Part shown: one piece after another, positions 1 through 64,000 of the stretch
How positions within the stretch are numbered: the first letter of the stretch is position 1
How the letters are laid out: each line of letters begins with the position of its first letter
Virus genome (UHGV): UHGV-0120889
Reading direction: 5' to 3' (one strand)
From: a virus
DNA: 64,000 nt
Translations under genes and position numbers: made by a program
The notes under the pieces: model-generated
The model's database searches: none
What the model saw: the letters and a program-made list of their open reading frames with translations, nothing else
What the model was told of the DNA's origin: nothing

Positions 1-791
1 TGGAAAGTTTTTGCCTTACTTAAGGTAACACCGTACTCTTTAGCGAAGGTTTGGAGTGCATCTTTTGAACCACTTTTGTCATCTTCGTTGTTAAGAGCTG
101 CGGCCTGTTTAAGGATTTCATCCTTATTCTCAACGGCTACAAATGAGGAAGAGGATACAGTCACATCTTGCGGATCTGCTACAGTAACTTCACCGTCACC
201 ACCAGGTTCAGTAGGACCTACAGGTGGCTCCGGCTCTGGTTCAGGCGGTGGAGCTATCGTAGAGACCAGTCCAAGATTTACAACCTGAGAACGTTTCTTA
301 GGCCACTCAATGGTGAAAGTTTGGGTATCTTCTTCATAAACAATGTTGCATTGCTCATCGTTTATGGTCACTTTTTTAGGCATACCTTCAGGGTCCCACA
401 GATGGCCCTCTGCCACGGAAACTTTGAAAGCAGCATCTACCTCTTTAAACACTGACGGAGTGAGTGTAATATTGACATCCCCGCTTTGCAGTGTTAAAGT
501 GCTTTCATCAAGGTTCTCTGTGAAGAACAGAAGAATAACACCCATACGAATAGTTGAGATACCAGTATCAATTGGCAGGCCTGTGTGTTTTGCAATCTTC
601 TCGAAGAAGTCTACAATCGTTCTGCACGGATAGTGAACACTGCCAATAACGAATTCTGTTGGTGGCAGCAGGGCTGATAAACCAACATTGATTTCTGGAT
701 TGTATTGTGATAAAAATTGATAAAAACTTAACTGATTGTTGAAAACTCTTAATAGAGGATCATACTCGACTGGATATACAGCTCTCTTCAC
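1..791 (-). CDS. hypothetical head/virion-associated protein, partial (runs off window start); Pro/Glu-rich linker PPPEPEPEPPVGPTEPGG
   Basis: Open frame on minus strand from GTG at 789-791 (AGGAG 6 nt upstream) to position 1 with no stop; absent from ORF track because incomplete. Lies directly downstream of the capsid gene. Start codon choice is inference. Confidence 0.45.
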   Translation of the reverse strand, partial: MKRAVYPVEYDPLLRVFNNQLSFYQFLSQYNPEINVGLSALLPPTEFVIGSVHYPCRTIVDFFEKIAKHTGLPIDTGISTIRMGVILLFFTENLDESTLTLQSGDVNITLTPSVFKEVDAAFKVSVAEGHLWDPEGMPKKVTINDEQCNIVYEEDTQTFTIEWPKKRSQVVNLGLVSTIAPPPEPEPEPPVGPTEPGGDGEVTVADPQDVTVSSSSFVAVENKDEILKQAAALNNEDDKSGSKDALQTFAKEYGVTLSKAKTF

Positions 792-871
792 GGGACACTC
801 CTGTTAAACCCTAATAAATAAAAAGGGGAGGGGAGAACCCCCTCCCCATATGGGATGAATCACCTTAGTGA

Positions 872-1879
872 TTATTCACTTTTCAGAGTTACTTTAACAA
901 CCAGCTCTGGACGGGTGTTAACTGCCAGCATAGAAGTTTCAGATTCAATCTTCTCTTCACGCAGGTATGCAGAGTGTTTATACCACATGTACAGTTCCTG
1001 TGCTGGAGTGTTTGCTTCGTTAACATCGTCTGCCGGAGCAAAGTGCAGCTGGAACATCTGATCAATACCCATCGGCAGAATGCGAGCTTCTTTCTTAGGA
1101 ATATTGCCAGAGATATCTTCGATAAAGGTGATACCTTTATGCTCAAACACACGGTATACGCTGTCTTGACCGCCAGCACCCAGACGGCGACGCAAAGGTT
1201 CCTGAGCAGAGCCGTAATAGGTGTATGCCAGTTCTACCAGCGGGTGATGAGTAACAGCACTGAAGAACTCCGGTGAGCACAGGGCTACAATGCGATAGCC
1301 AGCTGCGTTATCACCAGCTTGCAGTGCGATGTGCAGACGAGCTTCTTCCAGAACCTCCATAGGATCCTGATCTGCTTTTGCAGGGTCGATCTCAACAGAC
1401 TTCTGAGACACACCCCACAGAGTGTAGTAATCATACTGGCAGGTAGCGTCACCAGGTGCATAGGATTTACCCAGAATAGCCTGGAACAGCGCTTTCTCAC
1501 GCAGTGCTTCATGGGAAACACGGATACGGCGAACAACGCGGGTCACTACGTCCTGAACAGTTTTCGGAGCATCAGGGGTGAAGTAACGACGGAAGTTCTG
1601 GACATCTGCAGCAGTGATGCCTTTATCCAGAGGGAAGAACGGGATGTTCAGGTTTTTAACCTGAGCACGTTCATTACCAACGTAGTTACGCTCACCACCA
1701 CGACGGCGTGCTGGAATGTCGGTTACAACTTCATCAACACGCTCAATCTGAGCAATTGTTGAGGTGCCGAGACGAGTTTCGAACAGATCCATACCGGTAA
1801 TCAGGCGAAATTGACGCGGAACAAGGTCCAGAGTAGCACCTAAATCGACAATGCCAAATTCATCTTTACGAGTAATCAT
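872..1879 (-). CDS. major capsid protein (lambda gpE-like family)
   Basis: 335 aa ORF in head module between decoration-like gene and next structural gene; size and overall sequence character recall lambda E-type major capsid proteins; RBS-spaced ATG. Confidence 0.65.
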   Translation of the reverse strand: MITRKDEFGIVDLGATLDLVPRQFRLITGMDLFETRLGTSTIAQIERVDEVVTDIPARRRGGERNYVGNERAQVKNLNIPFFPLDKGITAADVQNFRRYFTPDAPKTVQDVVTRVVRRIRVSHEALREKALFQAILGKSYAPGDATCQYDYYTLWGVSQKSVEIDPAKADQDPMEVLEEARLHIALQAGDNAAGYRIVALCSPEFFSAVTHHPLVELAYTYYGSAQEPLRRRLGAGGQDSVYRVFEHKGITFIEDISGNIPKKEARILPMGIDQMFQLHFAPADDVNEANTPAQELYMWYKHSAYLREEKIESETSMLAVNTRPELVVKVTLKSE

Positions 1880-1931
1880 TTATTTCTCCAAAGTAAAACT
1901 TAAATATTTTTCCCGAACAATTTAGGGCTTA

Positions 1932-2318
1932 TTATTCACCAATAGTCTGGACGTGAACTTTGTTACCTAAAGCTTCCAACTTATCCAGAATTCTTTGGTC
2001 TGCTTTAGCTCCATCTGCACCTAACAGCATGTCTTTTGCAAAGGTGACACCATGGACGGCAACAACCAGGTTATAGGATTGTCCTACTTCTAACGGTTTT
2101 GCAAGATGAACCGTACCAGCATCTTTGACAAGAGCACGGTCAACAAGAACGCCGTACACATCAGAACCGTCTGCGTTAGCGATGGTCCCGGTTTTTGTTA
2201 CAACAGTGCCAGCGTGGTGATGCTCTGTCAGTGTTACCTTAATCTCTTTAAAATTGTAGCCAGCATCGCTAGAATCAACTTTGCCGAGCACGATATCAGA
2301 ATATTGAGCGGTAATCAT
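1932..2318 (-). CDS. head decoration protein (lambda gpD-like)
   Basis: 128 aa, Gly/Ala/Val-rich, immediately upstream of capsid gene as in lambda D-E arrangement. Confidence 0.5.
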   Translation of the reverse strand: MITAQYSDIVLGKVDSSDAGYNFKEIKVTLTEHHHAGTVVTKTGTIANADGSDVYGVLVDRALVKDAGTVHLAKPLEVGQSYNLVVAVHGVTFAKDMLLGADGAKADQRILDKLEALGNKVHVQTIGE

Positions 2319-2338
2319 TTATTTCCCCCGTTAATGTC

Positions 2339-3316
2339 TTATTTGTTAGATTCTGCACGTGCACGAGCAAGTGCTTTTGCAACGTTTTCAGCAAGAATTT
2401 CTTCTGCGGATTTTGCAATATCATCCACAACAGGTTCGCCATCATTACCATGTTCAGTGGTGGCAAACTCTTCTTTGGTTTTATGCACCTCTGCTTCCAG
2501 CTCTTCAATTTTTGCTTGAGCTTTCTCCAGCATAGCTACGATAGGTTCGTTAGCTTTTTCCAGCATGAAGTCAACTAGGGTTGCATGATCTTCTTCACCA
2601 ACAAAGCTTAAAGCTTGAGCCTTAGTCAGCATTTTAGCTTTTTCAACTTCAACCTGGGCCTTGATGATTTCTTCAGCTTTACTCTGGGTTGCTTTCAGCT
2701 CTTCTACTTGCTTCAGCAGATCCAGATACTCTTTAGTTTTGGTTACGTCCACCGGATTCTCCTCGGTATTTGCGGATTTTGCAACATCATCCACCTCGGC
2801 AGTTTTATCCACCTCAGCAGGTTCCTGTACCGCCTTGATCAGGTTCCCTTCTTTATCGAAGAGATCAGCGGTTACTTGTTCAAAAATCTGTTGTGTTTTT
2901 AACAGGCTGTACTGATCTACCACACTAAGCTGCTTACCTTCTTTTGCAGCTTTATGAATGGTCACGTTATCACAACGCTCTTCCAGCCATGCAATACAAG
3001 ACTCTGCGTCAGCTTGCGCCCATTCCCAATCAGGATGCTCTTTGGCCCAAGCCTCCTCTTCAATCTCAAAACCAAGCATGTGTGCAAGTGCTTTAGCATC
3101 ATCATACCACATATCGAAGAAACGACGCAGGTATTCTTCAAAACTAAGCTCCACAGTAACTTGGCGAAGTGCCTTAACAATATCGTCTGTTAACTGCTCA
3201 GGCTTAAGATCACTCTTCATCAAAAGAGATACAGGTCTGTTGTTAGCGCTATAGCCTTGCGCCTTATGGCACAGGGCAATCCCCTTCTCTTTAATAGTAA
3301 TCGTTTTTTCAGACAT
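2339..3316 (-). CDS. putative scaffolding protein
   Basis: 325 aa, highly charged and Ala/Glu/Lys-rich with predicted coiled-coil character, between portal-side genes and decoration/capsid genes. Confidence 0.45.
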   Translation of the reverse strand: MSEKTITIKEKGIALCHKAQGYSANNRPVSLLMKSDLKPEQLTDDIVKALRQVTVELSFEEYLRRFFDMWYDDAKALAHMLGFEIEEEAWAKEHPDWEWAQADAESCIAWLEERCDNVTIHKAAKEGKQLSVVDQYSLLKTQQIFEQVTADLFDKEGNLIKAVQEPAEVDKTAEVDDVAKSANTEENPVDVTKTKEYLDLLKQVEELKATQSKAEEIIKAQVEVEKAKMLTKAQALSFVGEEDHATLVDFMLEKANEPIVAMLEKAQAKIEELEAEVHKTKEEFATTEHGNDGEPVVDDIAKSAEEILAENVAKALARARAESNK

Positions 3317-3735
3317 TATTCATTGCCCTCTTCTACAACACTGATCCCGAAGTTTACGTTGGTAATTTCACCAGTTTCTTCATCAACATTACCTGTTGCC
3401 TGAATGCTTAGGCCACCAACAATGCCAGCCTTCTTAGCTTCCCATAATTCAGGATTATTGTATTTAACTTTAGCAACCCAAGAGCCAGCCTTGATGACCT
3501 GCTCAGTGCCAATTACTACAACATCAAACTCTTCTTGAATCCACGTCTTTTCAATAGTGAAAGCATCTGTAGAGGTCAAGTGAAAAAGGTTTTCAGAAAC
3601 TAGGCCTGCGGCGTATGCTGCGTCCCAGTTATCTTTAGCCTTTTTGATGGTGTCTTTACTCATCCACTCACCGTGAGCATCTTTAGTGTCAGGCTCGTAG
3701 ATGATTTCGTAGGAAATCATTTCTTCCTGTGGCAT
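3316..3735 (-). CDS. putative head morphogenesis/maturation protein
   Basis: ORF track extends to 3891 and overlaps portal; internal ATG at 3733-3735 (MPQEEMISYEI...) with GGGGAA upstream removes the overlap. Position between portal and scaffold is where head proteases usually sit; function is inference. Confidence 0.35.
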   Translation of the reverse strand: MPQEEMISYEIIYEPDTKDAHGEWMSKDTIKKAKDNWDAAYAAGLVSENLFHLTSTDAFTIEKTWIQEEFDVVVIGTEQVIKAGSWVAKVKYNNPELWEAKKAGIVGGLSIQATGNVDEETGEITNVNFGISVVEEGNE

Positions 3736-3802
3736 CTTATTCCCCATGTGGATTATTTTATCACGCCAAAGGAGGTTTTGCAACCCCCTGTGTTGATAAT
3801 TT

Positions 3803-5359
3803 TTAATTTTCCATGTTGGATATGGAATTATCTCTGGTTGATGACATCTTAGAAGTGCCGTTGCCAGTGGATCCTGCAGCCATTCCATCACCAGCCCTAC
3901 TGATGTCCTGGCCCAAGAGCTTCATCAGCTCTTCCTGATCCATGTCCTCGTCAAATCTTTCATCAAACCCGCCTACTTCAAGAATCTTATTAATTACTGC
4001 AGGAGTTTTTGGCAAGTAACCTACAGCACCGATCCTCTGGACAAACTTGGAGAAGCTCTCCATATCCACTTCTTCAATCAGACCAGGTTTCAGTTTAGGC
4101 ATATCATCATCTTCAAGGATGATACCATTCAATGCCAGAAGCTGCGGAATAAGATCTTTATTGAAGGCCTCAGTGATAATATCTATATCACGCTGAACAA
4201 AATGACCATGGATAGACTGTTTTGACTCAGACAGAGAGAAGGACCCAACGTTATCGTTACCGAGGTTAATAAAGCCAGCACCGAAACGGTCAAGAATCGC
4301 CTTCTTACGGGCATCAATCAAATCTTTAGTGGAATACTGCTTACCCATACCGTCAACCCCCTTCAGGGTCATGGAGTAAAGCTCTTTACCAGACTTATCT
4401 CTATCAGACGGAAGTATAAAGAAACTTTGCTCACCACTATGGGCGTTTGCTGCGTCAAGCATAAGGTCTGCAACCATTCTCCCTTCCATTGAATTCGGGT
4501 CAATGCTGGCCTTGTTCAAAATATTGGAAGGAATTTTCAGCTCAAGCACACCACCAAGGTCTTTGGAACAGCCAACAACCTCAAGGTTTTCAATCAGAAC
4601 TTTCTCACGGAAAGATCTGTAGCAACCTATCATCGGTGACACACCTGCAGGGTTAGATTCTGTTCCTGACAGGGTCATGAGCATAAGCTTTTTAGCAGGG
4701 ATGAAAATTTCAGGCTCATTAAAGCCTTTTGAAGGCATTGCAGCAAGAGGTCCAGCCCAGCGTGCATTCTGAGTGTTTAGAAATGCATTAGGTGATTGAT
4801 AAATACCTGTCAGTGTTCTACTATTCTTGTCAAAGACAAACGGCTCTGATCTGGACAAACTGGCCTGAGGTCGGAATGCAATTTTATCAATAAGAAGCAT
4901 CCCGGCATATTTACCTTCTTTCTCTCTGCGGTATACTTTCTCAAACAGTGAAAAACCATACTCGTTAAAGGTAGCTGCACTTCTTGCAATATCTCGAAGA
5001 GTTTGTTGGTTTGCCAAATTACGCAAAGAATACTCTATAAGCTCGGCAGCTTTCTTAGAGTCTTCACTTTTAACATTATAAAGGATCTTAAAATCATTAA
5101 ATGCTTTCGTGATGAAAACATATTTTGTATCTAAGGCAGTAGCAACTGTGGAATCACATTTCATAGTCTCCACTGTAGCAATCAGCTGAGGCCAACGCAA
5201 TTCCTCAACCATCATAGATTGCGATTCTGCCATAATTTGGGAAAGTGCGCCAGAACCGATCTCACTCATACGAACATTATGAGTTGGTGCGCCTGCGTTC
5301 CCAGATTTATTCACAGTTTTGGCTGTGGCGTTGTGTTTCCTGCGGTTCTTTTTGGACAC
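3803..5359 (-). CDS. portal protein
   Basis: 518 aa ORF immediately downstream of terminase large subunit on same strand; size and position typical of portal. Confidence 0.65.
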   Translation of the reverse strand: MSKKNRRKHNATAKTVNKSGNAGAPTHNVRMSEIGSGALSQIMAESQSMMVEELRWPQLIATVETMKCDSTVATALDTKYVFITKAFNDFKILYNVKSEDSKKAAELIEYSLRNLANQQTLRDIARSAATFNEYGFSLFEKVYRREKEGKYAGMLLIDKIAFRPQASLSRSEPFVFDKNSRTLTGIYQSPNAFLNTQNARWAGPLAAMPSKGFNEPEIFIPAKKLMLMTLSGTESNPAGVSPMIGCYRSFREKVLIENLEVVGCSKDLGGVLELKIPSNILNKASIDPNSMEGRMVADLMLDAANAHSGEQSFFILPSDRDKSGKELYSMTLKGVDGMGKQYSTKDLIDARKKAILDRFGAGFINLGNDNVGSFSLSESKQSIHGHFVQRDIDIITEAFNKDLIPQLLALNGIILEDDDMPKLKPGLIEEVDMESFSKFVQRIGAVGYLPKTPAVINKILEVGGFDERFDEDMDQEELMKLLGQDISRAGDGMAAGSTGNGTSKMSSTRDNSISNMEN

Positions 5360-5461
5360 AAGCTTTACCCCTCAAAACAGTATAACAAAATAGCCCTCGT
5401 GTTAGAGGGCTAGTATCTCCGATTACTCTATTCTACCACATCTAATTAAGATTGGCAACAC

Positions 5462-6583
5462 TTAGATAAAACGCTTGAACATAGAAGGTGATGAGATTGA
5501 TGGAATCACACAAGGAAGTGCTACTTCCTCTTTCTCCAGGAAATTAATAGCAGAAGCTACACAGTCAGCCCAGTCGTCTTTTCTGTTAAATGTTGATCTT
5601 TCCCCGTTGAATTTTTCAAGTTCAGTCAGAAATGCTTCCAGAGTATCAGGATGGAAACTGGATTTTACAATCCTCACCATTCCTTGTTGGGCAAGATTGG
5701 CAAAAGGTGAGAACCTTGTCAGTTTAGATTTGTTGGAAGGCATTGGGTCTTCTTCAACCCTAAACCCTTCGGCAAGCAAGGATCTGGAGGAGGTTAAGAA
5801 CTCACTCTTACCTGCCTGACCGGGGTCCACAGAGAATACGATTATACAATCATCACCATCAAACTGCGCCTGTTTCCTGATGATCACATCTCGTTCACCA
5901 GCCTTTTTACAGAACTTGCCTTCTAGACCTGTGGAATACCTCCCGTCATCCACGTTCTCAGGACAATAATCACCGGACAGGTAATAAAAGCCGTCGCTAT
6001 CTTTACTTACCTTAACACTGGCGGTAAAGTCAGGAAATTTATTACCGGAAGTTCTCTCGGTTCCTGCCTTATCCCATGCCCTGCAAGATACTGATCCAAG
6101 GGGTACTCTATCGGCATCACGAAGGAAAGATCTTTGAAAATAGTTTGCGCCCTCAGGCTTTGCAAACCAGTTACCATGAAGAAGCTGAGCTTTTTCCAGT
6201 TCCGGCAGACCTTCAAGGAAAGCAAGGTATTCTGGGTTGTCTCTTAAGCAAACAGGATTATCGAATATTGTTGCGCCTATAAACGAGAATGACAACGGTC
6301 TTGGCTTGATCTCCACACCAAGTCCGTTAACCGTGGTGTATTTCTCTATCAACTCTTCTTTAGAGTCCCCCCAGATAAATTCACCGTCGCGTCGGATAAA
6401 ATATCTTTTCTTACCGCATTTCTCCGGATCTGGATACCCTTCATCGTCCAACCACCACCTAACCAGTTTGGCAAGCATGTGTTCTGAATCGGGGTTACAG
6501 CTGATAACCATTCTTGATGGATACTTTGACTGAGATCGCAGACGAGACATCAGATAGTCTATCTGCTCCCATTCGAATTGTGT
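5462..6583 (-). CDS. terminase large subunit, exon 2 (C-terminal part of ATPase plus nuclease domain)
   Basis: Frame is open from 6583 (after in-frame TAA); begins TQFEWEQIDYLMSRLRSQ...MVISCNPDS, the expected continuation after Walker B. Exon start is placed at the proposed 3' splice site. Confidence 0.7.
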   Translation of the reverse strand, partial: TQFEWEQIDYLMSRLRSQSKYPSRMVISCNPDSEHMLAKLVRWWLDDEGYPDPEKCGKKRYFIRRDGEFIWGDSKEELIEKYTTVNGLGVEIKPRPLSFSFIGATIFDNPVCLRDNPEYLAFLEGLPELEKAQLLHGNWFAKPEGANYFQRSFLRDADRVPLGSVSCRAWDKAGTERTSGNKFPDFTASVKVSKDSDGFYYLSGDYCPENVDDGRYSTGLEGKFCKKAGERDVIIRKQAQFDGDDCIIVFSVDPGQAGKSEFLTSSRSLLAEGFRVEEDPMPSNKSKLTRFSPFANLAQQGMVRIVKSSFHPDTLEAFLTELEKFNGERSTFNRKDDWADCVASAINFLEKEEVALPCVIPSISSPSMFKRFI

Positions 6584-6899
6584 CGTTTATGTTCGGGCAA
6601 GGTCGCTAGTCTTGCCCCGCCATTTTCAGGCAGCTGCATGTCTCCATGCAGACCAGACTATATCTTATAAGCGACAACAACCGCTTATCCTCCCGTTTCG
6701 AATCGCTTGATTCTACGTCTTTCGACTAGTCGTTGAACGTTCATCCTCTCGGATGCTTCGCTGCGGATTATCTAAATTAACACACTGTTACCATACCTTC
6801 GATCTCTCTTCGAAGCCTCTATCATGTTACCATGACAGGTTGGTGGTATTAATAGTAAAGATTTCCCCGCAATTAGGGAGGTTTTACGAGAGCTACAAA
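6584..6899 (-). ncRNA. group I self-splicing intron (ORF-less) in terminase large subunit gene
   Basis: Minus-strand hallmarks in canonical order: exon ends GAGGGU then UAA; internal guide GCUCUC (plus 6888-6893) pairs with exon end; P-like AAUUGCGGGGAAA (plus 6863-6875); R-like GUUCAACGACUA (plus 6723-6738); S-like AAGAUAUAGUC (plus 6656-6666); terminal G at 6584. Confidence 0.7.
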
Positions 6900-6902
6900 T
6901 TA

Positions 6903-7328
6903 ACCCTCATCGAAGCAAACCATGGTGTACTCAAGCCCTTGATGGTTAAGCTTATCTTGTACATACTCCATGTGGCAGTATTTTACAACAGCTCCCTTTT
7001 TGCTTCTATCCCACTTGCCAGTGTTCGGATCAAACCGTGGAAAAATGAACTTATGATCCTTCTCTCTGAACTTTGGCTTAATGTTTTCAGGCAGATCACT
7101 ATAAATAGCTACCGCTTTAGGCCATAGTCCACCCTCACCTTCCAACTGCGGGGTTGTTCTTCGGAACATAACCACAGAGCTGTGGGGGTCATCAATAATT
7201 TTAAGTGGCATCAATTGCAAGAGGAACGACTTGCCAGACCCTGCGGCACCGCCGATTACCAAAATATCTGCATCGTTTTCGAGGATCATCTTCTGCTTTT
7301 CAGAACACGGTCCGTAAATCTTAGACAT
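6903..7328 (-). CDS. terminase large subunit, exon 1 (N-terminal ATPase: Walker A and B)
   Basis: Walker A VIGGAAGSGKSF and Walker B MVCFDEG; frame hits TAA (6900-6902) immediately after the Gly codon, which is the first codon of the intron. Confidence 0.75.
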
Positions 7329-7615
7329 TAACCGCTCTCCTTTGGAAACAGTGTTCTAATATAGTCTTGCAAAATGATCAATTTAGCTCTATCATTGCTA
7401 CAAGACAGATTATTATCCCTCATAATGCCAGAATTCACTGCATCTGGCGCACCTTTCTTCAAAGGCATAGCTTTAGCAGGTGGTTTCATGGCACCTTCCG
7501 GGGGTTTAACAATCAACCTTCCTACATCCGGAGGGTCAATCTTGTATTCTCTCTCAACGTTGGTTGCACACCCACATAATAACAAGCACACAATAAACAG
7601 TGTAGCAACTCTCAT
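7328..7615 (-). CDS. o-spanin-like outer-membrane lipoprotein (Rz1-like)
   Basis: N-terminal signal with LLLCGC lipobox-like motif, Pro-rich mature region; start overlaps stop of upstream TM/coiled-coil gene (ATGA). Confidence 0.5.
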   Translation of the reverse strand: MRVATLFIVCLLLCGCATNVEREYKIDPPDVGRLIVKPPEGAMKPPAKAMPLKKGAPDAVNSGIMRDNNLSCSNDRAKLIILQDYIRTLFPKESG

Positions 7616-8010
7616 CGATCCTCCTGATTGATACTCTCATTATAAATATCTATAAGCTGATCAGGGAGTGTTGACTTCTTGCCTTCAGGTGACTGGAGGT
7701 AGATAATCTGCTTTTCTTTACCTGCCTTCTCAGCCATATTTAATTTATCCTGCAGATCAGAAAGGGATTTTTCAAGGTTTTTAACCTCCTCTGCGTGGCC
7801 CATTTTAATTTTGTCGGCCTGCTTTTGTTGCTGATCAAGGATCCGTTCCCACTTTAACTCTGTTGCTGACACACCCTCTTGGTAGGCTTCATTAAGCTTA
7901 AAGTTAAACCAATATACGGCTCCAAGATAAGCTGTACCTAGCGCAGCTGCAAAAACTAAACCTTTTATGATCCCTCTATACCTACTCAGCCATGTTAAAA
8001 CTGAAATCAT
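7612..8010 (-). CDS. i-spanin-like protein (Rz-like; N-terminal TM plus coiled coil)
   Basis: N-terminal hydrophobic segment GLVFAAALGTAYLGAVYWF followed by charged coiled-coil-like region; paired with downstream lipoprotein. Confidence 0.5.
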   Translation of the reverse strand: MISVLTWLSRYRGIIKGLVFAAALGTAYLGAVYWFNFKLNEAYQEGVSATELKWERILDQQQKQADKIKMGHAEEVKNLEKSLSDLQDKLNMAEKAGKEKQIIYLQSPEGKKSTLPDQLIDIYNESINQEDR

Positions 8011-8115
8011 TTTAAGGCTCCAGAAACGAAAAAACCCCGCAGCTATACAGCTAACGGGGCGGGTTAAAATTGAGTAACCTAAATAGATCGAAACTAACTA
8101 AAAGGAGACTAATAC

Positions 8116-8385
8116 TTATCGAGGCACTCGGTGGATGATTCTAACAGTAACTGCATTTTCATTCATCAAGTATGCATCTACATCTCTGTAAATATAAAAC
8201 TTCTGCTCACTATCAACAACACAAGCTACCGCCCCTTCAGAGTTGTCTTCAAAAAAGACCACCACTGCATCGCAGCTGAGTTCATGATATGACTCTCGAA
8301 GATTTACAGCCAGAGGATTGAAATCGTCACGAAAATCTACGGTATGGGTTGGATTTACACGCTCTACAATTTTAAGTGTATACAT
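8116..8385 (-). CDS. hypothetical protein
   Basis: Track ORF trimmed to ATG at 8383-8385 (MYTLKIVERV..., AGGAAC upstream) because the longer form overlaps tRNA-Pro. Confidence 0.4.
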   Translation of the reverse strand: MYTLKIVERVNPTHTVDFRDDFNPLAVNLRESYHELSCDAVVVFFEDNSEGAVACVVDSEQKFYIYRDVDAYLMNENAVTVRIIHRVPR

Positions 8386-8431
8386 TTTAAAGGTTCCTTT
8401 TGTTTGTATATGTTTAAAGTATAACTGAAAG

Positions 8432-8508
8432 TGGTCTCCACGGAGTGATTCGAACACTCGACCTCCTGATCCCAAATCAGGCGCTCTACCAAGCTGAGCT
8501 ACGCGGAG
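8432..8508 (-). tRNA. tRNA-Pro (anticodon UGG)
   Basis: Hand-folded cloverleaf: acceptor CUCCGCG/CGUGGAG, D-arm GCUC..GAGC, anticodon stem CCUGA/UCAGG with loop UUUGGGA, T-arm GAGUG-UUCGAAU-CACUC, encoded CCA. Confidence 0.8.
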
Positions 8509-8519
8509 TATTTATTATT

Positions 8520-8594
8520 TGGTGGCCCTGGGTGGAATTGAACCACCGTCTGGCGATTATGAGTCGCTTGCTTGAACCTTCCAGCTACAGGGCC
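8520..8594 (-). tRNA. tRNA with anticodon CAU (Met or lysidine-modified Ile)
   Basis: Acceptor GGCCCUG/CAGGGCC, anticodon loop CUCAUAA, T-arm GGUGG-UUCAAUU-CCACC, encoded CCA; Met versus Ile2 cannot be told from sequence. Confidence 0.7.
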
Positions 8595-8595
8595 A

Positions 8596-8671
8596 TGGTG
8601 CTGATGGCAGGACTTGAACCTGCAACCTATTGATTACAAATCAATTGCACTACCAATTGTGCTACATCAGC
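8596..8671 (-). tRNA. tRNA-Thr (anticodon UGU)
   Basis: Acceptor GCUGAUG/CAUCAGC, D-arm GCAC..GUGC, anticodon stem AUUGA/UCAAU with loop UUUGUAA, T-arm GCAGG-UUCAAGU-CCUGC, encoded CCA. Confidence 0.8.
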
Positions 8672-8679
8672 AAAAAAGG

Positions 8680-8776
8680 TGCTAGGTGATGGAATCGAAC
8701 CACCTATGTATTCAACGACTACCTCGTCTATTTTCAGGATTAAAAATCCTCGCCCTTGCCAAAGGGCTTACCTAGC
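8680..8776 (-). tRNA. atypical long tRNA-like gene (about 97 nt), anticodon uncertain (candidate UUU) or pseudo-tRNA
   Basis: Perfect 7-bp acceptor GCUAGGU/ACCUAGC, D-arm GCCC-UUUGGCAA-GGGC and T-arm GGUGG-UUCGAUU-CCAUC, but about 30 extra nt between a short AGGA/UCCU stem (loop UUUUUAA) and the T-arm; no encoded CCA. Confidence 0.4.
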
Positions 8777-8874
8777 TCAGTATGTTGACCATGTTGCTAG
8801 TCGGCGATGACGACTGTAACATTTGATAATCCGGTTCTGCTTCCGGCTTTCGCTTAATTACAAGGTCAACAATA

Positions 8875-8965
8875 TGGCTGAGGGTAATGGAATCGAACCA
8901 TCATCGAGTCATCCTCAACGGGACGGTTTTCAAGACCGCTTGAGCACCATTGCTCCCTACCCTCA
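8875..8965 (-). tRNA. tRNA-Ser (anticodon UGA), long variable arm
   Basis: Acceptor UGAGGGU/ACCCUCA, anticodon stem GCGGU/ACCGU with loop CUUGAAA, long variable arm, T-loop UUCGAUU, discriminator G plus CCA. Confidence 0.7.
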
Positions 8966-9079
8966 TTTATAAACAATACTGATAATGACACTGATTTTCG
9001 AGCAGTTAGTGACTAGTATAAACGACGATAAATATCAATGCCATTATCTGTATGATTTATGCATTTAAAACTATAAATT

Positions 9080-9166
9080 TGGTGGGGAGTGGTGGAGTCG
9101 AACCACCCGAGTCGTAATGACAATAGATTTACAGTCTACACCGCTACCTCTACGGGATAACTCCCC
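9080..9166 (-). tRNA. tRNA-Tyr (anticodon GUA), long variable arm
   Basis: Acceptor GGGGAGU/ACUCCCC, anticodon stem GUAGA/UCUAU with loop CUGUAAA, T-arm GGUGG-UUCGACU-CCACC, encoded CCA. Confidence 0.75.
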
Positions 9167-9170
9167 AATT

Positions 9171-9245
9171 TGGCACCCCGTACTGGACTCGAACCAGTGT
9201 CAACGGCTTAGAAGGCCGCTGCTTTATCCACTAAGCTAACAGGGC
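9171..9245 (-). tRNA. tRNA-Arg (anticodon UCU)
   Basis: Acceptor GCCCUGU/ACGGGGU (two G.U), anticodon stem GCGGC/GCCGU with loop CUUCUAA, T-arm ACUGG-UUCGAGU-CCAGU, encoded CCA. Confidence 0.75.
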
Positions 9246-9341
9246 ACTGGGTGGCTTTCTTTTACACCTTAGCCGCCAGAAAAGGTGGGAGACCATGTTT
9301 ACAATATTACACTGTTAAGCAAAGTTTGTCAAGAAAATATT

Positions 9342-9680
9342 TTAGCTATTGCTAACAGGTTGTATTTCTGTGGTAAATGGCATAAAAGGTGCTGGTTTTT
9401 CAGCCTCTTCTACTACCACCTCTTCCTCTTCACCAAACATCTCATCATATTCTTCCTGCATTCGGTCTGCCTTATCAAGAACATACTCTGCAATGCTTTG
9501 ACGAATATTTTGTTTGGTTTTCGGGTCCAACATCAGCTCTCTTAGAACTTTGTGAGCTTCTGGAACCATCGCTATAAAAGATTCCTTCATATCGAGGATG
9601 TTCTTCTCTAGCTGAATGGCGTTGGACTCCTCTTTCAGAGGTCTGCCTCTACGGCGACGCTTTTTAGTTGTATCCGCCAT
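9342..9680 (-). CDS. small basic/acidic protein, possible DNA-binding (N-terminal KKRRRRGRP)
   Basis: Track ORF trimmed to ATG at 9678-9680 (MADTTKKRRRRGRPLKEE...) preceded by GGAGGA; acidic C-terminal tail. Confidence 0.4.
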   Translation of the reverse strand: MADTTKKRRRRGRPLKEESNAIQLEKNILDMKESFIAMVPEAHKVLRELMLDPKTKQNIRQSIAEYVLDKADRMQEEYDEMFGEEEEVVVEEAEKPAPFMPFTTEIQPVSNS

Positions 9681-10030
9681 GTTTCCTCCATTATCACGTG
9701 ATAGGTGGATTTTATCATAGCAAATACTGATTGTCAAGTTCGCCGCAGGGTGGTATTCCCTGCGACTTGTCCAGCGTCCTGGACCAGCAAGACCCAACAA
9801 GTGGGTTTTCCAGCTATACCCATTACCGCGCACAGGCTCGACCTTATTACAGGTTGGCTGGGGTCACATCGTCATGTGCTGGCTGCCCCTACCATTTTAA
9901 GTGTGGTGCACTATCAAGCCCTCTAAGGGGAACTCAGCTTTCTCCGAACCCTGTTTCAAAGCATCCGGAGATAAAAAGCCATCAAATTCATCTTTAAATT
10001 GGATATTCATCATGATACACGAAAACAACC

Positions 10031-10273
10031 TCATTGTAAAGCACAAATAAATAAAACATACTTGATTTGTTTGTTATCGGGCTCAGGGTAGAAGTAGAAG
10101 ATCTTGCTATCACCGATCTGAACACCACCATCCCAACAGCATAGCCCATAACCCGTATTCATACAAGCTAAGTCGTTGGCAAAATCTATTGCATCATCCA
10201 GTGCACGAAATTCACCTTCATCTTCTAAATAATCCTCATTCATGGAACGAAAAACGAGCTTAACCTTAAACAT
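10031..10273 (-). CDS. hypothetical protein
   Basis: 80 aa ORF co-oriented with neighbours; no recognised motif. Confidence 0.35.
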   Translation of the reverse strand: MFKVKLVFRSMNEDYLEDEGEFRALDDAIDFANDLACMNTGYGLCCWDGGVQIGDSKIFYFYPEPDNKQIKYVLFICALQ

Positions 10274-10349
10274 AGCATTACCTGTAGACCTCGTAAGTTA
10301 AAATTGTATCACATCATATTGCAGATCTTATCAGGTAACATTATTTTTG

Positions 10350-10559
10350 TCAACAGATTCCGGCCTTATCCCTCCTGTCTGCGTATTCTTTAATCGCAAC
10401 CTCATCTGCATTGGTGACTAAATCTTCAAAGTAACTCTCAAGCTCCTCGTCAATGTCAGGAAACCAACTCTTTTTCCTATCAGTGTGAATCGCAGACTTG
10501 TTGAATTTATTACAGTTCTTTGCTACCGGATTGTTCATTAATCGCCCCTCAGCGTTCAT
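10350..10559 (-). CDS. hypothetical protein
   Basis: 69 aa ORF, start overlapping upstream gene stop. Confidence 0.35.
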   Translation of the reverse strand: MNAEGRLMNNPVAKNCNKFNKSAIHTDRKKSWFPDIDEELESYFEDLVTNADEVAIKEYADRRDKAGIC

Positions 10560-11127
10560 AGTAAATCTTATTTAACATTACCTCATCCTTTGCAGAAAGA
10601 ATACCGAGATATGCATCACCGAACCTACCTGCAACAACCTCTACATGATACATAACTTCGTTAATATCGTCAAGAGTGATAACTGGATGACCGTACCTCT
10701 CTGAGTATTGTCTCAGAGTGCGATGTAGGGAATCATCATCGTAGGCAGACTTTTTAATATCACAAACACGACGAATAGCCTTGATGTCGAAAAACCCTGT
10801 GCGATACCAACCAAGAAAAAGGTTTCGTACAGTGTCAACACCTACATCAACACCGTCAAGAACCTTATCTACAAGATAGCTGTCATCCTTTGGACCTGCT
10901 TCCTTAGTTCGAATGTAGTTGCCATCTTTTCCTGGTGACAGCTCCTTCTCATCACCAACCTGAATGCCATCATTTGGCGGTGTTAACCACTTATCCGGAT
11001 GCTTACGATCACGAGCGTTAGAATGATTACGCTGGAAACCTGGCTTCCACTTGAAAGTTTTCTCCATCTGTTCTTCATTCTGATAACGTTTTGCAATCTT
11101 TTCACGGTCATCTTTGCGTGGACTCAT
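10549..11127 (-). CDS. hypothetical protein
   Basis: 192 aa ORF with plausible start; no recognised motif. Confidence 0.45.
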   Translation of the reverse strand: MSPRKDDREKIAKRYQNEEQMEKTFKWKPGFQRNHSNARDRKHPDKWLTPPNDGIQVGDEKELSPGKDGNYIRTKEAGPKDDSYLVDKVLDGVDVGVDTVRNLFLGWYRTGFFDIKAIRRVCDIKKSAYDDDSLHRTLRQYSERYGHPVITLDDINEVMYHVEVVAGRFGDAYLGILSAKDEVMLNKIYYER

Positions 11128-11634
11128 AGCTGCCTCCTCTTCAAGTTATAGAAAAACTCACTGTATCGCTTTGTAACGAGCTTTTCTATCAAACTGGTGC
11201 GATTGCCTTACCTGGTATAGTTTATATAGCTGTGGAGCGATTTAGGGGCCTTCTTGTCCGTTTCCACACATAAACTTCATCCAAGCTCGCGCGGGAGACT
11301 CTCAACCGACTCCTTACGGCGCTGGCAAGCTTTCGTCGGTGGTCCACATCAGTGCTCGGCCTTTGGCCTGCGCTATCGCTTCGCTCCCACACATGTTAAC
11401 AGACCTTCATGTATGCACTTCTGTTATTGTGTGCACCAAGGAGGCCCGGCATCTCGCCCCTCGTAGGCGAGTGCCAATGAAGGGCCGACACTACCTATAG
11501 TAAGTAATAAATTTAAAACATGGTACTTAGGATCTAGTATATTCTACATAAGTTAAGTATATGTACTTAGTACCATAAGTACTAGATCTTTTATTTTTTT
11601 TTTATTATTTAGTTATTTTAGTTATATTCTTTAT

Positions 11635-11717
11635 GTGTCCGTATCACGGACAGTTAGTGTCCGTATTACGGACAGATGTGTCCGCGTGACGGACAGTAGT
11701 GTCCGTATCACGGACAG
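11635..11717. repeat. array of four tandem palindromic 19-bp iterons GTGTCCG(T/C)NTNACGGACAG, period 21-22 bp, next to AT-rich tract 11589-11634
   Basis: Units start at 11635, 11657, 11678, 11699; each is an inverted repeat GTCCGT..ACGGAC. Direct observation. Confidence 0.85.
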
Positions 11718-11783
11718 TTACTAACCTCTGTTCCAGAGTGAACATAAAACATACGAATCCTTATAGTACAGATATTTAAGTTT

Positions 11784-12143
11784 TTACTGGTCTAACCAGT
11801 TGTTGACATTCGAATAACTTCTTCTGGTGGCAAAACTTTGGAAAATGTGCATCTTTTTACCTCTCCCTTGTGTGGATATTTCAACCACTCCTGCACATTC
11901 TAAAGTTTTAACGCACGCTGCTGCTTTTGTTTTCTTTATCCCAATATCTGCTGCAATTTTCCTTGTGCTGGGCGTGAAGCGTGAATTTCCTCCAAGCTTA
12001 TACCAGTTGTGCAGGTAGCAGTATACGATCTTGTCATATAAGTCAAGAACAACAACCTCACCAGTTGTGTCATTCAAAACTTTTGACATAGACAGTATTT
12101 CAAGGGGGACTTTAAGATATAGCAGCTTATCCCCATCTTTCAT
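11784..12143 (-). CDS. putative helix-turn-helix DNA-binding protein
   Basis: 119 aa; segment STRKIAADIGIKKTKAAACVKTLECAGVV resembles an HTH; gene ends 67 bp from the iteron array. Confidence 0.45.
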   Translation of the reverse strand: MKDGDKLLYLKVPLEILSMSKVLNDTTGEVVVLDLYDKIVYCYLHNWYKLGGNSRFTPSTRKIAADIGIKKTKAAACVKTLECAGVVEISTQGRGKKMHIFQSFATRRSYSNVNNWLDQ

Positions 12144-12190
12144 ATCTCCTGATTCTCCTTGTGTGGCAATTTTCTTTAAAATAGCAGGGA

Positions 12191-12745
12191 TTACTCCACG
12201 CTGTCAATAGCAAGACTCATTGCAATACGGTATGCCTCTTCTAATGGTAAGAGTCTCCCCCACACATCCCAACCGACATCAAACTGCCTGCCAAACAACT
12301 GCTGTGTGGTTCCGTGAGCATGACCGAACAGTTGGACCGATCCGTGAGGCTTTCTGTTCCACTTTGCAAACTGGTAATGGCTCATACAGATCAAATTCTT
12401 GTTGTGGCGAAGCTCGTAATAATCTACAACCTCATGACCGAACTCTTTCATAATTCTGACAGTCGTCCTTGTGTCATGGTTACCACGAACAAGAATAATA
12501 TGTCCGTTCAACATATTTAGAACATCTGGGAGCAATTTGTTAATATTCTTATCATTAGTGCACGCAATATCTCCTAAGTGAAACACAGTGTCTGCAGGTG
12601 ACACAACAGAGTTCCACTTGGTGATGATCCCCGCATTCATACTGTCAAGATTGTGATCATACTGAGATCTGTGTTTTTGACATGAGTCAAACTCCATGAC
12701 CCGCTGGTGGAGAAAGTGTGTGTCGCTTGTTACAAAGTATTTCAT
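12191..12745 (-). CDS. calcineurin-like metallophosphoesterase
   Basis: Motifs SDTHF, GDIACTND, GNHD, GHAHG; track ORF trimmed to ATG at 12743-12745 (MKYFVTSDTHF) to remove overlap with upstream kinase gene. Confidence 0.65.
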   Translation of the reverse strand: MKYFVTSDTHFLHQRVMEFDSCQKHRSQYDHNLDSMNAGIITKWNSVVSPADTVFHLGDIACTNDKNINKLLPDVLNMLNGHIILVRGNHDTRTTVRIMKEFGHEVVDYYELRHNKNLICMSHYQFAKWNRKPHGSVQLFGHAHGTTQQLFGRQFDVGWDVWGRLLPLEEAYRIAMSLAIDSVE

Positions 12746-12752
12746 ACATTCC

Positions 12753-13220
12753 TCATTTAAGTTTAATGCAGTTTTTAAGCTGGCGTTCCATACGATCCAC
12801 AACCCTGTCTGGAACATCATGAATGCTTTTACTACCATGGCGGTTTTCAACCACGATTACGGTATAACTATACCCATGACTGATCGCCATGTCAATATAT
12901 TCTTGCACATATTTTTCTTTTGTAAATGTATTACTTACCACGATACGGTCGTATCCCATACGCATCATATCTTCTACGTTATCTTTGCACCATTTTGCTG
13001 CAAGTGTTACTTTACTTGCATCCCAGTTGTAATTTCCATCATCGTCGTACCAGAACATGTCGTTCTCAAAATGTGGATACAGACCTTCTAAAGATAGCGC
13101 ACTTGCCAGTGTTGATTTGCCAGACCCTGGTAGACCACGCACGATATATAGCATTTTAGACATAGTAATCCTCCGTTTTAATTTCAACGATAGTATACCT
13201 AACTGTTTTGTTAATTTCAA
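12753..13220 (-). CDS. P-loop kinase (polynucleotide kinase-like)
   Basis: Walker A GLPGSGKST near N-terminus, 155 aa; operon partner of the metallophosphoesterase. Confidence 0.5.
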   Translation of the reverse strand: MKLTKQLGILSLKLKRRITMSKMLYIVRGLPGSGKSTLASALSLEGLYPHFENDMFWYDDDGNYNWDASKVTLAAKWCKDNVEDMMRMGYDRIVVSNTFTKEKYVQEYIDMAISHGYSYTVIVVENRHGSKSIHDVPDRVVDRMERQLKNCIKLK

Positions 13221-13263
13221 GTGTTGACACTAGGTTATTTGTGTGGCAGGATAGACTGACAAA

Positions 13264-14199
13264 ATGACAAATGAGGAACGTATGATGAAGTATTTTAATG
13301 CAGACGACCTAGTTGACAAAGGTCTTGTAACCAGCAGATATCACCCAGACCTTGGGTTAAAGATCTATAAATATGCCAGAAAAGTATTCTACAACAACTT
13401 ATGGCATTTGTCTCCTCGATTACTGGAGTGCCGAGGCATTGTTGTCGGTAATGAAGGAAATGTTGTGGCATGGCCCTTTACAAAAGTGTTTAACTTGGGA
13501 GAAAACTCCACCAACCTGCCTGACAATAAGCTTGTGACGGCGGTAGAGAAAAAGAACGGATTCCTTGGTGTGGTGTCATCTCATAAAGGTGAACTATTGT
13601 TCTCAACAACCGGGTCTCTTGATTCTCCATATTGTAACCTTGCAAAGGAAACCATCCAGGAGCAATGTGGTAATTTAGATCTTATCAAGAAGGTTATGGG
13701 CAATGAAAATATGACATTCATGTTTGAAATTTGTCACCCATCAGATCCGCATATTGTTCAGGAAGATCATGGCGCATATTTGATAGGTTGCAGATATAAT
13801 GATTCTGGAATAATGCTACCAGAAGCAGCTTTAGATTGGATTGCCAAATACCTTGGTGCAAAACGTCCTCACACTGTGCGTGAAATTCCGTTCAGTTATG
13901 CAAAAGAATTAGCTGCAGAAACAAGAGGTGAAGGGTATATGATTCGTAAGCCTTACTACCCTTATGATCTGCAGCTGAAGATTAAGTCTCCATACTATCT
14001 GGCACAGAAGGCCGTAATGAGGGGTAAAGCTTGGAAGATTTGGGATGATGATATCTTTAAACGTGTTGACGAAGAGTTTTACGGCATGGTAAACTTCATT
14101 CGTAACAACTACACAGAGGATGTATGGAACTGCCTCCTGGAGCAGGAACGCCGTGAGATACTCGATTACTATTTCCACAACGAGAACTATATGCAATGA
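13264..14199 (+). CDS. putative RNA ligase / covalent nucleotidyltransferase
   Basis: Motif-I-like VEKKNGFLGVV (KxNG); divergently transcribed from the kinase/phosphoesterase pair. RNA versus DNA ligase not resolvable by eye. Confidence 0.5.
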   Translation: MTNEERMMKYFNADDLVDKGLVTSRYHPDLGLKIYKYARKVFYNNLWHLSPRLLECRGIVVGNEGNVVAWPFTKVFNLGENSTNLPDNKLVTAVEKKNGFLGVVSSHKGELLFSTTGSLDSPYCNLAKETIQEQCGNLDLIKKVMGNENMTFMFEICHPSDPHIVQEDHGAYLIGCRYNDSGIMLPEAALDWIAKYLGAKRPHTVREIPFSYAKELAAETRGEGYMIRKPYYPYDLQLKIKSPYYLAQKAVMRGKAWKIWDDDIFKRVDEEFYGMVNFIRNNYTEDVWNCLLEQERREILDYYFHNENYMQ

Positions 14200-14546
14200 A
14201 GAAGTTGATTGTGTGGCTAGATGACTTGAGAGATCCGTCAAAGTACGGGCTCCAAGACGCTGTTTGGCTAAAGAATTCCTCCGAGTTTATAGATTTTATT
14301 AACGATAATAGAAAGCTCTACAGACGCGTTTCTGAGTGGCATATGGACAACGACCTTGGAGAGGTATTCGAAGGGTACGATTGCCTATCTATGTTGGAGG
14401 AAAAATTTGTATTTGGTAAGCCTCCTGTAGTTGACAACGTGAAGATTTTCGTGCATACTTCTAACCCATCAGCGGCTCGTAAATTCATGCTTGCAGCTGA
14501 CTCGTTTAAAAAGTTTGGAATAGAGATTAAACAAAACATCTACTGA
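14196..14546 (+). CDS. hypothetical protein
   Basis: 116 aa ORF, start overlapping ligase-like stop (ATGA), immediately upstream of the sirtuin-like gene. Confidence 0.4.
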   Translation: MKKLIVWLDDLRDPSKYGLQDAVWLKNSSEFIDFINDNRKLYRRVSEWHMDNDLGEVFEGYDCLSMLEEKFVFGKPPVVDNVKIFVHTSNPSAARKFMLAADSFKKFGIEIKQNIY

Positions 14547-14554
14547 GGACACTT

Positions 14555-15316
14555 ATGCGACGACTGATTATTATCTCCGGTGCTGGTTTGAGCGCTGAAT
14601 CTGGTATTCCCACTTTCCGATCTGGTAGCACTGCAATGTGGGAGAATTTCAGCATCGATGAGGTGTGCAACATCCACACCTTTGCCAAGAACTACTATAA
14701 GGTGCATGACTTTTACAATGCACGTCGTGTAGCTTTAGGCAGTGTTGAGCCTAACCTTGCACATCTTCGGATCGCTGAGTGGTATTCCCGCTGGTCTGGT
14801 CGTGTGATCAACCTTACCACCAATGTAGATGATTTGCTGGAGCGTGCTGGTGTAAAACATGAAGATATTTTACATGTCCACGGGTATTTGCCAGAAATAG
14901 TCTATGAGGACGATGAAGGAAGTGACGTCATTAAGGACATTGGATACTCTGAGGTAGACGCAGGAAAGTATACCTGGGTTAAGCCTAATGTGGTGTTCTT
15001 CGGAGAAGTAGCTCCGAAGTATACAGACATGTATGACCTGTTGACTTCTCTTACGAGCAATGATATGGTTATCCTTGTAGGGTGCTCCAACACAGTTATC
15101 AATTTTAACTGGGAGCTATTCCCTGCCTGCAATAAGGGAACCAAACTACTGATCGTTAATAAATACGACTCACAGCATCTAGAGGAGAATGGCATTTCAC
15201 GTAGTGATATTTACCAGTATGAGGATCGTGGCATCCCAGTTTGGTTTAACGGTGCGGTTGATGCCTTCTCTGATAAAACATTCATTGAGACTGTAGAAAA
15301 CTTTATGGAACTTTAA
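14555..15316 (+). CDS. Sir2 (sirtuin) family NAD-dependent protein
   Basis: N-terminal GAGLSAESGIPTFRS matches the sirtuin NAD-binding signature GAGIS..SGIP.FR; 253 aa. Confidence 0.7.
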   Translation: MRRLIIISGAGLSAESGIPTFRSGSTAMWENFSIDEVCNIHTFAKNYYKVHDFYNARRVALGSVEPNLAHLRIAEWYSRWSGRVINLTTNVDDLLERAGVKHEDILHVHGYLPEIVYEDDEGSDVIKDIGYSEVDAGKYTWVKPNVVFFGEVAPKYTDMYDLLTSLTSNDMVILVGCSNTVINFNWELFPACNKGTKLLIVNKYDSQHLEENGISRSDIYQYEDRGIPVWFNGAVDAFSDKTFIETVENFMEL

Positions 15317-15329
15317 AAGGAGACCTTTA

Positions 15330-16043
15330 ATGCTGAATACTAAATTAATTGACAACCTGGAAAAACTATCCCAACCTGAAAACTACCTTTGGTCTGCCAA
15401 CTGGGTGGAAAACTGGAACCGTGTGGCAGCTAAAGTGAAAAAATCATACACACCATTCGAATTACAGCTTAGCTTCATTAAGGAAGAGTTCAATGAAGTT
15501 TTGGAAGAGCTGGAGAAAGGTGATGGTGGAGATCACCTGCTAAAGGAGGCCTGCGATCTTCACGTTGTCACAAGTTATGCAGCTTATCTTGTTAATGACA
15601 ATCACGAAAAGTGGTCAAACCTGTTTGATAATCCACGAGGTCTTAAGTTCAAGATCGGTGAGTTCTATGACACACTGATCGCTGCGAAAAACACATCCAA
15701 GCAAAGAGCGTCAGCTTACCGTTTAGCGGAGTTGTCAACAGCTTTGCTGTTCCAGCTTCGCGGCGATGTGTGCGGGATGATGCGTAAGGTTCTCAAATCG
15801 AATGACAGCAAGTTTGCACGGGTCAACCATCTACGGTATTCACACGGTGCCAGTGCAGATATGCCTGCTGAACAACTCATAGAGTTGGAGATTAAAGATC
15901 TTGAGCGACGCTTTGATGGTCGATATGAAGGTTTTGTTGCTAAGGAAGAATTCTACAACGGTAATAAAGTTATCATATTCCTTGACAGTAAAGGTAAGAT
16001 CATGAAGCCTTCGAGCTTCAAGGATGTAGCAGAGTATATTTAA
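15330..16043 (+). CDS. hypothetical protein (possible MazG-like NTP pyrophosphohydrolase)
   Basis: Acidic motif FIKEEFNEVLEELEKGDGGDHLLKEACDL resembles MazG EExxE..E..D; weak. Confidence 0.35.
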   Translation: MLNTKLIDNLEKLSQPENYLWSANWVENWNRVAAKVKKSYTPFELQLSFIKEEFNEVLEELEKGDGGDHLLKEACDLHVVTSYAAYLVNDNHEKWSNLFDNPRGLKFKIGEFYDTLIAAKNTSKQRASAYRLAELSTALLFQLRGDVCGMMRKVLKSNDSKFARVNHLRYSHGASADMPAEQLIELEIKDLERRFDGRYEGFVAKEEFYNGNKVIIFLDSKGKIMKPSSFKDVAEYI

Positions 16044-16106
16044 CAACATGGCCGGGATTACCCGGCTTTACTTGTTGTGGAAAGTATGCAAGTGAGGCAG
16101 ATAGTT

Positions 16107-16415
16107 ATGTACAAGCACTCTAGAGATCTTGAAAACGATGCTGTGTTTGGGGATCAGATGAAAGAGTTGGTTAAACTTATAGGCAGGATAGAGGATAAGT
16201 TTGACACTAAGATCTACATCGACAGCAAAGTATTCAACCACAAAATATGGACAAATCTGTGTGTTGGACTACATGGAGATAAAGATGTGGTAAATTTAGT
16301 TGTAATTAAGTTCATAGTGTGGCAGAATAAAACTATAAATTATTACGATCCACACCTGCTTGTTTACCCAATAAAAGATCTATTAGATAAGGAGGACTGC
16401 AATGCCGTTATTTAA
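16107..16415 (+). CDS. hypothetical protein
   Basis: Track ORF trimmed to internal ATG at 16107. Confidence 0.35.
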   Translation: MYKHSRDLENDAVFGDQMKELVKLIGRIEDKFDTKIYIDSKVFNHKIWTNLCVGLHGDKDVVNLVVIKFIVWQNKTINYYDPHLLVYPIKDLLDKEDCNAVI

Positions 16416-16671
16416 TCTTGCTAAACCTGTAGAAGCACACCAGTTTGACGGAAGCTCTTCATCAGTATCTGATCTGCAACGGTGGATTGATACAGGTGTG
16501 TTTACATCGTCACCTGTTCGGACCAGAGATCTTCGTCGCATGTGTGAGCTTGTAGAGCCGTTTGGTAACCTAGTCTTGTACCAGGGTGATTGGCTTGTTG
16601 ATTTTATGGGGGACTGGTTGGTAATGAGTAAAGAAGAGATGTTTAAAATTTTTAAGGAAGAGGCCGAGTAA
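16402..16671 (+). CDS. hypothetical protein
   Basis: 89 aa ORF overlapping neighbours by a few nt. Confidence 0.35.
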   Translation: MPLFNLAKPVEAHQFDGSSSSVSDLQRWIDTGVFTSSPVRTRDLRRMCELVEPFGNLVLYQGDWLVDFMGDWLVMSKEEMFKIFKEEAE

Positions 16672-17954
16672 TGCATCAAATCAAAACAACACTGTACGCA
16701 CTGAACAAAGATGGCAGCTACCAACAGTGGAAAGTATTCACGGATGGTGATAAGGTTATCGTAGAGTTTGGCAAGCTTGATGGTAAACTGCAATACAAAG
16801 AGACGATCTGCACACCTAAGAACGTGGGTCGCGCCAATGAAACTACAGCTGAGCAACAGGCCGAGCTGGAAGCGATCAGTAAGTGGGAAAAACAGGTCCG
16901 ACTCGGGTACGTGGAAAGTATGGAAGATTGTGAGCAAGGTGTTGATCTTTTACCCATGTTGGTGCATGACTACCTGAAGCGTGGCAAGGCACTTAAATTA
17001 CCTTGCTGGATCTTGCGTAAGTTAGATGGCCTTCGTCTACTTGTTGTTTTCCAGAATGGTGAGCCTAAATTTATTTCCCGTGGTAATAAGTCCTACCCTA
17101 TTCAAGGAAAGCTTCTGGAGCAACTTCGCTCTTTCCACCTAACCACCGGGATTAAACAGCTCGACGGAGAGCTCTATATTCATGGTCTACCTCTGCAGAA
17201 AATAGTGTCTCTTGCTAAACGGTGGCGCACACAGGAAGAAATTCAGGCCGAGATCGATAAAGACTACAAGGCAGATAAAAAACGCCGTCAGGCTGCGATT
17301 AAAGCAGGTTTAGCAACATACAAAAACTTCAACAAGGTGGACATTCCTGTTGATGTTGAGCCTGTTCGTGATGATTTGCGTTACGGAGGGTACTGCAGCT
17401 ACGACTTAGAGTATCATATTTTCGATATTCCTAGCGATAAGGTGTGGTGGGATCCTGAAACAGAGTCTGGTCGCTGTAAGGATCTTATGGAGGCAAACGG
17501 TGCTATTACTTCTTTGATGCTTGATCATATTAAGGTTGTTGATGCAGAGCTTGCATATACGGTTGATCGGTGCGAAGAGTCTGTTGGTATATTTATGTCT
17601 GAAGGATATGAAGGTACCATTATGCGTAACTTCTGTGGTAAATATGAGTATGGTCAGCGAACATCTGAAGCATTGAAATGGAAAAAGTTCAACGACGCAG
17701 AGGTGAAAGTTATTGACGTTGAGAAAGATAAGAATGATGAAGGTGTTCTTATCTGTGTTGACAAGGAAGGTGTTGTTGTTAAAATGAAGATGAAAGGCAC
17801 GCACGAGGAGCGTAGCTATGACAGGATGCAGGAAATGATCGGCAAGTTTGTCACCTTCAAATATCAAGCAAGGACAGAAGACAACAACTACCAATTCCCT
17901 GTCGGTATCTGCGTCCGAAATGTTAACCCAGATACTTGGGAGGTTCTGGAATGA
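16671..17954 (+). CDS. lig: ATP-dependent DNA ligase
   Basis: Adenylation motif CWILRKLDGLRLLVV (KxDG active-site lysine); 427 aa. Confidence 0.7.
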   Translation: MHQIKTTLYALNKDGSYQQWKVFTDGDKVIVEFGKLDGKLQYKETICTPKNVGRANETTAEQQAELEAISKWEKQVRLGYVESMEDCEQGVDLLPMLVHDYLKRGKALKLPCWILRKLDGLRLLVVFQNGEPKFISRGNKSYPIQGKLLEQLRSFHLTTGIKQLDGELYIHGLPLQKIVSLAKRWRTQEEIQAEIDKDYKADKKRRQAAIKAGLATYKNFNKVDIPVDVEPVRDDLRYGGYCSYDLEYHIFDIPSDKVWWDPETESGRCKDLMEANGAITSLMLDHIKVVDAELAYTVDRCEESVGIFMSEGYEGTIMRNFCGKYEYGQRTSEALKWKKFNDAEVKVIDVEKDKNDEGVLICVDKEGVVVKMKMKGTHEERSYDRMQEMIGKFVTFKYQARTEDNNYQFPVGICVRNVNPDTWEVLE

Positions 17955-17981
17955 TGTAGGATGGTTTAGTAGGTAACGGTA

Positions 17982-18010
17982 GCCAATTGAATGATGGTTT
18001 TTCAATTGGC
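17982..18010 (+). repeat. perfect 10-bp inverted repeat hairpin GCCAATTGAA-N9-TTCAATTGGC
   Basis: Seen directly between ligase and endolysin genes; no U-tract follows, so a terminator role is uncertain. Confidence 0.5.
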
Positions 18011-18078
18011 ACCTACATAACCACACTATGCAGTGTTGTTGATCGGGTTAGTTATGAGCAAACTGGAGAGTATGAAAA

Positions 18079-18549
18079 ATGAAACTTGATAAAAATGTTC
18101 AACGAAAAGCTTTCTTGGATATGATCGCATATTCGGAAGGAACAGATAATGGTAGACAACCTACCAAGGATCGGGGGTACGATGTCATAGTCGGCGGCAA
18201 GCTGTTCAGCGATTACAGCAAGCATCCAGGTGTTTACGTTAAGCTAAATGCTAAACTTACCTCCTCCGCTGCTGGTCGTTACCAGGTTTTGGAGAAGTTT
18301 GCTAAACACTACATGAAACAGCTAGGATTACCAGATTTTGGCCCTGCCAGTCAGGACAAGATTGCGTTGCAACTGATCCGTGAGTGCAAGGCTCTCGCCG
18401 ACATTGACGAAGGGCGTATCCACGAAGCTATCCGCAAATGCCGTTCCCGCTGGGCTTCGTTACCCGGCGCTGGATATGGTCAGCATGAACAGAAGATCGA
18501 GAAGTTGATCGAGGTGTTTAAAAAGGCAGGCGGCATTGTCCTGGATTGA
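18079..18549 (+). CDS. endolysin, lambda R-like lytic transglycosylase
   Basis: Motifs QRKAFLDMIAYSEGTDNGRQ, GYDVIVGG, DYSKHP, AAGRYQ, WASLPGAGYGQHE closely track lambda R as recalled. Confidence 0.8.
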   Translation: MKLDKNVQRKAFLDMIAYSEGTDNGRQPTKDRGYDVIVGGKLFSDYSKHPGVYVKLNAKLTSSAAGRYQVLEKFAKHYMKQLGLPDFGPASQDKIALQLIRECKALADIDEGRIHEAIRKCRSRWASLPGAGYGQHEQKIEKLIEVFKKAGGIVLD

Positions 18550-18597
18550 TCATTGACATAACCACACGGACGTGGTATTGTTACCTCATAAAATGTT

Positions 18598-18819
18598 ATG
18601 GAGTGTTTAACCATGAAAGATTTTCTGTTGGCAATTTTGTTCATGGCAGCATGTCTGGCCTGTGGTGTCGTGTTTGCAGGTGAAACAGCGTATCTTGTCG
18701 ATGTGTATCGGGACAATGGTAAACGTATTTGCCTTTATGAGACAAGCCAAGGTGAGCTCTACGAGCTTGTGAAACAAGGCGAGGCAGGTTCCTGCCCTCG
18801 CACCCATTTCTTTGAATAA
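18598..18819 (+). CDS. small secreted or lipoprotein-like protein
   Basis: N-terminal hydrophobic signal LLAILFMAACLACGVVFAG with Cys residues. Confidence 0.4.
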   Translation: MECLTMKDFLLAILFMAACLACGVVFAGETAYLVDVYRDNGKRICLYETSQGELYELVKQGEAGSCPRTHFFE

Positions 18820-18828
18820 GGGGGATAC

Positions 18829-19293
18829 GTGGAAGACGGACGTTTAATGAGGTCTGAACGCAGGCTTATTGTGCAACTGATCCCAGAAACAGCTTGGTAT
18901 AATAACCTCCGAAACGCTGTGAAGAAGAGTGAGTGGGATAAGATCCGTAAGAAGTGCTACAGAGAGGCAAACTACACTTGCGAGGTGTGCGGCGGTAAAG
19001 GCAGCAAACATCCAGTGGAGTGTCATGAACTTTACACTTTCGAAGAGGGAGTGATCCGGCTTGTCGGACTGATAGCGTTGTGCCCAGATTGTCACACATC
19101 GGTACATCCTGGATTAGCAAATATCCGTGGAAAGTATGCTCAGGCAGTTAATCAGTTGGCTAAGGTGAATAAGATCACCAGAGGTATGGCAGAGGCGTAT
19201 TACCGAGACTGCTTTGCAGAGTGGCGCGAGCTTAGTAAAGTTCCAGAATGGAAGACTGACTTTTCGTGGATAGAGGGTTACCTTGATAGCTAA
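18829..19293 (+). CDS. zinc-finger protein, possible HNH-like nuclease
   Basis: CEVCGGKG...HPVECHELY...CPDCHTSVH resembles CxxC-H-H-CxxC spacing. Confidence 0.35.
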   Translation: MEDGRLMRSERRLIVQLIPETAWYNNLRNAVKKSEWDKIRKKCYREANYTCEVCGGKGSKHPVECHELYTFEEGVIRLVGLIALCPDCHTSVHPGLANIRGKYAQAVNQLAKVNKITRGMAEAYYRDCFAEWRELSKVPEWKTDFSWIEGYLDS

Positions 19294-19576
19294 GAGATCT
19301 GTAAAAGAGAAATTCGATAAGACAGCTTTTGTATTCGATACACCTCTGGACGATATCATCAGGGGTATGCAAGCCTTGTATCGGAAGGCTGAATCTGAGC
19401 AGTTGTCTGAATCAGAACTTTACTGGCTTGGTTGGTGGGAGTTAAACCTGCCTAAAGCTGAAAGCTCTTGTCTGAGAACTGTTAAAACGTGCGCCCAAGA
19501 AAACGCTGCACTTGGAATCTACCACAAAAGGAAAAGATCAACAAAAAGCTCTCCAAGAAAGACTAAAAAGTCTTGA
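19283..19576 (+). CDS. hypothetical protein
   Basis: 97 aa ORF. Confidence 0.3.
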   Translation: MIAKRSVKEKFDKTAFVFDTPLDDIIRGMQALYRKAESEQLSESELYWLGWWELNLPKAESSCLRTVKTCAQENAALGIYHKRKRSTKSSPRKTKKS

Positions 19577-19602
19577 CAAAAGTGTTATTAATCTGATATT
19601 AT
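19573..19602 (+). promoter_or_regulatory. sigma70-like promoter (TTGACA, 17-18 bp spacer, TATTAT)
   Basis: TTGACA at 19573-19578 and TATTAT at 19597-19602. Confidence 0.5.
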
Positions 19603-19635
19603 CGGTCAGATATCTATAAACTAGGAGAACTAGGT

Positions 19636-19944
19636 ATGCTTAAAATTTTTATTGTTGAAGATAAAGATATTGTCCAGTTGTATGCAAACGAGAATCATAA
19701 AGGTATGATTCTGAAGAAGGCAAGCAACCTTCATGAAAACACAATTCAACCTGGCGATGTAATTAAGATCTGTGGTTATATGATACCGGACTCCTTGATG
19801 AAAATAACCCACCACTGGGGGTCTAATCCGTTCCTTTTTGAAAAGTATTGGGATGTTGAGTCACTTATTGCAGGGAGTGATGATGCATTCCATTACAGCA
19901 TCCAACCATCTTGCAGAATAACTAACAGGAGGGTCTTTGAGTAG
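19636..19944 (+). CDS. hypothetical protein
   Basis: 102 aa ORF with RBS. Confidence 0.35.
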   Translation: MLKIFIVEDKDIVQLYANENHKGMILKKASNLHENTIQPGDVIKICGYMIPDSLMKITHHWGSNPFLFEKYWDVESLIAGSDDAFHYSIQPSCRITNRRVFE

Positions 19945-21076
19945 AGAATATCCACTTATTGAGTCCATAGATTGTCTGGCTGATCTTCTTGAACCTGACG
20001 CTATAGTTTATTATGACTTCGATCAGGTTGCATATCAAGCTGCAGCAAGTTGTGAAAAAAGGACAATTGAGGTAACACACAAAGCCTCCGGACGTAAGAA
20101 GATGTTTAAAACACGAACAGAGTTCTGGGGGCGGCAGAAGAACACCGTTGGTGGTTGGCTAAAAGCTGAGAATACCAACCGTGAAGCCGCATGTAAAAAG
20201 TCTGGTAAGGAGTTTATTCCGTGGACACGTGAAGATTTTGATGTCTTGGATATCCAAACACCTGACCCTGTAGAGAACTGCTTGCACACAATAAAATGTA
20301 AGGCAAATGCAGTTCTTAACTATCTTGGTATTCCGGAAGAGCGATGTGTCGGGGTGTTGGGAGGCACAGGTAACTTCAGACTAGATCTTCCAATGCCGGA
20401 AAGATACAAAGCCAACCGTAACAATACTCTTCGACCACTGCTGCTTGGAGATGCAAGACAGTATCTCCAAAAGCAGTATAATGCTCAAGTGATCAACGGT
20501 ATCGAGGCTGATGACTGGTTAGCTATCCAGCAATTTGAAGGTTGGAACCACTACCAAAAAACAGGTAAGTTCAACAAGTTTATTATCTCTATTGATAAGG
20601 ACCAAAGAACACTACCGGGGCTTGTGTTCGATCCCATGCGAAACGATAAGGGAGATTTTGTAAGGGAAACCCCTATGCTGATCGATAACGGTATGGGGAA
20701 CATCTTCATGAAGCCTAATGGAGAGGTTGGTGGTTACGGAATGCTGTTCTTCGGATACCAAATGCTGTGTGGTGACTCTGCTGACAACATCAAGCCGTAT
20801 CAAGGACTTATCGGTAAGGGTAAGTTCGGAGATGCCTCAGCATTCTACCTACTGTCTCAGTGCAGCACTCCAAAGGAGATGTGGGTGGCTATTATTGATC
20901 AGTACAAGAAGTGGTTCCCGAAAGGTGTTGTTAAGTATACTGACTTCAATGGTATTGATCGTAGAATCTCCGTAGGTCAATGGATGAGTATAATTTTTGA
21001 CTGTTTGTATATGAAGCGAACATTCAATGATCAAACAAAACTTGTTAACGTTCTTAGAAATGTTGGAGCAATTTGA
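19937..21076 (+). CDS. flap endonuclease / 5'-3' exonuclease
   Basis: Motifs YKANRN, NGIEADDWLA, CGDSADNI match the FEN/5'-3' exonuclease family. Confidence 0.65.
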   Translation: MSREYPLIESIDCLADLLEPDAIVYYDFDQVAYQAAASCEKRTIEVTHKASGRKKMFKTRTEFWGRQKNTVGGWLKAENTNREAACKKSGKEFIPWTREDFDVLDIQTPDPVENCLHTIKCKANAVLNYLGIPEERCVGVLGGTGNFRLDLPMPERYKANRNNTLRPLLLGDARQYLQKQYNAQVINGIEADDWLAIQQFEGWNHYQKTGKFNKFIISIDKDQRTLPGLVFDPMRNDKGDFVRETPMLIDNGMGNIFMKPNGEVGGYGMLFFGYQMLCGDSADNIKPYQGLIGKGKFGDASAFYLLSQCSTPKEMWVAIIDQYKKWFPKGVVKYTDFNGIDRRISVGQWMSIIFDCLYMKRTFNDQTKLVNVLRNVGAI

Positions 21077-21408
21077 TGACTAAAAATTCTGTAGATAACG
21101 CAATTATGGAAGCTGTTTTTGAGGATGATCACACAACAGGGACACTTAAAACAAAAAATACATTCGTTGTTGCCACAGGTATGTGGCGGTTGTATGAAGA
21201 TGACACCATTTCATACATCCTGTACACGGATGATTACGCAGATGACCGTGTATGGTCTGCTGTTTTAAAAGAGGATTGTGAGCTGATTGAGGGCGAGCGG
21301 TTATGCATGTTCACCAGTGTGGAAACAGATGTTAAGCTTTGCTCTCTCGTATTGTTCAAAGATAAGGCTTATGCTCCTGATGAAGGAGAGGAGGATGAGG
21401 AAGCATGA
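21073..21408 (+). CDS. hypothetical protein
   Basis: 111 aa acidic ORF. Confidence 0.35.
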   Translation: MMTKNSVDNAIMEAVFEDDHTTGTLKTKNTFVVATGMWRLYEDDTISYILYTDDYADDRVWSAVLKEDCELIEGERLCMFTSVETDVKLCSLVLFKDKAYAPDEGEEDEEA

Positions 21409-22034
21409 GAGAGCGTCTATTATCCATAGACCAGTCGTTGACACACACAGCTTGCGTTGTATGGGACGATGGAAAGCCTGTTCATAAGGTTGTGTTACGA
21501 ACTCAAAGCTCATCTGCAAAAGAGAAGAAACCAGGGACGGTTTCTTTTGCAACAGCTGCTGAGCGTATTGACTGGATCTGCAAACAGGTCAGATATTATA
21601 TCCACACGCACGGCGTTGACACTGTAGTTATGGAAGGGCTTTCCTTTGGATCACGCGGGGATGCCACACGTGAACTGGCTGGGTTGTTTTACGGTCTTGA
21701 AGTTATGCTTTGGGATGCCTTAGCTGATTGTGAAAATGACGGCCTGTTTAAGGTCCACACAGTGACACCAACAACTGCCAAAAAGTTTGCTCGTGGTCAT
21801 CTTCCTGAGGAACTTGCTTTCGAGGAGAAGAAAAAGCTTGACAAAAAGACAGGTAAAGAGCATACTGTGAAGAAACCTGTTACGATGGATAAAAAGTTGA
21901 TGGTTAAGGCCTGCGAAGTATCTGAACCTGGGTTCCTAGATGGGATCAATTTGGTACAAGGTAAGGCCGATCTCGCAGATGCTTATTGGATAGGCAGGGC
22001 GCATCTGGAGGGATTATCGCAAAGCGTAAAATAA
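21405..22034 (+). CDS. putative RuvC-like Holliday junction resolvase
   Basis: LSIDQSLTHTACVV, VVMEGLSF and DLADAYWIG resemble RuvC catalytic Asp/Glu motifs. Confidence 0.45.
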   Translation: MRERLLSIDQSLTHTACVVWDDGKPVHKVVLRTQSSSAKEKKPGTVSFATAAERIDWICKQVRYYIHTHGVDTVVMEGLSFGSRGDATRELAGLFYGLEVMLWDALADCENDGLFKVHTVTPTTAKKFARGHLPEELAFEEKKKLDKKTGKEHTVKKPVTMDKKLMVKACEVSEPGFLDGINLVQGKADLADAYWIGRAHLEGLSQSVK

Positions 22035-22591
22035 GAAAGAAAGCTGTCAAAGCCCCCGTTCATAACGGGTGGTTAAAAGATTCTAAGGACATAGCCAACT
22101 TTCGAAAAGAATTGTCAGAGGAGCAGGATGGTCTTGATCCTATCTTGTGCGAGCCACTTCGTAAGCCTTGTTTGGATCATGACCATCTGACTGGTCGTTG
22201 CAGGGGTGTTTTGTCCCAATGCACTAATACCTTTGAGGGGTATGTGCTTAAATACTGGATGAAATACTGTAACGAGTATACAGATTGCAGTTTATCAGAG
22301 GCGTTGCGCCGGATGGCTGACTATTTGGAGAAAGACTACAGCGACTTCCCGCTCCACAAAAACTACAGAGATGATATGACAAAGTTCTTGAGGAGATGCT
22401 CTAAAGCTACGATCATTGCACGAGCAGAATCAGATTTCAATCTTGTCATTAATCCGGAGTGCACCAAGCATGAGGCTATTGAGTTCTACATGCAGGAGTT
22501 TATAAAGAAAACTGAGGAGAGAGATTTCTATGGGGATGAAAAAGGTATTCAATCCTTGCGATTCAGTTCTGATCAGGATGAAATACCGTAA
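21986..22591 (+). CDS. endonuclease VII-like resolvase
   Basis: CEPLRKPCLDHDHLTGRCRGVLSQCTN matches the endonuclease VII zinc-binding motif; start uncertain. Confidence 0.6.
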   Translation: MDRQGASGGIIAKRKIRKKAVKAPVHNGWLKDSKDIANFRKELSEEQDGLDPILCEPLRKPCLDHDHLTGRCRGVLSQCTNTFEGYVLKYWMKYCNEYTDCSLSEALRRMADYLEKDYSDFPLHKNYRDDMTKFLRRCSKATIIARAESDFNLVINPECTKHEAIEFYMQEFIKKTEERDFYGDEKGIQSLRFSSDQDEIP

Positions 22592-22751
22592 CTGGAAAGG
22601 TGTTGTTGCAGATCGCTGCGTTACTGAGCCTAATTTATGGTTTGGCTCTACAGAGTATCATAAAGAAGAGCAATGGTTGATGCGTGCCTTCGATGTAGAC
22701 AAGGGCGAATATCGTGACTTCGCTTTAAAAGACATTCTTCAGTTTTACTAA
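22578..22751 (+). CDS. hypothetical protein
   Basis: Track ORF 22530-22751 trimmed to internal ATG. Confidence 0.3.
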   Translation: MKYRNWKGVVADRCVTEPNLWFGSTEYHKEEQWLMRAFDVDKGEYRDFALKDILQFY

Positions 22752-22763
22752 GGAATCTTAACG

Positions 22764-23747
22764 ATGATGACAAAGTTAACTCTTGAGCAAATTTTAACAC
22801 TAAAGCAACAGGGATACACTAATAGACAAATTGCTCGTGAATTTTTAGGCCGTGAGTCACGTGAGAGCTGGATCCGACTACAGCTTAAACGTGCACAAGA
22901 GAATATGTCAGAGATTCTAGGAGAAGCAACGGAGCGCTTCCTTGAAGAGCACAAAGGTGCTAAAGTTTGGGTGTATGATACAGAGACATCTCCAACAAAC
23001 GGCTGGTTCTTTGGGCACTATAAGACCAACATTCAAACCTGCGGTATTGAAATTATGCCCTACATGCTAACTTTCGCAGGTAAGTGGTTAGACAGTCCTA
23101 GTGTGGTTGACTGCGCTCTTCCTGATTACAAAATGTGGGATGAGGATATTCACAATGATCTCGAATTGATTCAGGATTTGTGGTATTATCTGGATAAATG
23201 TGATGTCGCAGTAGCCCACAATTCAGGTTTTGACTGTGGGTGGGCCAACCAACGATTTGCATTTCACGGATTGCCTCCAACAAGCCCCTACAAAGAGGTT
23301 GACACCCTTAAAATGATCAAGAAGGCATTCCGTTTGAATGCAAACACTTTGGAGTATGCATGCAAATACTTCCAACTTGCCCGACAGAAACTGATTGACC
23401 ACACATTTGAAATGTGGATCAAGTGTGTTCACGGTGATCTTGAGGCGTTTAAACAGATGCGGGAGTACAATGTTGGCGATATCCTATCTCTGGAAGGCCT
23501 GTATTTGCTGGCTCGCCCGTTTGCTAAGCAGCACCCCAACATGTCATTGTACTACCAGGATGAGGAGCCAAAAGTTCGTTGCCCACGCTGTGGTGGAGAA
23601 CACCTTCACGAGGAAGAAGCTTTGGCGTATACTCAACTGAGTGCATTTAAAACATACCGCTGCGAAGGTTGTGGATCTGTTGTTCGTGACCGTAACAACA
23701 TCCGCACCAGAGAAGAAATGAAAAATACCCTGATTCAGATAATCTAA
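22764..23747 (+). CDS. DnaQ-like 3'-5' exonuclease with N-terminal HTH and C-terminal zinc ribbon
   Basis: Exo I VYDTETS, Exo II VAHNSGFD, Exo III YNVGD; C-terminal CPRCGG...CEGCG. Confidence 0.5.
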   Translation: MMTKLTLEQILTLKQQGYTNRQIAREFLGRESRESWIRLQLKRAQENMSEILGEATERFLEEHKGAKVWVYDTETSPTNGWFFGHYKTNIQTCGIEIMPYMLTFAGKWLDSPSVVDCALPDYKMWDEDIHNDLELIQDLWYYLDKCDVAVAHNSGFDCGWANQRFAFHGLPPTSPYKEVDTLKMIKKAFRLNANTLEYACKYFQLARQKLIDHTFEMWIKCVHGDLEAFKQMREYNVGDILSLEGLYLLARPFAKQHPNMSLYYQDEEPKVRCPRCGGEHLHEEEALAYTQLSAFKTYRCEGCGSVVRDRNNIRTREEMKNTLIQII

Positions 23748-23762
23748 CAATTATAGGGAGGC

Positions 23763-24611
23763 TTGCGCCTCCCTTTTCCTTTTGGAGGAACTTTGAGCAA
23801 GAAAGAGTCCAACGACAAATACTACACAAACCCTGAGTATGCAGAATATCTTGTTGGTAAAGTAAAAGATAAGTATGGGAATTGTGCATACGTTGAGCCT
23901 TCTGCTGGAAGGGGTTCTTTTTCAAAACTATTTTCAGAGATACTGTCGTACGATTTAGTACCAGATCCTGAATTTGAAGGACCAACACCGTGCATTCAGG
24001 CAAACTTCTTGGAGGTGCATCCCAAGGCAGATGTCTTCATAGGTAACCCACCATTTGGCAAGAATTCATCCTTAGCTTGCAAATTCTTTAACCATTGTGC
24101 ATCATTGCTAGAGCTTGGAGGGGCTATAGCCTTCATCTTGCCACGGACATTTGAAAAAATATTTTTTGCAAACAAACTGGACATGTCGATGCACCTTGTC
24201 TACAGCGAAAGGTGCCCTAAGAATTCGTTTTTACTTAATGGCAAACCTTATGACGTGCCATGTGTTTTCCAAATTTGGGAGAAAAAGGCGTGCAATAGGG
24301 ATCCTGTAGAGATTGGAGAGAATAAGTTATTTTCTTTTAGCACACCAGATGACTACGACTTCTGTGTAAGACGTGTTGGGTATAATGCTGGAAAAGTATT
24401 GGGGGATGATGACCCAAAATCTGAAGAATCAACATATTTCATAAAATCTTTAGTTAACGGTGTTGACAGAGTGTTTGCTGAATGCTATTCTTCTTTTCAA
24501 GAAGAAGCAGGTAAGACTGCTGGAATGAAGAGTATAGGTAAGAAAGAACTACAATACATTTTGGAGACCAGGTATGATCAAAAGCATAGACTTGACCAAA
24601 GAACTTACTGA
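23763..24611 (+). CDS. DNA N6-adenine methyltransferase
   Basis: Motif I-like EPSAGRGSF and motif IV IGNPPFGK. Confidence 0.55.
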   Translation: MRLPFPFGGTLSKKESNDKYYTNPEYAEYLVGKVKDKYGNCAYVEPSAGRGSFSKLFSEILSYDLVPDPEFEGPTPCIQANFLEVHPKADVFIGNPPFGKNSSLACKFFNHCASLLELGGAIAFILPRTFEKIFFANKLDMSMHLVYSERCPKNSFLLNGKPYDVPCVFQIWEKKACNRDPVEIGENKLFSFSTPDDYDFCVRRVGYNAGKVLGDDDPKSEESTYFIKSLVNGVDRVFAECYSSFQEEAGKTAGMKSIGKKELQYILETRYDQKHRLDQRTY

Positions 24612-25032
24612 TGCAAAAGCTTTTGGTGAGACAGCGGTACAAAGAGGACAGGCGATGGGACTGGCACTACCTTTCGTCTTAAAAGAGCACTTTACAGATT
24701 TTCAACTTATCAAAGGTGATAAGGGAATGCTTATCCTGGAGCATAAGTTGAGTAAGAAACGCTATAAAGTCGTTTTTAATTCTAAAGCTCCAACAAAACT
24801 GGGATTCAGAACTTACAATCTTAACCCATCCTACACTAAGGGTGTTGGAAGGGTAGAACAACAGCATTTCAGTGCCAGAGCTTCTTTAGCCCCTTTGATG
24901 CTAAATTTCTCAGGGGTGGCTTTAGGATACCTTGATAAGAAAAGGGTTCTTCATGTTCGTTTCACAGACTTTGTAACGCTTTTAGCTAACAACGAGGTTG
25001 ATGAGAAGGGACGTGTAAAAACAAACTTCTAA
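24574..25032 (+). CDS. hypothetical protein
   Basis: 152 aa ORF. Confidence 0.35.
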   Translation: MIKSIDLTKELTDAKAFGETAVQRGQAMGLALPFVLKEHFTDFQLIKGDKGMLILEHKLSKKRYKVVFNSKAPTKLGFRTYNLNPSYTKGVGRVEQQHFSARASLAPLMLNFSGVALGYLDKKRVLHVRFTDFVTLLANNEVDEKGRVKTNF

Positions 25033-25047
25033 TAACGCATAGTATGA

Positions 25048-25251
25048 TTGGAGACCGAAATGACACTAGAGTTAACAATTCCAGACAGCTTTTCAGAAAA
25101 CTTTATCCCAGAAATGATGAGTAAGATGCGATCATTGCTTGATCAGATTGAGGAGGCTGTTTGGGAAGACGATGCTGTAGTGGCTAACGAGCTGGTAGAT
25201 AAGTGTAAAAGTATTATTGATGCAGTTGAAGAATACCACGGAGGTTTTTAA
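25048..25251 (+). CDS. hypothetical protein
   Basis: 67 aa acidic ORF. Confidence 0.35.
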   Translation: METEMTLELTIPDSFSENFIPEMMSKMRSLLDQIEEAVWEDDAVVANELVDKCKSIIDAVEEYHGGF

Positions 25252-25868
25252 TGGATATTATTGTTCTTAACGCCCCACCCAGCAGTGGTAAGGATCACAT
25301 TGCAGATCTCTTGTTGGAAGCTATTCCTAACTCACACCACCGTGAGGTTAAGGAAATGCTCTTCAGTGTGGCAATTAAGGCAGCTGGTGTAACTCCTCAA
25401 CTCTGGAATGCACTTTATGACGACCGCCACTACAAAGAAGAGCCTTGCCCTTTCTTAATGATAGACGGCAAGCATGTTTCTCCGCGAGAATGGATGATCC
25501 ATTGTAGTGAAAATCTGATTAAACCTATCTTTGGTGAAGATGCTTTCGGTAAAGCCGCAGTCGCATCTTTGAAGAAAGATTTCCCTGAAGGTAAAGGGGT
25601 TATTGTTTACTCCGATGGGGGATTCAAAGAGGAGCTGGCATGCCTTAGCGAGTACGCATACAGCACAGGTGGAGATCTGTTGTTGTTCCGTATTCACCGT
25701 GTAGGATATGACTGGGGAAATGATTCCAGAACCTATCTAAGTCTGGAAAAGAACGGAATAAAAGGGGTTGAGTTTGATGTTGTAAACCCTGAAGGTGCAC
25801 CTTGGGAGTGTGCATCGGAGATTGTGTGCAAGTATATTGATGCTAAAGAGGCCCAAGAAGAATGTTAA
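25251..25868 (+). CDS. putative deoxynucleoside monophosphate kinase
   Basis: N-terminal P-loop LNAPPSSGKDHIADLL resembles phage dNMP kinase SGKD motif. Confidence 0.45.
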   Translation: MDIIVLNAPPSSGKDHIADLLLEAIPNSHHREVKEMLFSVAIKAAGVTPQLWNALYDDRHYKEEPCPFLMIDGKHVSPREWMIHCSENLIKPIFGEDAFGKAAVASLKKDFPEGKGVIVYSDGGFKEELACLSEYAYSTGGDLLLFRIHRVGYDWGNDSRTYLSLEKNGIKGVEFDVVNPEGAPWECASEIVCKYIDAKEAQEEC

Positions 25869-26455
25869 TCGGAATTGATGTAGATCTGACACTGGTAGAT
25901 TCAGGAACAGCATGGTGGGAGTGGTTGGAGCGTTTGTATGGTCCAGCCAGTAAGACAGTAGCTAAACCTTCTAATGGGCTAATGTATTACGATCTGTCAA
26001 AGTATTGGCCTGATCGTCCCAAAGAAAACATCATAGGACCTTTTGATTTCTGGAGTGATCCGTTCCTCTACGACTTCCTTAAGCCTGAAGAGGGGGCTAT
26101 TGAGGTTATGAAAGATTTGGTGGCTCGTGGTCACAAGCTTGCATTTATCTCGGTATGCAAGAAAGGTCACCTTGCATCTAAATCAAGGTTCTTAAAGCGT
26201 TGGACCAGTGATTTTATGGATCTGGACGATCACACCCAGGGCCACGGCTTCTACGCCACACATTTCAAAGGGAATGTGGCTGTAGATGTTATAATTGACG
26301 ACAGGCATGAATACCTGAACCAATTCGCTTCACGACCTGAAGTTATTAAAATCCTAAAAGATACGCCTTATGAGCAATTCGAGGAGTTAAAGGTCAGTGT
26401 TGACTATACCGCTAATAGCTGGTATAAAATAGGAAAATTTTTAGAAGGTATTTGA
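25862..26455 (+). CDS. HAD-family phosphatase, likely 5'-deoxyribonucleotidase
   Basis: N-terminal IGIDVDLTLVDS (DxDxT) and later VIIDDR. Confidence 0.5.
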   Translation: MLIGIDVDLTLVDSGTAWWEWLERLYGPASKTVAKPSNGLMYYDLSKYWPDRPKENIIGPFDFWSDPFLYDFLKPEEGAIEVMKDLVARGHKLAFISVCKKGHLASKSRFLKRWTSDFMDLDDHTQGHGFYATHFKGNVAVDVIIDDRHEYLNQFASRPEVIKILKDTPYEQFEELKVSVDYTANSWYKIGKFLEGI

Positions 26456-26456
26456 A

Positions 26457-26657
26457 ATGGGCAGATGTTCTAAAGGTGGCGATCCTGTAGTCAGATACGG
26501 TGACTGGCTAGAGGTGTATGATCTAGGAGGTAAGCTAGTGTATGCCTCTAGGATCACCCAAGATATGTGCTCTGACATGTTCAACAGATACCTTGCATTT
26601 AAGGCCAACATAAACCCAGACGAAATTTCCAAAATTAAAACAAGGAGAGCTAAATAA
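26457..26657 (+). CDS. hypothetical protein
   Basis: 66 aa ORF. Confidence 0.35.
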   Translation: MGRCSKGGDPVVRYGDWLEVYDLGGKLVYASRITQDMCSDMFNRYLAFKANINPDEISKIKTRRAK

Positions 26658-27640
26658 TGCTAAAACTGTGCACTGCAAAGATTATTGCTGACAGCATTTC
26701 CGAGAAAGGTAAGCGTATCACCACTTTTGAACTAGAGTATCCTCGAATTATTCACTCAGAGCTTATGACGCACCGAGTGTTCAGCCGAAACGCCATGTCT
26801 TCCCGTGCAGTGCCTGTCGGCAAGATGCTGCAACAGATTGTGGAGAATCCGGCAATGCCAGTTCGCTTCGGTGTAAATAAGCGAGGAATGGAAGATGGTG
26901 GGGAACACGATCAAAAGATCCGTGTAGAGTACACTGACATGGAGCTAACTCCTGAAGAGTTTTGGAAAGAAGCTGCAAAAAACGCCGCTTGGCATGCAGA
27001 GAAGTTCGCCCTTGCTGGTTACCATAAGCAAGTATGTAACCGCTTAGTGGAGCCGTTCCAGCGCATGAAAACAGTTGTAACAAGCACCGAGTGGAATAAT
27101 TTTTTCCACCTCCGTTGCTGGCACGATGCGGATCCTACGATTCAGATGTTAGCTAATTGTATGTGGGAGGCTCTTGAGAATAGCACTCCTGAAATCCTTA
27201 AACCGGGTCAATGGCACACCCCATATGTAGAGCACGTTTATTTGGACGGAGAGTTTAACTACGCTGTACGTGACACAGAAGGAAAGCTCTGCATTCTCGA
27301 TACTAAAGAAGCTCTGTCTATCAGTGCTAGTTGCTGTGCACAAGTATCTTATCGAAATATTGACAGCACGTTTGAAAAGGCAGATAGTGTGGCTAAAAAA
27401 TTGATTGGTGGGGATCGTATTCATGCAAGCCCTTACGAGCACCAGGCAACACCTATGGATCACGATAACGCAATGGAACGTTTAAACTACTACCTGTCTT
27501 CATGTGAAATCACACAAGACATCAGTACTTGGCAGGAAGGTGTAACCCATCAAGACCGTGATGGTAAATTCTGGTCTGCCAACTTTTGTGGGTGGGTTCA
27601 GCACAGACAACTGCTTAATAACCACTTCGTGAAAGGTTAA
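26657..27640 (+). CDS. thyX: flavin-dependent thymidylate synthase ThyX
   Basis: THRVFSRNAMSSRAV matches ThyX RHRxxSxxxxSxR signature; 327 aa is longer than typical. Confidence 0.6.
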   Translation: MLKLCTAKIIADSISEKGKRITTFELEYPRIIHSELMTHRVFSRNAMSSRAVPVGKMLQQIVENPAMPVRFGVNKRGMEDGGEHDQKIRVEYTDMELTPEEFWKEAAKNAAWHAEKFALAGYHKQVCNRLVEPFQRMKTVVTSTEWNNFFHLRCWHDADPTIQMLANCMWEALENSTPEILKPGQWHTPYVEHVYLDGEFNYAVRDTEGKLCILDTKEALSISASCCAQVSYRNIDSTFEKADSVAKKLIGGDRIHASPYEHQATPMDHDNAMERLNYYLSSCEITQDISTWQEGVTHQDRDGKFWSANFCGWVQHRQLLNNHFVKG

Positions 27641-27669
27641 TCCTATCACAGCGATAGGTAACTTTTGTG

Positions 27670-27698
27670 TTGACTAATAGTATTAGATAATCTATAAT
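27670..27698 (+). promoter_or_regulatory. sigma70-like promoter (TTGACT-N17-TATAAT)
   Basis: TTGACT at 27670-27675, TATAAT at 27693-27698; preceded by hairpin CCTATC-ACAGC-GATAGG just after thyX stop. Confidence 0.55.
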
Positions 27699-27699
27699 A

Positions 27700-28200
27700 A
27701 TGGCTCACTTTGTTGGTGAGCCAGAAATGGAGACAGATATGAGTAATGTTATGATTCCTAAAAAGACATTTATTTCAGTTACTTTAGATTTTCTATCTAC
27801 CGTCCCAGGGTTTAACGTTCGCACACGAAACGGTCTCCGAGCTGCACTCTTTGCCGTAGGGTTTGATTTAAAAAGTATTGATGTTCTTCGTGGAAAAAAC
27901 GTTCGATGCAAAAATAAGCCAACACATTATCGAAAGGCAGATGTATTTGCTGGTGTCATGCGTGCAGACTTTAGATACCCACAAATGTATAACGGTGTAG
28001 ATATTTTAGATGTAGATAAAGCACCTGGTGAGGCAATGCTTGTTCAAGATCTCCCGTATGATATCCCTGTAGAGGATCGTGTTAATGTAAGAAAGTATAC
28101 AAAACAATCTGAAAAGGCTGAAGATATTCATATTGTTGATGAACCTTTCAATTTTGAAGATCTGCATCGCCTGGAAAAATTATTCGGTATTGAAAGCTAA
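27700..28200 (+). CDS. hypothetical protein
   Basis: 166 aa ORF downstream of promoter. Confidence 0.4.
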   Translation: MAHFVGEPEMETDMSNVMIPKKTFISVTLDFLSTVPGFNVRTRNGLRAALFAVGFDLKSIDVLRGKNVRCKNKPTHYRKADVFAGVMRADFRYPQMYNGVDILDVDKAPGEAMLVQDLPYDIPVEDRVNVRKYTKQSEKAEDIHIVDEPFNFEDLHRLEKLFGIES

Positions 28201-28210
28201 GGTGGTGAAG

Positions 28211-28441
28211 ATGAGTCATAACTCCAAGTGGAAGGATCTTGGTTTTGCAAGTCGGGCAGAGTATGTTGGTTGGCTTTGGTTCAATGGCCTGACAAACGAT
28301 ATTAAAATGTATGATGATGTCTATTATGACGAGTATACAGGTAAAATTATAAATATCTCTGTAGAAGAGGATACTTTTATCCAGCAAGATACTGATACCT
28401 GCCTTGATAAATACGTTAGTGAAGTGGAGGAAGCAAATTGA
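28211..28441 (+). CDS. hypothetical protein
   Basis: Track ORF trimmed to ATG 28211 after RBS AAGGTGGTGAAG. Confidence 0.35.
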   Translation: MSHNSKWKDLGFASRAEYVGWLWFNGLTNDIKMYDDVYYDEYTGKIINISVEEDTFIQQDTDTCLDKYVSEVEEAN

Positions 28442-30753
28442 TCACCAAGGTAATTAAAAGCAACGGATGTGAAGTGGCATTCGATCCAGAACGTTTAAAT
28501 AAGGCAGCTATTTTCGGTGACGATGGTAACGGCAATTGGTCACATATTGCACTGGATGCCTACAAGCGGTTGTATGATGGATGTACAACCAAAGAAGTTA
28601 ACCAAGCTATTATAGACTCTTGTGTTAGCCGTAAAGACGAAGCACATTCCCGTATGGCTGGTCGTGTTCTTATTGGTCAGATCTATAAAGAGGCTTTTGG
28701 AGGGTTTACAAAGATCCCTTCCTTACCATCATTTTACAATGACATGGTTGAGAAAGGTTATTGGGAGGATATGGGTTATAGCTTTACCGAGCTGAACACT
28801 TTAGACGCTGTTATTGACCACAGTAAAGATCTCGGTTATGGCTATGCAGTCCTTAAACAGTTTCGCGACAAATACGGGATCAAGGATACTCTTAAAGACA
28901 CCTTGTTTGAATCTCCCCAGATGATGTTTATGGGGATAGCAATGGCTGTCATGAAGAATATGCCGAAAGAACGTCGTATCAACGATGTTGTAAAATTATA
29001 CACTTATCTGTCCGACTTAAAGATCAATGCCCCAACACCGTACTTAAACGGGCTGCGTACAGGTAAGACAGGGTATGCATCTTGTTGTGTAATAAAAGCT
29101 GACGATACAGCAAAATCTATTGGTGTGGCACGTGAAGTTGCGTACACAATGACGGTTAACCAAGCAGGTATCGGCTACTACTTATCCTCAAGATCTGCAG
29201 GCGATGGTGTTCGTGGTAACACTATTAAACATATGGGTAAGATTCCATATTATCGAGGTATTGATGCTGGGGTTAAGGAGAACAGACAACAATCACGTGG
29301 TGGTTCTGCAACAGTATCATTCCTTGCACTGGACCCGCAGATTGATGAGCTAATCCGTTTGAGAAACCCTATGACTGTTGCTTCAAAAAGAATCAACACC
29401 ATGGACTACTCCATCGGTATTAATAGGTCGTTTATCAACCGTGTGGCTAAGAATTTAGATTGGATGCTTGTTTCTTATAAGCACGCGCCTCAACTGCATG
29501 AGGGTATCTTCACCATGTCTATGGAGGAGTTTGATGCAGAGGTTGATCGTATTGCTAAAGATGACAGTATTCCTAAAACATGGATCCGAGCCAGAGATCT
29601 TGCTGTTGAACTGATCACGCAGCGTACTGAGGTGGGAAGGCTGTATGTATACTGGACAGATGAGATGAATAGGCATACACCTTTTAAAGATGTGATCTAT
29701 TCAAGCAACCTGTGTGCAGAAATAGCCCTCCCGACAAAAGGCTATTCAGATATGCGTAATATCTTCAAGTACGATGTTGATGATGGTGAGGTTGCATTGT
29801 GCTTCCTGTCATCTCTTGTAGCTGGAAGGGTTACCCCAGAGGAGTATGAGGATGTTGCATACTACACGGTGCTTATGATTGACAATGTTATGGAAATCAT
29901 GACATATCCGTATGAAAATATGGAGAGCACTGTTAAAAAACGCAGATCCATCGGGGTTGGCCTTACCAATGTTGCACATTTTATTGCCAGCCACAAGGTT
30001 ACTTACGGATCTCCTGAAAGTAAACAGCTCGTTCACGATCTTGCAGAACTTCACAGCTACAGCTTGCATAAGGCAAGTTTACGGTTGGCAAAAGAGCGTG
30101 GTGTCTGCGAGTGGATGCATAAAACAAAATATCCAGAAGGTTGGTTACCAATCGACACCTATAACAAAGAGGTCGATAGCGTGGTGAAAGATCCTTCTCT
30201 TAAACAGGATTGGGAAGGGTTACGTAAAGAAATCATTGAGAATGGTGGGCTACGTAATAGCGTTCTTGAAGCATATATGCCTAATGAAAGCTCTTCGCTG
30301 GCAACAAACACCACTAACGGGGTTTATCCTGTCCGTGAGCACATTATCTTTAAAAAGTCGCCACAAGGGCAGGTGCTGTTTATCGTTCCTGACTATGATG
30401 AGTTGAAAGAGTATTACACCTCGGCTTGGGACGTTGATACTAACGACATGATCGATATGTATGCCGTGATTCAAAAATTCACAGGTCAGGCAATCAGCGC
30501 GGATTTATACATAGACTACACCAAGTTGAAAGATGGTAAAATTTCAATGAAGGAGCAGTTAGGGTACCTTATCCGTGCCACTAAATTCGGGATGAAGACA
30601 TGGTATTATTTAAACTCTAGGGTTGGTGCTGGTGACTCCTTGGCAGAGGAACTTCATGCCAAGAAACAGGCTGAAGATGAAACCAGAAAGAACTATCCTT
30701 TGATTGCAGATAGTTCAGTTGAAGATCCGTATTGCGAAAGCTGTGCACTATAA
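28438..30753 (+). CDS. nrdA: ribonucleotide reductase class Ia, alpha subunit NrdA
   Basis: 771 aa; conserved NLCAEIALPTKG and C-terminal CESCAL redox tail; TTG start overlapping upstream stop. Confidence 0.85.
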   Translation: MITKVIKSNGCEVAFDPERLNKAAIFGDDGNGNWSHIALDAYKRLYDGCTTKEVNQAIIDSCVSRKDEAHSRMAGRVLIGQIYKEAFGGFTKIPSLPSFYNDMVEKGYWEDMGYSFTELNTLDAVIDHSKDLGYGYAVLKQFRDKYGIKDTLKDTLFESPQMMFMGIAMAVMKNMPKERRINDVVKLYTYLSDLKINAPTPYLNGLRTGKTGYASCCVIKADDTAKSIGVAREVAYTMTVNQAGIGYYLSSRSAGDGVRGNTIKHMGKIPYYRGIDAGVKENRQQSRGGSATVSFLALDPQIDELIRLRNPMTVASKRINTMDYSIGINRSFINRVAKNLDWMLVSYKHAPQLHEGIFTMSMEEFDAEVDRIAKDDSIPKTWIRARDLAVELITQRTEVGRLYVYWTDEMNRHTPFKDVIYSSNLCAEIALPTKGYSDMRNIFKYDVDDGEVALCFLSSLVAGRVTPEEYEDVAYYTVLMIDNVMEIMTYPYENMESTVKKRRSIGVGLTNVAHFIASHKVTYGSPESKQLVHDLAELHSYSLHKASLRLAKERGVCEWMHKTKYPEGWLPIDTYNKEVDSVVKDPSLKQDWEGLRKEIIENGGLRNSVLEAYMPNESSSLATNTTNGVYPVREHIIFKKSPQGQVLFIVPDYDELKEYYTSAWDVDTNDMIDMYAVIQKFTGQAISADLYIDYTKLKDGKISMKEQLGYLIRATKFGMKTWYYLNSRVGAGDSLAEELHAKKQAEDETRKNYPLIADSSVEDPYCESCAL

Positions 30754-30791
30754 TTTTAAAGGGGCTTCGGCCCCATTTTAGAGGTAGAATA

Positions 30792-31880
30792 ATGGCTGTA
30801 TTTAATGCTGAGAACACCGCTCATAAAACTGGTGACTATCCGCTGTTTCTGGGACAGCAAATGGGTATGTACGACTCTATCAACAAAAAATATCCACAAC
30901 TGTTTGAACTATACAAAAAACAAAAAGAGCAAGATTGGGCAGAGGATGAAGTGGATTTGTCGCAATCTATTTCAGATTTTGTAACATGCTCAAAATCAAC
31001 TTATGACGTGATGGTGCAGACCTTGATGTGGCAATGGGAGGCTGATAGCGTTGCGGCAAGATCGATCATCTGCCTCTTTTCACCATTCATCACTAATAGT
31101 GAGCTTTTCACTCTATTGATGAAACAGTCAGAGATTGAAGTTCTTCACGCACTAACTTACTCAGAGATTGTTAGACAATGCCTCCCCAATGCCCGTGAGA
31201 TTATAGAAGAGATTCAGGAAAACCAAAACGTTCTGAGCAGATCCGGCGTTATTGTCAAATACATGCAAGAGCTTGAGGTTATTGGTGCAAAATACCGCCT
31301 GGATCCTTCTAGTGTTGAAGAAGATATTGTGCGGAAATGCATTCTTAGAGCGCTTTTTGCGCTTTTAGCTCTGGAAAGTATTGAGTTTATTGCAAGTTTT
31401 GCATGCACTTTCGCAGTAGCTGAACAGGGTATCTTTGTTCAGGTGGCGCAGCTTGTTCAAAAAATCATGCTTGACGAAATGCTACATTCGAAAGGTGATT
31501 TTGCCATCATTGATATCTTGCTTAATGATCCCGCATGGGAGAAAAGCTTCCTTGAGATAAAGGGGGAGTTAAAAGAGATTCTTGATGAAGTACGAACCAA
31601 AGAGTACGGTTGGAGTGACTATATTTTCAGCGAAGGAAGAGCGATTATAGGTCTTAACTCACCGTTGCTTAAAGAGTGGGTTGACTATAACTGCTCACCG
31701 ATTTATGATTACTACGACATCGACAAAGACTTTGTGCCGCCAACAAAGGACCCGCTACCGTTTATGCAGGTGTGGATGAAACCTTCATTACAACAGACGG
31801 CGAACCAAGAAATGTCGAACACTGACTACCGCGTCAACACAACTGTTAACGACGCTGAAGAAGAAATTTGGGAGTTTTAA
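30792..31880 (+). CDS. nrdB: ribonucleotide reductase class Ia, beta subunit NrdB
   Basis: Trimmed to ATG 30792 (MAVFNAENTAHK..., RBS GAGGTAG); 362 aa downstream of nrdA. Confidence 0.8.
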   Translation: MAVFNAENTAHKTGDYPLFLGQQMGMYDSINKKYPQLFELYKKQKEQDWAEDEVDLSQSISDFVTCSKSTYDVMVQTLMWQWEADSVAARSIICLFSPFITNSELFTLLMKQSEIEVLHALTYSEIVRQCLPNAREIIEEIQENQNVLSRSGVIVKYMQELEVIGAKYRLDPSSVEEDIVRKCILRALFALLALESIEFIASFACTFAVAEQGIFVQVAQLVQKIMLDEMLHSKGDFAIIDILLNDPAWEKSFLEIKGELKEILDEVRTKEYGWSDYIFSEGRAIIGLNSPLLKEWVDYNCSPIYDYYDIDKDFVPPTKDPLPFMQVWMKPSLQQTANQEMSNTDYRVNTTVNDAEEEIWEF

Positions 31881-31883
31881 TAT

Positions 31884-32162
31884 ATGAGCTGCGAAAAATC
31901 TTTTTTCATCATCATTTACGGTAAGGATAACTGCCCACATTGTGTCAGAGCAAAAGAATTTGCAATCAGCAAAGGTCTGCCTTTTGTATATAAGACACTT
32001 GGCGAGGGCTACACAAAAGAAGAGCTTATTGAGAAGTGCAGTCCAATCGTCCCCCGAACGTTGCCGCAGATCTTCTTAGAAAGCGATCTTGACAGTATCC
32101 ATATAGGCGGTGCCGACGATTTCATCTCTTTTGTTAAGAATGGTTTTGGAGAGAAAAAGTGA
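31884..32162 (+). CDS. glutaredoxin-like protein (NrdH/Grx family)
   Basis: 92 aa with CPHC redox motif, between nrdB and nrdD. Confidence 0.6.
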   Translation: MSCEKSFFIIIYGKDNCPHCVRAKEFAISKGLPFVYKTLGEGYTKEELIEKCSPIVPRTLPQIFLESDLDSIHIGGADDFISFVKNGFGEKK

Positions 32163-33019
32163 AAGTTGTAAAACGGGACGGTAGAGAAGAGTTCTATAAC
32201 GGAATTAAGGTGATCAAGGCGGCAGAGTCCGCCTTACTTGAGTCTGGACATACTGAAGAAGAAGCTTACCGGATCGCTTGTGCGGTTAATGAAGTTGTTG
32301 CTAACAATCTGCCAACCGACCAGTGCACGATCTCTGTAAAAAATATCCATATCCTTGTTGAAGATGCTCTTATGGATATGGGTTTAAAATGTGCAGCCAG
32401 AGAATACATCCAGTATAGACAGACAAGAGATAATAACAGAGAGGCAGGTGGAAAACTACTTGCAGATATTAGTGGCTTCTTGGATCGAACTTGTGATGAA
32501 TTTACAAAAGAAAACGCAAATAAGCCCACTAATCATGTACACACTCATCGTGACCTGCTTGCAGGCATCCTTAGCAAACACCTTGCATCAACACAGATCC
32601 TGCCAGACCGTGTTTCAGAAGAGCACAATAAAGGCTTCATCCATGTGCATGATCTTGACTACTTGATCAGTCCGTTAACAAACTGTTGTTTGGTAAATTA
32701 TCCAGATATGTTGGAAAACGGATTCAACATTGGCAACGCCCATGTCAGTAAGCCGAAGTCAATAGGGGTTGCAACAACAATCCTTAGTCAAATCTCTAGC
32801 GCGGTAGCTAGTGCTCAATATGGTGGTCAGACTATGAGCCATATTGATCATTATCTGGCACAGTATGCTGAAGCAACCTATGAGAAGAACCTTAAATTTT
32901 GCCAGGAACATTGGTTGCCGGATGCTGAAACTGTTGCAATGCAAATGACAGATAAAGATGTATTTGACAGCATGCAGACTTTGCTCTATCAAATCAATAC
33001 GTTAACCTCTGTCAACGGT
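32159..33019 (+). CDS. nrdD: anaerobic ribonucleotide reductase NrdD, exon 1
   Basis: Ends ...YQINTLTSVNG matching NrdD (E. coli EYEVNTLHTANG as recalled); frame hits TAA at 33020-33022, the first intron codon. Confidence 0.8.
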
Positions 33020-33173
33020 TAACAAACTGGCCGTTGTAAAACTCTCCTAACCTCATAAGAGGGGTCGGTAAATCCGGCTAACGGGGAACGCTAAGGCGAA
33101 AGCTATGCCAATCCCGTGACTAGTTCTTACAGGAGTTGGAACGGTTGTAACGACTAACGAAAGGCAGAGATGC

Positions 33174-33202
33174 TTGACAAACATTTCTGAACCAAGTAGT
33201 GT
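33174..33202 (+). promoter_or_regulatory. sigma70-like promoter inside nrdD intron, upstream of HNH ORF (TTGACA-N17-TAGTGT)
   Basis: TTGACA at 33174-33179, TAGTGT at 33197-33202. Confidence 0.4.
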
Positions 33203-33243
33203 AGGGGTTAGTTGAAATACTAACTTCGAAATGGAGAGGCTCT

Positions 33244-33777
33244 ATGAAAAAGATCATTCTTAATGGTGAAGAATCGAACTATGTGATTGATGAGGTTGGA
33301 AACGTATACGGAAAACGTGGAATGCTACACCCAATATTGTGGGGAGGTTATGGAAAAGGTAACAAGCATGTTAAACGCCGTTATATGTACTCTTTCAACC
33401 ACAAAGGTAAAAAGATTCGAATCCAAACCTCAAGGGTTGTTGCCTTGTATTGTTTGCCAGATGTCCCAGAAGACCCTGAAAACTGGGAAGTGAATCATAA
33501 AGATGGCAATACATTGAATGATCATCCGTCTAACCTAGAGTGGGTTTTGCCGGAAGATAATAAGAGACATGCTTTCCGAACAGGACTTTGTCCAGGTAAG
33601 TGCTATAGGAAAGTGCAGGCATACAAAGGGAAAATCTTGGTGGGTGAATATCCTTCACTCTATGCCTGTGCAAAAGCCTTAAATTTGAACGTAGGTAACG
33701 TTCACAGGGCTATCGAAGGAAATGCCGAAGGTAAGCATCTCACAATAAAGGGTTATTATCTTATTGAAGTAGAGTAA
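33244..33777 (+). CDS. HNH homing endonuclease (intron-encoded)
   Basis: EVNHKDGNTLNDHPSNLEWV is a classic HNH motif; 177 aa inside the intron. Confidence 0.75.
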   Translation: MKKIILNGEESNYVIDEVGNVYGKRGMLHPILWGGYGKGNKHVKRRYMYSFNHKGKKIRIQTSRVVALYCLPDVPEDPENWEVNHKDGNTLNDHPSNLEWVLPEDNKRHAFRTGLCPGKCYRKVQAYKGKILVGEYPSLYACAKALNLNVGNVHRAIEGNAEGKHLTIKGYYLIEVE

Positions 33778-33816
33778 GAGATAGTCTGGCCCTGTGGAAA
33801 CACAGGGAGGAGACAG

Positions 33817-35079
33817 CAGACTCCATTCATCACATTAAGTTTAGGACTAGATACCTCGGTCTTTGGTAGAATGATTACCAAAAACTACTTGAAAGTCCAC
33901 AAAATGGGTCTTGGTGAAGAACGTATCACACCTGTGTTCCCTAAAGTGCTGTTCTTCCTGGAAGAGGGTGTCAACATGAACCCTGGGGATCCTAACTATG
34001 ATTTGAAACGATTAGCTCTGGAATGCTGTGCAGAACGTATCTATCCTGACTTCGTATCTGTACCACTAAATAGAAAAGTGACAGGCTCGACAGATGGCAA
34101 AGTAACTAGCATGGGTTGCAGGAGTTTTCTTAGCAAATACAATGACTTGGAAACAGGCGAGGAGAAATACCTTGGCAGATTTAACTTAGGCGTTGTTAGC
34201 CTTAACCTGCCAATGATTGCGGCAAAAGCTAAAACGGAAGGTGTTGATTTCTTTGCAGTTCTTGACGAATACCTGGATCTTGCATACGAGGCTCACCTTG
34301 TAAGGGTTAATCGTCTAAAAGGGACAAAGGCAGGGCAGAACCCTATCATGTGGTGTGAAGGCGCTCTTGCTCGCCTGGACCCTGAAGAGAGTATTGATAA
34401 ACTCTTCTATGACGGGTACGCTTCCATCAGTATTGGGTATATTGGTGTGTATGAAACCTGTCAGATTTTGGGCAGAGAGGGTGACAAGGCTTTAGCTCTT
34501 GGAATCCTTCAGCACATGAGAGATGCTTGTGAGCGACACAAGAAGGAAAGTAGACTAGCGTTTAGCTTGTACGGCACCCCTTCTGAGAGTCTATGCTATA
34601 AAGCTGCAACCTGTCTGGATCGTGAATATCCTGAAGTGTTGAAGCACGAGCATGAATATCTCACCAACAGTTTCCATCAGCCAGTATGGATCAATAGCTC
34701 TCCTTTTGATAAGTGGGAGTATGAGGAAGGTTTTGCTATGATCTCCTCTGGTGGCAACATCGGATACGTAGAGACACCAAATCTGAAAAACAACTTAGAT
34801 GCTTTGGAAGCTCTTGTTGATTTCGGATATAAACACATTATGTATTTTGGTATTAACCAACCTGTGGATAAATGTCTCAAGTGTGGTTTCTCTGGTGAGT
34901 TCAGTGCAACAGCTAAAGGCTTTGTATGCCCAGAGTGTGGAAACCATGAAGAGGGAACGATCAGTGTAATTCGACGTGTGTCTGGATACCTTTCCAGTCC
35001 TAACTCCCGTCCTTACAATAAAGGTAAGCAAGCGGAAGTTATCGAGCGAGTTAAGCACTACGGAAGTTGTGGTTGCTGA
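33817..35079 (+). CDS. nrdD: anaerobic ribonucleotide reductase NrdD, exon 2
   Basis: Starts QTPFITLSLGLDTSVFGR...ITPVFPKVLFF...GDPNYDLKRLALECC, continuing NrdD; C-terminal glycyl-radical/zinc region; spliced protein about 707 aa. Confidence 0.8.
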   Translation, partial: QTPFITLSLGLDTSVFGRMITKNYLKVHKMGLGEERITPVFPKVLFFLEEGVNMNPGDPNYDLKRLALECCAERIYPDFVSVPLNRKVTGSTDGKVTSMGCRSFLSKYNDLETGEEKYLGRFNLGVVSLNLPMIAAKAKTEGVDFFAVLDEYLDLAYEAHLVRVNRLKGTKAGQNPIMWCEGALARLDPEESIDKLFYDGYASISIGYIGVYETCQILGREGDKALALGILQHMRDACERHKKESRLAFSLYGTPSESLCYKAATCLDREYPEVLKHEHEYLTNSFHQPVWINSSPFDKWEYEEGFAMISSGGNIGYVETPNLKNNLDALEALVDFGYKHIMYFGINQPVDKCLKCGFSGEFSATAKGFVCPECGNHEEGTISVIRRVSGYLSSPNSRPYNKGKQAEVIERVKHYGSCGC

Positions 35080-35142
35080 TTCTTGACAAAAGCCACAAGA
35101 ATGTGGCATATTATTGACACACAGTGAGCTAGGAGGTGCAGT

Positions 35143-35259
35143 ATGTCATCAGGTATTTATAAAATTTGCAAGTGCGGCTGTAGTTGTAATCTTCGTTGGT
35201 GCAAGGCACTAGACGATTTTATTTGGCATTGCCCTAAATGTGATGCGGAGTATCTATGA
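35143..35259 (+). CDS. small Cys-rich zinc-ribbon protein (38 aa)
   Basis: MSSGIYKICKCGCSCNLRWCKALDDFIWHCPKCDAEYL; RBS AGGAGG; stop overlaps nrdG start (ATGA); below track size cutoff. Confidence 0.4.
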   Translation: MSSGIYKICKCGCSCNLRWCKALDDFIWHCPKCDAEYL

Positions 35260-35729
35260 ACATTGCTGGATACACAGAAATATCTTACACCGAAGGACCA
35301 GGTATTAGAACTGCCTTGTGGGTATCTGGGTGCCCACACGCTTGCCCTGGTTGCTTTAATCAGGCATTTTGGTCAAAAGATAAGGGGAGGAAGTTCACTG
35401 AAGAAGACTTGCAAAAAATCTTGTCAGATTTAGATAACCCGTCTGTGTGCGGTATCTCTCTACTAGGTGGAGAACCCTTAGCATACTATAATGAGCCAGA
35501 TATTATTAGCCTGATGGAGAAAATTAAGGAAAAATTTGGTGACAAGAAAACTATTCTTGTATATACTGGGTTCACATTTGACCATATCTCTAGTGATGTT
35601 CTTAAACTGGCTGATATCATCATTGACGGTAAGTATGTAAAAGATTTACCAACCAAGAAACCGTTCCGAGGCAGTGATAACCAAAGAATGTTTAAAAAAG
35701 TATCAGGCGGTTGGGTTCAGGTAGACTAG
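35256..35729 (+). CDS. nrdG: anaerobic RNR activating enzyme NrdG (radical SAM)
   Basis: Cys motif CPHACPGC; 157 aa downstream of nrdD. Confidence 0.8.
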   Translation: MNIAGYTEISYTEGPGIRTALWVSGCPHACPGCFNQAFWSKDKGRKFTEEDLQKILSDLDNPSVCGISLLGGEPLAYYNEPDIISLMEKIKEKFGDKKTILVYTGFTFDHISSDVLKLADIIIDGKYVKDLPTKKPFRGSDNQRMFKKVSGGWVQVD

Positions 35730-35732
35730 TTG

Positions 35733-35762
35733 TTGACAAAGCTTTGTTGAGTTGGTTATAAT
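35733..35762 (+). promoter_or_regulatory. sigma70-like promoter (TTGACA-N18-TATAAT)
   Basis: TTGACA at 35733-35738, TATAAT at 35757-35762. Confidence 0.6.
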
Positions 35763-35791
35763 TGCCGTAATGAAAGCAGAGGAGGTGCCAA

Positions 35792-35905
35792 ATGGCTAAA
35801 AAAGCCTTGAAGAAGGCGTACAAGAAAGAGATTGCGCTTGAGCTTAAGAAAAAACACAAGCGTGAAAAGAAACATCATGAAGATGAAGAGGGGGTGCAAC
35901 AGTGA
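35792..35905 (+). CDS. small highly basic protein (37 aa)
   Basis: MAKKALKKAYKKEIALELKKKHKREKKHHEDEEGVQQ; RBS GAGGAGG; stop overlaps GTG start of next ORF. Confidence 0.4.
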   Translation: MAKKALKKAYKKEIALELKKKHKREKKHHEDEEGVQQ

Positions 35906-36252
35906 CACAAGAACGTATCGATTTGGCTAATAAGTTTGTAGATCTCATTTTGCCACGGTTAGTTACTCAACATGCAGATGCTATTTCTACTAATCTTGAT
36001 GGCTTACGCCTAATGCTGAATCGCACAGATGACCCTCGTATTCGGGCTGATTTAGAAGCCTCTGCCAACAAACTGGAAAAGTTCTTGCAAGTAGACACGC
36101 AAGAAGCCTTGCACAAGATTATGGTGGAAGGTTTCTCTAAAGAATTTACCATTAAAGAGCTTAAGGAGCTGATCCACCAAGAAGAGATGAATATCCGAGT
36201 TCAGGCTGTTGCAAGCAGCATGGAAGCGGCTATTGAAAAACTGTTGCAGTAA
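35902..36252 (+). CDS. hypothetical protein
   Basis: 116 aa ORF with GTG start. Confidence 0.4.
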   Translation: MTQERIDLANKFVDLILPRLVTQHADAISTNLDGLRLMLNRTDDPRIRADLEASANKLEKFLQVDTQEALHKIMVEGFSKEFTIKELKELIHQEEMNIRVQAVASSMEAAIEKLLQ

Positions 36253-36290
36253 AAGTACTTGGCACATCTCAATCTGAAAGGAGTCCCAAC

Positions 36291-37079
36291 ATGGGTCGAG
36301 CTAAAGAAACAAAACGCATGCGTGATGAAGCTAGAGAGGCTCGCAAATCTGATCGCCTGCGTAAGGCTGCTGAGAAATTTGCTGACGAAAGAGAGCACAC
36401 CGCTCCAGCTCTCCGACCAATGAATAAGAAGCAGCAAAAGTATCTTGATTATCTAGGGTCACGTAAGATTATTATTGTAAACGGTGTGTTTGGATCTGGT
36501 AAGACATTCATGGCATCTGCATATGCAGGTGATCTTCTGCGTAAGAACGAGATTGATAAGATTATTGTTGCACGTCCTTACGTTCAGACAGGAAAGACTT
36601 CAGGATTTAAACCTGGAAATGCAATGCAGAAACTGTGGCCCTATCTTCGAAGCATGATGGACACGATTTGTCGTCGTGTTGGCAAAGGTGCTTTTGCCGC
36701 AATGCTGGGAGACGGTCAGAACAGCCGTATCGAGATTTGTGAAGTTGAAAGCATTCGTGGTCGTAGTTTCGATGAGCGATGCTTTGTCCTGATTGACGAG
36801 GCACAGCAAACTAACCCTGAAGAAATGTTGTCAATTATCACAAGGATCTCTGATCAAGCCACCCTTGTAATTATGGGTGATAATAGCCAACGTGACATCC
36901 CTGGTAAATCTGGCCTTGCATGGGTGACGGATTTCTTTACTCGTCATCCAGATCCTGAGGTTGGAATGATCAGCTTTGATAGTCCAGACGATGTCGTTCG
37001 TTCTGGGTTGGGTCGTCAGATCGCACTCAATCTTATTGAGGATCGTGCAAATCATATTTGGACCCCTGTTTCCGAGTAA
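36291..37079 (+). CDS. phoH: PhoH-like ATPase
   Basis: P-loop GVFGSGKTF and downstream LIDEAQ, IMGDNSQRD motifs typical of PhoH. Confidence 0.75.
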   Translation: MGRAKETKRMRDEAREARKSDRLRKAAEKFADEREHTAPALRPMNKKQQKYLDYLGSRKIIIVNGVFGSGKTFMASAYAGDLLRKNEIDKIIVARPYVQTGKTSGFKPGNAMQKLWPYLRSMMDTICRRVGKGAFAAMLGDGQNSRIEICEVESIRGRSFDERCFVLIDEAQQTNPEEMLSIITRISDQATLVIMGDNSQRDIPGKSGLAWVTDFFTRHPDPEVGMISFDSPDDVVRSGLGRQIALNLIEDRANHIWTPVSE

Positions 37080-37123
37080 TACAGAAGGGTGGTTATTCCA
37101 CCCTTAAATATCTAAAACAGTTG

Positions 37124-37152
37124 TTGACAAATAGGTAAGCTTTAGATATTAT
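37124..37152 (+). promoter_or_regulatory. sigma70-like promoter (TTGACA-N17-TATTAT)
   Basis: TTGACA at 37124-37129, TATTAT at 37147-37152; preceded by hairpin AAGGGTGG-TTATT-CCACCCTT (37085-37105). Confidence 0.55.
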
Positions 37153-37180
37153 TATCGGACAAAACAGAGAGAAGGACAGT

Positions 37181-37492
37181 ATGGCTACAATACAAGAGAA
37201 ACTGAATAAAATATACTGCCTGTTTGTCTATAACGGCGAGACAATTTTGGCAAATAAAGGATCCAAGAATGTGTGGACCAAGGACAGTGGTGGTAATATA
37301 ATTAACTTAGCGTTGCTACGTGAGCGCCGACACAGATTCTTTATCGAGTCTCGAATTATTGAAAGCAGCACTTGCTACAGAACAGGCGATAAAGTAATTG
37401 TTGACAATGATACGTGGTATGTGGTAGACTGGCAATCATTGAGTTGTGATGCTTCTGACAATCGTAAGTATTCCCTAGTGATTGCTAAATAA
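37181..37492 (+). CDS. hypothetical protein
   Basis: 103 aa ORF downstream of promoter. Confidence 0.4.
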   Translation: MATIQEKLNKIYCLFVYNGETILANKGSKNVWTKDSGGNIINLALLRERRHRFFIESRIIESSTCYRTGDKVIVDNDTWYVVDWQSLSCDASDNRKYSLVIAK

Positions 37493-37552
37493 AGGTAAAT
37501 GTGAATCAGGTTTAAATAAATAGCTTTCAACTTCCAATATTAAGGATTTCTC

Positions 37553-38602
37553 ATGAATTTAACACCTCGCAGCACCATGGTACACGGCATGAAAGAAAAA
37601 CAGAACGGTTTCGAACCTATGAGTAATAAAATGTTTGGTATGCCGGGTGGTATTATGGAAACATACAGCTACCCAACACCTGTTGTTGACCACGTTCTTT
37701 ATATCGACGATTTGGAAGACCTGCAGGATCATATGTCTCGTCTGCAGACGATCCGTATGGCTCAGCCGGAAGAAAGCATTCGGGTGATCATCAATAGCCC
37801 TGGGGGTTGCGTGAACATTGCAATGGCTTATCTACAGGCATTCCGCGAGTCTCAGGCAAGCGTTGTTGCACATGCTGAAGGGATGTGCTGCTCTGCGGGA
37901 ACAATCTTATGGCTGGGTTGTAAAGAACGCACTGTGGCTCCGGACACAGAATTTATGTTCCACTACTATCAAGGTGGCACCTATGGTAATGGTGTGAACA
38001 TGAATACTCAGGTCAGCTACTGGAAAAAACGTTTTGAACGCCTGATCGAAAAATACTACGGTGGGGTGCTGACAGAAGATGAGATCGCATCCATCACAGC
38101 TGGTGGTGAAGTGTGGTTGGACGGAGAGGAGCTGGCAGCTCGAACTGGAGCCATCGTTCTGGATGAAGGCAACATACAGCGCATCCAGAACGGACAAAAA
38201 CCTAAAAAGCTTTTGGCAAAAGGTGATGAAGAAGGTGTGCTAGGTGAAGCAGGTCTTCCGGAGATTCACCAGTGCACCTCTTTAGATGAGCTAGTTCATG
38301 CTGTTGAATCTGCAAAAGCGGGTGGTTCGAAAGGTGATGTTCACACTGTGTTCCTGAACCTGCAGATGGAAAGTGGTGAGACCGTTAAGATTGCCTTAGG
38401 CGAGATTACCTCAGAAGATCTGCAGCGATTCTCTGTCGTTGAACTTCAAGACATTCTGTCCCAATTGAAGACAACCCTGAACGGCGGTGAAGAGGTTAAG
38501 GTAAAAGATAAGACTCGCAAGCGTCTGGTGGACAATATTATTAAAACAGCAAAAGAGCTCAATGAAAAAATCCTGGGTGCAGGAATTGTCGAAGAAGCTT
38601 AA
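37553..38602 (+). CDS. ClpP-family serine protease-like protein with C-terminal extension
   Basis: VIINSPGGCVNIAMAYLQAF and MCCSAGTILWLG resemble ClpP motifs; 349 aa, so about 150 extra C-terminal residues. Confidence 0.55.
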   Translation: MNLTPRSTMVHGMKEKQNGFEPMSNKMFGMPGGIMETYSYPTPVVDHVLYIDDLEDLQDHMSRLQTIRMAQPEESIRVIINSPGGCVNIAMAYLQAFRESQASVVAHAEGMCCSAGTILWLGCKERTVAPDTEFMFHYYQGGTYGNGVNMNTQVSYWKKRFERLIEKYYGGVLTEDEIASITAGGEVWLDGEELAARTGAIVLDEGNIQRIQNGQKPKKLLAKGDEEGVLGEAGLPEIHQCTSLDELVHAVESAKAGGSKGDVHTVFLNLQMESGETVKIALGEITSEDLQRFSVVELQDILSQLKTTLNGGEEVKVKDKTRKRLVDNIIKTAKELNEKILGAGIVEEA

Positions 38603-38613
38603 ACATTAATTCT

Positions 38614-38636
38614 AAAGCCCTCTTCGGAGGGCTTTT
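38614..38636 (+). terminator. rho-independent terminator
   Basis: Hairpin AAAGCCCTC-TTCG-GAGGGCTTT followed by T-run. Confidence 0.65.
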
Positions 38637-38653
38637 ATGATCTGGAGATTTGC

Positions 38654-39187
38654 ATGACTTGTGCTCGAAAACCTGATGAACAACGTAACGCCTACGATGA
38701 GTATGTGACACCGGAGTGGTGTGCAGAAGGGCTGTACGACCTTATTCCGTTCCCAGAAGACTGGACCTACTTAGAGCCTTGCAGGAATAGTGCCTCAGGT
38801 GTGTTCTACTCCCGTATGCCGTTAGGATCTGCATGGGGAGAAATCCAAGAAGGTGTTGACTATCTGAATACAGAATACAACCATGTTGACTGTATTATCA
38901 CCAACCCACCATACAGTTTGGCTCGTGAGTTTGTAGACAAGGCGTTGAAAGATGCTGACGTAGTTATTATGCTTTTGCGTCTTAATTTTCTGGAAAGCAA
39001 AGCCAGATTTGAATGGTGGCTTGATAATGCACCTACCACTGTGATCACAATATCTAAGCGTCCATCTTTTCAATCAAATGGCAGAACTGACGGGCAAGCA
39101 TATGCATATTTTGTGTGGGATAAGAAAAACCGTTTAGGCTTGCCGCCATTTATGTGGTTGGCACCCCCAGAGGTAGACCTGAAATGA
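38654..39187 (+). CDS. DNA N6-adenine methyltransferase (small Dam-like)
   Basis: Motif IV IITNPPY; 177 aa. Confidence 0.5.
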   Translation: MTCARKPDEQRNAYDEYVTPEWCAEGLYDLIPFPEDWTYLEPCRNSASGVFYSRMPLGSAWGEIQEGVDYLNTEYNHVDCIITNPPYSLAREFVDKALKDADVVIMLLRLNFLESKARFEWWLDNAPTTVITISKRPSFQSNGRTDGQAYAYFVWDKKNRLGLPPFMWLAPPEVDLK

Positions 39188-39468
39188 AAATGAGTGCTAA
39201 GGACAAATTACACCAGCTAGCGCTAAAACGCCCTGTAACGCTCCCTGACGAGCTTAACTCCATTTATGATGCGATTGTAGGGGAGATACAAAATAAAGCG
39301 TTAGCAGGCTTTCTGGGGTGCGGATTTTCGATAAATCTACCCTCGCATCTCTCAGATTACTTCCCGCACATTGTTGGAGATTTAAGGGCAGGAGGTCTGC
39401 AGGTAGATGTTGTTGGCATCTCCCCAGAGAAAAATAATACGGTTGCCTACTTGACAGTAACCTGGTAG
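39184..39468 (+). CDS. hypothetical protein
   Basis: Track ORF trimmed to ATG 39184 overlapping upstream stop. Confidence 0.35.
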   Translation: MKMSAKDKLHQLALKRPVTLPDELNSIYDAIVGEIQNKALAGFLGCGFSINLPSHLSDYFPHIVGDLRAGGLQVDVVGISPEKNNTVAYLTVTW

Positions 39469-39744
39469 TTGTGTATTGTTGTTTTCAACAAGAGGGGGTC
39501 ATTTATGTACAAGTCATTTTCAATCTACTCAAGACAGGCGAAACACTACACAGAGATCCTGATCACTCAGAAAAAATTTGTGGAAGGTGAGTGGGAATAT
39601 CACCATAAAATGTTGCGTCCAGACTGGGTTTTTGATAGACTTATTGCTATGATCCCTCTCGGAGAAGTATACCCTCTGACAGCCCATCGCGATGCTTGGG
39701 ATTTAATTGATTACATAGATTCATTTAAGGAGCCTAGATTATGA
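39469..39744 (+). CDS. hypothetical protein
   Basis: 91 aa ORF. Confidence 0.35.
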   Translation: MCIVVFNKRGSFMYKSFSIYSRQAKHYTEILITQKKFVEGEWEYHHKMLRPDWVFDRLIAMIPLGEVYPLTAHRDAWDLIDYIDSFKEPRL

Positions 39745-40139
39745 AGATTGAGATTACTAAAGAAGGTAAGAAAGTGTCCGGCAACTATGCAACAGTAATT
39801 CGGGATTTAATGTTTGAAGCCACCAAGATCGGTACATCTAAAGTTGGTCAAACTGTTAGTGTGAAAAGTAATATCTCCACAGGAGAGAAGGTATTCATTG
39901 TGGTCAAAGGGCAGGATCCCGTGGAAGGAACAGTGGGCCGAGGTGGCTACCTGTGCATTTCTGAAGAGCCGCGTATGTTAGTGGCTGACGCTACTATGGG
40001 TGGGAAACGTGTGTGCGAGGCGGATGAGGTAATGATTATCCAACCTGTTGATCCAGATGACCCAGCAACTTGGGTGGTAGGAAATGAAATCTTCTCTTTA
40101 GAAGAGTTATCCTTCCCAGCACCGCGCTCTGTTCAGTAA
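39741..40139 (+). CDS. hypothetical small protein (N-terminus MKIEIT)
   Basis: 132 aa; shares N-terminal MK(I/V)EIT with several downstream ORFs. Confidence 0.4.
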   Translation: MKIEITKEGKKVSGNYATVIRDLMFEATKIGTSKVGQTVSVKSNISTGEKVFIVVKGQDPVEGTVGRGGYLCISEEPRMLVADATMGGKRVCEADEVMIIQPVDPDDPATWVVGNEIFSLEELSFPAPRSVQ

Positions 40140-40176
40140 TAATTTATCTTACCAGGGACGGTAGGTAGGAGGTAGC

Positions 40177-40410
40177 ATGAAAGTTAAATTTCTTACAGAT
40201 TTAGGGTACCCTTCCTTGGTTGACTGTGTTGGTAAAATTGTGGAAGCAAAACGGCTATCTGCAAACGAGAATGTTGTCCTGGTTAAAGGGAAGGATTTAC
40301 TAGCTGCAGGTGCAGAGTCTGGCAGGATCTCTCCTGATTATATGTATTACCTATCTTTAAGTAATCTGCCAGAGCGAGGCGGTAAAGGCCTTGAAGTTGT
40401 GGAGGAGTGA
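40177..40410 (+). CDS. hypothetical small acidic protein (C-terminus LEVVEE)
   Basis: 77 aa; family member. Confidence 0.4.
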   Translation: MKVKFLTDLGYPSLVDCVGKIVEAKRLSANENVVLVKGKDLLAAGAESGRISPDYMYYLSLSNLPERGGKGLEVVEE

Positions 40411-40940
40411 CAGGTATGCTTCTGATTAACTGGGAAGACCTCTATGGGGACAAAGACCCTGTTGCGTTTGTTGATCGTAGGTGGAGATACACTGAAGAAC
40501 AACTGGCGGCAAAAAATTTAACTGCAAAACGCAGAAAGATCATCCAGTGCAAGTACAAATACGCACAGTTTGCTGCAAAAGTGTCTCCACAAATCGAGAG
40601 CTTTGTGCTTAAATTGTATGACGAGTACCTCAAATTCAAATTGGATTTTGTGCAGGTGTACCGTGCACAGGTACGACCAGATACCAACATATGTAGATGG
40701 AAGGTTGTTTGTGACGGTAAAGATTTGCCGCTCAGCTTGACAATTGAGTGGCGTTATGGGTATCATGAGTGTGGTCTGTATGATATTTGGGATGTCATTG
40801 TAGATCCTGCTAAGCACCTGAACACAGAGGAGCTGGAATATATCAATAAGATTATTCTTGATATGTTTTTCAGCTACACCCGTGAAAACTCTGGGAAAGA
40901 ACGGGATAATTTTCTTGACACCCTCAGCGACCATTTGTAG
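40407..40940 (+). CDS. hypothetical protein
   Basis: 177 aa ORF. Confidence 0.4.
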   Translation: MTGMLLINWEDLYGDKDPVAFVDRRWRYTEEQLAAKNLTAKRRKIIQCKYKYAQFAAKVSPQIESFVLKLYDEYLKFKLDFVQVYRAQVRPDTNICRWKVVCDGKDLPLSLTIEWRYGYHECGLYDIWDVIVDPAKHLNTEELEYINKIILDMFFSYTRENSGKERDNFLDTLSDHL

Positions 40941-40970
40941 TATACAATTTAACCTACAAAGGGAGGCCCA

Positions 40971-41198
40971 ATGAGTATAAATGTTGTGCTAATAGGTTAC
41001 CTGGTAATATCCGTTATAACAGCGGTATTCTTGACAGGTATATGCATCGTGTCCAGACGAAGGGTGAAGTTTGATGATTTTATCACCATCATCACTGCTG
41101 CGCCTTTTTGGCCTGTTGTTATCTTCATCGTAATAATGTGCCTAGTTGATTACTACAAGAATATCCGGAAGGAGAGTAGGGATGGAGACCACACCTAA
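40971..41198 (+). CDS. small membrane protein (two predicted TM helices)
   Basis: Two hydrophobic segments VLIGYLVISVITAVFLTGICIV and AAPFWPVVIFIVIMCLV. Confidence 0.4.
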   Translation: MSINVVLIGYLVISVITAVFLTGICIVSRRRVKFDDFITIITAAPFWPVVIFIVIMCLVDYYKNIRKESRDGDHT

Positions 41199-41334
41199 AA
41201 CTGTTTATACTGTTCTTAAAGAGATTGCGTTCTACGCAGATCTTAGCCAGGCACCTTTATGGGAAAAGAGCATGTATTTAAAATGGTGCGTTAATTTAGG
41301 GAGACCTTCCAGTGTTTCAAGCCATGTTTATTGA
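41182..41334 (+). CDS. hypothetical protein
   Basis: Trimmed to ATG 41182 (RBS GGAAGGAGAG). Confidence 0.3.
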   Translation: METTPKTVYTVLKEIAFYADLSQAPLWEKSMYLKWCVNLGRPSSVSSHVY

Positions 41335-41417
41335 GATGCTATCTGGGGTATTGTTACTGGTAGCCATCTTAGGTGGTGCAGTTCTGATGTATAACTATCT
41401 TGAAAAAGGAGACAGCA

Positions 41418-41603
41418 ATGGCAAAAAATAAATCTTTAGAGCAGGCTGAAAACCTTCTCCACGAGCTGGTAAAGGAGTGGAAAGTTGAATACTCAGATTT
41501 TAATGCACGAGAGGGTGAAGATTATTGGCCTACGGAGCGCTCAGAGGGCGAATGGTATCAAGATTTTATAGAGTGGTTATATCAGACGTGCGATGAGGGG
41601 TGA
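41418..41603 (+). CDS. hypothetical protein
   Basis: Trimmed to ATG 41418 (RBS AAGGAGA). Confidence 0.35.
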   Translation: MAKNKSLEQAENLLHELVKEWKVEYSDFNAREGEDYWPTERSEGEWYQDFIEWLYQTCDEG

Positions 41604-42061
41604 CGATGTTTGTTAAATATGTAAAAACGTGCCTCAACAGTCTTGGCAGAGAGCATTGGTACACCTTACTTGAAAAAGGAGAAATTTTAACAAAATCTGG
41701 AAAGATAACTTTGATACCCTTGGACGATAAAGACCCGTCACTCCTTGTCATAGATGATTACGTTACAGGTGTGTCGTACGAGGTCTCTGTGGAGAGGTTA
41801 ATACGCAGAGCTGGCGGCCCTTATGACCGAAGAGAGTATATTTTCGATTCTGTTACAGAGAAGGAAGATCCGTCTCTAATGTTCAGGATGGTAATCAGGG
41901 ATATGAAATCATCTATAAATAGGATCGTAAAGGACATTAAGGAGCCTTTTAGGGTAAAAGTTAAGAAGTTTTTTGATTCTAAGATTAACATACTTGCCGT
42001 TGTGCTAGGCGTAATTCAACTTCTGTTAATTTTGCACTATCTTGAACTGTTGTTTAAGTAG
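41600..42061 (+). CDS. hypothetical protein with C-terminal TM segment
   Basis: 153 aa; C-terminal ILAVVLGVIQLLLILHYL. Confidence 0.4.
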   Translation: MTMFVKYVKTCLNSLGREHWYTLLEKGEILTKSGKITLIPLDDKDPSLLVIDDYVTGVSYEVSVERLIRRAGGPYDRREYIFDSVTEKEDPSLMFRMVIRDMKSSINRIVKDIKEPFRVKVKKFFDSKINILAVVLGVIQLLLILHYLELLFK

Positions 42062-42121
42062 TGTGCAATAAGGCACAAAGGATGTGCCATAACTAAATAA
42101 ACTAAGAAAGAGGTAGAGAGA

Positions 42122-42469
42122 ATGCCAAAGATTAAATCGATATTAATGTGGGTAGCTGTTGTAGCTTTTGTAGGATACTGGACTTGGGAAACTGAATTAA
42201 AAGATATTGGATATACTAGTTTTGAGAGCAAGGCGTGCATTGGTATAACCGATGCGTTCAGGCAAAATGCTATGGATCACGAATGTGTTGATGCAGATAT
42301 AGATGAGAAACTGTCTAAGGACAAAGATTTTTACCATGGGCATGCTTTGCTTGATAGTGGTGATACTGTAGAGTTCTGGTCGTGGTTCCGTGAAGATGGA
42401 ACAATAAAAACAGCAGTAAAGATCTCTAACAAAGAGTTAATGCTGTTGCAGCAGAAGGAGGCTCAATGA
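42122..42469 (+). CDS. hypothetical protein with N-terminal signal/TM
   Basis: 115 aa; N-terminal ILMWVAVVAFVGYWTW. Confidence 0.4.
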   Translation: MPKIKSILMWVAVVAFVGYWTWETELKDIGYTSFESKACIGITDAFRQNAMDHECVDADIDEKLSKDKDFYHGHALLDSGDTVEFWSWFREDGTIKTAVKISNKELMLLQQKEAQ

Positions 42470-42753
42470 TCTGGATATCCTATGCTGATGGCACCATGCT
42501 GTATACTGCAGGTACCAGATATGAAGTTCAGGAGAACGATAAAAAATTTATCGTAAGAACATTTGACAAGGACGACAACCTTTTGCTAGAATTGACTTAC
42601 AAGGTTGGAGAGGTATCCAATATCCAATTGGATTGTGGTCATAAAGATAATCCACTCAAAAAACCTGGAATAGGCAAGGCTTCAGAAGAACGTTTGTCTC
42701 GTATTGCAGAAAGCGTTTCTACACAAAAATCTAAGAAGGGGACTAGAAAATGA
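42466..42753 (+). CDS. hypothetical protein
   Basis: 95 aa. Confidence 0.4.
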   Translation: MIWISYADGTMLYTAGTRYEVQENDKKFIVRTFDKDDNLLLELTYKVGEVSNIQLDCGHKDNPLKKPGIGKASEERLSRIAESVSTQKSKKGTRK

Positions 42754-42944
42754 AAAACTTACGTTTTAACACTTATTACTACAACACATTGAATGATTTG
42801 TACTATATTGTTCGAAGTAAAAGTCCTGAAACAGTCCTATTCTGCCGTGAACCTTTCAAAGGGGAGGAAGTAGAGTCTGAGATGAATGTTAGCCAAATCA
42901 CCTCTTTGTTGCTCTCAGGCGCAATGGAAGAAGCAATATTCTAA
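42750..42944 (+). CDS. hypothetical protein
   Basis: 64 aa. Confidence 0.35.
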   Translation: MKNLRFNTYYYNTLNDLYYIVRSKSPETVLFCREPFKGEEVESEMNVSQITSLLLSGAMEEAIF

Positions 42945-42962
42945 ACCGGGCGGGAGGGTTTT

Positions 42963-43148
42963 ATGAAGCACTATTGCCTGTCTGGTAGAATGGGTGCAGA
43001 TTGTGATTGGGTTTTCTTAAAACTTGTCAGCATTCGAGAGTTCATCCCAGAGGAAGAGCAAGAAAGCGAGCTGATGTCATGGATCAACCATTATGGTAAC
43101 ACTTTTCGACATGTTAAGGTAGAAGAGTTGCCAAGCGAGGCTGATTGA
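42963..43148 (+). CDS. hypothetical protein
   Basis: 61 aa. Confidence 0.35.
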   Translation: MKHYCLSGRMGADCDWVFLKLVSIREFIPEEEQESELMSWINHYGNTFRHVKVEELPSEAD

Positions 43149-43243
43149 CTATGATTGCATCAATATTAACGTTTATGGGTGGCGTGGCATTCGGATTCAT
43201 TGTTTGCCTGTTTATAGTGATTATGTCTATGCGAGGCTGAATT

Positions 43244-43540
43244 ATGAAACTTTTTGAGTGGTTTAAAAAGTTTAAATATAAAGCTGTAGCCATCGTGCCG
43301 TGGTCAATTCAGTGGGTTGATGAAGGTGGTCTACCAATACCTGGTGACAAAGATACTGGGTACTGGATTATGATGGAGAACGGGTTTGGAAAGCGAAAGT
43401 ATACGTGCACAAACTCTACTCGATCTGCACTTAATAGAGTGCCTGGTTACAAACTTATGGTTGTGTGGAAAATGTCAGGCGTCCCTCCAGCCAATGCTCA
43501 ATTTCTTACTGACAATCCTACCACGGTAGAGGAAGATTGA
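43244..43540 (+). CDS. hypothetical protein
   Basis: 98 aa. Confidence 0.4.
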   Translation: MKLFEWFKKFKYKAVAIVPWSIQWVDEGGLPIPGDKDTGYWIMMENGFGKRKYTCTNSTRSALNRVPGYKLMVVWKMSGVPPANAQFLTDNPTTVEED

Positions 43541-43824
43541 TAATGAAAAAGATTAACAGTAGTGAAGTCGAGTTTAAACTTGTCGGAAAAGGCACTTACT
43601 GGGAAGTTCGTCAAAAGGTATATTTGTTCGGTCTTATTCCTTACTGGTCTAAATTCTACTGGGGAGCTAACGAGTGGGGAAGATACGCCACCAAATCAAT
43701 GGCACTTATTGGTATAGCAGAGTACATTGCAGCCAGAGATAGGGTTGGAGACACTTATTACTATACTGCGGACGATATTCGTAACAGTGTTTACGTCCCA
43801 CAACCACCTGATAGAGACCGTTGA
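43537..43824 (+). CDS. hypothetical protein
   Basis: 95 aa. Confidence 0.4.
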   Translation: MIMKKINSSEVEFKLVGKGTYWEVRQKVYLFGLIPYWSKFYWGANEWGRYATKSMALIGIAEYIAARDRVGDTYYYTADDIRNSVYVPQPPDRDR

Positions 43825-44047
43825 TGAAAGTTAAAGTTTTAGATTCAAGCTTCTATATTGGTCAGGAGCCCTTAGTGGGGAAGTGTTTACTGCTGTCCCT
43901 AACGAAGATTACCCCGACCTTTTAAAAATAAAAGGAGCAGACCTGATCACCGCTGGTGCACCTGAATATTATTTCGGGGAAGAGTCCTATTATACCTTTG
44001 GGGTAGGGTCAGATGCAGATATTGTAGAGCTGTGATGGGTAACCGTT

Positions 44048-44446
44048 GTGAAAAATAAACTGTTCAAAGTTACAATGAAAATTCGCGGAGCTTGGAGCGT
44101 AAAGCAAGGGCGTATTCCAGAATTTGAGAAAGACTTCTACGTAGTCTCCACCTCGGAGGAGGCTGCATGCTGGCAAGCTGGCTATGCCTATGCAAGAACC
44201 TGGTACGAAGGATACCAGACTGGGGGCTATGACGGAGAAATTATCAGCAAGGGTGTAGAAGAAATTAATGTGTTGACAAGTGAAAAAGTTTTTGTTATAG
44301 TGCATCCAGATTCCAGAGTGAAGCATTACTGGAATGCCAGAACAAAAACTTGGACACCGTTTGCAGATTCTGCTACGCCACTTTTAAACCAGAAAGCTCT
44401 TGACTCTGCCCCAAGTTATGGGGTTGTTGAAGAAAAGCTAAACTGA
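44048..44446 (+). CDS. hypothetical protein, paralogue of 46253-46648
   Basis: Shares FV(I/M).HP.S...YW and (T/E)WTP with 46253-46648. Confidence 0.45.
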   Translation: MKNKLFKVTMKIRGAWSVKQGRIPEFEKDFYVVSTSEEAACWQAGYAYARTWYEGYQTGGYDGEIISKGVEEINVLTSEKVFVIVHPDSRVKHYWNARTKTWTPFADSATPLLNQKALDSAPSYGVVEEKLN

Positions 44447-44463
44447 AACAGTGAGGTGCCACT

Positions 44464-44754
44464 ATGATGGATTTAGTTCTGAATATTGATAACGCAGGAG
44501 AGCTTAAAGACGATGGTGTAACAAGCATGGACAAACCCTGCTCTGCCGAGGTTGACTCAAAATGGACCTACAAGTTTGACGGAGAGATCTTCGCAAATGA
44601 TGAGAAGGTTGTAGATGCTGCAGCCATTTTGAACGCTTTAGGGTACGACCCTGTGAATTCTTTGATCAAGGATCCTGTTGAGTTTGCAGAGTATGTTCGA
44701 AAAATGGCAGATCTTGCTGTGGATATTTTAAAAACTATCGATAACAAGCTGTAA
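44464..44754 (+). CDS. hypothetical protein
   Basis: 96 aa acidic. Confidence 0.4.
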   Translation: MMDLVLNIDNAGELKDDGVTSMDKPCSAEVDSKWTYKFDGEIFANDEKVVDAAAILNALGYDPVNSLIKDPVEFAEYVRKMADLAVDILKTIDNKL

Positions 44755-44760
44755 AAACTG

Positions 44761-44789
44761 TTGACACAACGCTTCAGATTTAGTATCAT
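44761..44789 (+). promoter_or_regulatory. sigma70-like promoter (TTGACA-N17-TATCAT) upstream of HPF-like gene
   Basis: TTGACA at 44761-44766, TATCAT at 44784-44789; followed by leader hairpin AGAGGG-TTTGGTT-CCCTCT plus TCTTT (44799-44822). Confidence 0.55.
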
Positions 44790-44836
44790 TGTTTTCAAAG
44801 AGGGTTTGGTTCCCTCTTCTTTAAAAGGAACACGTT

Positions 44837-45154
44837 ATGCAAATTGAAATCACTGGCAACGTAGAAATCACTGAAGGTATGGTGTCTTTCATTTCCCACA
44901 AAATGTCTAAGCTGGAGCGTTTGCACCCCTCTGCCAACTATGCACGTGTGAGTGTAAAAGTTGAAAATGATCACCAGGAAGTTATGGCGTTCATTTTTGA
45001 CAATTCCGGAAAAGAAGTTATTGCCAAAGCTAAAGGTAGCGATGCTTACGAGGCAACTGACCGTATGGTAGATGTTGCAGCACGTCAGCTGGCTAAATGT
45101 GGTGGAAAGAAAGGTAAGGGGAAAGGCAAAGTAAAGATTGACTTTGTAGAATGA
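44837..45154 (+). CDS. hpf: ribosome hibernation promoting factor homologue (HPF/YfiA/RaiA family)
   Basis: MQIEITGNVEITEGM...KLER...VSVKVEN...AKGSDAYEATDRMVDVAARQLAK tracks E. coli HPF (MQLNITGNNVEITEAL...KLEQ...LKVEK...AEGQDMYAAIDGLIDKLARQLTK) as recalled; Lys/Gly-rich tail. Confidence 0.7.
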   Translation: MQIEITGNVEITEGMVSFISHKMSKLERLHPSANYARVSVKVENDHQEVMAFIFDNSGKEVIAKAKGSDAYEATDRMVDVAARQLAKCGGKKGKGKGKVKIDFVE

Positions 45155-45291
45155 GGTGCTACAATGAGCGTGATTAAGAAATTAGTCCCAAATGTAGAGA
45201 TTGCATGCTTTGAAATTATGTTTGCAATCGCAGTTGTAGTTAATGTGTTAGGTTACGGCTATTAATATCAAATAATTGAGGAGACCTCTAA

Positions 45292-45561
45292 ATGAAAATT
45301 AAATTATTCAAAACTGAGCTGGCAGACAAAAACTGTGGACTGGTTGAAGGCATGATTGTTGAAGCACAACCAGTGGACTATATGAAGGTGGTTCGTGATG
45401 CCCTGGGTGAAGGTTTTGATCTGATGGAGCCAGCTCTGCGAGAAGATGTTATCGAGATGGCTAAAAAGCACACACCTGAGGGTTTGGTGGTGTTTGTTGC
45501 ACCTGGTAATGGAGAAGAGTTGATTGTAACTCCTGATGTGTATGAGATTGTAGAGGAATAA
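45292..45561 (+). CDS. hypothetical small acidic protein (MKIKL..., C-terminus YEIVEE)
   Basis: 89 aa; family member. Confidence 0.4.
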   Translation: MKIKLFKTELADKNCGLVEGMIVEAQPVDYMKVVRDALGEGFDLMEPALREDVIEMAKKHTPEGLVVFVAPGNGEELIVTPDVYEIVEE

Positions 45562-45652
45562 TCCTGCTTGGATTAGCATACTTCCTCGCTAAGGAAGATT
45601 TGTAATTATTTGTGGGAAAGGAATCCCAATCTCTTACCAGAGGTGATACTAT

Positions 45653-45916
45653 ATGATTGTTTATTTTAAAACTTCAGGTGGATACCCTGATTCTCAAAGC
45701 TTGATCGGAAAAACGTGCACAGCATACTCACCTCTTGATGAGGAGGTAAGTGATATTCTACGAAATATGTATCGGATTGACCCCCAAGAAGCTTTTGATC
45801 AAAACCTTGTATTTGTCAAGGGCTCAGACATGAAGTCTTTGGGAGCATTCCCTGAAGCAGATGATGATGCCGTTTATTCGTTCATGACTCCTTTTGAAGC
45901 TATGGTTGTTGGGTGA
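45653..45916 (+). CDS. hypothetical small acidic protein
   Basis: 87 aa. Confidence 0.4.
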   Translation: MIVYFKTSGGYPDSQSLIGKTCTAYSPLDEEVSDILRNMYRIDPQEAFDQNLVFVKGSDMKSLGAFPEADDDAVYSFMTPFEAMVVG

Positions 45917-45920
45917 TAAT

Positions 45921-46253
45921 ATGAAAGTACGCTTTATTGGTGAAACAATTCCTGTGCATCTCCGGTCTCCTGAGGATTCTGCAGATCTTGCATCTCAAAA
46001 GGCGAGAGGTTATGATAAGAAAGTAACCTCAACTGATGTAGTGCTTGAGGCTACTAGTCTACCTGACCCTGCTGCATTCTTTAATCATTATGGGTACTAT
46101 TTCAGCAATCTGATGAATATCGGTGAGCTTGTGTTTATTAGTGGTGGAGAGATTGTTAGCAAGCTTGGCGGCGATCCGGATGTCTTTCATGAAACCTGTC
46201 CTTTTGCATTTGTGGTAGGTTCAGATGTGGAAGTTATTGAGGAGGTGCGGTAA
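45921..46253 (+). CDS. hypothetical small acidic protein (C-terminus VEVIEEVR)
   Basis: Trimmed to ATG 45921 (MKVRFIGE...). Confidence 0.4.
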   Translation: MKVRFIGETIPVHLRSPEDSADLASQKARGYDKKVTSTDVVLEATSLPDPAAFFNHYGYYFSNLMNIGELVFISGGEIVSKLGGDPDVFHETCPFAFVVGSDVEVIEEVR

Positions 46254-46648
46254 TGGTAAGCCTATACCGTGTTGAGTATAGCTCAGATACTGTATACAAC
46301 GTAAGAAGCAAAGATCGCAGCGACAGAGTGCAAGAAATGTATGTTCTTGCCGACAGTCCGTTATCTGCAGCGTTCAAGGCAGGGGCTCTTGCATCTCGTT
46401 GGAAATTTGAAGGCGGATCTTTCTATGAAGAAACCCTTGAAGATTCTGTTGTTATTTCTTCTGTAGAGGTTTCAGATGACTACGAAGGGAAAAAGTTCGT
46501 AATGCGGCACCCACACAGCAACATTGCGTACTACTGGGATGTTCTGAACAACGAGTGGACCCCAGATCTTCAGAAGGCTACTGTGCTAACACCGTTTTTG
46601 GCAGATAAGTTCCCACCAGAAGGTAATTTATCCGCACTGTTTCAGTAA
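46253..46648 (+). CDS. hypothetical protein, paralogue of 44048-44446
   Basis: 131 aa; KKFVMRHPHSNIAYYWDVLNNEWTP versus KVFVIVHPDSRVKHYWNARTKTWTP. Confidence 0.45.
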   Translation: MVSLYRVEYSSDTVYNVRSKDRSDRVQEMYVLADSPLSAAFKAGALASRWKFEGGSFYEETLEDSVVISSVEVSDDYEGKKFVMRHPHSNIAYYWDVLNNEWTPDLQKATVLTPFLADKFPPEGNLSALFQ

Positions 46649-46724
46649 TTTTCTTGCACACAGGTGTTGACAACGCCAACCCTGTGTGAAATAATACCTT
46701 CATCTTAACAAGACAGGAGACCGA

Positions 46725-46985
46725 TTGATGAAGATTAAATTGAAAAACCTTGAAACGGCAGAGATTCAGGACGGTGTTGATTTCCGTTCTAAAGATGGTG
46801 ACATCTTAGAGGTAAATATTCCAACCTACGAGCTGATTAAAGGTTTTGGCAACGTTCCGGAAGAGGATATTACAGAAATTCTTATGATGTTGATTCTTGA
46901 CGGAACTGTGTTTGTAGGTGAAGGTGAGAACGCTATTGCAATCCCAGGCCATTTTTATGAAGTAGTTGACGAAGAGGTGCTGTAA
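46725..46985 (+). CDS. hypothetical small acidic protein (MMKIKL..., C-terminus YEVVDEEVL)
   Basis: 86 aa; preceded by TTGACA 46667-46672 and AATAAT -10. Confidence 0.4.
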   Translation: MMKIKLKNLETAEIQDGVDFRSKDGDILEVNIPTYELIKGFGNVPEEDITEILMMLILDGTVFVGEGENAIAIPGHFYEVVDEEVL

Positions 46986-47336
46986 ATGAAAGTAGAAATT
47001 ACTGGTTTTGATGTTAATGTGGTTCCGGAAGATATTTTAGCTAAACTTCCGGAAGGTTTTGGTAACGGTGTTGTGGTGGATGCTGTTCCTCCTACTAAAG
47101 ACATTCTGCTGCAGTATGGTGTAGCAGAGGAAGATGTCGATAAAGTTCTTACAATGATGGCAATCGATCGTGTTGTCGTTGTTAAAGGTCTCGATAATTT
47201 TGAGAGTGATCCACTGATTATTCGTGGAGATGACTACAAAATCATCGATAATGAAGGCCAAGAGTTCTATGAGCCTTGTGCAGAAGATATTCTTAACTTA
47301 TTACTGGAAGCAGGCACCGAAGAGGAGGACGAATAA
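46986..47336 (+). CDS. hypothetical small acidic protein (MKVEITG...)
   Basis: 116 aa; N-terminus resembles the HPF-like ORF. Confidence 0.4.
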   Translation: MKVEITGFDVNVVPEDILAKLPEGFGNGVVVDAVPPTKDILLQYGVAEEDVDKVLTMMAIDRVVVVKGLDNFESDPLIIRGDDYKIIDNEGQEFYEPCAEDILNLLLEAGTEEEDE

Positions 47337-47665
47337 TGAAGATTGACCCGTTACTGAAGGCTCGTGCAGAAAAAGCGTACACCATTAAGTTGACCAACTT
47401 GGTTCCTACTTGTCATCCGGATGTAGGTTGGCCCGAAGGTTTGGTGGAGGGAACTGTAACAGCTGCATACCTTCCTAACATCAAATACCTCATGGAAATC
47501 TTGGAGCTGGATGAGGAAACGGCAGAAGAGTTCCAGTTGGACATGAAACAAAGTGGGACTCTGGTTATTCACGGGTGGTACAATACTAAAGATGTAGAAG
47601 ACCCTCTGGTAACTTCTAATCTGGCATATGAAATCTTAGGGCCTTTGAACCTGGAGGAAGACTAA
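47336..47665 (+). CDS. hypothetical small acidic protein (C-terminus YEILGPLNLEED)
   Basis: 109 aa. Confidence 0.4.
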   Translation: MKIDPLLKARAEKAYTIKLTNLVPTCHPDVGWPEGLVEGTVTAAYLPNIKYLMEILELDEETAEEFQLDMKQSGTLVIHGWYNTKDVEDPLVTSNLAYEILGPLNLEED

Positions 47666-47952
47666 TGAAAGATCTGGTTAAGATTAAGATTAAAGATACC
47701 AATGGAGAACTCAGCCATTTTGGAATTAATGATGGTGACGAGCTGATCGCACACCTGCCTACCAAGGAGGTTGTAAGCAAAGCAGTTGCCGGAGAAGAAG
47801 CTGCAATGCAGGCTGCAGGTGTGGATGAAAACTATGTAGCTATGTGCATGTGCCGAGATCAGGTTGTTCTGTATAAAGCGTATCGACCAAACGGAGCCAC
47901 GGAGTGGCTTGTATTCCGACCCGAAGGATATGAAATCTTAGAGGCACTATGA
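47665..47952 (+). CDS. hypothetical small acidic protein (C-terminus EGYEILEAL)
   Basis: 95 aa. Confidence 0.4.
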   Translation: MKDLVKIKIKDTNGELSHFGINDGDELIAHLPTKEVVSKAVAGEEAAMQAAGVDENYVAMCMCRDQVVLYKAYRPNGATEWLVFRPEGYEILEAL

Positions 47953-48032
47953 TAAATCTTGCCAAGGTTGCAACGGCACTGTTAATTATTTGCTGGTCAG
48001 TAACCTTAACACTGTGTCTTGTATTTCAGTGA
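47949..48032 (+). CDS. micro-ORF encoding 27-aa hydrophobic peptide
   Basis: MINLAKVATALLIICWSVTLTLCLVFQ; ATG overlaps upstream stop (ATGA); below track cutoff. Confidence 0.3.
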   Translation: MINLAKVATALLIICWSVTLTLCLVFQ

Positions 48033-48041
48033 GGTGCTTGT

Positions 48042-48305
48042 ATGAACATCCTGATGTGGGTTATAGCAGTGGCGTTTGTTGCATGTTTTTGCTGCTGGGT
48101 TGCGGTGAGGATTTCTGTAGCTACCCTTCGGAAGTTGGGGTTCTCAGAATGGGATATTAATATCCTTTCTTTTCGCAATGAAACAATCTCAGCCGCCCTG
48201 CTTTGTAAGAAATTTAAGTGGGAACCTTGTGAGGTCATGAGCTATCTAAGAACAGGCGATATCCCTGAAAGATTTAAAAAAGTTCTTGACGGCAAGGATA
48301 AATGA
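48042..48305 (+). CDS. small membrane protein
   Basis: N-terminal ILMWVIAVAFVACFCCWVAV; 87 aa. Confidence 0.4.
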   Translation: MNILMWVIAVAFVACFCCWVAVRISVATLRKLGFSEWDINILSFRNETISAALLCKKFKWEPCEVMSYLRTGDIPERFKKVLDGKDK

Positions 48306-48460
48306 CAGTATAGTGACTAACAAGAGGTGAGGGGTGACTGATTTTACTGAAGCTTTAATGATGGCCTTGTCTGTTTTAGCGCTATCGGTGTGTTTTGGGG
48401 CGTTATTCACATCTCTGGTTAAAGTTTTACATACAGTATTATTACCCAAGGAGCGCAGTA

Positions 48461-48712
48461 ATGACGAAGATTGACTTGAATGCTGGTGATCATGTTGTTG
48501 TCAAATGCGTTGGAGATTATCTTGGATTCACAATCGGCAATACTTACGAGGCGGTAGTGGCGAAGGTTTATCATGATAAAGTCCTCAGTCTTGTATTTGA
48601 CTGTGATGATGACGGAGATGACCGTTACGTCTGTGAGGTGCTGGCTCGTGACGATAGTGAAGACCAGAAATTCCTGGTTATTGAACTGAACGGTATTTTT
48701 GTAGAACGTTAA
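48461..48712 (+). CDS. hypothetical protein
   Basis: Trimmed to ATG 48461 (RBS AAGGAG). Confidence 0.4.
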   Translation: MTKIDLNAGDHVVVKCVGDYLGFTIGNTYEAVVAKVYHDKVLSLVFDCDDDGDDRYVCEVLARDDSEDQKFLVIELNGIFVER

Positions 48713-48740
48713 TTTAAAACAACATAAGGAGACTCTTACT

Positions 48741-49046
48741 ATGGCTAAATCTAAAGTTGAACTGTTCACCTCTCTTCCTTCTGACACTGCAGAACGTGAT
48801 CGCCTTCGCAAAACAATTGAAGAACTGGTGGAACTCCAGCTTCAGATTAAAGATTTGAAAGATGCCATCAAGGATATCATTCTTGTTGAGAAGCAGGATC
48901 ATCTGTATTCTCCTAAATTCATCAAATCTTTGGTGGCTACAGAGTTTGATATCCGCTACGAAGCTGAAAAACGTCGCGCTAAGATTGAAGAAGAGGTTGA
49001 GCACATGTCTGAGGCAGACATTCTGTTCAAACGCTCTGTAGAATAA
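48741..49046 (+). CDS. hypothetical protein (charged, coiled-coil-like)
   Basis: 101 aa. Confidence 0.4.
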   Translation: MAKSKVELFTSLPSDTAERDRLRKTIEELVELQLQIKDLKDAIKDIILVEKQDHLYSPKFIKSLVATEFDIRYEAEKRRAKIEEEVEHMSEADILFKRSVE

Positions 49047-49047
49047 T

Positions 49048-49419
49048 ATGGCAGAGGGGCCCCTCTTTCACTATTTGCAAAAGGAACCAGCTATGAGAAT
49101 GCCAATCACTGTGAAAGAGCTAAATGAACGTGATGCAGGTGGTCTATGGCCTGCACGAAAAATCCGCTGCGTCTATATGAAAGAGAATCTTGAACATCTT
49201 GATCAACAGATCAAGGTCGGTGATATTTTCGAGGTCTTCTATTCCAATCGTCGCAACTGGGAAACCATTCAGCCTTCTGGTTTTGTTCTTGCCAAACTTG
49301 ACACTGGAGAAGTGATTATTCCTGGGTTGGATATTGTCTTCGAAATTATCCAGGAGTGGGATCCGGATAAGATTAGATATGAAGAGTTATTCGGTGAAGG
49401 TATTATCAAACCTGTGTGA
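49048..49419 (+). CDS. hypothetical protein
   Basis: 123 aa; true start may be internal ATG (MRMPITV). Confidence 0.4.
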   Translation: MAEGPLFHYLQKEPAMRMPITVKELNERDAGGLWPARKIRCVYMKENLEHLDQQIKVGDIFEVFYSNRRNWETIQPSGFVLAKLDTGEVIIPGLDIVFEIIQEWDPDKIRYEELFGEGIIKPV

Positions 49420-49727
49420 GGTGGATTATGTCTACAAAGGCGGCTAAATACTCCTATATGCCATCAACCTCTGCAGAGGTAGACTTTAGTTTCGATGTGT
49501 TTCCACTGTTTGAGGTGGTTCTGGCATACCCAACAATACTATCTACTCCTGAATCACTTGTGCCTGTTAAGTTGCAGAACGCTATGCATTCCATGCACTA
49601 CAACAACAAATGTAGGCACAGATGGTGTCAGGACGAGGAAAAAGATTTGGATAGTTTGAGAGATTTTGACAGTCACCTTTTGACACCTTTCAGCTACTCC
49701 AACCTTGATAAGCCCTCGTGGGTATAG
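49416..49727 (+). CDS. hypothetical protein
   Basis: 103 aa. Confidence 0.35.
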   Translation: MRWIMSTKAAKYSYMPSTSAEVDFSFDVFPLFEVVLAYPTILSTPESLVPVKLQNAMHSMHYNNKCRHRWCQDEEKDLDSLRDFDSHLLTPFSYSNLDKPSWV

Positions 49728-49751
49728 CAAAATATCAAATTTAAGACACCT

Positions 49752-49779
49752 AGGACGCTCTGTGGCGTCCTTTTCTTTA
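49752..49779 (+). terminator. rho-independent terminator
   Basis: Hairpin AGGACGC-TCTGTG-GCGTCCT followed by TTTCTTTAT. Confidence 0.65.
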
Positions 49780-49940
49780 TCTGGTGCACGATTGCATACC
49801 TTGGGTAGTTAATCTCATTACAGAGCGTTTAAGAGCTCCCTACAAACAACTCCATATTTCGAGCGTAGCGAGAACGCACGTCCGTTTTGACCCAAATCAC
49901 CATACGCTCGGATTTTAACCAAACCCTCGCGGCGTTTCTG

Positions 49941-49969
49941 TTGACACATTGCCGATCCAGTGATAGTAT
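49941..49969 (+). promoter_or_regulatory. sigma70-like promoter (TTGACA-N17-TAGTAT)
   Basis: TTGACA 49941-49946, TAGTAT 49964-49969. Confidence 0.45.
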
Positions 49970-50001
49970 CCACACATAGTTTGTAGAATATGGAGTACAC
50001 A

Positions 50002-50091
50002 ATGAGAACATTGTCCGAAGTTTTAGTGGTGATCCTGATGATCATTACGTCCATAGTGGCTGTTGCCGGAATACTCACGGGTGGAACATGA
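50002..50091 (+). CDS. micro-ORF encoding 29-aa hydrophobic peptide
   Basis: MRTLSEVLVVILMIITSIVAVAGILTGGT; stop overlaps next start (ATGA). Confidence 0.3.
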   Translation: MRTLSEVLVVILMIITSIVAVAGILTGGT

Positions 50092-50300
50092 TAAACACAC
50101 ATGCATCTGAAGAGACATCCAAAGGAGTGACTATATGTCCCTTGACTGAGCCAGTGAAAGAGGAAAACTTCGATTCTGAAGATTCTCCATCTTCGCTCCA
50201 GGTAGATCCTGAGGTTGATGACCTAACGTGGGAGGACATCGTAGATATCTGGTTCTCTATTATGCCTGAGCACGAAGAGTTCAGGGGCGGCAGACTATGA
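50088..50300 (+). CDS. hypothetical acidic protein
   Basis: 70 aa. Confidence 0.35.
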   Translation: MINTHASEETSKGVTICPLTEPVKEENFDSEDSPSSLQVDPEVDDLTWEDIVDIWFSIMPEHEEFRGGRL

Positions 50301-50422
50301 AGCACCGAGCCCACACAGGTTCCTCATGCTAAAGCATGGCCTGAAGAGGCAAACGTGCATAATTCCAGCGTATTGGAACGCATAAAACCCTGTTCACACT
50401 CTCATTTTCCAGAGGAGATTTC

Positions 50423-50638
50423 ATGAAGATAGAAATATTTGGTGGAGCTGACAACACTCGTGGCCTGATTTACCTTGAATTCGAGGAATCATACCTGCCA
50501 GAGGTGTTAAATATAGACTCTGTTGCTGAGGCTTTGGGAGTAAACCCTAAAGAACTCCACTCTTGTGCTGAGATCGATGGTTGGGAAGAGACCATGAACA
50601 TTGATTTCAGTGAAGTAGAGGATGAACCGCTGGACTGA
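50423..50638 (+). CDS. hypothetical small acidic protein (MKIEIFGG...)
   Basis: 71 aa; family-like N-terminus. Confidence 0.4.
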   Translation: MKIEIFGGADNTRGLIYLEFEESYLPEVLNIDSVAEALGVNPKELHSCAEIDGWEETMNIDFSEVEDEPLD

Positions 50639-53102
50639 CACACAATTAGCTGCCCGGCTAAAGTGCTGGAAGCACCTATAACACATCTTTCAACTAAATT
50701 TCCTACCACCACAATCACTTACCTCCCACACATGACTGTTTGCTTGTTTAGTGAGCAGTCATGCCTTGACATTCTTGCCTATCTTGATAAAATTAAGTTC
50801 TTCTCTTTTCTTTTACCGAGTAATTCGGGTTTTCTGTTCTCTTCGGTTTGAAGGGGTATGGAGATACACCTGAGTGAACAGGGTGAACAACCGAACCTTT
50901 GGCTATGGCATTAGCATGGCGAAGCGGACGGGTGACGAAAGAGGGGCCGGAGGACACCAGTCACTGCCATATGATATATGGGTGATAACCTGAAGAGTCT
51001 GAATAAGTGTTTAAGTACCAGTCAGAGGAAAAGGTGAATGGTAGCCGAAGGGGGAGGGGGGTTTCTTGTATCTTTAATTTGTATATTATGTATACACTTG
51101 TAAACCAACACCATCTGAATTTGTTTACCACAGAAAGCGGATAGAGACAAATATTACCTATTAAACTTGAATTATTTATAGAAAATACCACAACACCACT
51201 TAAGTATTTGATTTTACACATAAATCCTACAGATATTCACCCTCCATATTTAACATACTTGTAACATATTCCATACTCTACCTGTCTGATCAATTTCCCC
51301 AACTACACCCACCATATTTTCCCTGTCTGTACCACCCCTGACCCGCCGGGAGTCCCGTCATATCTGGCTTTCCAGCAAATATCACACCCACAAATATCAT
51401 TGCCTGAAGAGGGTTTCATCCCATAATACATGCCTTACCTGAAGAGCGCTTCATACACCACGTAAATTTTTTAATTGACCCCCTCCCCGCCGCCGGAGAG
51501 GTTGTCTTTTCCCACACAGACCTGAAGAGTCAGTCAGAAATATCTGAATGGACCCAATTCTGCCCTGTCATGAGCGGTAGCGACTGGAGTGCTGCCAGGC
51601 GGACGAAATGGGAATACTTCTCATTCTTATAATAATTCTCAAATATCGAGGCAGTGAGGAAAATTAATAGGTGAGGCCGTTCACACAGTGGCACAACATT
51701 TGCAACCTATCTTGTGGGGGTGAATGAGAATACCTATCATTGTGAGAATAGTTATCATTACGGGCAATTTAACATAATACCCATTATGCGCACCACTGGC
51801 GATCCATACAGGGATTGATAACATGAGTTACAGTTTACGCATATAACAATCATATTTCTTACTATTTGTGTGGGATATAGTTAGCAGCCGATAGATTAGA
51901 TATTGACCTGTGGACTTCCAACCATCTAGACGTCTAAACGCCCACACAACAAGGATTATACATACATTACTGAATGTAAACAGGGCCGCAAAAATGCTAC
52001 CATACCAGTTTGTAAATTTTTCATGCAGCACTTGACAAAGAGGAGGAAAACTTGTCTGACATAATGTGACCTAACTGACACAACATGACACTTTTACACA
52101 CCTATTAGTTTACACACTGGATTGTTTACATTCCTGATTGTTCACATGCTAACCATTTACATGATTGACTGTTTACACACCGATAATCAGCCATGCCATT
52201 CGTTTGCATGACAATAATTATACATGACAATAATCGCACTGATTATAATTAGCATGACATAATATAAAAGCAGGGCAACTATTAGCAGATCTATAGTTGC
52301 CTTGCTTGTCATGTCATGATTAACTAAATACAAGGCAACTATGATCTGATTAATAGTTTGCAGACAAACTATCACGGGGGTGATGGTTACTGCTTTTATA
52401 TTATGTCGCGACTCCGTCGCGCCATGCCATTCGTTTGCATAGTTGCCTTATTGTTACAGGTAAAATAATTGTATTGTTAATTATTTCTTATCTTTCTATT
52501 AGTCATCTAATGATTCCAGTTAGTATAGTAACGTACAGTAAACATTAGACGACTAAAGATTTCTCTGCTTATGATAACCTAACGTGACAATTTCAGACTG
52601 TTTACGAAAAATGTTGACACCTGAGCTGATTTATGTTATGCAGTTTACACGAATAATTATTTTATGCAGGTATTGACTATTCCGTTATTCTATGGTTGGA
52701 ATAAATACTTAGCAGACTATAGAATGGTGAGCGTACGTAAATTCTGAGATCTGTCGGCTATAGTTATACTCGATTTTTCACGTAGAACACGCTTTTTGGT
52801 TTGTGTAAGTGTATGACTTATAAAGATTTTTAGTTGTTGACAAGATATTGGAGATGTGCATCAGATTAAATTTTGTGCAATAGCTACATTACGTGCACTT
52901 TTGGAAGAAAAAACGTGTAAAAATGGCCCTGCTACCACACAATGAAAGATTATGCAATAGTTATTTTATATGTATATTTGTACAGTGTGTGGGATTAATG
53001 GCTAGTCAATTATTCCACTTGCCAGGTAGGGCCGTTTATGGTAGGAGAAGAGCAGACAAAAAGAAAGGGGCCTTTAAGCCCCTTGATAATTCAATTAAGA
53101 AA

Positions 53103-53522
53103 TTATAATGATTCGTATATTTCAAAAATCCGATTTGCCAGGTCGTTACGGTAGCGGAATTTTTCATCACGCTTGATCATTAAATCCTTATAGCCGTACT
53201 CTTTAAGCACTTCATTAACTTTATGGCGGCATACCTGCATATTATCTTGAGCGTCACCAATAAATCTGTTGCTATGGTGCATGGCTTTAATTTCTTCTTC
53301 CAGGACCAGGGCAACTATGCGGACCGGATCAAGCTGATAGGCGGTAACATCCATGCGGCATTGTAAACGGCTTTTTACGTCTGCCACCGGATATACTGCA
53401 ACCTCTTCCCCGTCAACATTGACAATAATTAGTTTACCATCGATTTCGAATCCTTTCGCCGCCGGACCGTGACAAAAAGCGTTATCAAAGCTATATGCCG
53501 GATTATTAGATTTAATGTTCAT
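53103..53522 (-). CDS. hypothetical protein
   Basis: 139 aa; first gene of minus-strand block. Confidence 0.4.
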   Translation of the reverse strand: MNIKSNNPAYSFDNAFCHGPAAKGFEIDGKLIIVNVDGEEVAVYPVADVKSRLQCRMDVTAYQLDPVRIVALVLEEEIKAMHHSNRFIGDAQDNMQVCRHKVNEVLKEYGYKDLMIKRDEKFRYRNDLANRIFEIYESL

Positions 53523-53666
53523 GGTGTTTTTACCTCTTAGTTAATTTTCTTACAACTTCCCTTCAAAAAAGAATATAGCAAAACTGCCGATCCCTGTCAA
53601 CCAGGGATAGCATAATTTTTATGTGATCAAGGGGCTTTATTGCCCCTGACCATGTAACTTGTTGTA

Positions 53667-53930
53667 TTATTTGTTGCTCATCCAGTTTTCCCAAGCTGCC
53701 TGATAATCTGCCTCACTACGGCGGATCTCTTCTTGCTCTTCAAGGCGGATCTCTTCTTCCAGGTACCCCAAGATGTCAGCCTTTTTAGTCTGGCGTAGCA
53801 TCCAGTCATCTTTTTTGCGAGTGAAGATCTTATAAGCTTTCTCGCAAACCTCTTTTTTGCTACCTTTCTGGACTTCAAGAACACGATAAGCCATATATTG
53901 AACTAATTTGAGCTGATCAAGACGTTTCAT
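53667..53930 (-). CDS. hypothetical protein
   Basis: 87 aa charged. Confidence 0.4.
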   Translation of the reverse strand: MKRLDQLKLVQYMAYRVLEVQKGSKKEVCEKAYKIFTRKKDDWMLRQTKKADILGYLEEEIRLEEQEEIRRSEADYQAAWENWMSNK

Positions 53931-53990
53931 GATGTTTACCTCTTTGTGCGGTTCTGATTAGTGGGCCTTTTGGCCCGTGTCATTATCTTA

Positions 53991-54263
53991 TTACTTATGA
54001 CGGCAGAGTTCAAGCGTTTTTAATTGATAATCTTCCTCAGCTTGGAGTACGACCGCCTCGATCATTTCGTTGGCATTGTTAAAGCCATAACCTTTAGCGA
54101 ACTCATCCGCGCCACCTTCGTGATCATGTTCTGCGTTCATCGCTTCCACAAAATGGAATTCCAAATTGTTGAGGTAGGGGCTTGATGTTCCGTCCTCTTT
54201 TTCGATGAGATCCCAAATAGCATTAAAACGTGATTCGACTTCTTGATTAATCCAGCTTGACAT
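53991..54263 (-). CDS. hypothetical protein
   Basis: 90 aa acidic. Confidence 0.4.
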   Translation of the reverse strand: MSSWINQEVESRFNAIWDLIEKEDGTSSPYLNNLEFHFVEAMNAEHDHEGGADEFAKGYGFNNANEMIEAVVLQAEEDYQLKTLELCRHK

Positions 54264-54480
54264 AGTGTTTTCCTCTCTCCTGGTTGTTGTGTGGGCACTT
54301 TTGCCCCTTCAAGATAAATGTTACCTCACCCCATGGCAGATGTCAACGGTTTTTATAGTTCTTATATGACAGGCAGGCCCGGTGATTGTCTCCCCCTGTT
54401 CCCAAGTGCCGCCCGTTTAATAAGAATAGCAAAAGGGGCCGAACAAGTCAACCCCAAAATCAGTACCAAAACACTTTTAT

Positions 54481-54792
54481 TTATACGGTCCGATCATTGG
54501 CCTTTGTCCAGGACCTGGCGATCCGTTTCCCGGTCACCTGGAACGGAGGCTGCATTGTGTGTAATGAGTCCAGAGTAAGGGAGGACCGTTTACGGCGTAT
54601 CTTCAGGATCGCTAACGTATTGTCCATCTCACGGCCAGGTCCTGGGCGGTATGGTGTGCCTCCAGCGTTAAGGTTGATGATCTCATGTATTGAGATCCGG
54701 CGTTGTTTTGCTTCCGCATCTTTGAAGATAGCCAGCGGAGGCGCTATGCGTTGCCGATACCAATCTAAAACGGTTGGCGTAATAGCGATCAT
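54481..54792 (-). CDS. hypothetical protein (coding status uncertain; GC-rich locus)
   Basis: ATG overlaps stop of upstream gene (ATGA), but region also carries 11-bp inverted repeats CCAGGACCTGG/CCAGGTCCTGG (54507-54517 and 54631-54641). Confidence 0.3.
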   Translation of the reverse strand: MIAITPTVLDWYRQRIAPPLAIFKDAEAKQRRISIHEIINLNAGGTPYRPGPGREMDNTLAILKIRRKRSSLTLDSLHTMQPPFQVTGKRIARSWTKANDRTV

Positions 54793-54980
54793 ATTTTACC
54801 CCCTATGTAGTCCGGTCGGTTTTTCTCTGTCATACGCTTAAGCAATTCTTGCATGTTGCTTATGGCTTGTAGTGTATCCTCTTCAAGGGATGAATCAAGA
54901 TAATCAGGATCATTCTTCACCTTGCAATGATTATGATAACGCAGTACCGCCAGTACTTTTTTAACTTCTTCCGCTGTCAT
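54789..54980 (-). CDS. hypothetical protein
   Basis: 63 aa. Confidence 0.35.
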   Translation of the reverse strand: MTAEEVKKVLAVLRYHNHCKVKNDPDYLDSSLEEDTLQAISNMQELLKRMTEKNRPDYIGGKI

Positions 54981-54988
54981 TATCGCGC

Positions 54989-55123
54989 CTAAAACAATGA
55001 GTTAATATATAACACCAGATCGCTGACTACCAGGACAACATTAATCAGCACATACCTAACCATAAAGGGAAAGATCGCCAACATTGCCGCCACGATCCCC
55101 ATGGTAATAATTATCTTTCTCAT
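54989..55123 (-). CDS. micro-ORF encoding 44-aa hydrophobic peptide
   Basis: MRKIIITMGIVAAMLAIFPFMVRYVLINVVLVVSDLVLYINSLF; starts 2 nt after upstream stop. Confidence 0.3.
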   Translation of the reverse strand: MRKIIITMGIVAAMLAIFPFMVRYVLINVVLVVSDLVLYINSLF

Positions 55124-55125
55124 GG

Positions 55126-55410
55126 TTAACGGTTCACGTAAGTTTTCCCGTTTACGGTTATCGGCAGATCCTCCAGGTCTGGATCTTCTTTAAGGTCGTG
55201 AGCAAGTTCACCGCACCGAACGCCCTCGAATCCGTAGTACTCTGTCGTGCCATCCTGGAAAGTTTTAGCGGCAAGGCATAGGCGATAAGTAACACCGATT
55301 TGATTGACGGCATGGATATCAGTTAGATCTACCTCTTTTGCCAGCTCTTTGGCCATTACAGGCGCATTAAGTCCAACAACCAGGGCAACCACTGCGATCA
55401 TCTTTTTCAT
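55126..55410 (-). CDS. secreted/periplasmic protein
   Basis: N-terminal signal peptide MKKMIAVVALVVGLNAPVMA. Confidence 0.45.
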   Translation of the reverse strand: MKKMIAVVALVVGLNAPVMAKELAKEVDLTDIHAVNQIGVTYRLCLAAKTFQDGTTEYYGFEGVRCGELAHDLKEDPDLEDLPITVNGKTYVNR

Positions 55411-55541
55411 TGTATCTATCCTCTTTCTGCTACGTTTAAGGCGGCGGCAACCGCCTGTTTATGCTTTGTTGGTTAATTTTCGGGTATCGGTATAAATTAA
55501 ACTATGCTGTACGCTCAACTATAACAACGGCTTGAGGGATC

Positions 55542-55718
55542 TCACCTTCCACCACTATCAAGGCTTTTTTTCTGCGTAATGGATATCTTTACCCGCTTCA
55601 GCGTGGCGGTAAAGTCTTTCATTTCGTCGCGTGGTGTTTTAGTGCAATGCCAGATCTCAGGCTTACCTATTTGCAAGCCGCGTAAAAATTCTGTTTTTCC
55701 TGTTTTGTTAGTGATCAT
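55542..55718 (-). CDS. hypothetical small protein (58 aa)
   Basis: Hand-translated minus-strand ORF MITNKTGKTEFLRGLQIGKPEIWHCTK...; below track cutoff. Confidence 0.3.
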   Translation of the reverse strand: MITNKTGKTEFLRGLQIGKPEIWHCTKTPRDEMKDFTATLKRVKISITQKKSLDSGGR

Positions 55719-55727
55719 TTGCCAACC

Positions 55728-55832
55728 TCACCCGATACCGTTGGAAGACAAGATCACATTAGCCATGGTTGCAATCAGGCCAATACCCAGGGTAATAACC
55801 AGGATCACCGCATCAATTAATTTCTGTTTCAT
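55728..55832 (-). CDS. micro-ORF encoding 34-aa hydrophobic peptide
   Basis: MKQKLIDAVILVITLGIGLIATMANVILSSNGIG with RBS AGAGGAA. Confidence 0.3.
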   Translation of the reverse strand: MKQKLIDAVILVITLGIGLIATMANVILSSNGIG

Positions 55833-55922
55833 TTTGTTTTCCTCTTCTTGTTCCAGGTGGCGGACCATTCCACCGCCTTATGTATTATGCTTTGTAAGAT
55901 GGTTGTTTGTTTTCAAACTATT

Positions 55923-56102
55923 TTAACGATAATCATCGTACGCTTTATTAACCTGGCGAATATAACATTCAAAAGCCAGATCAATAGATTTATATTCACG
56001 GATATACTCACCATAGGAAACCACATACATTTCTATAGCTTCCTCATATGCGAGGAGAATAGAATCCAAGCCTACGATCTCAGTCTTTGCAATAATAGCC
56101 AT
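55923..56102 (-). CDS. hypothetical small protein (59 aa)
   Basis: MAIIAKTEIVGLDSILLAYEEAIEMYVVSYGEYIREYKSIDLAFECYIRQVNKAYDDYR with RBS AAGAGGA. Confidence 0.4.
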   Translation of the reverse strand: MAIIAKTEIVGLDSILLAYEEAIEMYVVSYGEYIREYKSIDLAFECYIRQVNKAYDDYR

Positions 56103-56173
56103 GATTTTTATCCTCTTTGTGGTTGGTGGGGCTTGCCCCTTTGATTTATATACTACAGTCTTATATGGTCATG

Positions 56174-56407
56174 TCAACTATTTTCAAAAAATTTTTCTGC
56201 TGTGATATTTTTCCCGGTCGGATTTGCTACTTTCAAAATTCTATCATGAACCGGACGCCCGAAAGAATAAGATCCGTATACAGTAAACCAATAATCGCCG
56301 TCAGGTTGTACTATTACCGCCGCATATGGTACGCCTTTTTCGTTTTTGCTGACAAAATAGATCACATTGCCATTAATAGCCTCAGCGCGTTTAATTTGTT
56401 CCATCAT
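56174..56407 (-). CDS. hypothetical protein
   Basis: 77 aa. Confidence 0.4.
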   Translation of the reverse strand: MMEQIKRAEAINGNVIYFVSKNEKGVPYAAVIVQPDGDYWFTVYGSYSFGRPVHDRILKVANPTGKNITAEKFFENS

Positions 56408-56461
56408 GATGATTTACCTCTCTTTATTTTCATAATTGGGGCCGAAAAGGCCCCACCAGGT

Positions 56462-56746
56462 TTATTTATTGATAGCGTGCAGCGGGAAAGGTACTCCAGG
56501 TTGATAGATAACTTTTACAACCTCATCAGGGCAAAAGAAATTGCAGAATTCACCCTGATAAGCCTCATCCTCTTTCAATTCTTCATCAACATACTCAAAA
56601 AAGTAGTCGATGCTTGGATAATCCTGGCCGGGATTATAGTCTACCATCGTTAATAACAATTCTTGATCATTCCGTAGGATATGCATACCCGCTTTTAAGT
56701 ATTTTGCTTCCATTTCCACTACATCGCCAACGGTGACAATAGCCAT
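56462..56746 (-). CDS. hypothetical protein
   Basis: 94 aa acidic. Confidence 0.4.
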   Translation of the reverse strand: MAIVTVGDVVEMEAKYLKAGMHILRNDQELLLTMVDYNPGQDYPSIDYFFEYVDEELKEDEAYQGEFCNFFCPDEVVKVIYQPGVPFPLHAINK

Positions 56747-56947
56747 GATTTTAACTCCTATCTATCCGGTTAATGATTGGGGGCCGCCCCCCTGACACGT
56801 CCTATTATCCATATTGTAGGACTTGATGCAAGTACTTCTTTAAAAATTTTTTAAGCGCCTTGGGGCCGCTGTAACGCTAAAATAATAAAGGCCATGCAAC
56901 CGCATAGCCTTTATGTGATTATATCGCTGCAGGCCCTGCCTGGGGCC

Positions 56948-57298
56948 TTATTTTGCATTCTTGCCTGTATTGCCGCCACGGTACCAGCGTTTGCGGTGAA
57001 AATGGTAATAATCACCCTCGGCATTAAACATCAGATGATTTTCAATAACCAGCTTACGAAGGTGGGCCGGATCTTGTTCCATTCTTGCCAGATTCCGGCG
57101 GCTGTTACGTAAGCGTATAAATTCCATATTCAGGCCGTTGATTGCAGCATGGATGTCAAAGTAACCCCCTTTGAGACGTTCACGCATGGCGTTAAGCTCA
57201 ACACAATATGCAGATTTCTCACAAATCAAGGTATTAGCCAGGGCGCGGACCTGGGCAAGGGGGTTAAGCTCATTAAGGTAATATAGTTTGACTTTCAT
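56948..57298 (-). CDS. hypothetical protein
   Basis: 116 aa basic. Confidence 0.4.
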   Translation of the reverse strand: MKVKLYYLNELNPLAQVRALANTLICEKSAYCVELNAMRERLKGGYFDIHAAINGLNMEFIRLRNSRRNLARMEQDPAHLRKLVIENHLMFNAEGDYYHFHRKRWYRGGNTGKNAK

Positions 57299-57315
57299 AA
57301 AATCACCTGCTGAAA

Positions 57316-57636
57316 TTAGTTTGAGAAAACATCGTTCACAATAGCGATCACAATGCCGCCCACCTTGTCACGGTCAACAATGCACAAATCGCCATGGATC
57401 ATGCGGTAGTCTGGATGATCTTTCACAGAATAGTCAATAAGTGTTTTCTTGTCGTCCAGCTTCGTAACTTCCATTCTCATAACGATATGAGAATCATCAA
57501 AGGCATTATTCCGAAAAGTCATAACCTGACCGCCAGGGCACCCGGTGATCTCCACTTCCACGCCGTCTACGATCTGACCATCAAAGAAATAAAGATTATT
57601 AGCCTGGATAAACATGATCATTACTCCTTTTTGCAC
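57316..57636 (-). CDS. hypothetical protein
   Basis: 106 aa; lies downstream of 44-bp element copy A. Confidence 0.4.
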   Translation of the reverse strand: MQKGVMIMFIQANNLYFFDGQIVDGVEVEITGCPGGQVMTFRNNAFDDSHIVMRMEVTKLDDKKTLIDYSVKDHPDYRMIHGDLCIVDRDKVGGIVIAIVNDVFSN

Positions 57637-57659
57637 TGATTATTTTAACAGGGTTTAAA

Positions 57660-57703
57660 TTTACTTTATTGATGGCCCTGGAGTCAAGGCCATCTAAAAA
57701 TAA
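57660..57703 (-). repeat. conserved 44-bp intergenic element, copy A (palindrome GATGGCC-N10-GGCCATC around TTGACT)
   Basis: Plus-strand TTTACTTTATTGATGGCCCTGGAGTCAAGGCCATCTAAAAATAA; identical to 61405-61448. Confidence 0.85.
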
Positions 57704-57706
57704 ATT

Positions 57707-57907
57707 TTACAGGCCTACAATCTCTTTAATTCGTTTTACTGCTGCCTCAGCGCCTTGAGGGTAAAAATTATGGTAACCAATCACGCGAGTGATACTAATC
57801 GCCGTTTGATGATCTTCATAATACCCCTTGAATATTTCTTGACCATCAACCAGCACAGCAATTTTTTCTTCTTTTTTGAAGTTAATAACGCGGATATTGT
57901 TGCTCAT
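57707..57907 (-). CDS. hypothetical protein
   Basis: 66 aa. Confidence 0.35.
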   Translation of the reverse strand: MSNNIRVINFKKEEKIAVLVDGQEIFKGYYEDHQTAISITRVIGYHNFYPQGAEAAVKRIKEIVGL

Positions 57908-58192
57908 TTTGTTTCCCCTTCTGGAACTTTGTCTGTGTGGTGGGGAGTGTCTCCCCGTTGATTGTTATTATCCATATTCAGGACCGGATTGCAACACCCC
58001 GGAAGAAAAATTTTTTGAAAAAAGTTAGGCCCCCAGGGATCGGGGGCCGTTATCAGTTACTTACAGAGATAAAATACATCCCTACTCCTAACAATATTTC
58101 AAGGGCGATGATCTCAAGCCATACCATAACACGGCGCACCTTATCAGCGCATGGCTTATCCTTGGTTGTCATCGTCTCCCCCTTCCCTCCTG

Positions 58193-58414
58193 TTAGTAGT
58201 GACGTGGTTTACAATGGCCCCCAGGAGTCCTATCACCACGCACACCACAAGAAAAATTATCTCCGCTGTTGTTCGATCCATTGTTATAAAATTCCTCAAG
58301 ATCAGGCCTGAAAATAAAGCGTTCGTTATTGAATCCGTCACGCCAGGCGGCTGGCTTCAAATCTTCACTAAAGGGATTAATTAACGTGGCGTTATTTAAA
58401 CGGCTGGTCCACAT
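58193..58414 (-). CDS. hypothetical protein (overlaps an alternative-frame TM ORF 58156-58341)
   Basis: Two overlapping candidate frames; cannot choose by eye. Confidence 0.25.
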   Translation of the reverse strand: MWTSRLNNATLINPFSEDLKPAAWRDGFNNERFIFRPDLEEFYNNGSNNSGDNFSCGVRGDRTPGGHCKPRHY

Positions 58415-58763
58415 ATTTTCTATTCCTCTCAAATAGGCGATCCGCCTCAGTTAAACATATCTCATGGGCTTGGTCTCTGGTTTTAGCCTCATCAAAAACC
58501 TGTTGTGCCAGGCTGCAGCGTAGGGAGACTGGAAGATCACTATAATAGGCGTTGACAAACGTTTGTGCGTCATACAGGTCGGAAAACACTTTACCCTTTC
58601 TATTATCGCCCTTGTCAACAATTGCAAGGATAACCAATACAATAGTTGCAACCACTCCCAGGAAAATAGATATAACAAACCATAGAAAAGCGGATCTACC
58701 TATCTTGCCAGCGATCCAGGCGTTGAACAAGGCAACTACTACAGCCAAAATAATAAATTCCAT
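58392..58763 (-). CDS. membrane protein (two predicted TM helices)
   Basis: Trimmed to ATG 58761-58763 (MEFIILAVVVALFNAWIAG...FLWFVISIFLGVVATIVLVILAIV). Confidence 0.45.
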   Translation of the reverse strand: MEFIILAVVVALFNAWIAGKIGRSAFLWFVISIFLGVVATIVLVILAIVDKGDNRKGKVFSDLYDAQTFVNAYYSDLPVSLRCSLAQQVFDEAKTRDQAHEICLTEADRLFERNRKYVDQPFK

Positions 58764-58827
58764 TCTATGTACCTCTTTTGCAGTTCTGTTTAACAATAAG
58801 GCGGCAAATATGCCGCCTGTTACCTGA

Positions 58828-59208
58828 TTAAAAATTATCGCCGTAAATCTTTCCGCTTTCTGCCCACACCACCACGCGGGGCATGTTATCCCATACATCT
58901 TGTTTCAGATTTAACGCGTGCAATTCTTCGGTGGTGCTCATACCAGGCACGGGCTGATTGTATACTGCAAAACGACCACCTGCATAATCATAGGCCAGAG
59001 TTAAATCACACTGAATCATCTTTTTGATCATGGCGTTAAGCATAGCGTTAGCCGCATACTGGTCACGTTTTAAAGGCAACTCTTTGATTAGTTTGCGATA
59101 GTTTTCGATATGGTCGCACACTGTTTCACGTGGAAGATCTTTCATATCTTCACGGAATGTAACCAGGTTAAACATAACGGTGTCAATAGCTTTAGTAGTG
59201 TTTTTCAT
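58828..59208 (-). CDS. hypothetical protein
   Basis: 126 aa. Confidence 0.4.
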   Translation of the reverse strand: MKNTTKAIDTVMFNLVTFREDMKDLPRETVCDHIENYRKLIKELPLKRDQYAANAMLNAMIKKMIQCDLTLAYDYAGGRFAVYNQPVPGMSTTEELHALNLKQDVWDNMPRVVVWAESGKIYGDNF

Positions 59209-59298
59209 GATGTTTTCCTCTTTGTTTTGTGTGGGGGCAAACGTCTTGCCCCCTTGAGTTTTAATATAGCAGGTTTTTAGGTTATTGCAACACTTTAT

Positions 59299-59922
59299 TT
59301 ATGAAAAAGTCATCTCACCATATTCATCTACATCAAACCGCCAATCATTGGCCTCGATAAGGCCGATCAGGTTTTCTGCGGTGAACTGTTCTAGATAGGC
59401 CTCCTCCAGGTCTACGTAAACCTTGCGGGATAGCTCCCGTACCGTCTCGGTGATCAGTTCTTCCAGGTCTTCCACTTTGTTTTCTTGTTTGGCGGTCAGA
59501 TCTAGCCAAGTGGTATCAATGTACCCGCTTACAGTGTTTTCATGGCTGTAATGGCTGTACTTGTCGCGTTCAACACTGGCTGATAACTCGCCATCGTGCA
59601 TTGTGCCGAACAAGTGACGAATTGATCGGAACTTGGTCAGGGCCTTTACTTTACGCAAAAATTTTTCTAAATCCACGTTTTCAGCACTGATTGACGCGCC
59701 GTCACCCTGGCACCAAAAGCCGGACCAATGTACTTCGGTATCTTCAAGGCCGTACTCTGGAAAGATATATTCTTTGTAGTGTTCAATTACACTTTCTGCA
59801 AAAAAGTCATCCCCGCTGTGTTCTTCTCTTTCGCGTACCATTTCAATGGCTTTTTCTTTTTGTTCGTCGGTCAGCACGTCGAAAGATAAATTGTAACCTG
59901 TGGTAATGTTAACGGTGGTCAT
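59299..59922 (-). CDS. hypothetical acidic protein
   Basis: 207 aa; largest ORF of the block; no recognised motif. Confidence 0.45.
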   Translation of the reverse strand: MTTVNITTGYNLSFDVLTDEQKEKAIEMVREREEHSGDDFFAESVIEHYKEYIFPEYGLEDTEVHWSGFWCQGDGASISAENVDLEKFLRKVKALTKFRSIRHLFGTMHDGELSASVERDKYSHYSHENTVSGYIDTTWLDLTAKQENKVEDLEELITETVRELSRKVYVDLEEAYLEQFTAENLIGLIEANDWRFDVDEYGEMTFS

Positions 59923-59996
59923 GATATTTTCTCCTGTTTTCTTTGTTAGTGGCGGTAAGTTTTCCCGCCTGTGTGTTTAATTATACTTATTGAGAT

Positions 59997-60257
59997 TTAC
60001 TTGTCAACACTATTTTTTAAATTATTGTGGCGCAAAATGTTTAAAATCTCCTCAACGTCATCAACACGGCGGCAATTTTTAAACGCTACCAATTGCCCCA
60101 TGATTTTAATCACTGGGCGGCCTTGCCAGTGCCCCTGGAGAAAGCGCGCCTTGACTTTATCGGTGGAACTATCACGCCACCAAATGGCCTTGTTGTTGCA
60201 GTAGTAAAAATTATTCAGGACAACATCAACTTTATCAAAATTTTTTAATTTACGCAT
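59997..60257 (-). CDS. hypothetical protein
   Basis: 86 aa. Confidence 0.4.
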   Translation of the reverse strand: MRKLKNFDKVDVVLNNFYYCNNKAIWWRDSSTDKVKARFLQGHWQGRPVIKIMGQLVAFKNCRRVDDVEEILNILRHNNLKNSVDK

Positions 60258-60498
60258 GGCGTTTACTCCTTTCTCTCTTTGATGTGGTTAGTATAGCTAA
60301 CCTGTTTAAGATGTCAAGCTTTAAATAAAATCACTGTCAATGATATTTTTAACGCCATAAAACGGCCCTAAGCGATGTTTTCAGGTTAAAGGGGGGCGAT
60401 TGCATAGGTGGGGCCTTTTTGGCGCTTACAGGGCCAACCAGGGGCGCTATTCGTAGGATAGAAATAAAAAGCCCCGCACAATGGCGGGGCGTTGGTTG

Positions 60499-60696
60499 TT
60501 ATTTGTCTTTATGGCGGTATCGTTCTGCCTGTCGTTCACGTTCCAAAAGTAGGCCAGGCAATTTACGATCATAATGATTTCGCCAGATCTTTCCAAATCT
60601 TTTTGGCTTATTCAGTTTATTGTTACGCTGGCGTCGTTCCGGCAGCTCTTCGGAATCATGAGATCGCTTTACAATCTTCTCAAAATTAATCTTCAT
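60499..60696 (-). CDS. hypothetical basic protein
   Basis: Trimmed from track ORF 60499-60720. Confidence 0.3.
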   Translation of the reverse strand: MKINFEKIVKRSHDSEELPERRQRNNKLNKPKRFGKIWRNHYDRKLPGLLLERERQAERYRHKDK

Positions 60697-61057
60697 ATAT
60701 TCCCCCCTTGCTAACTTCAATATTGGCCTGAATAGCCCGGATACGCCGTTTTATAACCTCCTGATCCTTGCAATCATATCCCCAAAAGTCTACGATTTTT
60801 GCGCCTCCAGCCTTTAGGCGGTATAGTGTTTCTTGCATCTTGTAGGCCGGGATCGGTCGCGGTGTTACCTGGTCGCCCTTCTCATTCTTGTACTTGATAA
60901 TGTAGTCTTCATTGTCGTTGAATATCCAAAATGGGTATTCTGTGAGCGCGTTGCTCTCTTTTTCGTTTTTAGATTGGATCTTGTTTACAATTAAAGCCGT
61001 AGCAATAGCGCCAATAATAAAACTTGCCCCACTGATCATGTTACTTTCTCCTTTCAT
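60686..61057 (-). CDS. hypothetical protein with N-terminal TM anchor
   Basis: N-terminal ISGASFIIGAIATALIV. Confidence 0.4.
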   Translation of the reverse strand: MKGESNMISGASFIIGAIATALIVNKIQSKNEKESNALTEYPFWIFNDNEDYIIKYKNEKGDQVTPRPIPAYKMQETLYRLKAGGAKIVDFWGYDCKDQEVIKRRIRAIQANIEVSKGGIYED

Positions 61058-61115
61058 TGTATTGATAAACTATCTTTATAGATGGCCCTGCTACCAGGAC
61101 CACCGAAAAAACAGT

Positions 61116-61361
61116 TTATTTGACGATACCGACAAAACAGATCCCGCCTTCCCCTATATAGGCAATATCGGTAATTTTATAATTTGTCAAGATCCGCGTG
61201 TTCAGCTCATTAATAAAATCTGTCATCGCGTTGGTGTAGTTGTCTTCCGTGTCTAAGGCATAATCCCAGGTGTAAACCTTTTTACGTCCGAAGCCTTTTA
61301 CCATGATACGGGCGCTTTTGGTGTTGGTAGGGGCATAATATTTGGTGATTAGTGCTGCCAT
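61116..61361 (-). CDS. hypothetical protein
   Basis: 81 aa; downstream of element copy B. Confidence 0.4.
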   Translation of the reverse strand: MAALITKYYAPTNTKSARIMVKGFGRKKVYTWDYALDTEDNYTNAMTDFINELNTRILTNYKITDIAYIGEGGICFVGIVK

Positions 61362-61404
61362 GGTTTTAACTCCTATGCATTAGTTCAGTGTTAACAGTAT
61401 AAAG

Positions 61405-61448
61405 TTTACTTTATTGATGGCCCTGGAGTCAAGGCCATCTAAAAATAA
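61405..61448 (-). repeat. conserved 44-bp intergenic element, copy B
   Basis: Identical to copy A. Confidence 0.85.
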
Positions 61449-61450
61449 TC

Positions 61451-61792
61451 TTACTCGTTTTCTTCCAGCTCCGCAAGCTCTTCTTTTGCTTCTTCTAACT
61501 CTGTCTGTAATTCCTGGTATTCTTCATCGTCCTCAATATCCAGGCTGTCGATGTAGTCGCTAAATCCGCAGCGGTAAGCGATAGGATCTAGCTCCTTGAG
61601 GATACGCGACGGAAGAAAAGAAATGTTTCCGATCATGATTTCGCCGTAGATCTCGTCTAACCATTCATCATAGTTTTCGTCGTACTTGTCCTCGTCGATT
61701 TCAAAGGTATCGATCTTGTTCTCAAGGTCTGCGATCTGTTTTTTCAGTGCGGCAACCTGAATAGCTTTTTCTGCGGCGGTCATAGTAGTCAT
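61451..61792 (-). CDS. hypothetical acidic coiled-coil protein
   Basis: 113 aa. Confidence 0.4.
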   Translation of the reverse strand: MTTMTAAEKAIQVAALKKQIADLENKIDTFEIDEDKYDENYDEWLDEIYGEIMIGNISFLPSRILKELDPIAYRCGFSDYIDSLDIEDDEEYQELQTELEEAKEELAELEENE

Positions 61793-62015
61793 GGTGTTTT
61801 CTCCTTTTGTGTGTTCTGGGAAGTTTTCCCGTTTACGGGTTTAAGTATACCGATCTAAGTTAGCTTGTCAATTAAAAATTTAAGAAAAATTTTGCAAAAC
61901 TGTTAGCGCTACTCATTAACATTTGCGCCAGGATGTAACCGACAACGCAGACGATAATAGTTACCTTTGTGTATTGGCGTGTAGTGCCCATCTTAAAGCC
62001 CCCTTTTTCGCTTAA

Positions 62016-62059
62016 CTGAGATTAGTTTACTTTATCGATGGCCCTGGAGTCAAGGCCAT
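62016..62059 (-). repeat. conserved 44-bp intergenic element, copy C (one mismatch)
   Basis: TTTACTTTATCGATGGCCCTGGAGTCAAGGCCATCTAAAAATAA. Confidence 0.85.
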
Positions 62060-62071
62060 CTAAAAATAAAC

Positions 62072-62476
62072 TCAATAAGTTTTTAGTACTTTCCCGTCCA
62101 ACCTGTCTAGCTGGATCTCAATGGCTGCAGAAAACCTATTATAAACCACGTCGCCCATGGAATCCAACCAGTCTATGACGTTATACACTTGCTCTTTGTT
62201 CTTGCAGGTCCGGATCCGTTTCATGATGTAAGCCGGATCAATATTGGTACTCTCGTTGGTGTTCCCCTGTACCTGGTTTGCCGTATTAGCTACATCTTTA
62301 ATGGCCTTTACCACCACCTGGAAGGGCTTTAAGGTGCCTTTTGCGTTCATCTCACGCGCTTTTGCGGCGCGGTTGTTATAGGTTACACAACGGCGGCAAA
62401 TGTTCACTAAGTGCATGTCAATAATTTTTTCATCGTTTGCCAGTTCGTTCATGATGCGGCGTACGTTCTTATTCAT
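62072..62476 (-). CDS. hypothetical protein
   Basis: 134 aa. Confidence 0.4.
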   Translation of the reverse strand: MNKNVRRIMNELANDEKIIDMHLVNICRRCVTYNNRAAKAREMNAKGTLKPFQVVVKAIKDVANTANQVQGNTNESTNIDPAYIMKRIRTCKNKEQVYNVIDWLDSMGDVVYNRFSAAIEIQLDRLDGKVLKTY

Positions 62477-62558
62477 GATCTTTTTCCTTTGTGCTGGCGG
62501 GAAACATTCCCGCCTTTTGTGTCTAGTTTACTTAAATTTTGCAGCGTGTCAATGATTT

Positions 62559-62957
62559 TTATTCGTGGGCGCATGTCACAATGTGCTTTTTATAGCCCAG
62601 GTGGTCAGCAAGTGCCGACAAAAACTCTTCTTCGTAGATCCAGCCGTCGGCAGTGATCCCCATAGCATTTAATGCACTCTCAAGTGCTGCGTTAGCTTTA
62701 TCGTAACCGTGACCGCTCGCCTTGCCGCCAGTATAACCGTACTTATTGTTCTTGTTGTCGTGAATCCAAAACACGCAGTAGTGAGTGTTACCACTGGCGG
62801 CGGCATAATACCGGATCTCAGCTACTTCGTGCAAATTATTGTCATCGTCCAGGCCCACCAGATTATAAGCCTTGTAAAATCCACGATCACGGCGGCAGTT
62901 CTTGACATCAGAAAAAGAAAAGTCCGCATTATCAAAATTAAAGGTAGTGGTTTTCAT
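62559..62957 (-). CDS. hypothetical protein
   Basis: 132 aa. Confidence 0.4.
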   Translation of the reverse strand: MKTTTFNFDNADFSFSDVKNCRRDRGFYKAYNLVGLDDDNNLHEVAEIRYYAAASGNTHYCVFWIHDNKNNKYGYTGGKASGHGYDKANAALESALNAMGITADGWIYEEEFLSALADHLGYKKHIVTCAHE

Positions 62958-63020
62958 GATTTTATCCTCTTAGTGTCTTTTGCGATTTCAGTGTATTTTG
63001 TGTCAGACCATATGTCAACA

Positions 63021-63218
63021 TTATTTTTTATTAAACCAGTGGTTGATCTGACCTTTTGTCAGGGCGCAACGGTTAAGCTGTTGCAGGGTATAGCTATGAC
63101 CGCGACGAAATTTATAAAGGCCTTGCCCGTTGTTGATGGTTACATCCACCCGGCAAATCACTTGATTGGTGACCACCTGGCGAGTGTTGCGACGTACTTT
63201 AATTCCGTAGGCGTTCAT
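63021..63218 (-). CDS. hypothetical basic protein
   Basis: 65 aa. Confidence 0.35.
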   Translation of the reverse strand: MNAYGIKVRRNTRQVVTNQVICRVDVTINNGQGLYKFRRGHSYTLQQLNRCALTKGQINHWFNKK

Positions 63219-64000
63219 GATTTTTTATCCTCTCTGTTAATTGGTGTGGTGTTGTTCACCTTGCGAGGATAAGAATAACAAGAACTGTCCGAGCTGTCAA
63301 CCATTAGTTAAAATTATTTTTTGGGTAGAATTCTCCAGCCGCCGCCCCTGCCAGGTTAACCATCATTTTTCGTACTCTTCTTTATGTTCCAACGCTCCCG
63401 CCATAGCCTTTTCAACCAGGGCGATAGCCTCAGCGTCATTAATAGCTACATTTTCCAGGTGGATCATATTACCTTCCATTTTTGTACCTCCTCTTCAATT
63501 GTTACCTATCCTATAGCATAGGCCCACCAGGTTTGCAAGCCTTCATTCTCTCCTACCTGGTCAGTTAGGCCCTGCCAGGCTGGCCCCGCCAGGTTGCAGC
63601 GGTCAGCGCATCAGGTTAGAATTTTTTTTTTTTTTGAAAAGTGTTGACAGCGGCCCCGCCAGGTGGCAAAATATACCTATCGAAAGGACGGCAGGCACCG
63701 GTGACGGGGGAGACAATCACCGGGCCTGCCCGTTATTCTGCAAACGAGAATGATTATCATTCAAAATTCTAAATGAGAACTCCTCGCATTTAATAAATTT
63801 AATTAGCACGCTAATTACCCTCCGTAACAATTTCCTATAAAATAGTATCCACTAAAATATTCCCATATAGAAATTTTAAAAATCCATTTCTGAAAACGAA
63901 AAATCGATTTCGTCCCCAAAAATTTCAGGTCGAGAGCCGGAACGATTTCCAGAAAATCCGATTCAGAAAACGAAAAACAGATCGAGTACTGAGAAATTTA

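Follow-up and report, generated by a model that had tools for sequence, protein, structure and literature searches.

The large terminase gene (terL) of the phage analysed here stops at an in-frame UAA after 142 codons and resumes on the same strand more than 300 nt downstream, and the question raised by this locus is how a complete terminase could be produced from two separated pieces. The gene lies in a stretch of 64,000 nt from the virus genome UHGV-0120889, referred to below as the window, which is at least 99% identical to Escherichia phage slur16 (Vequintavirus slur16); at the terL locus the identity is 100% to slur16 and slur12, 99.9% to JohannBauhin and 97.5% to rV5. TerL is essential for packaging, and the phage is a viable isolate. 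Judged from its sequence, the interrupting segment at 6584..6902(-) is almost certainly a td-like, self-splicing group I intron of the IA type, a selfish and mobile element residing in the terL of an rV5-like coliphage.

The split terL gene and its product

The upstream piece of terL is contained in an ORF at 6900..7328(-), whose 142 aa product has the C-terminus ...LEYTMVCFDEG and which is closed by a TAA at 6902..6900. Its coding part, exon 1 (6903..7328(-), aa 1-142), is supported by the ORF list, the sequence and a Pfam Terminase_6N match, and ends GAG GGU. The frame picks up at 6583(-) with TQFEWEQIDYLMSRLR (TQFEWEQ...) and is open down to the stop at 5462..5464; exon 2 (5462..6583(-), aa 143-515 plus the stop) begins ACA CAA UUC, encoding TQF, and was recognized through Pfam and PHROG. 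On the minus strand the 5' junction reads ...GAU GAG GGU / UAA UUU GUA GCU CUC GUA AAA CCU CCC UAA UUG CGG GG..., and the 3' junction reads ...CCC GAA CAU AAA CG / ACA CAA UUC GAA UGG GAG CAG....

Joining 6903 to 6583 in silico directly restores one open reading frame for a 515-aa protein, a complete TerL, and the ligated-exon sequence predicted from this join is ...GAUGAGGGU/ACACAAUUC.... The spliced product matches both Terminase_6N (E=6.2e-20) and Terminase_6C (E=2.6e-6) in Pfam, which places the ATPase and the nuclease in a single polypeptide; residues 1-513 are also covered by a match to PHROG 979 ('terminase large subunit'; E=1.7e-208). Exon 2 supplies 373 of the 515 residues, the nuclease domain among them. 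Within the ATPase, GAAGSGKS at aa 27-34 (7227..7250(-)) is taken to be Walker A and MVCFDE at aa 136-141 (6906..6923(-)) is presumably Walker B (hhhhDE); SCN at aa 170-172 (6494..6502(-)) is regarded as a candidate C-motif, with the nuclease domain after it. The assignments draw on sequence pattern and general knowledge, and those of Walker B and the C-motif are pattern-based because the spliced TerL, searched by sequence against PDB chains, gave chance matches only (E>0.3), hence no alignable solved terminase. The insertion follows G142, one codon past Walker B and 28 codons ahead of the candidate C-motif. Among the matches listed, TerL homologues of Klebsiella, Cronobacter, Rheinheimera, Pseudomonas and FelixO1-like phages are uninterrupted at this position. 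An antisense ORF at 6753..7127(+), 124 aa in length, lies mostly opposite terL exon 1.

Family match and anatomy of the intron

A cmscan of the 64-kb window matched RF00028 (group I intron) to 6634..6912(-) at 84.3 bits (E=5.5e-20), covering positions 1-253 of the 253-position model; the gathering score of this family is 50 bits, and in the whole-window Rfam scan the terL match was the sole one above threshold besides tRNAs. The intron is 319 nt long and ORF-less, its first bases forming the in-frame UAA and its last base being the G at 6584; a window coordinate is obtained as 6903 minus the intron position, and all elements below are on the minus strand. P1 (6888..6908) is formed by the last six exon bases, GAGGGU (-6..-1; 6908..6903), together with intron 1-2, and a GUAGCUCUC-type guide at intron 8-15 (6895..6888), with a U(-1)·G10 wobble at the 5' splice site in both the cmscan alignment and the minimum free energy (MFE) fold. 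P2 is absent, with 6 nt only between P1 and P3. The P3-enclosed region (6689..6881) holds P3 (intron 22-27 with 209-214), P4 (32-37 with 136-141), P5 (41-44 with 130-133), P6 (142-143 with 165-166), P6a (148-152 with 157-161), the 5' strand of P7 and P7.1/P7.2; P5 bears an 85-nt three-way extension at 45-129.

The P7 region, spanning P7.1, P7.2, P3' and P8, occupies 6656..6731. P7 itself pairs GACUA at intron 172-176 (6731..6727) with UAGUC at 243-247 (6660..6656), forms a pseudoknot with P3 and is flanked by a conserved J6/7 GUUCAAC and J8/7 AAGAUA. P7.1 (177-186, with a GAAA loop) and P7.2 (190-203) are followed by the P8 hairpin AUAAGCGG-UUGUUG-UCGCUUAU at 215-236 (6667..6688). The P9-P9.2 region (6595..6651) consists of P9 (252-269), P9.1 (272-284) and P9.2 (286-308), and the intron ends in ...AACAUAAACG, its terminal G (omega G) being intron position 319 at 6584. 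The unconstrained MFE fold of the precursor alone yields P1, P3, P4, P5, P6a, P7.1, P7.2, P8, P9, P9.1 and P9.2; P10 is weak, with at most 3-4 pairs and a one-base offset. The cmscan alignment shows the conserved core segments AAUUGCGGGG, AAUCCGCAGC, GUUCAACGACUA and AAGAUAUAGUCU, which we take to be the P/Q/R/S elements, of which the preliminary description named P, R and S. P7.1/P7.2 and P9.1/P9.2 are additions typical of IA-type phage introns (Michel-Westhof subgroups); the terL intron accordingly fits the IA type (td-like) by its predicted structure, and with P2 absent it is placed at the level of IA rather than of IA1, IA2 or IA3.

A search of all six frames of the intron found each closed or too short, with no hidden homing endonuclease pseudogene, and the 319-nt intron of the window thus does not belong to the mobile group I introns that carry a homing endonuclease of their own.

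The structural claims of the preliminary description are all borne out by these results. The MVCFDEG fragment end, the UAA at the 5' splice site and the in-frame resumption are all present in the sequence, and the gene is the large terminase gene by the Terminase_6N/6C and PHROG 979 matches of the spliced product, with the break between Walker B and a later ATPase motif as assigned by pattern. The guide pairing, core elements and terminal G are recovered in the cmscan alignment and MFE fold; the intron strand holds no open frame of useful length, as had been stated, and the RF00028 scan that had been suggested as a check of the group I assignment was run and gave the above-threshold match, to which the covariation described below adds. 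The described likeness to T4 td also holds. The locus had been correctly found but its extent, given as 6584-6899 and 316 nt, needs correction: the intron includes the UAA and is therefore 6584..6902, 319 nt.

Boundaries from intron-less alleles

The boundaries can be read directly from relatives in which the same site is empty. An artificial spliced junction of 600 nt found an uninterrupted match in several Vequintavirus genomes at ~95-98% identity, and four intron-less alleles (JeffSchatz, YN3, nimi and EduardKellenberger) were compared base by base. These alleles (~98% identity) are colinear with exon 1 plus exon 2, from which it follows that the amount removed is 319 nt. The terL of JeffSchatz is one uninterrupted CDS of 1548 nt, corresponding to 515 aa and a stop and equal in length to the spliced product; its first 342 codons were translated and read an identical ...MVCFDEGTQFEWEQ... 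across the junction. YN3, nimi and EduardKellenberger show a matching codon pattern up to the junction and beyond it, with nothing inserted. Colinearity alone would permit a one-base shift (GGG/G...), which leaves the protein unchanged; the register is fixed by the group I rules of a U at -1 and a terminal G.

Conservation of the core across distant introns

The nearest relatives of the intron outside the genus are found in Pseudomonas phiKZ-like phages (e.g. ANB1; 72% identity over intron ~130-316, RF00028 84 bits) and in the nrdE gene of Bacillus phage BSP9 (70% identity over intron ~130-316, RF00028 94 bits). Four introns, including one from a phiKZ-like Pseudomonas phage and the Bacillus phage nrdE intron, were aligned, and 45 named pairs from P6 to P9.2 were scored: 90.4% of cells are paired, compared to 31-38% when the partners are slid by 1-3 columns. 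Double-sided changes occur in 11 pairs, located in P6a, P7.1, P7.2, P9 and P9.2, and 0 of 500 shuffles equal this; the alignment is small and its structure was taken from one member, so the covariation is supporting rather than stand-alone proof. In P7, 5/5 pairs are invariant across the four introns. Neither P8 nor the 5' half of the slur16 intron aligns with the Pseudomonas and Bacillus introns, and the covariation covers P6-P9.2 apart from P8, for which the swapped stem of the endonuclease-bearing form described below is the one change noted.

Three states of the terL site in Vequintavirus

The phage collection was searched with junction-specific 80-nt queries, with records counted and GenBank/RefSeq duplicates included. 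Across ~117 Vequintavirus records the terL site is polymorphic with three states: an uninterrupted junction in 64 records and an exon 1-intron junction in 53, the latter divided into 23 with an ORF-less P8 context and 30 with an ORF-bearing P8 context. The ORF-less introns are 96-100% conserved among the relatives listed; in rV5, JohannBauhin and RudolfGeigy the first terL intron is the same element as in the window, 319 nt at the same insertion site with ~97.5-99.9% nucleotide identity over the locus, and the rV5 and RudolfGeigy copies score 84-85 bits in Rfam, level with the window intron.

The ORF-bearing form, 883 nt in WalterGehring, HdK5, JES2013 and O157 typing phage 4, has the same site and core as the intron of slur16. 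Its P8 carries a 196-aa ORF for an Endonuclease VII-type homing endonuclease (Endonuclease_7, PF02945, E=2e-21), which begins in the P8 5' strand and finishes in J8/7-P7. Outside P8 the two forms are ~98% identical, yet the P8 stem of the 883-nt form (GUGAAUGUGUAA/UUACACAUUCAU) shows no sequence relationship to the hairpin of slur16; since the P8 stems differ completely and the remainder is ~98% identical, the ORF-less intron is not a simple deletion of the ORF form.

The exon bases that flank the site track its state. Among ten alleles read, the junction is GGU/ACA in 6/6 intron-containing alleles and GGC/ACG in 4/4 intron-less alleles, and the differences at -1 (6903; U/C) and +3 (6581; A/G) are both synonymous. 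The P1 U·G wobble needs the U(-1) that the intron alleles keep; the pattern may reflect flanking exon bases having been co-converted in the course of homing or, alternatively, selection for splice competence.

A second terL intron site is located in exon 2 between 6266 and 6267 (-), 317 nt downstream of the 3' splice site of the first intron, and by pairwise BLAST it is empty in the window. It is occupied in rV5 and HdK5 by a 979-nt intron, with an HNH_3 ORF in rV5, and in RudolfGeigy by an ORF-less intron of 268 nt scoring 95.6 bits in Rfam.

Approximately 18 'Campylobacter phage' records (MG0656xx; A135, C2, C15, A12a, D1 and others) are 97-100% identical to E. coli Vequintaviruses at terL and nrdD. 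These 'Campylobacter jejuni' phage records show the same intron polymorphism, and the host assigned to them seems questionable.

A second group I intron and a tRNA cluster in the window

The anaerobic ribonucleotide reductase gene (nrdD) of the window is interrupted by a second group I intron of 797 nt at 33020..33816(+). Position 33019 closes exon 1 with GGU, UAA opens the intron and CAG opens exon 2 at 33817; the spliced NrdD is 707 aa. An ORF at 33244..33777(+) within the intron encodes a 177-aa HNH_3 endonuclease and ends in J8/7; in some relatives it is annotated as a homing endonuclease inside the gene for NTP reductase. JeffSchatz nrdD is intron-less and exactly colinear (804 = 320+484 nt). 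At the junction the window has GGU/CAG (33019, 33819), compared to GGG/CAA in one intron-less allele, that of JeffSchatz; U at -1 thus recurs with this intron, as would fit the U·G pair that P1 requires and co-conversion of the exon. The RF00028 score of the nrdD intron, 28.7 bits, is below the gathering score of 50, so that Rfam at the gathering threshold detects the terL intron and misses the endonuclease-bearing nrdD intron of the same window. The nrdD intron region (32700..34300) is 99.1% identical to slur16, compared to 100% at terL (5400..7400), with a coordinate offset of 8 bases between these loci, so that the window would stem from a very close relative of slur16 or another assembly and need not be the deposited slur16 sequence.

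A cluster of seven tRNAs (8432..9245(-); Pro, Met, Thr, one without assignment, Ser, Tyr and Arg) separates the lysis/terminase block from the genes that follow. The tRNA-like gene at 8678..8776(-) is 99 nt long, is given a 4-base anticodon (atcc) by ARAGORN and scores 35.5 bits as a tRNA in Rfam; it has the anticodon loop UUUUUAA and a 26-nt variable-arm insert, and carries the RefSeq label tRNA-???.

Proposed splicing pathway and alternative explanations

In the proposed pathway, the last six bases of exon 1 would pair with the internal guide sequence to form P1, the U·G pair marking the splice site; P7 would bind an external guanosine, which would then attack after U6903. The freed 3'-OH of exon 1 is predicted to attack after the terminal G6584, joining GGU to ACA, and ligation would give a single mRNA for the 515-aa TerL. 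Ribosomes on unspliced RNA would be expected to halt at the first three bases of the intron, UAA, and release the 142-aa fragment. The element has presumably spread as a selfish mobile intron: the copy here is without its own endonuclease gene, sister phages have the intron with an Endonuclease VII-type gene in P8, and others are intron-less. The weak P10, the absence of P2 (unlike td) and the two terminase CDSs of the slur16 record are counterpoints to this pathway.

The preliminary description had further proposed that packaging depends on splicing, which could couple terminase production to RNA folding conditions. The first part is upheld as a matter of logic, because 373 of the 515 residues, the nuclease domain included, are encoded in exon 2; the second is unsupported, since 64 near-identical records are without the intron and those read have the same junction protein, which makes the intron dispensable. 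A related explanation is that the intron, while functional, has been co-opted for a further role, either as a regulatory checkpoint by which terminase production is timed to RNA folding or translation conditions, or as protection of the homing site from the Endonuclease VII-type nuclease that co-infecting relatives encode; it is considered unlikely. Full-length TerL would not be made without splicing, the intron interrupts a site that is continuous in intron-less alleles while the nuclease is encoded right there in 30 related records, and the ORF-less form is fairly common (23 records). A regulatory need is nevertheless not evident from the 64 intron-less records, the sequence holds no pointer to any sensor, and site protection would be a passive result of any intron insertion; the literature search found no experiment on site protection or regulation. 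The more specific proposal, that the ORF-less intron is kept to shield terL from the endonuclease of co-infecting Vequintaviruses or to set the timing or level of terminase, with the tight association of the synonymous -1 and +3 exon bases with intron presence reflecting an ongoing arms race at the site, is likewise an outside chance.

It could also be hypothesized that no RNA splicing takes place and that the terminase is assembled from two polypeptides translated separately, an N-terminal ATPase fragment and a C-terminal one, as with nrdA of Aeromonas phage Aeh1, which is split by mobE. The slur16 RefSeq record lists two terminase CDSs, non-spliced split genes are known in phages (summarised in PMC7344957), and an in-frame ATG occurs 11 codons into exon 2 (6550) with a GGAG ~15 nt upstream. 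This GGAG belongs to the conserved W-E-Q codons, and its spacing is poor for ribosome binding; the break comes one codon past Walker B and within the ATPase fold. What lies between the exons is a high-scoring, complete group I ribozyme that shows covariation, and a mere spacer needs no such conservation; U at -1 is retained in intron alleles, as P1 demands. An independent downstream start at the break and a ribozyme-free spacer, the marks of the Aeh1 nrdA/mobE arrangement, were both absent from this locus, and two unspliced polypeptides are thus very improbable here.

It is extremely improbable that the intron is a relic in decay, with impaired splicing, and that terL is turning into a pseudogene: the missing homing endonuclease gene, weak P10 and absent P2 could be read in this way, but the core is intact and scores 84-85 bits like the rV5 and RudolfGeigy copies, the ORF-less form is 96-100% conserved among the relatives listed and present in 23 records, and the carrier phages are propagated isolates requiring TerL. 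An intein, a group II intron and translational bypass were rejected, RF00028 alone having matched the region at any threshold. Ordinary self-splicing of a selfish group I intron is the best explanation of the interrupted terL.

Annotation and comparison with known systems

The terL intron is already known, having been published for rV5 in 2013 and annotated as a join in rV5 and JohannBauhin; the finding is correct but ordinary, and leaves the knowledge of terminases and of group I introns unchanged. In the rV5 genome paper (Kropinski et al. 2013; PMC3606486) one section is headed 'Introns in terminase', and D. Shub is acknowledged for helping to define where the intron lies. In the rV5 record, NC_011041, terL ('ORF64ABC') is joined from three pieces, and the second of the intervening sequences holds an HNH endonuclease gene; the BASEL records give a two-piece join for JohannBauhin and a three-piece join for RudolfGeigy; in the BASEL collection paper, intron boundaries were placed through comparative genomics (PMC8594841). 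The genome announcement of LL12 reports predicted introns that disrupt terL and the DNA polymerase gene (PMC6658697). In the slur16 (NC_028248 / LN881727) and slur12 records, terL is presented as two terminase CDSs with the join missing; the second CDS of slur16 begins at an internal Met, at locus position 1423 compared to a true exon 2 start at ~1318, which leaves 35 exon 2 codons unannotated. The practical value of the result is therefore one of annotation, as the paired 'terminase large subunit' CDSs of slur16 and slur12 are one spliced gene. The three-state polymorphism (empty, ORF-less and endonuclease-bearing) in near-identical phages would also be a convenient system in which to study homing and exon co-conversion.

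The literature search returned no experimental splicing data for the terL intron of slur16, rV5 or Vequintavirus, the published calls being computational. Splicing of a terL intron has been demonstrated by RT-PCR in the Pectobacterium phage CB7 (Certrevirus; PMC7344957); CB7 belongs to the same subfamily as the window phage and likewise has a group I-type intron in terL, although the CB7 intron carries an HNH gene. The terL of Lactobacillus phage LL-H is also intron-interrupted (Mikkonen & Alatossava 1995, as cited in PMC3606486), and as in the window phage the element in this large terminase gene is a group I-type intron.

The phiKZ-like ANB1 and BSP9 nrdE introns share the P6-P9.2 architecture with the terL intron but differ in host gene, the BSP9 intron lying in ribonucleotide reductase alpha and that of ANB1 in an unannotated split gene. 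The ANB1 intron (1423..1706 of the compared segment) is itself unannotated and is flanked by two 'hypothetical protein' CDSs in this phiKZ-like jumbo phage; the flanking peptide ...GNRADLIIFGGSTMRRSN... may resemble an RNA polymerase beta-type motif. The T4-type td intron shares the GGGU/UAA 5' junction with the terL intron, with an immediate in-frame stop in both; from J8/7 through P7 and P9 to P9.2 the two share 82% identity across 79 nt of the 3' core, and both 3' tails read GAACAUAA(x)G. The td intron sits in the thymidylate synthase gene and, by the RB7 annotation, carries the I-TevI ORF upstream of the common 3' core. It also has P2, whereas the terL intron is without P2 and instead has a long P5 extension.

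Follow-up and report, generated by a model that had tools for sequence, protein, structure and literature searches.

The window analysed here, a stretch of 64,000 nucleotides from the virus genome UHGV-0120889, belongs to the genus Vequintavirus (rV5-like coliphages), and its tRNA region is 100% identical to that of Escherichia phage slur16 and 98.4% identical to that of phage rV5. All RNA genes of the tRNA cluster are located on the minus strand and follow each other in the transcription order Arg(UCU), Tyr(GUA), Ser(UGA), a 98-nt spacer, a tRNA-like gene (designated X in the following), Thr(UGU), Met/Ile2(CAU) and Pro(UGG):

9304..9332, minus strand: sigma-70-like promoter TTGACA-17-TAATAT, upstream of tRNA-Arg (consensus scan)
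8875..9245, minus strand: upstream tRNA block (Arg, Tyr, Ser)
9171-9245, minus strand: tRNA-Arg(UCU), upstream of X (ARAGORN, sequence)
9080-9166, minus strand: tRNA-Tyr(GUA), upstream of X (ARAGORN, sequence)
8875-8965, minus strand: tRNA-Ser(UGA), upstream of X (ARAGORN, sequence)
8680..8776, minus strand: tRNA-like RNA X, 97 nt, with G1 at 8776 and the discriminator A73 at 8680 (sequence, Rfam tRNA model, ARAGORN, covariance model R1)
8432..8671, minus strand: downstream tRNA block (Thr, Met/Ile2, Pro)
8596-8671, minus strand: tRNA-Thr(UGU), downstream of X (ARAGORN, Rfam)
8520-8594, minus strand: tRNA-Met/Ile2(CAU), downstream of X (ARAGORN, Rfam)
8432-8508, minus strand: tRNA-Pro(UGG), downstream of X (ARAGORN, Rfam)

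Judged from its sequence, the sigma-70-like element is presumed to be the promoter of the tRNA operon that contains X; at the homologous place, the rV5 record carries the annotation 'P(tRNA)'. Genes for an Rnl1-type RNA ligase (PF09511, E = 8e-15), for a P-loop kinase and for a metallophosphoesterase are found 3-5 kb upstream; together, these enzymes make up a heal-and-seal pathway of RNA repair.

Read from 5' to 3', X is composed of the following elements:

8770..8776, minus strand: 5' strand of the acceptor stem, GCUAGGU, pairing with 8681-8687 (sequence, covariation)
8769-8768, minus strand: A8 and A9 ahead of the D arm
8752..8767, minus strand: D arm GCCC-UUUGGCAA-GGGC (sequence, covariation)
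8751, minus strand: G26
8736..8750, minus strand: shortened anticodon-like arm AGGA-UUUUUAA-UCCU, 15 nt (sequence, covariation)
8729..8735, minus strand: single-stranded 5' junction GAAAAUA (alignments A2, A4 and A6; unpaired in the MFE fold)
8714..8728, minus strand: variable-region hairpin GACGA-GGUAG-UCGUU (folding of variable regions)
8705..8713, minus strand: single-stranded 3' junction GAAUACAUA (alignments)
8688..8704, minus strand: T arm GGUGG-UUCGAUU-CCAUC with a canonical T loop (sequence, Rfam)
8681..8687, minus strand: 3' side of the acceptor stem, ACCUAGC, 7 bp (sequence, covariation), followed by the discriminator A
8672..8679, minus strand: 3' trailer of CC (8679-8678) and U6 (8677-8672), ending at the first base of tRNA-Thr (8671)

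The initial annotation, which gave no strand, had described a 97-nt tRNA-like gene within the tRNA cluster, and such a gene is recovered by sequence, Rfam, ARAGORN, the MFE fold and comparative data, the last of which take it well past what chance could produce. Direct reading likewise bears out the perfect acceptor, D and T arms reported there, as well as the 4-bp stem with the loop UUUUUAA and the stretch of about 30 nt before the T arm, which turned out to be a variable region of 31 nt. If an additional U-A pair forms, the anticodon-like arm of the window copy can also be drawn with 5 bp and a 5-nt loop. The statement that CCA is not encoded, although the neighbours encode it, was correct as well: the 3' end reads A-CC-UUUUUU, with CC encoded and CCA absent, while all six neighbouring tRNAs (Pro, Met, Thr, Ser, Tyr, Arg) carry CCA. 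X shows the hallmarks of a tRNA, i.e. a 7-bp acceptor stem, a 5-bp T stem, a 7-nt T loop (UUCRANY) and a D loop with G18 and G19 forming the elbow.

ARAGORN, which had been proposed as a check, does call X, as 'tRNA-??? (atcc)' at 8678-8776. The Rfam tRNA model (RF00005), applied with lax filters, assigned 35.5 bits to X (gathering score 29; E = 5.9e-5); in its alignment, position 27 is deleted and 26 nt are inserted in the variable region. Minimum free energy folding returned the same cloverleaf at -34.2 kcal/mol (z = -3.66), a stability reached by none of 200 shuffled sequences, and the family covariance model R1 scored the window copy with 106.4 bits (E = 2.6e-26). We found no family for X in Rfam 15, and a search of X at E <= 1 returned nothing except tRNA; sub-threshold matches of the YrlA and mascRNA models fell on neighbouring true tRNAs only and not on X. 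A ribozyme was discarded as a candidate on the same grounds, the motif 'CUGAAAA ... GAAU' being only superficially hammerhead-like. An intron was also rejected, since no bulge-helix-bulge is present and excision of the variable insertion leaves the anticodon arm short. Bacterial tRNA introns are group I introns of at least 200 nt.

Homologues of X were recovered by BLAST, IUPAC pattern scans, a more permissive pattern and model R1 from public phage records, IMG/VR and metagenomes. The family extends over five genera of the Vequintavirinae and over Justusliebigvirus, which lies outside this subfamily in the Stephanstirmvirinae. Taxonomy lines were read for rV5 and MaxTheCat (Vequintavirus), Av-05 and 18-1-2 (Avunavirus), NINP13076 and EspYZU14 (Seunavirus), Mydo and Ro1 (Mydovirus), Hena1 (Henunavirus) and PaulScherrer (Justusliebigvirus). 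With model R1, members of the family scored 76-119 bits compared to at most 30 bits for ordinary tRNAs. X occurs as a single copy per locus, always inside the tRNA cluster and usually 2 nt past the CCA of the preceding tRNA. It is kept in genomes with 6 tRNAs as well as in those with more than 20, and lineages with reduced tRNA sets retain it; in the larger sets (>20), X is accompanied by canonical tRNA-Lys(UUU), Gly(UCC) and Cys(GCA). Neither 185,579 bacterial and archaeal genomes (GTDB representative genomes) nor the complete genomes of E. coli yielded a single match, and a host origin of X was rejected on this basis. One pattern match (L023) and four AT-rich matches (L007, L011, L013 and L022) were discarded as chance. 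Within the window, a second X-like match (55848-55957; 17.5 bits) has an 'acceptor' that overlaps a coding region in part; this match is probably due to chance. The motif AATACATARGG was found 5 times in the window against 2.7 expected occurrences, hence without enrichment.

Existing annotation treats X inconsistently. ARAGORN and the Rfam gathering threshold leave X unreported in relatives, and the labels in public records comprise tRNA-???, tRNA-OTHER, tRNA-Lys (BASEL records), tRNA-Pseudo, tRNA-sup(tca) (Hena1 and pEp_SNUABM_01, there as 'tRNA-TERM / tRNA-sup(tca)'), two small 'hypothetical protein' CDSs, or none at all. Six tRNAs are counted in the rV5 genome paper, in which X is not mentioned (PMC3606486), and we found no description of it in the literature on Vequintavirinae, rV5, Hena1 and suppressor tRNA.

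The structure of X was evaluated on 28 distinct sequences, using the 21 pairs formed by the four cloverleaf stems and the tertiary pair 19-56. Pairing was found in 99.7% of the stem cells, with changes on both sides in 14 of the 21 pairs (99 cells). None of 500 shuffles attained these figures or the covariation score of 0.535 (0.185 in shuffles), and sliding the partners by 1-3 columns lowered the pairing to 32-45%. Double compensatory changes are present in every stem (acceptor 5/7, D 3/4, anticodon-like 2/4 and T 3/5 pairs), and the elbow pair is G19-C56 in 20 and U19-A56 in 8 of the 28 sequences. RNAalifold recovers the cloverleaf de novo, drawing the D arm with 6 bp and a loop of 4 nt; the two U-A pairs added in this drawing never vary, and the covariation of 19-56 fits either version. 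The 7/5 configuration of acceptor and T stem is kept in 28 of 28 members. A8 and U14, the reverse of the canonical U8-A14, are invariant in the family. Substitutions within Vequintavirus are confined to position 9, the hairpin loop, switches between G-U and G-C, and the trailer. Taken together, X is almost certainly a genuine, selected and structured RNA.

That X is a pseudogene left by the decay of a tRNA, or a tRNA gene broken up by an insertion, might be suspected from the low scores of the tRNA finders (35.5 bits; '???' in ARAGORN) and from records that either name X tRNA-Pseudo or leave it unannotated. Such decay is ruled out by the compensatory changes, which affect all four stems, the variable hairpin and the tertiary pair in six genera. 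In addition, the single copy is retained even where most tRNAs have been lost, and the Vequintavirus substitutions fall on structure-neutral sites. We thus leave next to no probability to the pseudogene, one of three readings offered by the initial annotation; the two others, a tRNA with an unusual insertion and a tRNA-derived regulatory RNA, both stand, X having the anatomy of a tRNA body in which the variable region carries a large insertion and the anticodon arm is shortened.

The variable region spans 31-42 nt across the family. It starts with a nearly invariant GAAAA (alignments A2, A4 and A6) and ends, just before the T stem, with AUACAUA, which is invariant in 26 of 28 sequences and replaced by AUACGAAA in the Justusliebigvirus type. 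Both strands remain unpaired in all folds, while the adjoining stems covary. Between them, a hairpin of about 15-27 nt was present in each of the 21 distinct variable regions that were folded, with stems unrelated in sequence (ACGG/CCGU, CCUCC/GGAGG, AAGUGA/UCACUU, GUUAGAC/GUCUAAC and others). Candidate pairings of the D loop UUU with GAAAA, or of the first junction with the second, involve invariant partners throughout and thus yield no covariation signal. The presence of invariant single strands in the extra domain suggests a specific contact surface.

Known RNAs with a long variable arm share some of these properties. Class II tRNAs (Leu, Ser, Tyr) resemble X in the 7-bp acceptor stem, the 5-bp T stem with the loop UUCGAUU, G18 and G19 in the D arm, the elbow pair 19-56, a hairpin in the variable region and the location in a tRNA operon. 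However, their arms of more than 10 nt start right after position 45, whereas 6-9 unpaired and conserved nucleotides flank the hairpin in the 31-42-nt region of X, and X further differs by an anticodon arm of 14-16 instead of 17 nt, by A8/U14 instead of U8/A14 and by a triplet that is not of the Leu, Ser or Tyr type. A class II tRNA would have an arm of about 10-24 nt directly after position 44-45 and a matching anticodon and discriminator; in the window copy, we found 31 nt with unpaired flanks of 7 and 9 nt, UUU and A73. tRNA-Sec, selC* tRNA-Cys and allo-tRNAs (Mukai et al., PMC5389517; PMC7609411) likewise have a long variable arm and a constant body on which the anticodon varies, and the 6-bp D stem with the 4-nt loop, if it forms in X, would be a further likeness; UCA and U73, moreover, occur in many members of the X family. 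In contrast to these tRNAs, the anticodon stem of X is shorter, position 33 is A, and the window copy carries UUU and A73. X is neither a tRNA-Sec nor an allo-tRNA, since all 28 members have an acceptor/T branch of 7/5 and not one of the 13-bp (8/5, 9/4) or rearranged 12-bp (8/4, 9/3) type.

Canonical tRNAs have an anticodon arm with a 5-bp stem and a 7-nt loop (review PMC7609411). The anticodon-like arm of X comprises 14-16 nt in every member and never 17. Its four stem pairs are held in 28 of 28 sequences and enclose a loop of 6-8 nt; an optional fifth pair can form in 20 of 28, giving 5 bp with 5-6 nt. Measured against a canonical arm of 5 bp and a 7-nt loop with U33 and a purine at position 37, the window copy deviates with 4 bp and 7 nt, while having U33 and A37. 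The loops are CAUCAAA, UAUCAAA or AAUCAAG in Henunavirus, Justusliebigvirus and several metagenome contigs, C-CAUCCA-G with the variants CAGCCA, CUUCCA, CCUCCA and CCUCAA in Seuna- and Mydovirus, UUUAUAA in Avunavirus, UUUUUAA in Vequintavirus and GUGAUA in one contig; CAUCAAA is probably the ancestral loop. At position 33, most members have A and two have C; U is restricted to Vequinta- and Avunavirus and to contig L030. The central triplet varies (UCA, UCC, GCC, UAU, UUU), and so does the discriminator: most members carry U, Vequintavirus carries A, and Avunavirus either U or C. The genes of Seuna-, Mydo- and Henunavirus include the CCA (U-CCA), which is missing from those of Vequintavirus (CCU), Avunavirus (U/C-ACA) and contigs of the Justusliebigvirus type (U-UCA or U-CCC). 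Given the short arm, a position 33 other than U, the changing loop length and triplet, and the coexistence of canonical isoacceptors, decoding is probably not the conserved function of X. With A33, loops of 6-8 nt and a triplet and discriminator that change between members, the family as a whole looks more like a tRNA-derived RNA without a decoding role than like an ordinary tRNA.

The loop CAUCAAA, with UCA at the anticodon position followed by A37 and A38, could nevertheless be taken to mean that X is an opal (UGA) suppressor or another recoding tRNA, as the records of Hena1 and pEp_SNUABM_01 imply. U73 and the closeness to the phage's own tRNA-Cys recall UGA decoders of the Cys type, and the four-base anticodon AUCC, which ARAGORN gives for the window copy as (atcc), would imply a frameshift suppressor. 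However, all members of the UCA type have A33 instead of the universal U33 on a stem of 4 bp, the triplet is not conserved in close relatives (UCC, GCC, UAU, UUU), and the window copy itself carries UUU and not UCA. The ARAGORN fold was rejected, since its stem AUUUU/AAAAU depends on a U run found only in Vequinta- and Avunavirus and has no counterpart outside these two genera. A role of X in recoding is thus very improbable in our opinion.

A more serious alternative arises from the Vequintavirus copies, in which X might be a working, non-canonical tRNA-Lys(UUU) that is charged by the host's LysRS, reads AAA and AAG, and replaces host tRNA-Lys cleaved in the anticodon or its stem by the nucleases PrrC, RloC, the PARIS nuclease AriB or Schlafen proteins, with its altered anticodon stem and body making it a poor nuclease substrate. 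U33, UUU, A37, A38 and A73, which constitute the identity set of E. coli LysRS, are all present in these copies, and U35 and A73 are derived in comparison to the sister genus Avunavirus (UUUAUAA; U73 or C73) and the remaining family. rV5-like phages are without a canonical tRNA-Lys, while larger relatives have one, the BASEL records already call X a tRNA-Lys, and the RNA repair cassette is located nearby. X also adjoins tRNA-Thr(UGU), and tRNA-Thr(UGU) and tRNA-Lys(UUU) are the two main targets of AriB, with variants of T5 tRNAs providing rescue from PARIS (PMC12409363). Its large variable region alone would be no bar to translation, since engineered tRNAs with an extra hairpin in a long variable arm can remain translationally active (PMC7590224). 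On the other hand, the anticodon stem has only four Watson-Crick pairs in an arm of 15 instead of 17 nt, and CCA is not encoded. Class II synthetases approach the tRNA from the side of the variable arm, which is the side on which X carries its 31-nt domain. Avunavirus differs at the key identity positions U35 and N73 with all else kept, and the remaining members, which have A33 or C33 and loops of 6 or 8 nt, occur beside a normal tRNA-Lys. Decoding can therefore hardly be the conserved function. We consider a Lys surrogate possible in Vequintavirus, if rather unlikely.

We instead suggest that X is a tRNA-derived RNA that serves throughout the family as a non-decoding mimic and engages a tRNA-recognising protein, a reading to which we assign a probability of about one half. 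X would be transcribed within the tRNA operon and cut out in the manner of a tRNA, with RNase P cleaving at G1 and trimming of the 3' end, and the host CCA enzyme would finish the end where CCA is not encoded. The RNA is predicted to fold into a normal L-shape and would present the tRNA elbow, the acceptor end and the conserved junction strands to a tRNA-handling protein. Conservation of both the L-shape and the acceptor end speaks for a tRNA-like production and handling of X, possibly including binding by factors that read the elbow and the acceptor. The best candidates for the partner are a tRNA-targeting defence nuclease or transferase, or an enzyme of tRNA maturation or charging. In Vequintavirus, the loop UUUUUAA and A73 appear to have been altered to copy tRNA-Lys(UUU), which points to enzymes recognising tRNA-Lys. 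Some observations speak against the mimic. The acceptor end, with G1-C72, C2-G71, U73 and, in three genera, CCA, is strongly conserved, which would also fit an aminoacylated RNA. Moreover, the window copy has a 7-nt loop of textbook anticodon type (U32 U33 UUU A37 A38) and an A73 that matches the LysRS identity set, which leaves decoding conceivable in this lineage.

It is also conceivable that X acts in cis only, as RNase P and 3'-end punctuation or as a stability signal for the polycistronic tRNA transcript, and that the released RNA has no function. The constant position within the cluster, usually 2 nt past the previous CCA, would suit such a role, and the acceptor, T arm and elbow, which are the determinants for RNase P, are the best conserved parts of X. 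However, the neighbouring tRNAs already supply signals of this kind, and a purely cis-acting element leaves GAAAA and AUACAUA, the maintained anticodon-like stem, the variable hairpin and the conserved U73-CCA unexplained; we regard it as improbable.

But why should large virulent phages of enterobacteria never lose X, even when they shed most of their true tRNAs? For the non-decoding mimic, the answer possibly relates to immunity. Phage tRNA genes are now reread as weapons against tRNA-cleaving immunity (PARIS, retrons, PrrC, Schlafens), phage tRNAs can rescue from or compete against such systems (PMC12409363, PMC11464382, PMC11555353), and a bacterial Schlafen protein cleaves tRNA-Lys(UUU) (PMC13056530). 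By analogy, we infer that X could act as a decoy. The link to a defence effector is circumstantial; besides the Schlafen activity, it draws on the Lys(UUU) signature of the Vequintavirus loop and A73, on the neighbouring tRNA-Thr(UGU) and on the RNA repair enzymes encoded upstream. We put forward this identity of the partner tentatively, with a clearly smaller chance of being right than wrong. In its most far-reaching form, the hypothesis is that X founds a phage-specific class of tRNA mimics, in which GAAAA, the hairpin and AUACAUA form a dedicated module for binding, and thereby trapping or diverting, an immune effector that targets tRNA or some other enzyme that handles tRNA, and the Vequintavirus loop was re-tuned to impersonate tRNA-Lys(UUU). 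This form we consider doubtful; if true, X would be an RNA-only anti-defence factor on a tRNA scaffold. Either as a decoy or as a nuclease-proof surrogate, X would represent a new RNA-based counter-defence and part of the answer to the question why phages carry tRNAs. All of these hypotheses are directly testable, since rV5, the phages of the BASEL collection and PVP-SE1 are tractable. Irrespective of its role, X is inconsistently annotated in hundreds of public genomes, which a covariance model would mend.

Within phage tRNA clusters, the 'species 1' and 'species 2' RNAs of T4 (rnaC, rnaD) offer a parallel, as they are small RNAs encoded inside such a cluster according to the T4 record. The T4 RNAs are stable, and rnaC ends in a T arm and an acceptor-like stem; we know of no function of the two. 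At 119-139 nt, they are without the cloverleaf body that X has kept. A search of the T4 locus (L024) with model R1 matched only tRNA-Thr and tRNA-Leu at tRNA-level scores and neither rnaC nor rnaD, and homology to X was rejected on this ground. T5 tRNA-Lys(UUU) and viral variants neutralising PARIS or retron-Eco7 (PMC11464382, PMC12409363, PMC11555353) share with X a phage-encoded Lys(UUU) loop and an anticodon stem unlike that of the host, and X adjoins tRNA-Thr(UGU), the second main target of AriB. By contrast, the T5 tRNAs decode and are canonical apart from a few point changes, whereas the arm of X is non-canonical and X carries an additional domain. Non-decoding mimics such as mascRNA, the tRNA-like domain of YrlA and B. 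cereus tRNA-Other (PMC3399842) combine, like X, a tRNA shape with a degenerate anticodon arm and are processed, or proposed to be processed, by tRNA enzymes. They show no similarity to X in sequence or model, and X differs by being phage-specific and by its complete D arm and elbow. T4 rnaC and rnaD are the closest functional analogues of X, in the absence of homology, and mascRNA and YrlA are analogues as well.

A tRNA is the probable ancestor of X. In a comparison with the normal tRNAs found on one Seunavirus-like contig, X came closest to tRNA-Cys(GCA), with which it shares U73, a D loop with ..UGGCAA and a similar anticodon loop (CUGCAAA compared to CAUCAAA). We take this likeness in sequence as a lead on the ancestry of X only.

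Between the tRNA-Ser gene and the tRNA-like RNA gene lies a spacer with similarity to phage lambda:

8777-8874, core about 8792-8859, minus strand: 98-nt spacer element.

Over about 68 nt, the core is 83-87% identical to lambda 44866-44952, a stretch without annotation that belongs to the lambda late-operon leader and sits between orf-64 and S; further matches were found in Salmonella phage ST1UNAM and in the P1-like phage D6. The core folds into two hairpins held within a closing stem, GUUGACC/GGUCAAC (z = -2.6), and comparison with lambda revealed a compensated change at one hairpin pair. Searches of the element with Rfam and ARAGORN gave no match. Because only 2 nt separate the tRNA-like gene from the preceding tRNA in genera other than Vequintavirus, the element looks, from this comparison of sequences, like a Vequintavirus-specific insertion.

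The covariance model built for the tRNA-like gene yielded a weak second match of 17.5 bits:

55848-55957, minus strand: weak match to the model, mostly intergenic.

It reads GAAAAC ... AAUACAUAAGGCGG-UGGAAUGGU-CCGCCACCUGG, resembling the tRNA-like gene's 3' junction, T arm and acceptor strand, and it is partly conserved in phages of the Phapecoctavirus type. Across the window, AATACATARGG occurs 5 times where 2.7 occurrences are expected, so this motif shows no enrichment. This match is probably due to chance or represents a hairpin or terminator.

Relatives of the tRNA-like gene are annotated in various ways in other phages:

L051 (Proteus phage Mydo), 299-500: two small CDSs labelled 'hypothetical protein', with ribosome-binding sites.
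L055 (Erwinia phage Hena1), 601-708: 'tRNA-TERM / tRNA-sup(tca)'.

Related contigs contain more odd ARAGORN tRNA calls, which are separate from this family, at L034 7862-7934, L040 3313-3387 and L019 5994-6079; they are labelled 'tRNA-Pyl (cta)', 'tRNA-??? (ga)' and 'tRNA-??? (ggca)', the first having an amber-suppressor-like anticodon.

Annotations also vary for one of the tRNAs in the cluster:

8520-8594, minus strand: CAU tRNA, assigned to tRNA-Met by ARAGORN and in the rV5 record.

The record of BASEL phage MaxTheCat annotates it as a tRNA-Ile reading ATA, i.e. a lysidine-dependent tRNA-Ile2.

Upstream of the tRNA cluster, at a distance of 3-5 kb, three ORFs (12191-14199) make up an RNA repair cassette:

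13264-14199, plus strand: cassette ORF.
12753-13220, minus strand: cassette ORF.
12191-12850, minus strand: cassette ORF.

These starts were set mechanically, and the true ones may be further inside. The cassette encodes an RNA ligase of the T4 Rnl1 type (PF09511), a P-loop kinase (AAA_33) and a metallophosphoesterase of the calcineurin-like type; the MaxTheCat record names its genes RNA ligase, polynucleotide kinase and phosphoesterase.

The gene for the large terminase is in three pieces (3803-7328):

6900-7328, minus strand: large terminase segment.
5462-6550, minus strand: large terminase segment.
3803-5359, minus strand: large terminase segment.

The rV5 paper (PMC3606486) attributes the split to introns, one of which contains a homing endonuclease.

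Follow-up and report, generated by a model that had tools for sequence, protein, structure and literature searches.

The 64,000-nucleotide stretch of viral DNA analysed here (the window) comes from an rV5-like Vequintavirus, a phage of E. coli, and we consider it probable (at roughly 65%, judging from sequence comparisons) that a short locus in it, where four dyad-symmetric repeats separate the gene for a small winged-helix protein from an A-rich tract, is the replication-origin module of the rV5-like phages, or one of their origins. According to the initial annotation, the adjoining helix-turn-helix (HTH) protein would bind here, at either a replication origin or a multi-operator site, and this proposal is supported by the homology of that protein to initiators, the recurrence of the palindrome in initiator genes, the co-variation of protein and site, and sequence constraint. 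Our preferred reading is that the locus is an iteron origin whose initiator consists of a stand-alone domain and to which a structured element is linked. Phages of this type find wide use in O157 typing and in biocontrol and belong to the BASEL collection, and to our knowledge their replication origin has never been located before; the locus offers a concrete candidate, in which a protein and its four presumed sites are combined with a proposed unwinding tract and a folded element, and an initiator reduced to its DNA-binding domain would be an unusual design.

Organization of the locus

Table 1. Features of the candidate origin locus, in window coordinates
Feature	Position	Strand	Basis
Conserved leader with hairpin (11128-11204) and next gene, rV5 gp073 homologue	10549..11204	-	
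GC-rich non-coding folded element, ~265 nt	11225..11490	-	composition, codon test, compensatory changes
Conserved AT-rich zone with interleaved inverted repeats	11503..11588		pattern search, conservation
A-rich tract (gene strand), 43/46 A+T, proposed DNA-unwinding element	11589..11634	-	composition, conservation
Four 17-bp dyad-symmetric iterons, TGTCCG-N5-CGGACA	11636..11716		pattern search, relatives' alignment
Spacer, stop codon to iterons	11718..11783		pi, promoter scan
Small winged-helix protein, rV5 gp075 family	11784..12143	-	Pfam, PHROG, AF2/Foldseek
Sigma-70-like promoter before the winged-helix gene, TTGACA-18-TATTTT with TG	12178..12207	-	same as promoter annotated 'P76' in rV5

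Since all genes at the locus (Table 1) are on the minus strand, the repeats, which begin 67 bp beyond the stop codon of the HTH gene, lie 3' of that gene and outside its promoter. Exactly four perfect dyads are present (11636-11652, 11658-11674, 11679-11695 and 11700-11716), as had been claimed for four palindromic repeats with a 21-22 bp period; each has the form 6+5+6, their starts are spaced 22, 21 and 21 bp apart, only 0.07 would be expected by chance, and four were reached in none of 100 shuffles. No further copy occurs in the 64 kb window, even with one mismatch allowed. The sites are two helical turns apart and thus on one face of the DNA, and in number, phasing and position they agree with an iteron-type theta origin (lambda-like or plasmid-like), in which three or more such repeats of 17-22 bp adjoin the gene for the initiator. 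Among relatives the arms stay conserved while the central 5 nt differ, and the copy number is 4, 3 or 2, the differences being exact deletions of units; that some relatives apparently manage with just two or three iterons weighs against the origin reading.

The tract by the repeats, first described as consisting of A and T only, is indeed there and extremely AT-rich, but three of its 46 bp are G or C (G at 11612 and 11621, C at 11629). Its pure A/T run of 23 bp (11589-11611) is the longest in the window, and the 130 bp from 11505 have the highest A+T content in it (81.5%; the runner-up has 74.6%). Composition thus suggests that an AT-rich unwinding element flanks the iterons. Across 19 relatives the tract is nearly invariant (pi 0.0066, the exception being the length of a poly-A run), and the iteron arms have a pi of 0.0087 compared with 0.08-0.10 at codon position 3 and 0.28 in the neighbouring spacer, where 11718-11739 is hypervariable and so apparently unconstrained. 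Arms and tract are conserved beyond codon positions 1-2 in these genomes, and on this measure no other DNA of the region is under as much constraint as the iterons and the A/T tract. The adjoining AT-rich repeat zone (pi 0.012 in the same 19 relatives) contains GATCTAGTA/TACTAGATC, four GTACTTA/TAAGTAC heptamers and two GATC sites, and is a candidate site for auxiliary factors or for Dam/SeqA. DnaA boxes (TTWTNCACA), which many plasmid origins have, are absent from 11-12 kb, and the 9 in the whole window equal the 8.95 expected. A weak promoter-like match on the plus strand (11739-11767) lies inside the spacer. The locus, of which 11.2-11.8 kb corresponds to about 64.7-65.3 kb in rV5, is 1.5 kb from the minimum of cumulative GC skew and the point of divergent transcription; divergent transcription explains the skew switch equally well, so that the two are not independent evidence, and the 2013 rV5 genome paper reported only skew switches, which follow transcription.

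The winged-helix protein gp075

The HTH-like gene of the initial annotation proved to be a real gene, its product matching Pfam HTH_36 at threshold (25.1 bits, cut-off 25) and PHROG 12838, 'replication initiation protein', with an E value of 4.5e-66. There is also a weak match to a 'replication initiation O-like' PHROG family and a sub-threshold one to DUF6945 (26.9 bits, cut-off 28); Pfam RepA_N is not listed at E<=1, and no match to Phage_rep_O was obtained. The family profile matches PDB 4RO3 (E 2.1e-9), and in a Foldseek search with the AF2 model (pLDDT 79.4) this structure is the nearest solved relative (E 2e-5, TM 0.67, 28% identity), followed by 4PQL, 4PT7 and 5KBJ, which are N-terminal domains of RepA_N initiators, one of them in a Rep-DNA complex. 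CodY, MarR and GntR rank lower in both the profile and the fold match lists. In the model, then, the predicted winged helix superposes on solved RepA_N N-terminal domains. The protein ends after the wing and one helix, and a C-terminal host- or helper-specific recruitment domain is absent. Profile and model comparisons are thus best read as placing gp075 among the initiator DNA-binding domains of the RepA_N/HTH_36 type, as one that stands alone, without a C-terminal domain; this lack of a recruitment domain, the lack of DnaA boxes, the missing Pfam RepA_N match and an HTH_36 score that just reaches the cut-off weigh against the origin reading. The possibility that the next gene's product (192 aa, matching PHROG 12226, which assigns no function) supplies the C-terminal half of an initiator split in two was considered and rejected, the product having no detectable similarity to the C-terminal parts of the array-containing ORFs described below, to the Rep of the satellite-like circles or to any PDB chain.

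Relatives of gp075 have 116 residues, and the window copy has 119 as a result of a +1 frameshift at a T5 run (11854-11858) that is private to it, 18 of 18 compared relatives having T4. The frameshift rewrites its last ~20 residues, and this altered C-terminus also weighs against the origin reading. Close homologues came only from Vequintavirus when phages were searched with tblastn and proteins with a word index; a protein search of IMG/VR gave no matches, and an exhaustive HMMER search found few distant relatives, on short contigs of uninformative context.

Recurrence of the palindrome in other phages

Tandem TGTCCG-N5-CGGACA arrays are found in 18 IMG/VR contigs from ~7 unrelated lineages with G+C fractions from 0.40 to 0.70. 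They have 2-7 copies, spaced mostly 20-25 bp apart, and mostly lie within ORFs of 130-430 aa, directly after an N-terminal winged helix; in the lineages inspected an A-rich stretch follows. The proteins encoded by these ORFs match replication-initiator PHROGs and HTH_36 (matches to 'O-like' PHROGs are weak), and their N-terminal domains are homologous to the gp075 family (hhalign 94.8%, E 5e-8). One large phage contig has the same split layout as the window, with a 120-aa HTH_36 gene, a stop codon, four iterons, an A-rich tract and a GC hairpin. When IMG/VR was searched for the single-copy pattern the matches were mostly due to chance, as were those of an 18-mer search of metagenomes, which left 7 true homologues after filtering. 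This evidence indicates that TGTCCG-N5-CGGACA probably recurs as an iteron in a widespread family of phage initiators. We found no literature on this iteron sequence, nor any on iterons or satellites of Vequintavirus or Vequintavirinae.

In two other genera of the Vequintavirinae, homologous small proteins adjoin different repeats: in Klebsiella phage KP12 a 122-aa protein lies beside three copies of TATTCC-N6-GGAATA, and in the Seunavirus EC152 a 105-aa protein (hhalign 97.8%) lies beside two copies of CTCAAATTGATA. Protein and site thus change together. In both phages a similar A-rich tract with two AAGATCT motifs follows, in a divergent intergenic region. Adjacency, this co-variation across genera and sequence constraint all suggest that the iterons are the cognate binding sites of gp075. 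The KP12 module was found in that intergenic region and not after the phosphoesterase gene, the syntenic position at which KP12 and ECGD1 have no iterons.

The GC-rich folded element and the 13-kb circles

Beyond the AT-rich zone, the 250 bp that start at 11245 have the highest G+C content in the window (57.2%; mean 42.7%). The initial annotation saw no convincing ORF in this block, and stop codons and codon-position variability agree that it is non-coding: a plus-strand ORF (11254-11466) is interrupted by stop codons in most relatives, and a minus-strand one, 'ORF78' (11222-11392), varies least at its third codon positions and has a stop at its third codon in one relative. The block shows no 3-periodicity. 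Known RNAs were also rejected as an identity for the block, no Rfam 15 family matching in the window by gathering score or at E<=10, and none matching the satellite homologues described below at E<=0.5. The block has no paralogue in the window, a second GC-rich gap at ~9700-9950 included.

The element, of which there are 119 phage copies, has a homologue in circular E. coli elements of 13 kb, such as plasmid unnamed4 of E. coli 190, p3RM10740 of RM10740 and pVTB448v-4 of VTB97448v. Genes for a capsid protein, a tape measure and a tail-tube-initiator homologue are present in these circles, and a homologue of an rV5-type tail protein is among their products. They also have a full-length RepA_N-like Rep; its N-terminal domain is homologous to gp075, and the GC element lies near its gene. 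These circles look like undescribed satellites of rV5-like phages. They lack TGTCCG iterons and have different ones of their own, downstream of which the GC element is found, directly adjoining the array in two of the three variants and ~550 nt away in the third; it is also downstream of an iteron array in a divergent phage whose iterons differ. That the element travels with iterons in satellite-like elements goes beyond what the window alone could show.

Single-sequence folding gave a z-score of only -1.7, and a covariation analysis confined to Vequintavirus gave no information (covariation term -0.01), becoming informative only once the satellite homologues were added. Between the phage element and its satellite homologue there are five compensatory double changes in two helices, and the divergent phage has one more. 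The helix changes include ACCGAC/GUCGGU to GCUGCC/GGCAGC (3 pairs), GGCA/UGCC to GUCA/UGAC and CUCGCC/GGCGAG to CUCUCC/GGAGAG, and helix 4 is 100% paired with both sides changed in 3 of its 6 pairs. With a score of 0.172, covariation exceeds that in shuffles (0.104; 0 of 500 reach 0.172) and in slid controls (0.018-0.055). Base pairing thus appears to have been kept by compensatory substitutions, the covariation being essentially that between two clades. The G.U wobbles fit the minus (gene-direction) strand, and the element might act as RNA or as a signal in single-stranded DNA; a DNA hairpin is also possible. The KP12 and EC152 modules lack it, so it cannot be a universal part of such origins. 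That the phages share this element, with compensatory changes, with circles that have their own Rep and iterons and a homologue of an rV5-type tail protein suggests that the two are satellite and helper, a pair so far unrecognised, and that the element may be a replication signal common to both, which may matter more than the origin itself.

A possible mechanism

These features are consistent with the following scheme. Acting as a RepA_N/HTH_36-type initiator DNA-binding domain, gp075 would bind the four iterons as dimers, and the resulting nucleoprotein complex would strain and melt the adjoining A-rich tract. The folded element beyond the tract might then act in priming or replisome loading, either in transcribed form, as primer or R-loop RNA, or as a signal for single-strand initiation that melting exposes. 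As gp075 has no C-terminal recruitment domain, recruitment of the replisome would depend on phage replication proteins, which could recognise the melted or folded DNA or the RNA. Such a mechanism would explain why the 13-kb elements keep the GC element despite having their own initiator and iterons. We know of no dedicated primase that recognises it. A bolder version, which we offer tentatively and at less than even odds, is that the rV5-type replisome recognises the GC block, an undescribed structured nucleic acid linked to the origin that would be either an RNA (primer or R-loop) or a single-strand initiation signal, and that the satellites hijack helper replication through a copy beside their own initiator and iterons; if this were so, recruitment through the GC element would account for a phage initiator reduced to a bare DNA-melting domain.

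Alternative explanations

The locus might instead serve transcriptional control only, with gp075 as a repressor or roadblock whose four operators either throttle read-through to gp073 and the genes after it or act on a promoter within the AT-rich zone. The winged-helix fold is common to many transcription factors, the MarR, CodY and GntR regulators among them, which weighs against an origin; several records label the gene 'transcriptional regulator'; no terminator is seen between it and the downstream genes; and the KP12 and EC152 repeats lie in a divergent promoter region by the gene start, where autoregulation is plausible. We nevertheless think this explanation improbable. The best relatives of gp075 are DNA-binding domains of initiators and not of regulators, and identical palindrome arrays lie inside replication-initiator ORFs, a position that rules out a role as promoter operators. 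In the window the gene's promoter lies ~460 bp upstream of the sites, and no sigma-70-like promoter is detectable on the minus strand beside them, which makes a purely operator role the weaker reading, and the extreme conservation of the adjoining A-rich tract would be left unexplained. Initiators commonly also autoregulate, so regulation by gp075 would not exclude an origin.

A narrower question is whether the GC block is an independent non-coding RNA gene (regulatory or counter-defence, for example) whose transcription would start in the AT-rich zone, perhaps controlled by gp075, and which would have no part in priming or replisome loading, the satellites sharing the need for it. Its conserved pairing and gene-direction wobbles would suit such a gene, as would a length and, in the satellites, variable inserted hairpins like those of many structured RNAs, and it is missing from the origin-like modules of KP12 and EC152. 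We regard this as rather doubtful, since the element lies downstream of an iteron array in the phage, in all three satellite variants and in the divergent phage with different iterons, a consensus scan found no promoter for it, and it matches no Rfam family. Finally, the repeats could be a packaging (pac) or partition-type site that is bound by gp075 and marks the genome for terminase or segregation. rV5 DNA is circularly permuted (PMC3606486), as expected of headful packaging, which needs a pac site, and satellites often copy the packaging signal of their helper, the satellite-like circles here having a non-coding element in common with the phage. However, what that element keeps is base pairing over duplex sequence, unexpected for a pac site bound by protein as double-stranded DNA; the satellites do not have the TGTCCG iterons; gp075 is an initiator-type domain and no small terminase subunit; and a virulent phage needs no partition. 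This explanation seems very unlikely to us.

Comparison with known systems

Under the preferred origin reading, the closest known counterpart of gp075, by both profile and fold, is RepA of the Vibrio cholerae satellite PLE, of which 4RO3 is the N-terminal domain; EMSA and genetics showed that it binds the PLE origin repeats and drives replication (PMC7145576), and the domain's repeated sites lie at a non-coding origin with which it co-varies (PMC7145576, PMC8263062). Whereas gp075 corresponds to the N-terminal domain alone, PLE RepA continues into a C-terminal domain to which recruitment of the helper replisome is attributed; the iteron sequences differ, and PLE is a satellite whereas the phage here is virulent and has a 137-kb genome. 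The initiators of Gram-positive RepA_N plasmids (pSK41/pTZ2162 RepA; 4PQL, 4PT7 and 5KBJ) resemble gp075 in fold (Foldseek probability 1.00, TM 0.50-0.56). Origins of these plasmids sit inside the rep gene, between its two domains, which is the layout of the 18 IMG/VR arrays. RepA_N iterons have been described as semi-palindromic direct repeats (PMC7145576). Their centre is a poly-A tract, whereas that of the rV5-like iterons is a variable 5-mer, and the latter follow a stop codon, with no C-terminal domain encoded and no Pfam RepA_N match.

Ori-lambda, with four dyad-symmetric iterons of ~18-19 bp that are bound by dimers of the winged-helix N-terminal domain of O and an AT-rich region to one side, has a similar arrangement, in keeping with the weak 'O-like' PHROG matches; it differs in being inside the O gene, whose C-terminal domain recruits P-DnaB, and gp075 does not match Phage_rep_O. 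Among iteron plasmids, the RSF1010 oriV has single-strand initiation signals (ssiA/ssiB), and the pMOL98 origin, as quoted in PMC9499019, has iterons with adjoining AT-rich and GC-rich segments. The order iterons, AT-rich, GC-rich is that of our locus, in which the folded element could likewise serve priming; in contrast to the plasmids, the GC part is ~265 nt here rather than 28-29 bp, and DnaA boxes are lacking. Lastly, the lytic phage ICP1 also encodes a DNA-binding domain like the N-terminal domain of RepA, in its origin-directed nuclease Odn (Gp88), which recognises origin iterons (PMC8263062); in Odn the domain is joined to a nuclease and the target is the origin of a satellite, whereas gp075, which has no nuclease domain, has its presumed sites in its own genome.

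Layout of the locus

The sequence is that of an rV5-like Vequintavirus; positions 11130-12200 are 99.8% identical to Escherichia phage rV5_ev147 and are matched in 119 phage records. Two kinds of record are probably mislabelled or carried-over phage: eighteen titled "Campylobacter phage" (MG0656xx), which share 90-98% identity with rV5-like coliphages across this region, and the 137.5-kb E. coli "plasmid" CP057073.1, an rV5-like genome (99%). The genes around the locus all lie on the minus strand, and its parts are listed below in the direction of transcription.

Features of the locus in transcription order, followed by other features of the window
Feature	Position	Strand	Remarks
Sigma-70-like promoter	12207-12178	minus	annotated P76 in rV5
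Small HTH gene (gp075)	12143-11784	minus	
Spacer, HTH gene to palindromes			67 nt
Four palindromes (iterons)	11716-11636		
A-rich tract	11634-11589		
AT-rich zone	11588-11503		conserved, with inverted repeats
GC-rich block	~11490-11225		
Conserved leader	between GC block and gp073 homologue		
gp073 homologue	11127-10549	minus	
Second GC-rich stretch	9700-9950		~53% G+C; gap between annotated ORFs, downstream of tRNA cluster; no similarity to the 11225-11490 element
Seven-tRNA gene cluster	8432-9245	minus	
99-nt tRNA-like gene	8678-8776		part of the tRNA cluster; four-base anticodon by ARAGORN; tRNA-Lys or "OTHER" in other records
Group I intron	6634-6912	minus	Rfam 84.3 bits; terminase large-subunit region; already reported for rV5

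A weak plus-strand sigma-70-like match (TGAACA-17-TATAGT, 11739-11767) adjoins the iterons and reads antisense into the initiator gene; in one relative (L003, alignment read by eye) the -10 hexamer reads TATAAT. The region holds three sigma-70-like matches against 2.5 expected, and this one could be an origin-activating promoter, an antisense promoter or chance.

Iterons and A/T-rich DNA are strongly constrained

The four phased palindromes described in the initial annotation are real: TGTCCG-N5-CGGACA occurs four times in the window, in one cluster with start spacings of 22, 21 and 21 bp, against 0.07 expected, and none of 100 shuffles gives four. The neighbouring 46-bp tract, described there as A/T only, is indeed A/T-rich but not pure, with G or C at 11612, 11621 and 11629; its pure A/T run of 23 bp is the window's longest. 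The 130 bp from 11505 are 81.5% A+T, the maximum in the 64 kb (runner-up 74.6%), and the 250 bp from 11245 are 57.2% G+C, again the window maximum, and so the AT-richest and GC-richest stretches lie side by side.

We aligned 19 Vequintavirus sequences and calculated nucleotide diversity (pi) per segment. It is 0.0087 in the iteron arms, 0.009 between iterons, 0.0066 in the A-tract and 0.012 in the AT-rich repeat zone; the values are 0.052 for the iteron centres, 0.043 for the GC block, 0.08-0.10 for third codon positions of the flanking genes and 0.28 for the spacer at 11718-11739. Across these sequences the iterons and A/T-rich zone are less variable than even codon positions 1 and 2 of the neighbouring genes, and DNA a few bases from the iterons evolves freely. 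Iteron number is four in 14 of the phages, three in four and two in one, and it always changes by exact loss of one or two units, as expected of unequal recombination among functional repeats.

gp075 resembles the DNA-binding domain of replication initiators

The HTH-like gene proposed beside the repeats is likewise genuine, since its product reaches the Pfam threshold for HTH_36 (25.1 versus 25; DUF6945 falls just under its own) and matches its own PHROG family, "replication initiation protein", at E 4.5e-66, with weaker matches to four further initiator or O-like families. Close relatives occur within the genus only, and an exhaustive HMMER search added a few distant ones. The family profile matches PDB entry 4RO3 (E 2.1e-9), and an AlphaFold model built from the profile's alignment (pLDDT 79.4, pTM 0.75) has the same entry as its top structural match (TM 0.67, 28% identity), followed by three N-terminal domains from RepA_N plasmid initiators of staphylococci (4PQL, 4PT7 and 5KBJ), one being a complex with DNA. 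Because 4RO3 and the RepA_N domains top the matches and ordinary regulators (CodY, MarR, GntR) appear only further down the profile and structure lists, gp075 is, as judged from profile and model, an initiator-type DNA-binding domain. 4RO3 is the N-terminal domain of RepA from the Vibrio cholerae satellite PLE; RepA binds repeated sites of the PLE origin, and during ICP1 infection it is both necessary and sufficient for PLE replication (PMC7145576), and its RepA_N domain co-varies with the origin (PMC8263062). Unlike PLE RepA and the RepA_N plasmid proteins, gp075 has no C-terminal domain. The window's copy carries a private +1 frameshift (T5 at 11854-11858 versus T4 in 18 relatives) that replaces its last ~20 residues and reflects either an error in sequencing or strain variation.

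The same iteron lies within initiator genes of unrelated phages

A search of IMG/VR for two tandem TGTCCG-N5-CGGACA copies (24 specified bases, for which chance matches are estimated to be negligible) found 18 contigs. They belong to about seven unrelated lineages, range in G+C between 0.40 and 0.70 and have two to seven copies each, mostly spaced 20-25 bp. Most arrays lie inside an ORF of 130-430 aa, immediately 3' of its N-terminal winged-helix part, and in the lineages inspected a relatively A-rich stretch then follows on the coding strand. PHROGs names for these proteins are "replication initiation protein", "replication initiation O-like" or "DnaD-like helicase loader"; five of six tested match PHROG 270, which gp075 matches weakly, three match HTH_36 (one above threshold), and their N-terminal profile aligns with the window family (hhalign 94.8%, E 5e-8). 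In lambda O/ori-lambda and in RepA_N plasmids the origin lies within the initiator gene, between two domains, and the IMG/VR arrays share that layout. One 169-kb contig (G+C 0.40) is split as in the window: a 120-aa HTH_36 gene, a stop codon, two bases, four iterons, an A-rich tract and a GC-rich hairpin.

Within the Vequintavirinae, Klebsiella phage KP12 and ECGD1 both lack such a module at the syntenic position, behind the phosphoesterase gene. KP12 has instead, in a divergent intergenic region (1450-1660 of locus L152), three TATTCC-N6-GGAATA palindromes adjoining a 122-aa protein related to the window family (hhalign 79.7%, E 1.5e-5; HTH_36 17 bits); the A-rich tract that follows contains ACTAAC repeats and, twice, the motif AAGATCT. 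Enterobacter phage EC152 (Seunavirus) encodes a 105-aa gp075 homologue (hhalign 97.8%, E 1e-12) adjoining two CTCAAATTGATA repeats, also in a divergent intergenic region (2216-2370 of locus L154), and its A-rich/AAGATCT segment is nearly the same as KP12's; L158, a divergent rV5-like phage from IMG/VR, retains A-tract and GC block, and its repeat differs (GATACATATTTGYATCAGAT). In these comparisons protein and sites change together while the A-rich/GATC part stays constant, the pattern expected of an origin module with an exchangeable specificity determinant. In each of these phages the module is no more than 1.5 kb from a point of divergent transcription, and in the window that point coincides with the cumulative GC-skew minimum. 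The rV5 paper describes this switch at 66,675-66,725 and could not define an origin. This co-location supports an origin weakly, because skew follows transcription.

The GC-rich block folds and is shared with satellite-like circles

That the GC block is non-coding is borne out by its plus-strand ORF, which stops break in most relatives. We rejected the annotated minus-strand ORF78 as a gene, its third codon positions being the least variable and one relative having a stop at the third codon. Nothing in Rfam matches the block, the 64-kb window contains no paralogue of it, and covariation within the genus is uninformative. One arm of a predicted hairpin is lost in rV5 and three further relatives through an 18-nt deletion (11413-11430) flanked by direct GTGCA repeats, and that hairpin is therefore dispensable.

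Among the E. coli genomes and plasmids searched, circular elements of 13.2-13.7 kb hold partial homologues in their large non-coding region; two pieces, matching window 11282-11349 and 11439-11498, are 84-85% identical. The changes between phage and circle are compensatory: ACCGAC...GUCGGU becomes GCUGCC...GGCAGC (three pairs), GGCA...UGCC becomes GUCA...UGAC and CUCGCC...GGCGAG becomes CUCUCC...GGAGAG; in L158, GGGAG/CUCCC apparently becomes GGAAG/CUUCC (by eye, the formal alignment misplacing its 5' end). In an eight-sequence core alignment 95.7% of cells pair; pairing in the key helix is complete (100%), and in three of its six pairs both partners have changed. Covariation scores 0.172, a value that none of 500 shuffles attains (0.104 +/- 0.016), and sliding the partners gives 0.018-0.055; the compensations separate essentially two clades. 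In two phages a G.U pair tops the key helix, and the outer helix, predicted without covariation, has invariant U.G pairs; these would be A.C mismatches on the opposite strand, which favours the minus (gene-direction) strand as the one that folds. Satellite copies have additional hairpins inserted between the conserved cores, as structured RNAs often do, and the fold could be that of RNA or of a single DNA strand.

The circles are recorded as E. coli "plasmids" (L155, NZ_CP020521.1; L156, NZ_CP043822.1; L157, NZ_CP178698.1) with further examples at metagenome loci L184 and L204, and one record of 39.6 kb is a trimer of such a circle. The folded element occurs in metagenome contigs of 13.9 and 15.5 kb and is absent from the 185,579 GTDB representative genomes. 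The circles encode a major capsid protein distant from known phage capsids, a tape measure protein, a small HTH protein, and a "baseplate" protein 51% identical to an rV5-like tail-tube-initiator/structural protein, the top matches listed for the former being mostly Vequintavirus. Their RepA_N-like Rep (288-303 aa) has an N-terminal domain homologous to gp075 (hhalign 94.5%, E 8e-8). The iterons lie in a non-coding region of 2.3-2.9 kb, each variant having its own phased palindromes upstream of the folded element: four or five CGGTAA-N3-TTACCG in L156 and four CCTGTMAAAATATTTTAC in L157, both at 23 bp spacing, and two other sets ~550 nt from the folded element in L155. Phage and satellite share the order iterons, short A/T stretch, folded GC-rich element; the folded element is common to them, but iterons and initiator differ. 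The circles have the look of a satellite or mini-phage family, as yet undescribed, with ties to Vequintavirus, and the literature search found no paper on a satellite of Vequintavirinae. We regard this link as the most promising lead.

Interpretation

The origin-like reading of the initial annotation has gained ground from the initiator-type protein domain, the same iteron in initiator ORFs, and the conservation of iterons and A/T zone, and an iteron-type replication origin is the best-supported account of the locus. The gene order on the minus strand places the repeats downstream of the HTH gene, outside its promoter; a purely transcriptional role for sites beside a small HTH gene is less likely, and autoregulation could accompany initiation. 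Packaging or partition is an unlikely function for the sites.

At such an origin gp075 dimers bound to the four in-phase sites would destabilise the A-rich tract beside them, and the GC-rich element, acting as a transcript or single-strand initiation signal, would help phage-encoded proteins in priming or in loading the replisome. This last role, which we infer because gp075 lacks a recruitment domain and satellites with a full-length Rep of their own keep a phage-like folded element beside their iterons, is the least secure step, possible rather than probable; neither the KP12 nor the EC152 module has the element, which could equally be an unrelated RNA gene placed here by chance.

Iteron origins and RepA_N-type initiators are already well known, and RefSeq labels the gp075 gene "replication initiation protein" by family transfer. 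The literature searched contained no report of an rV5-like phage origin, a TGTCCG-N5-CGGACA iteron family, a stand-alone N-terminal-domain initiator, or a folded GC-rich element and its sharing with satellite-like circles.

Two distant homologues of gp075 (P0010 and P0011; 194 and 217 aa) end in acidic tails, ...EDCDEAPF and ...GDEDPDAPF, that resemble the C-terminal protein-interaction tip of SSB and may be a recruitment motif missing from gp075.
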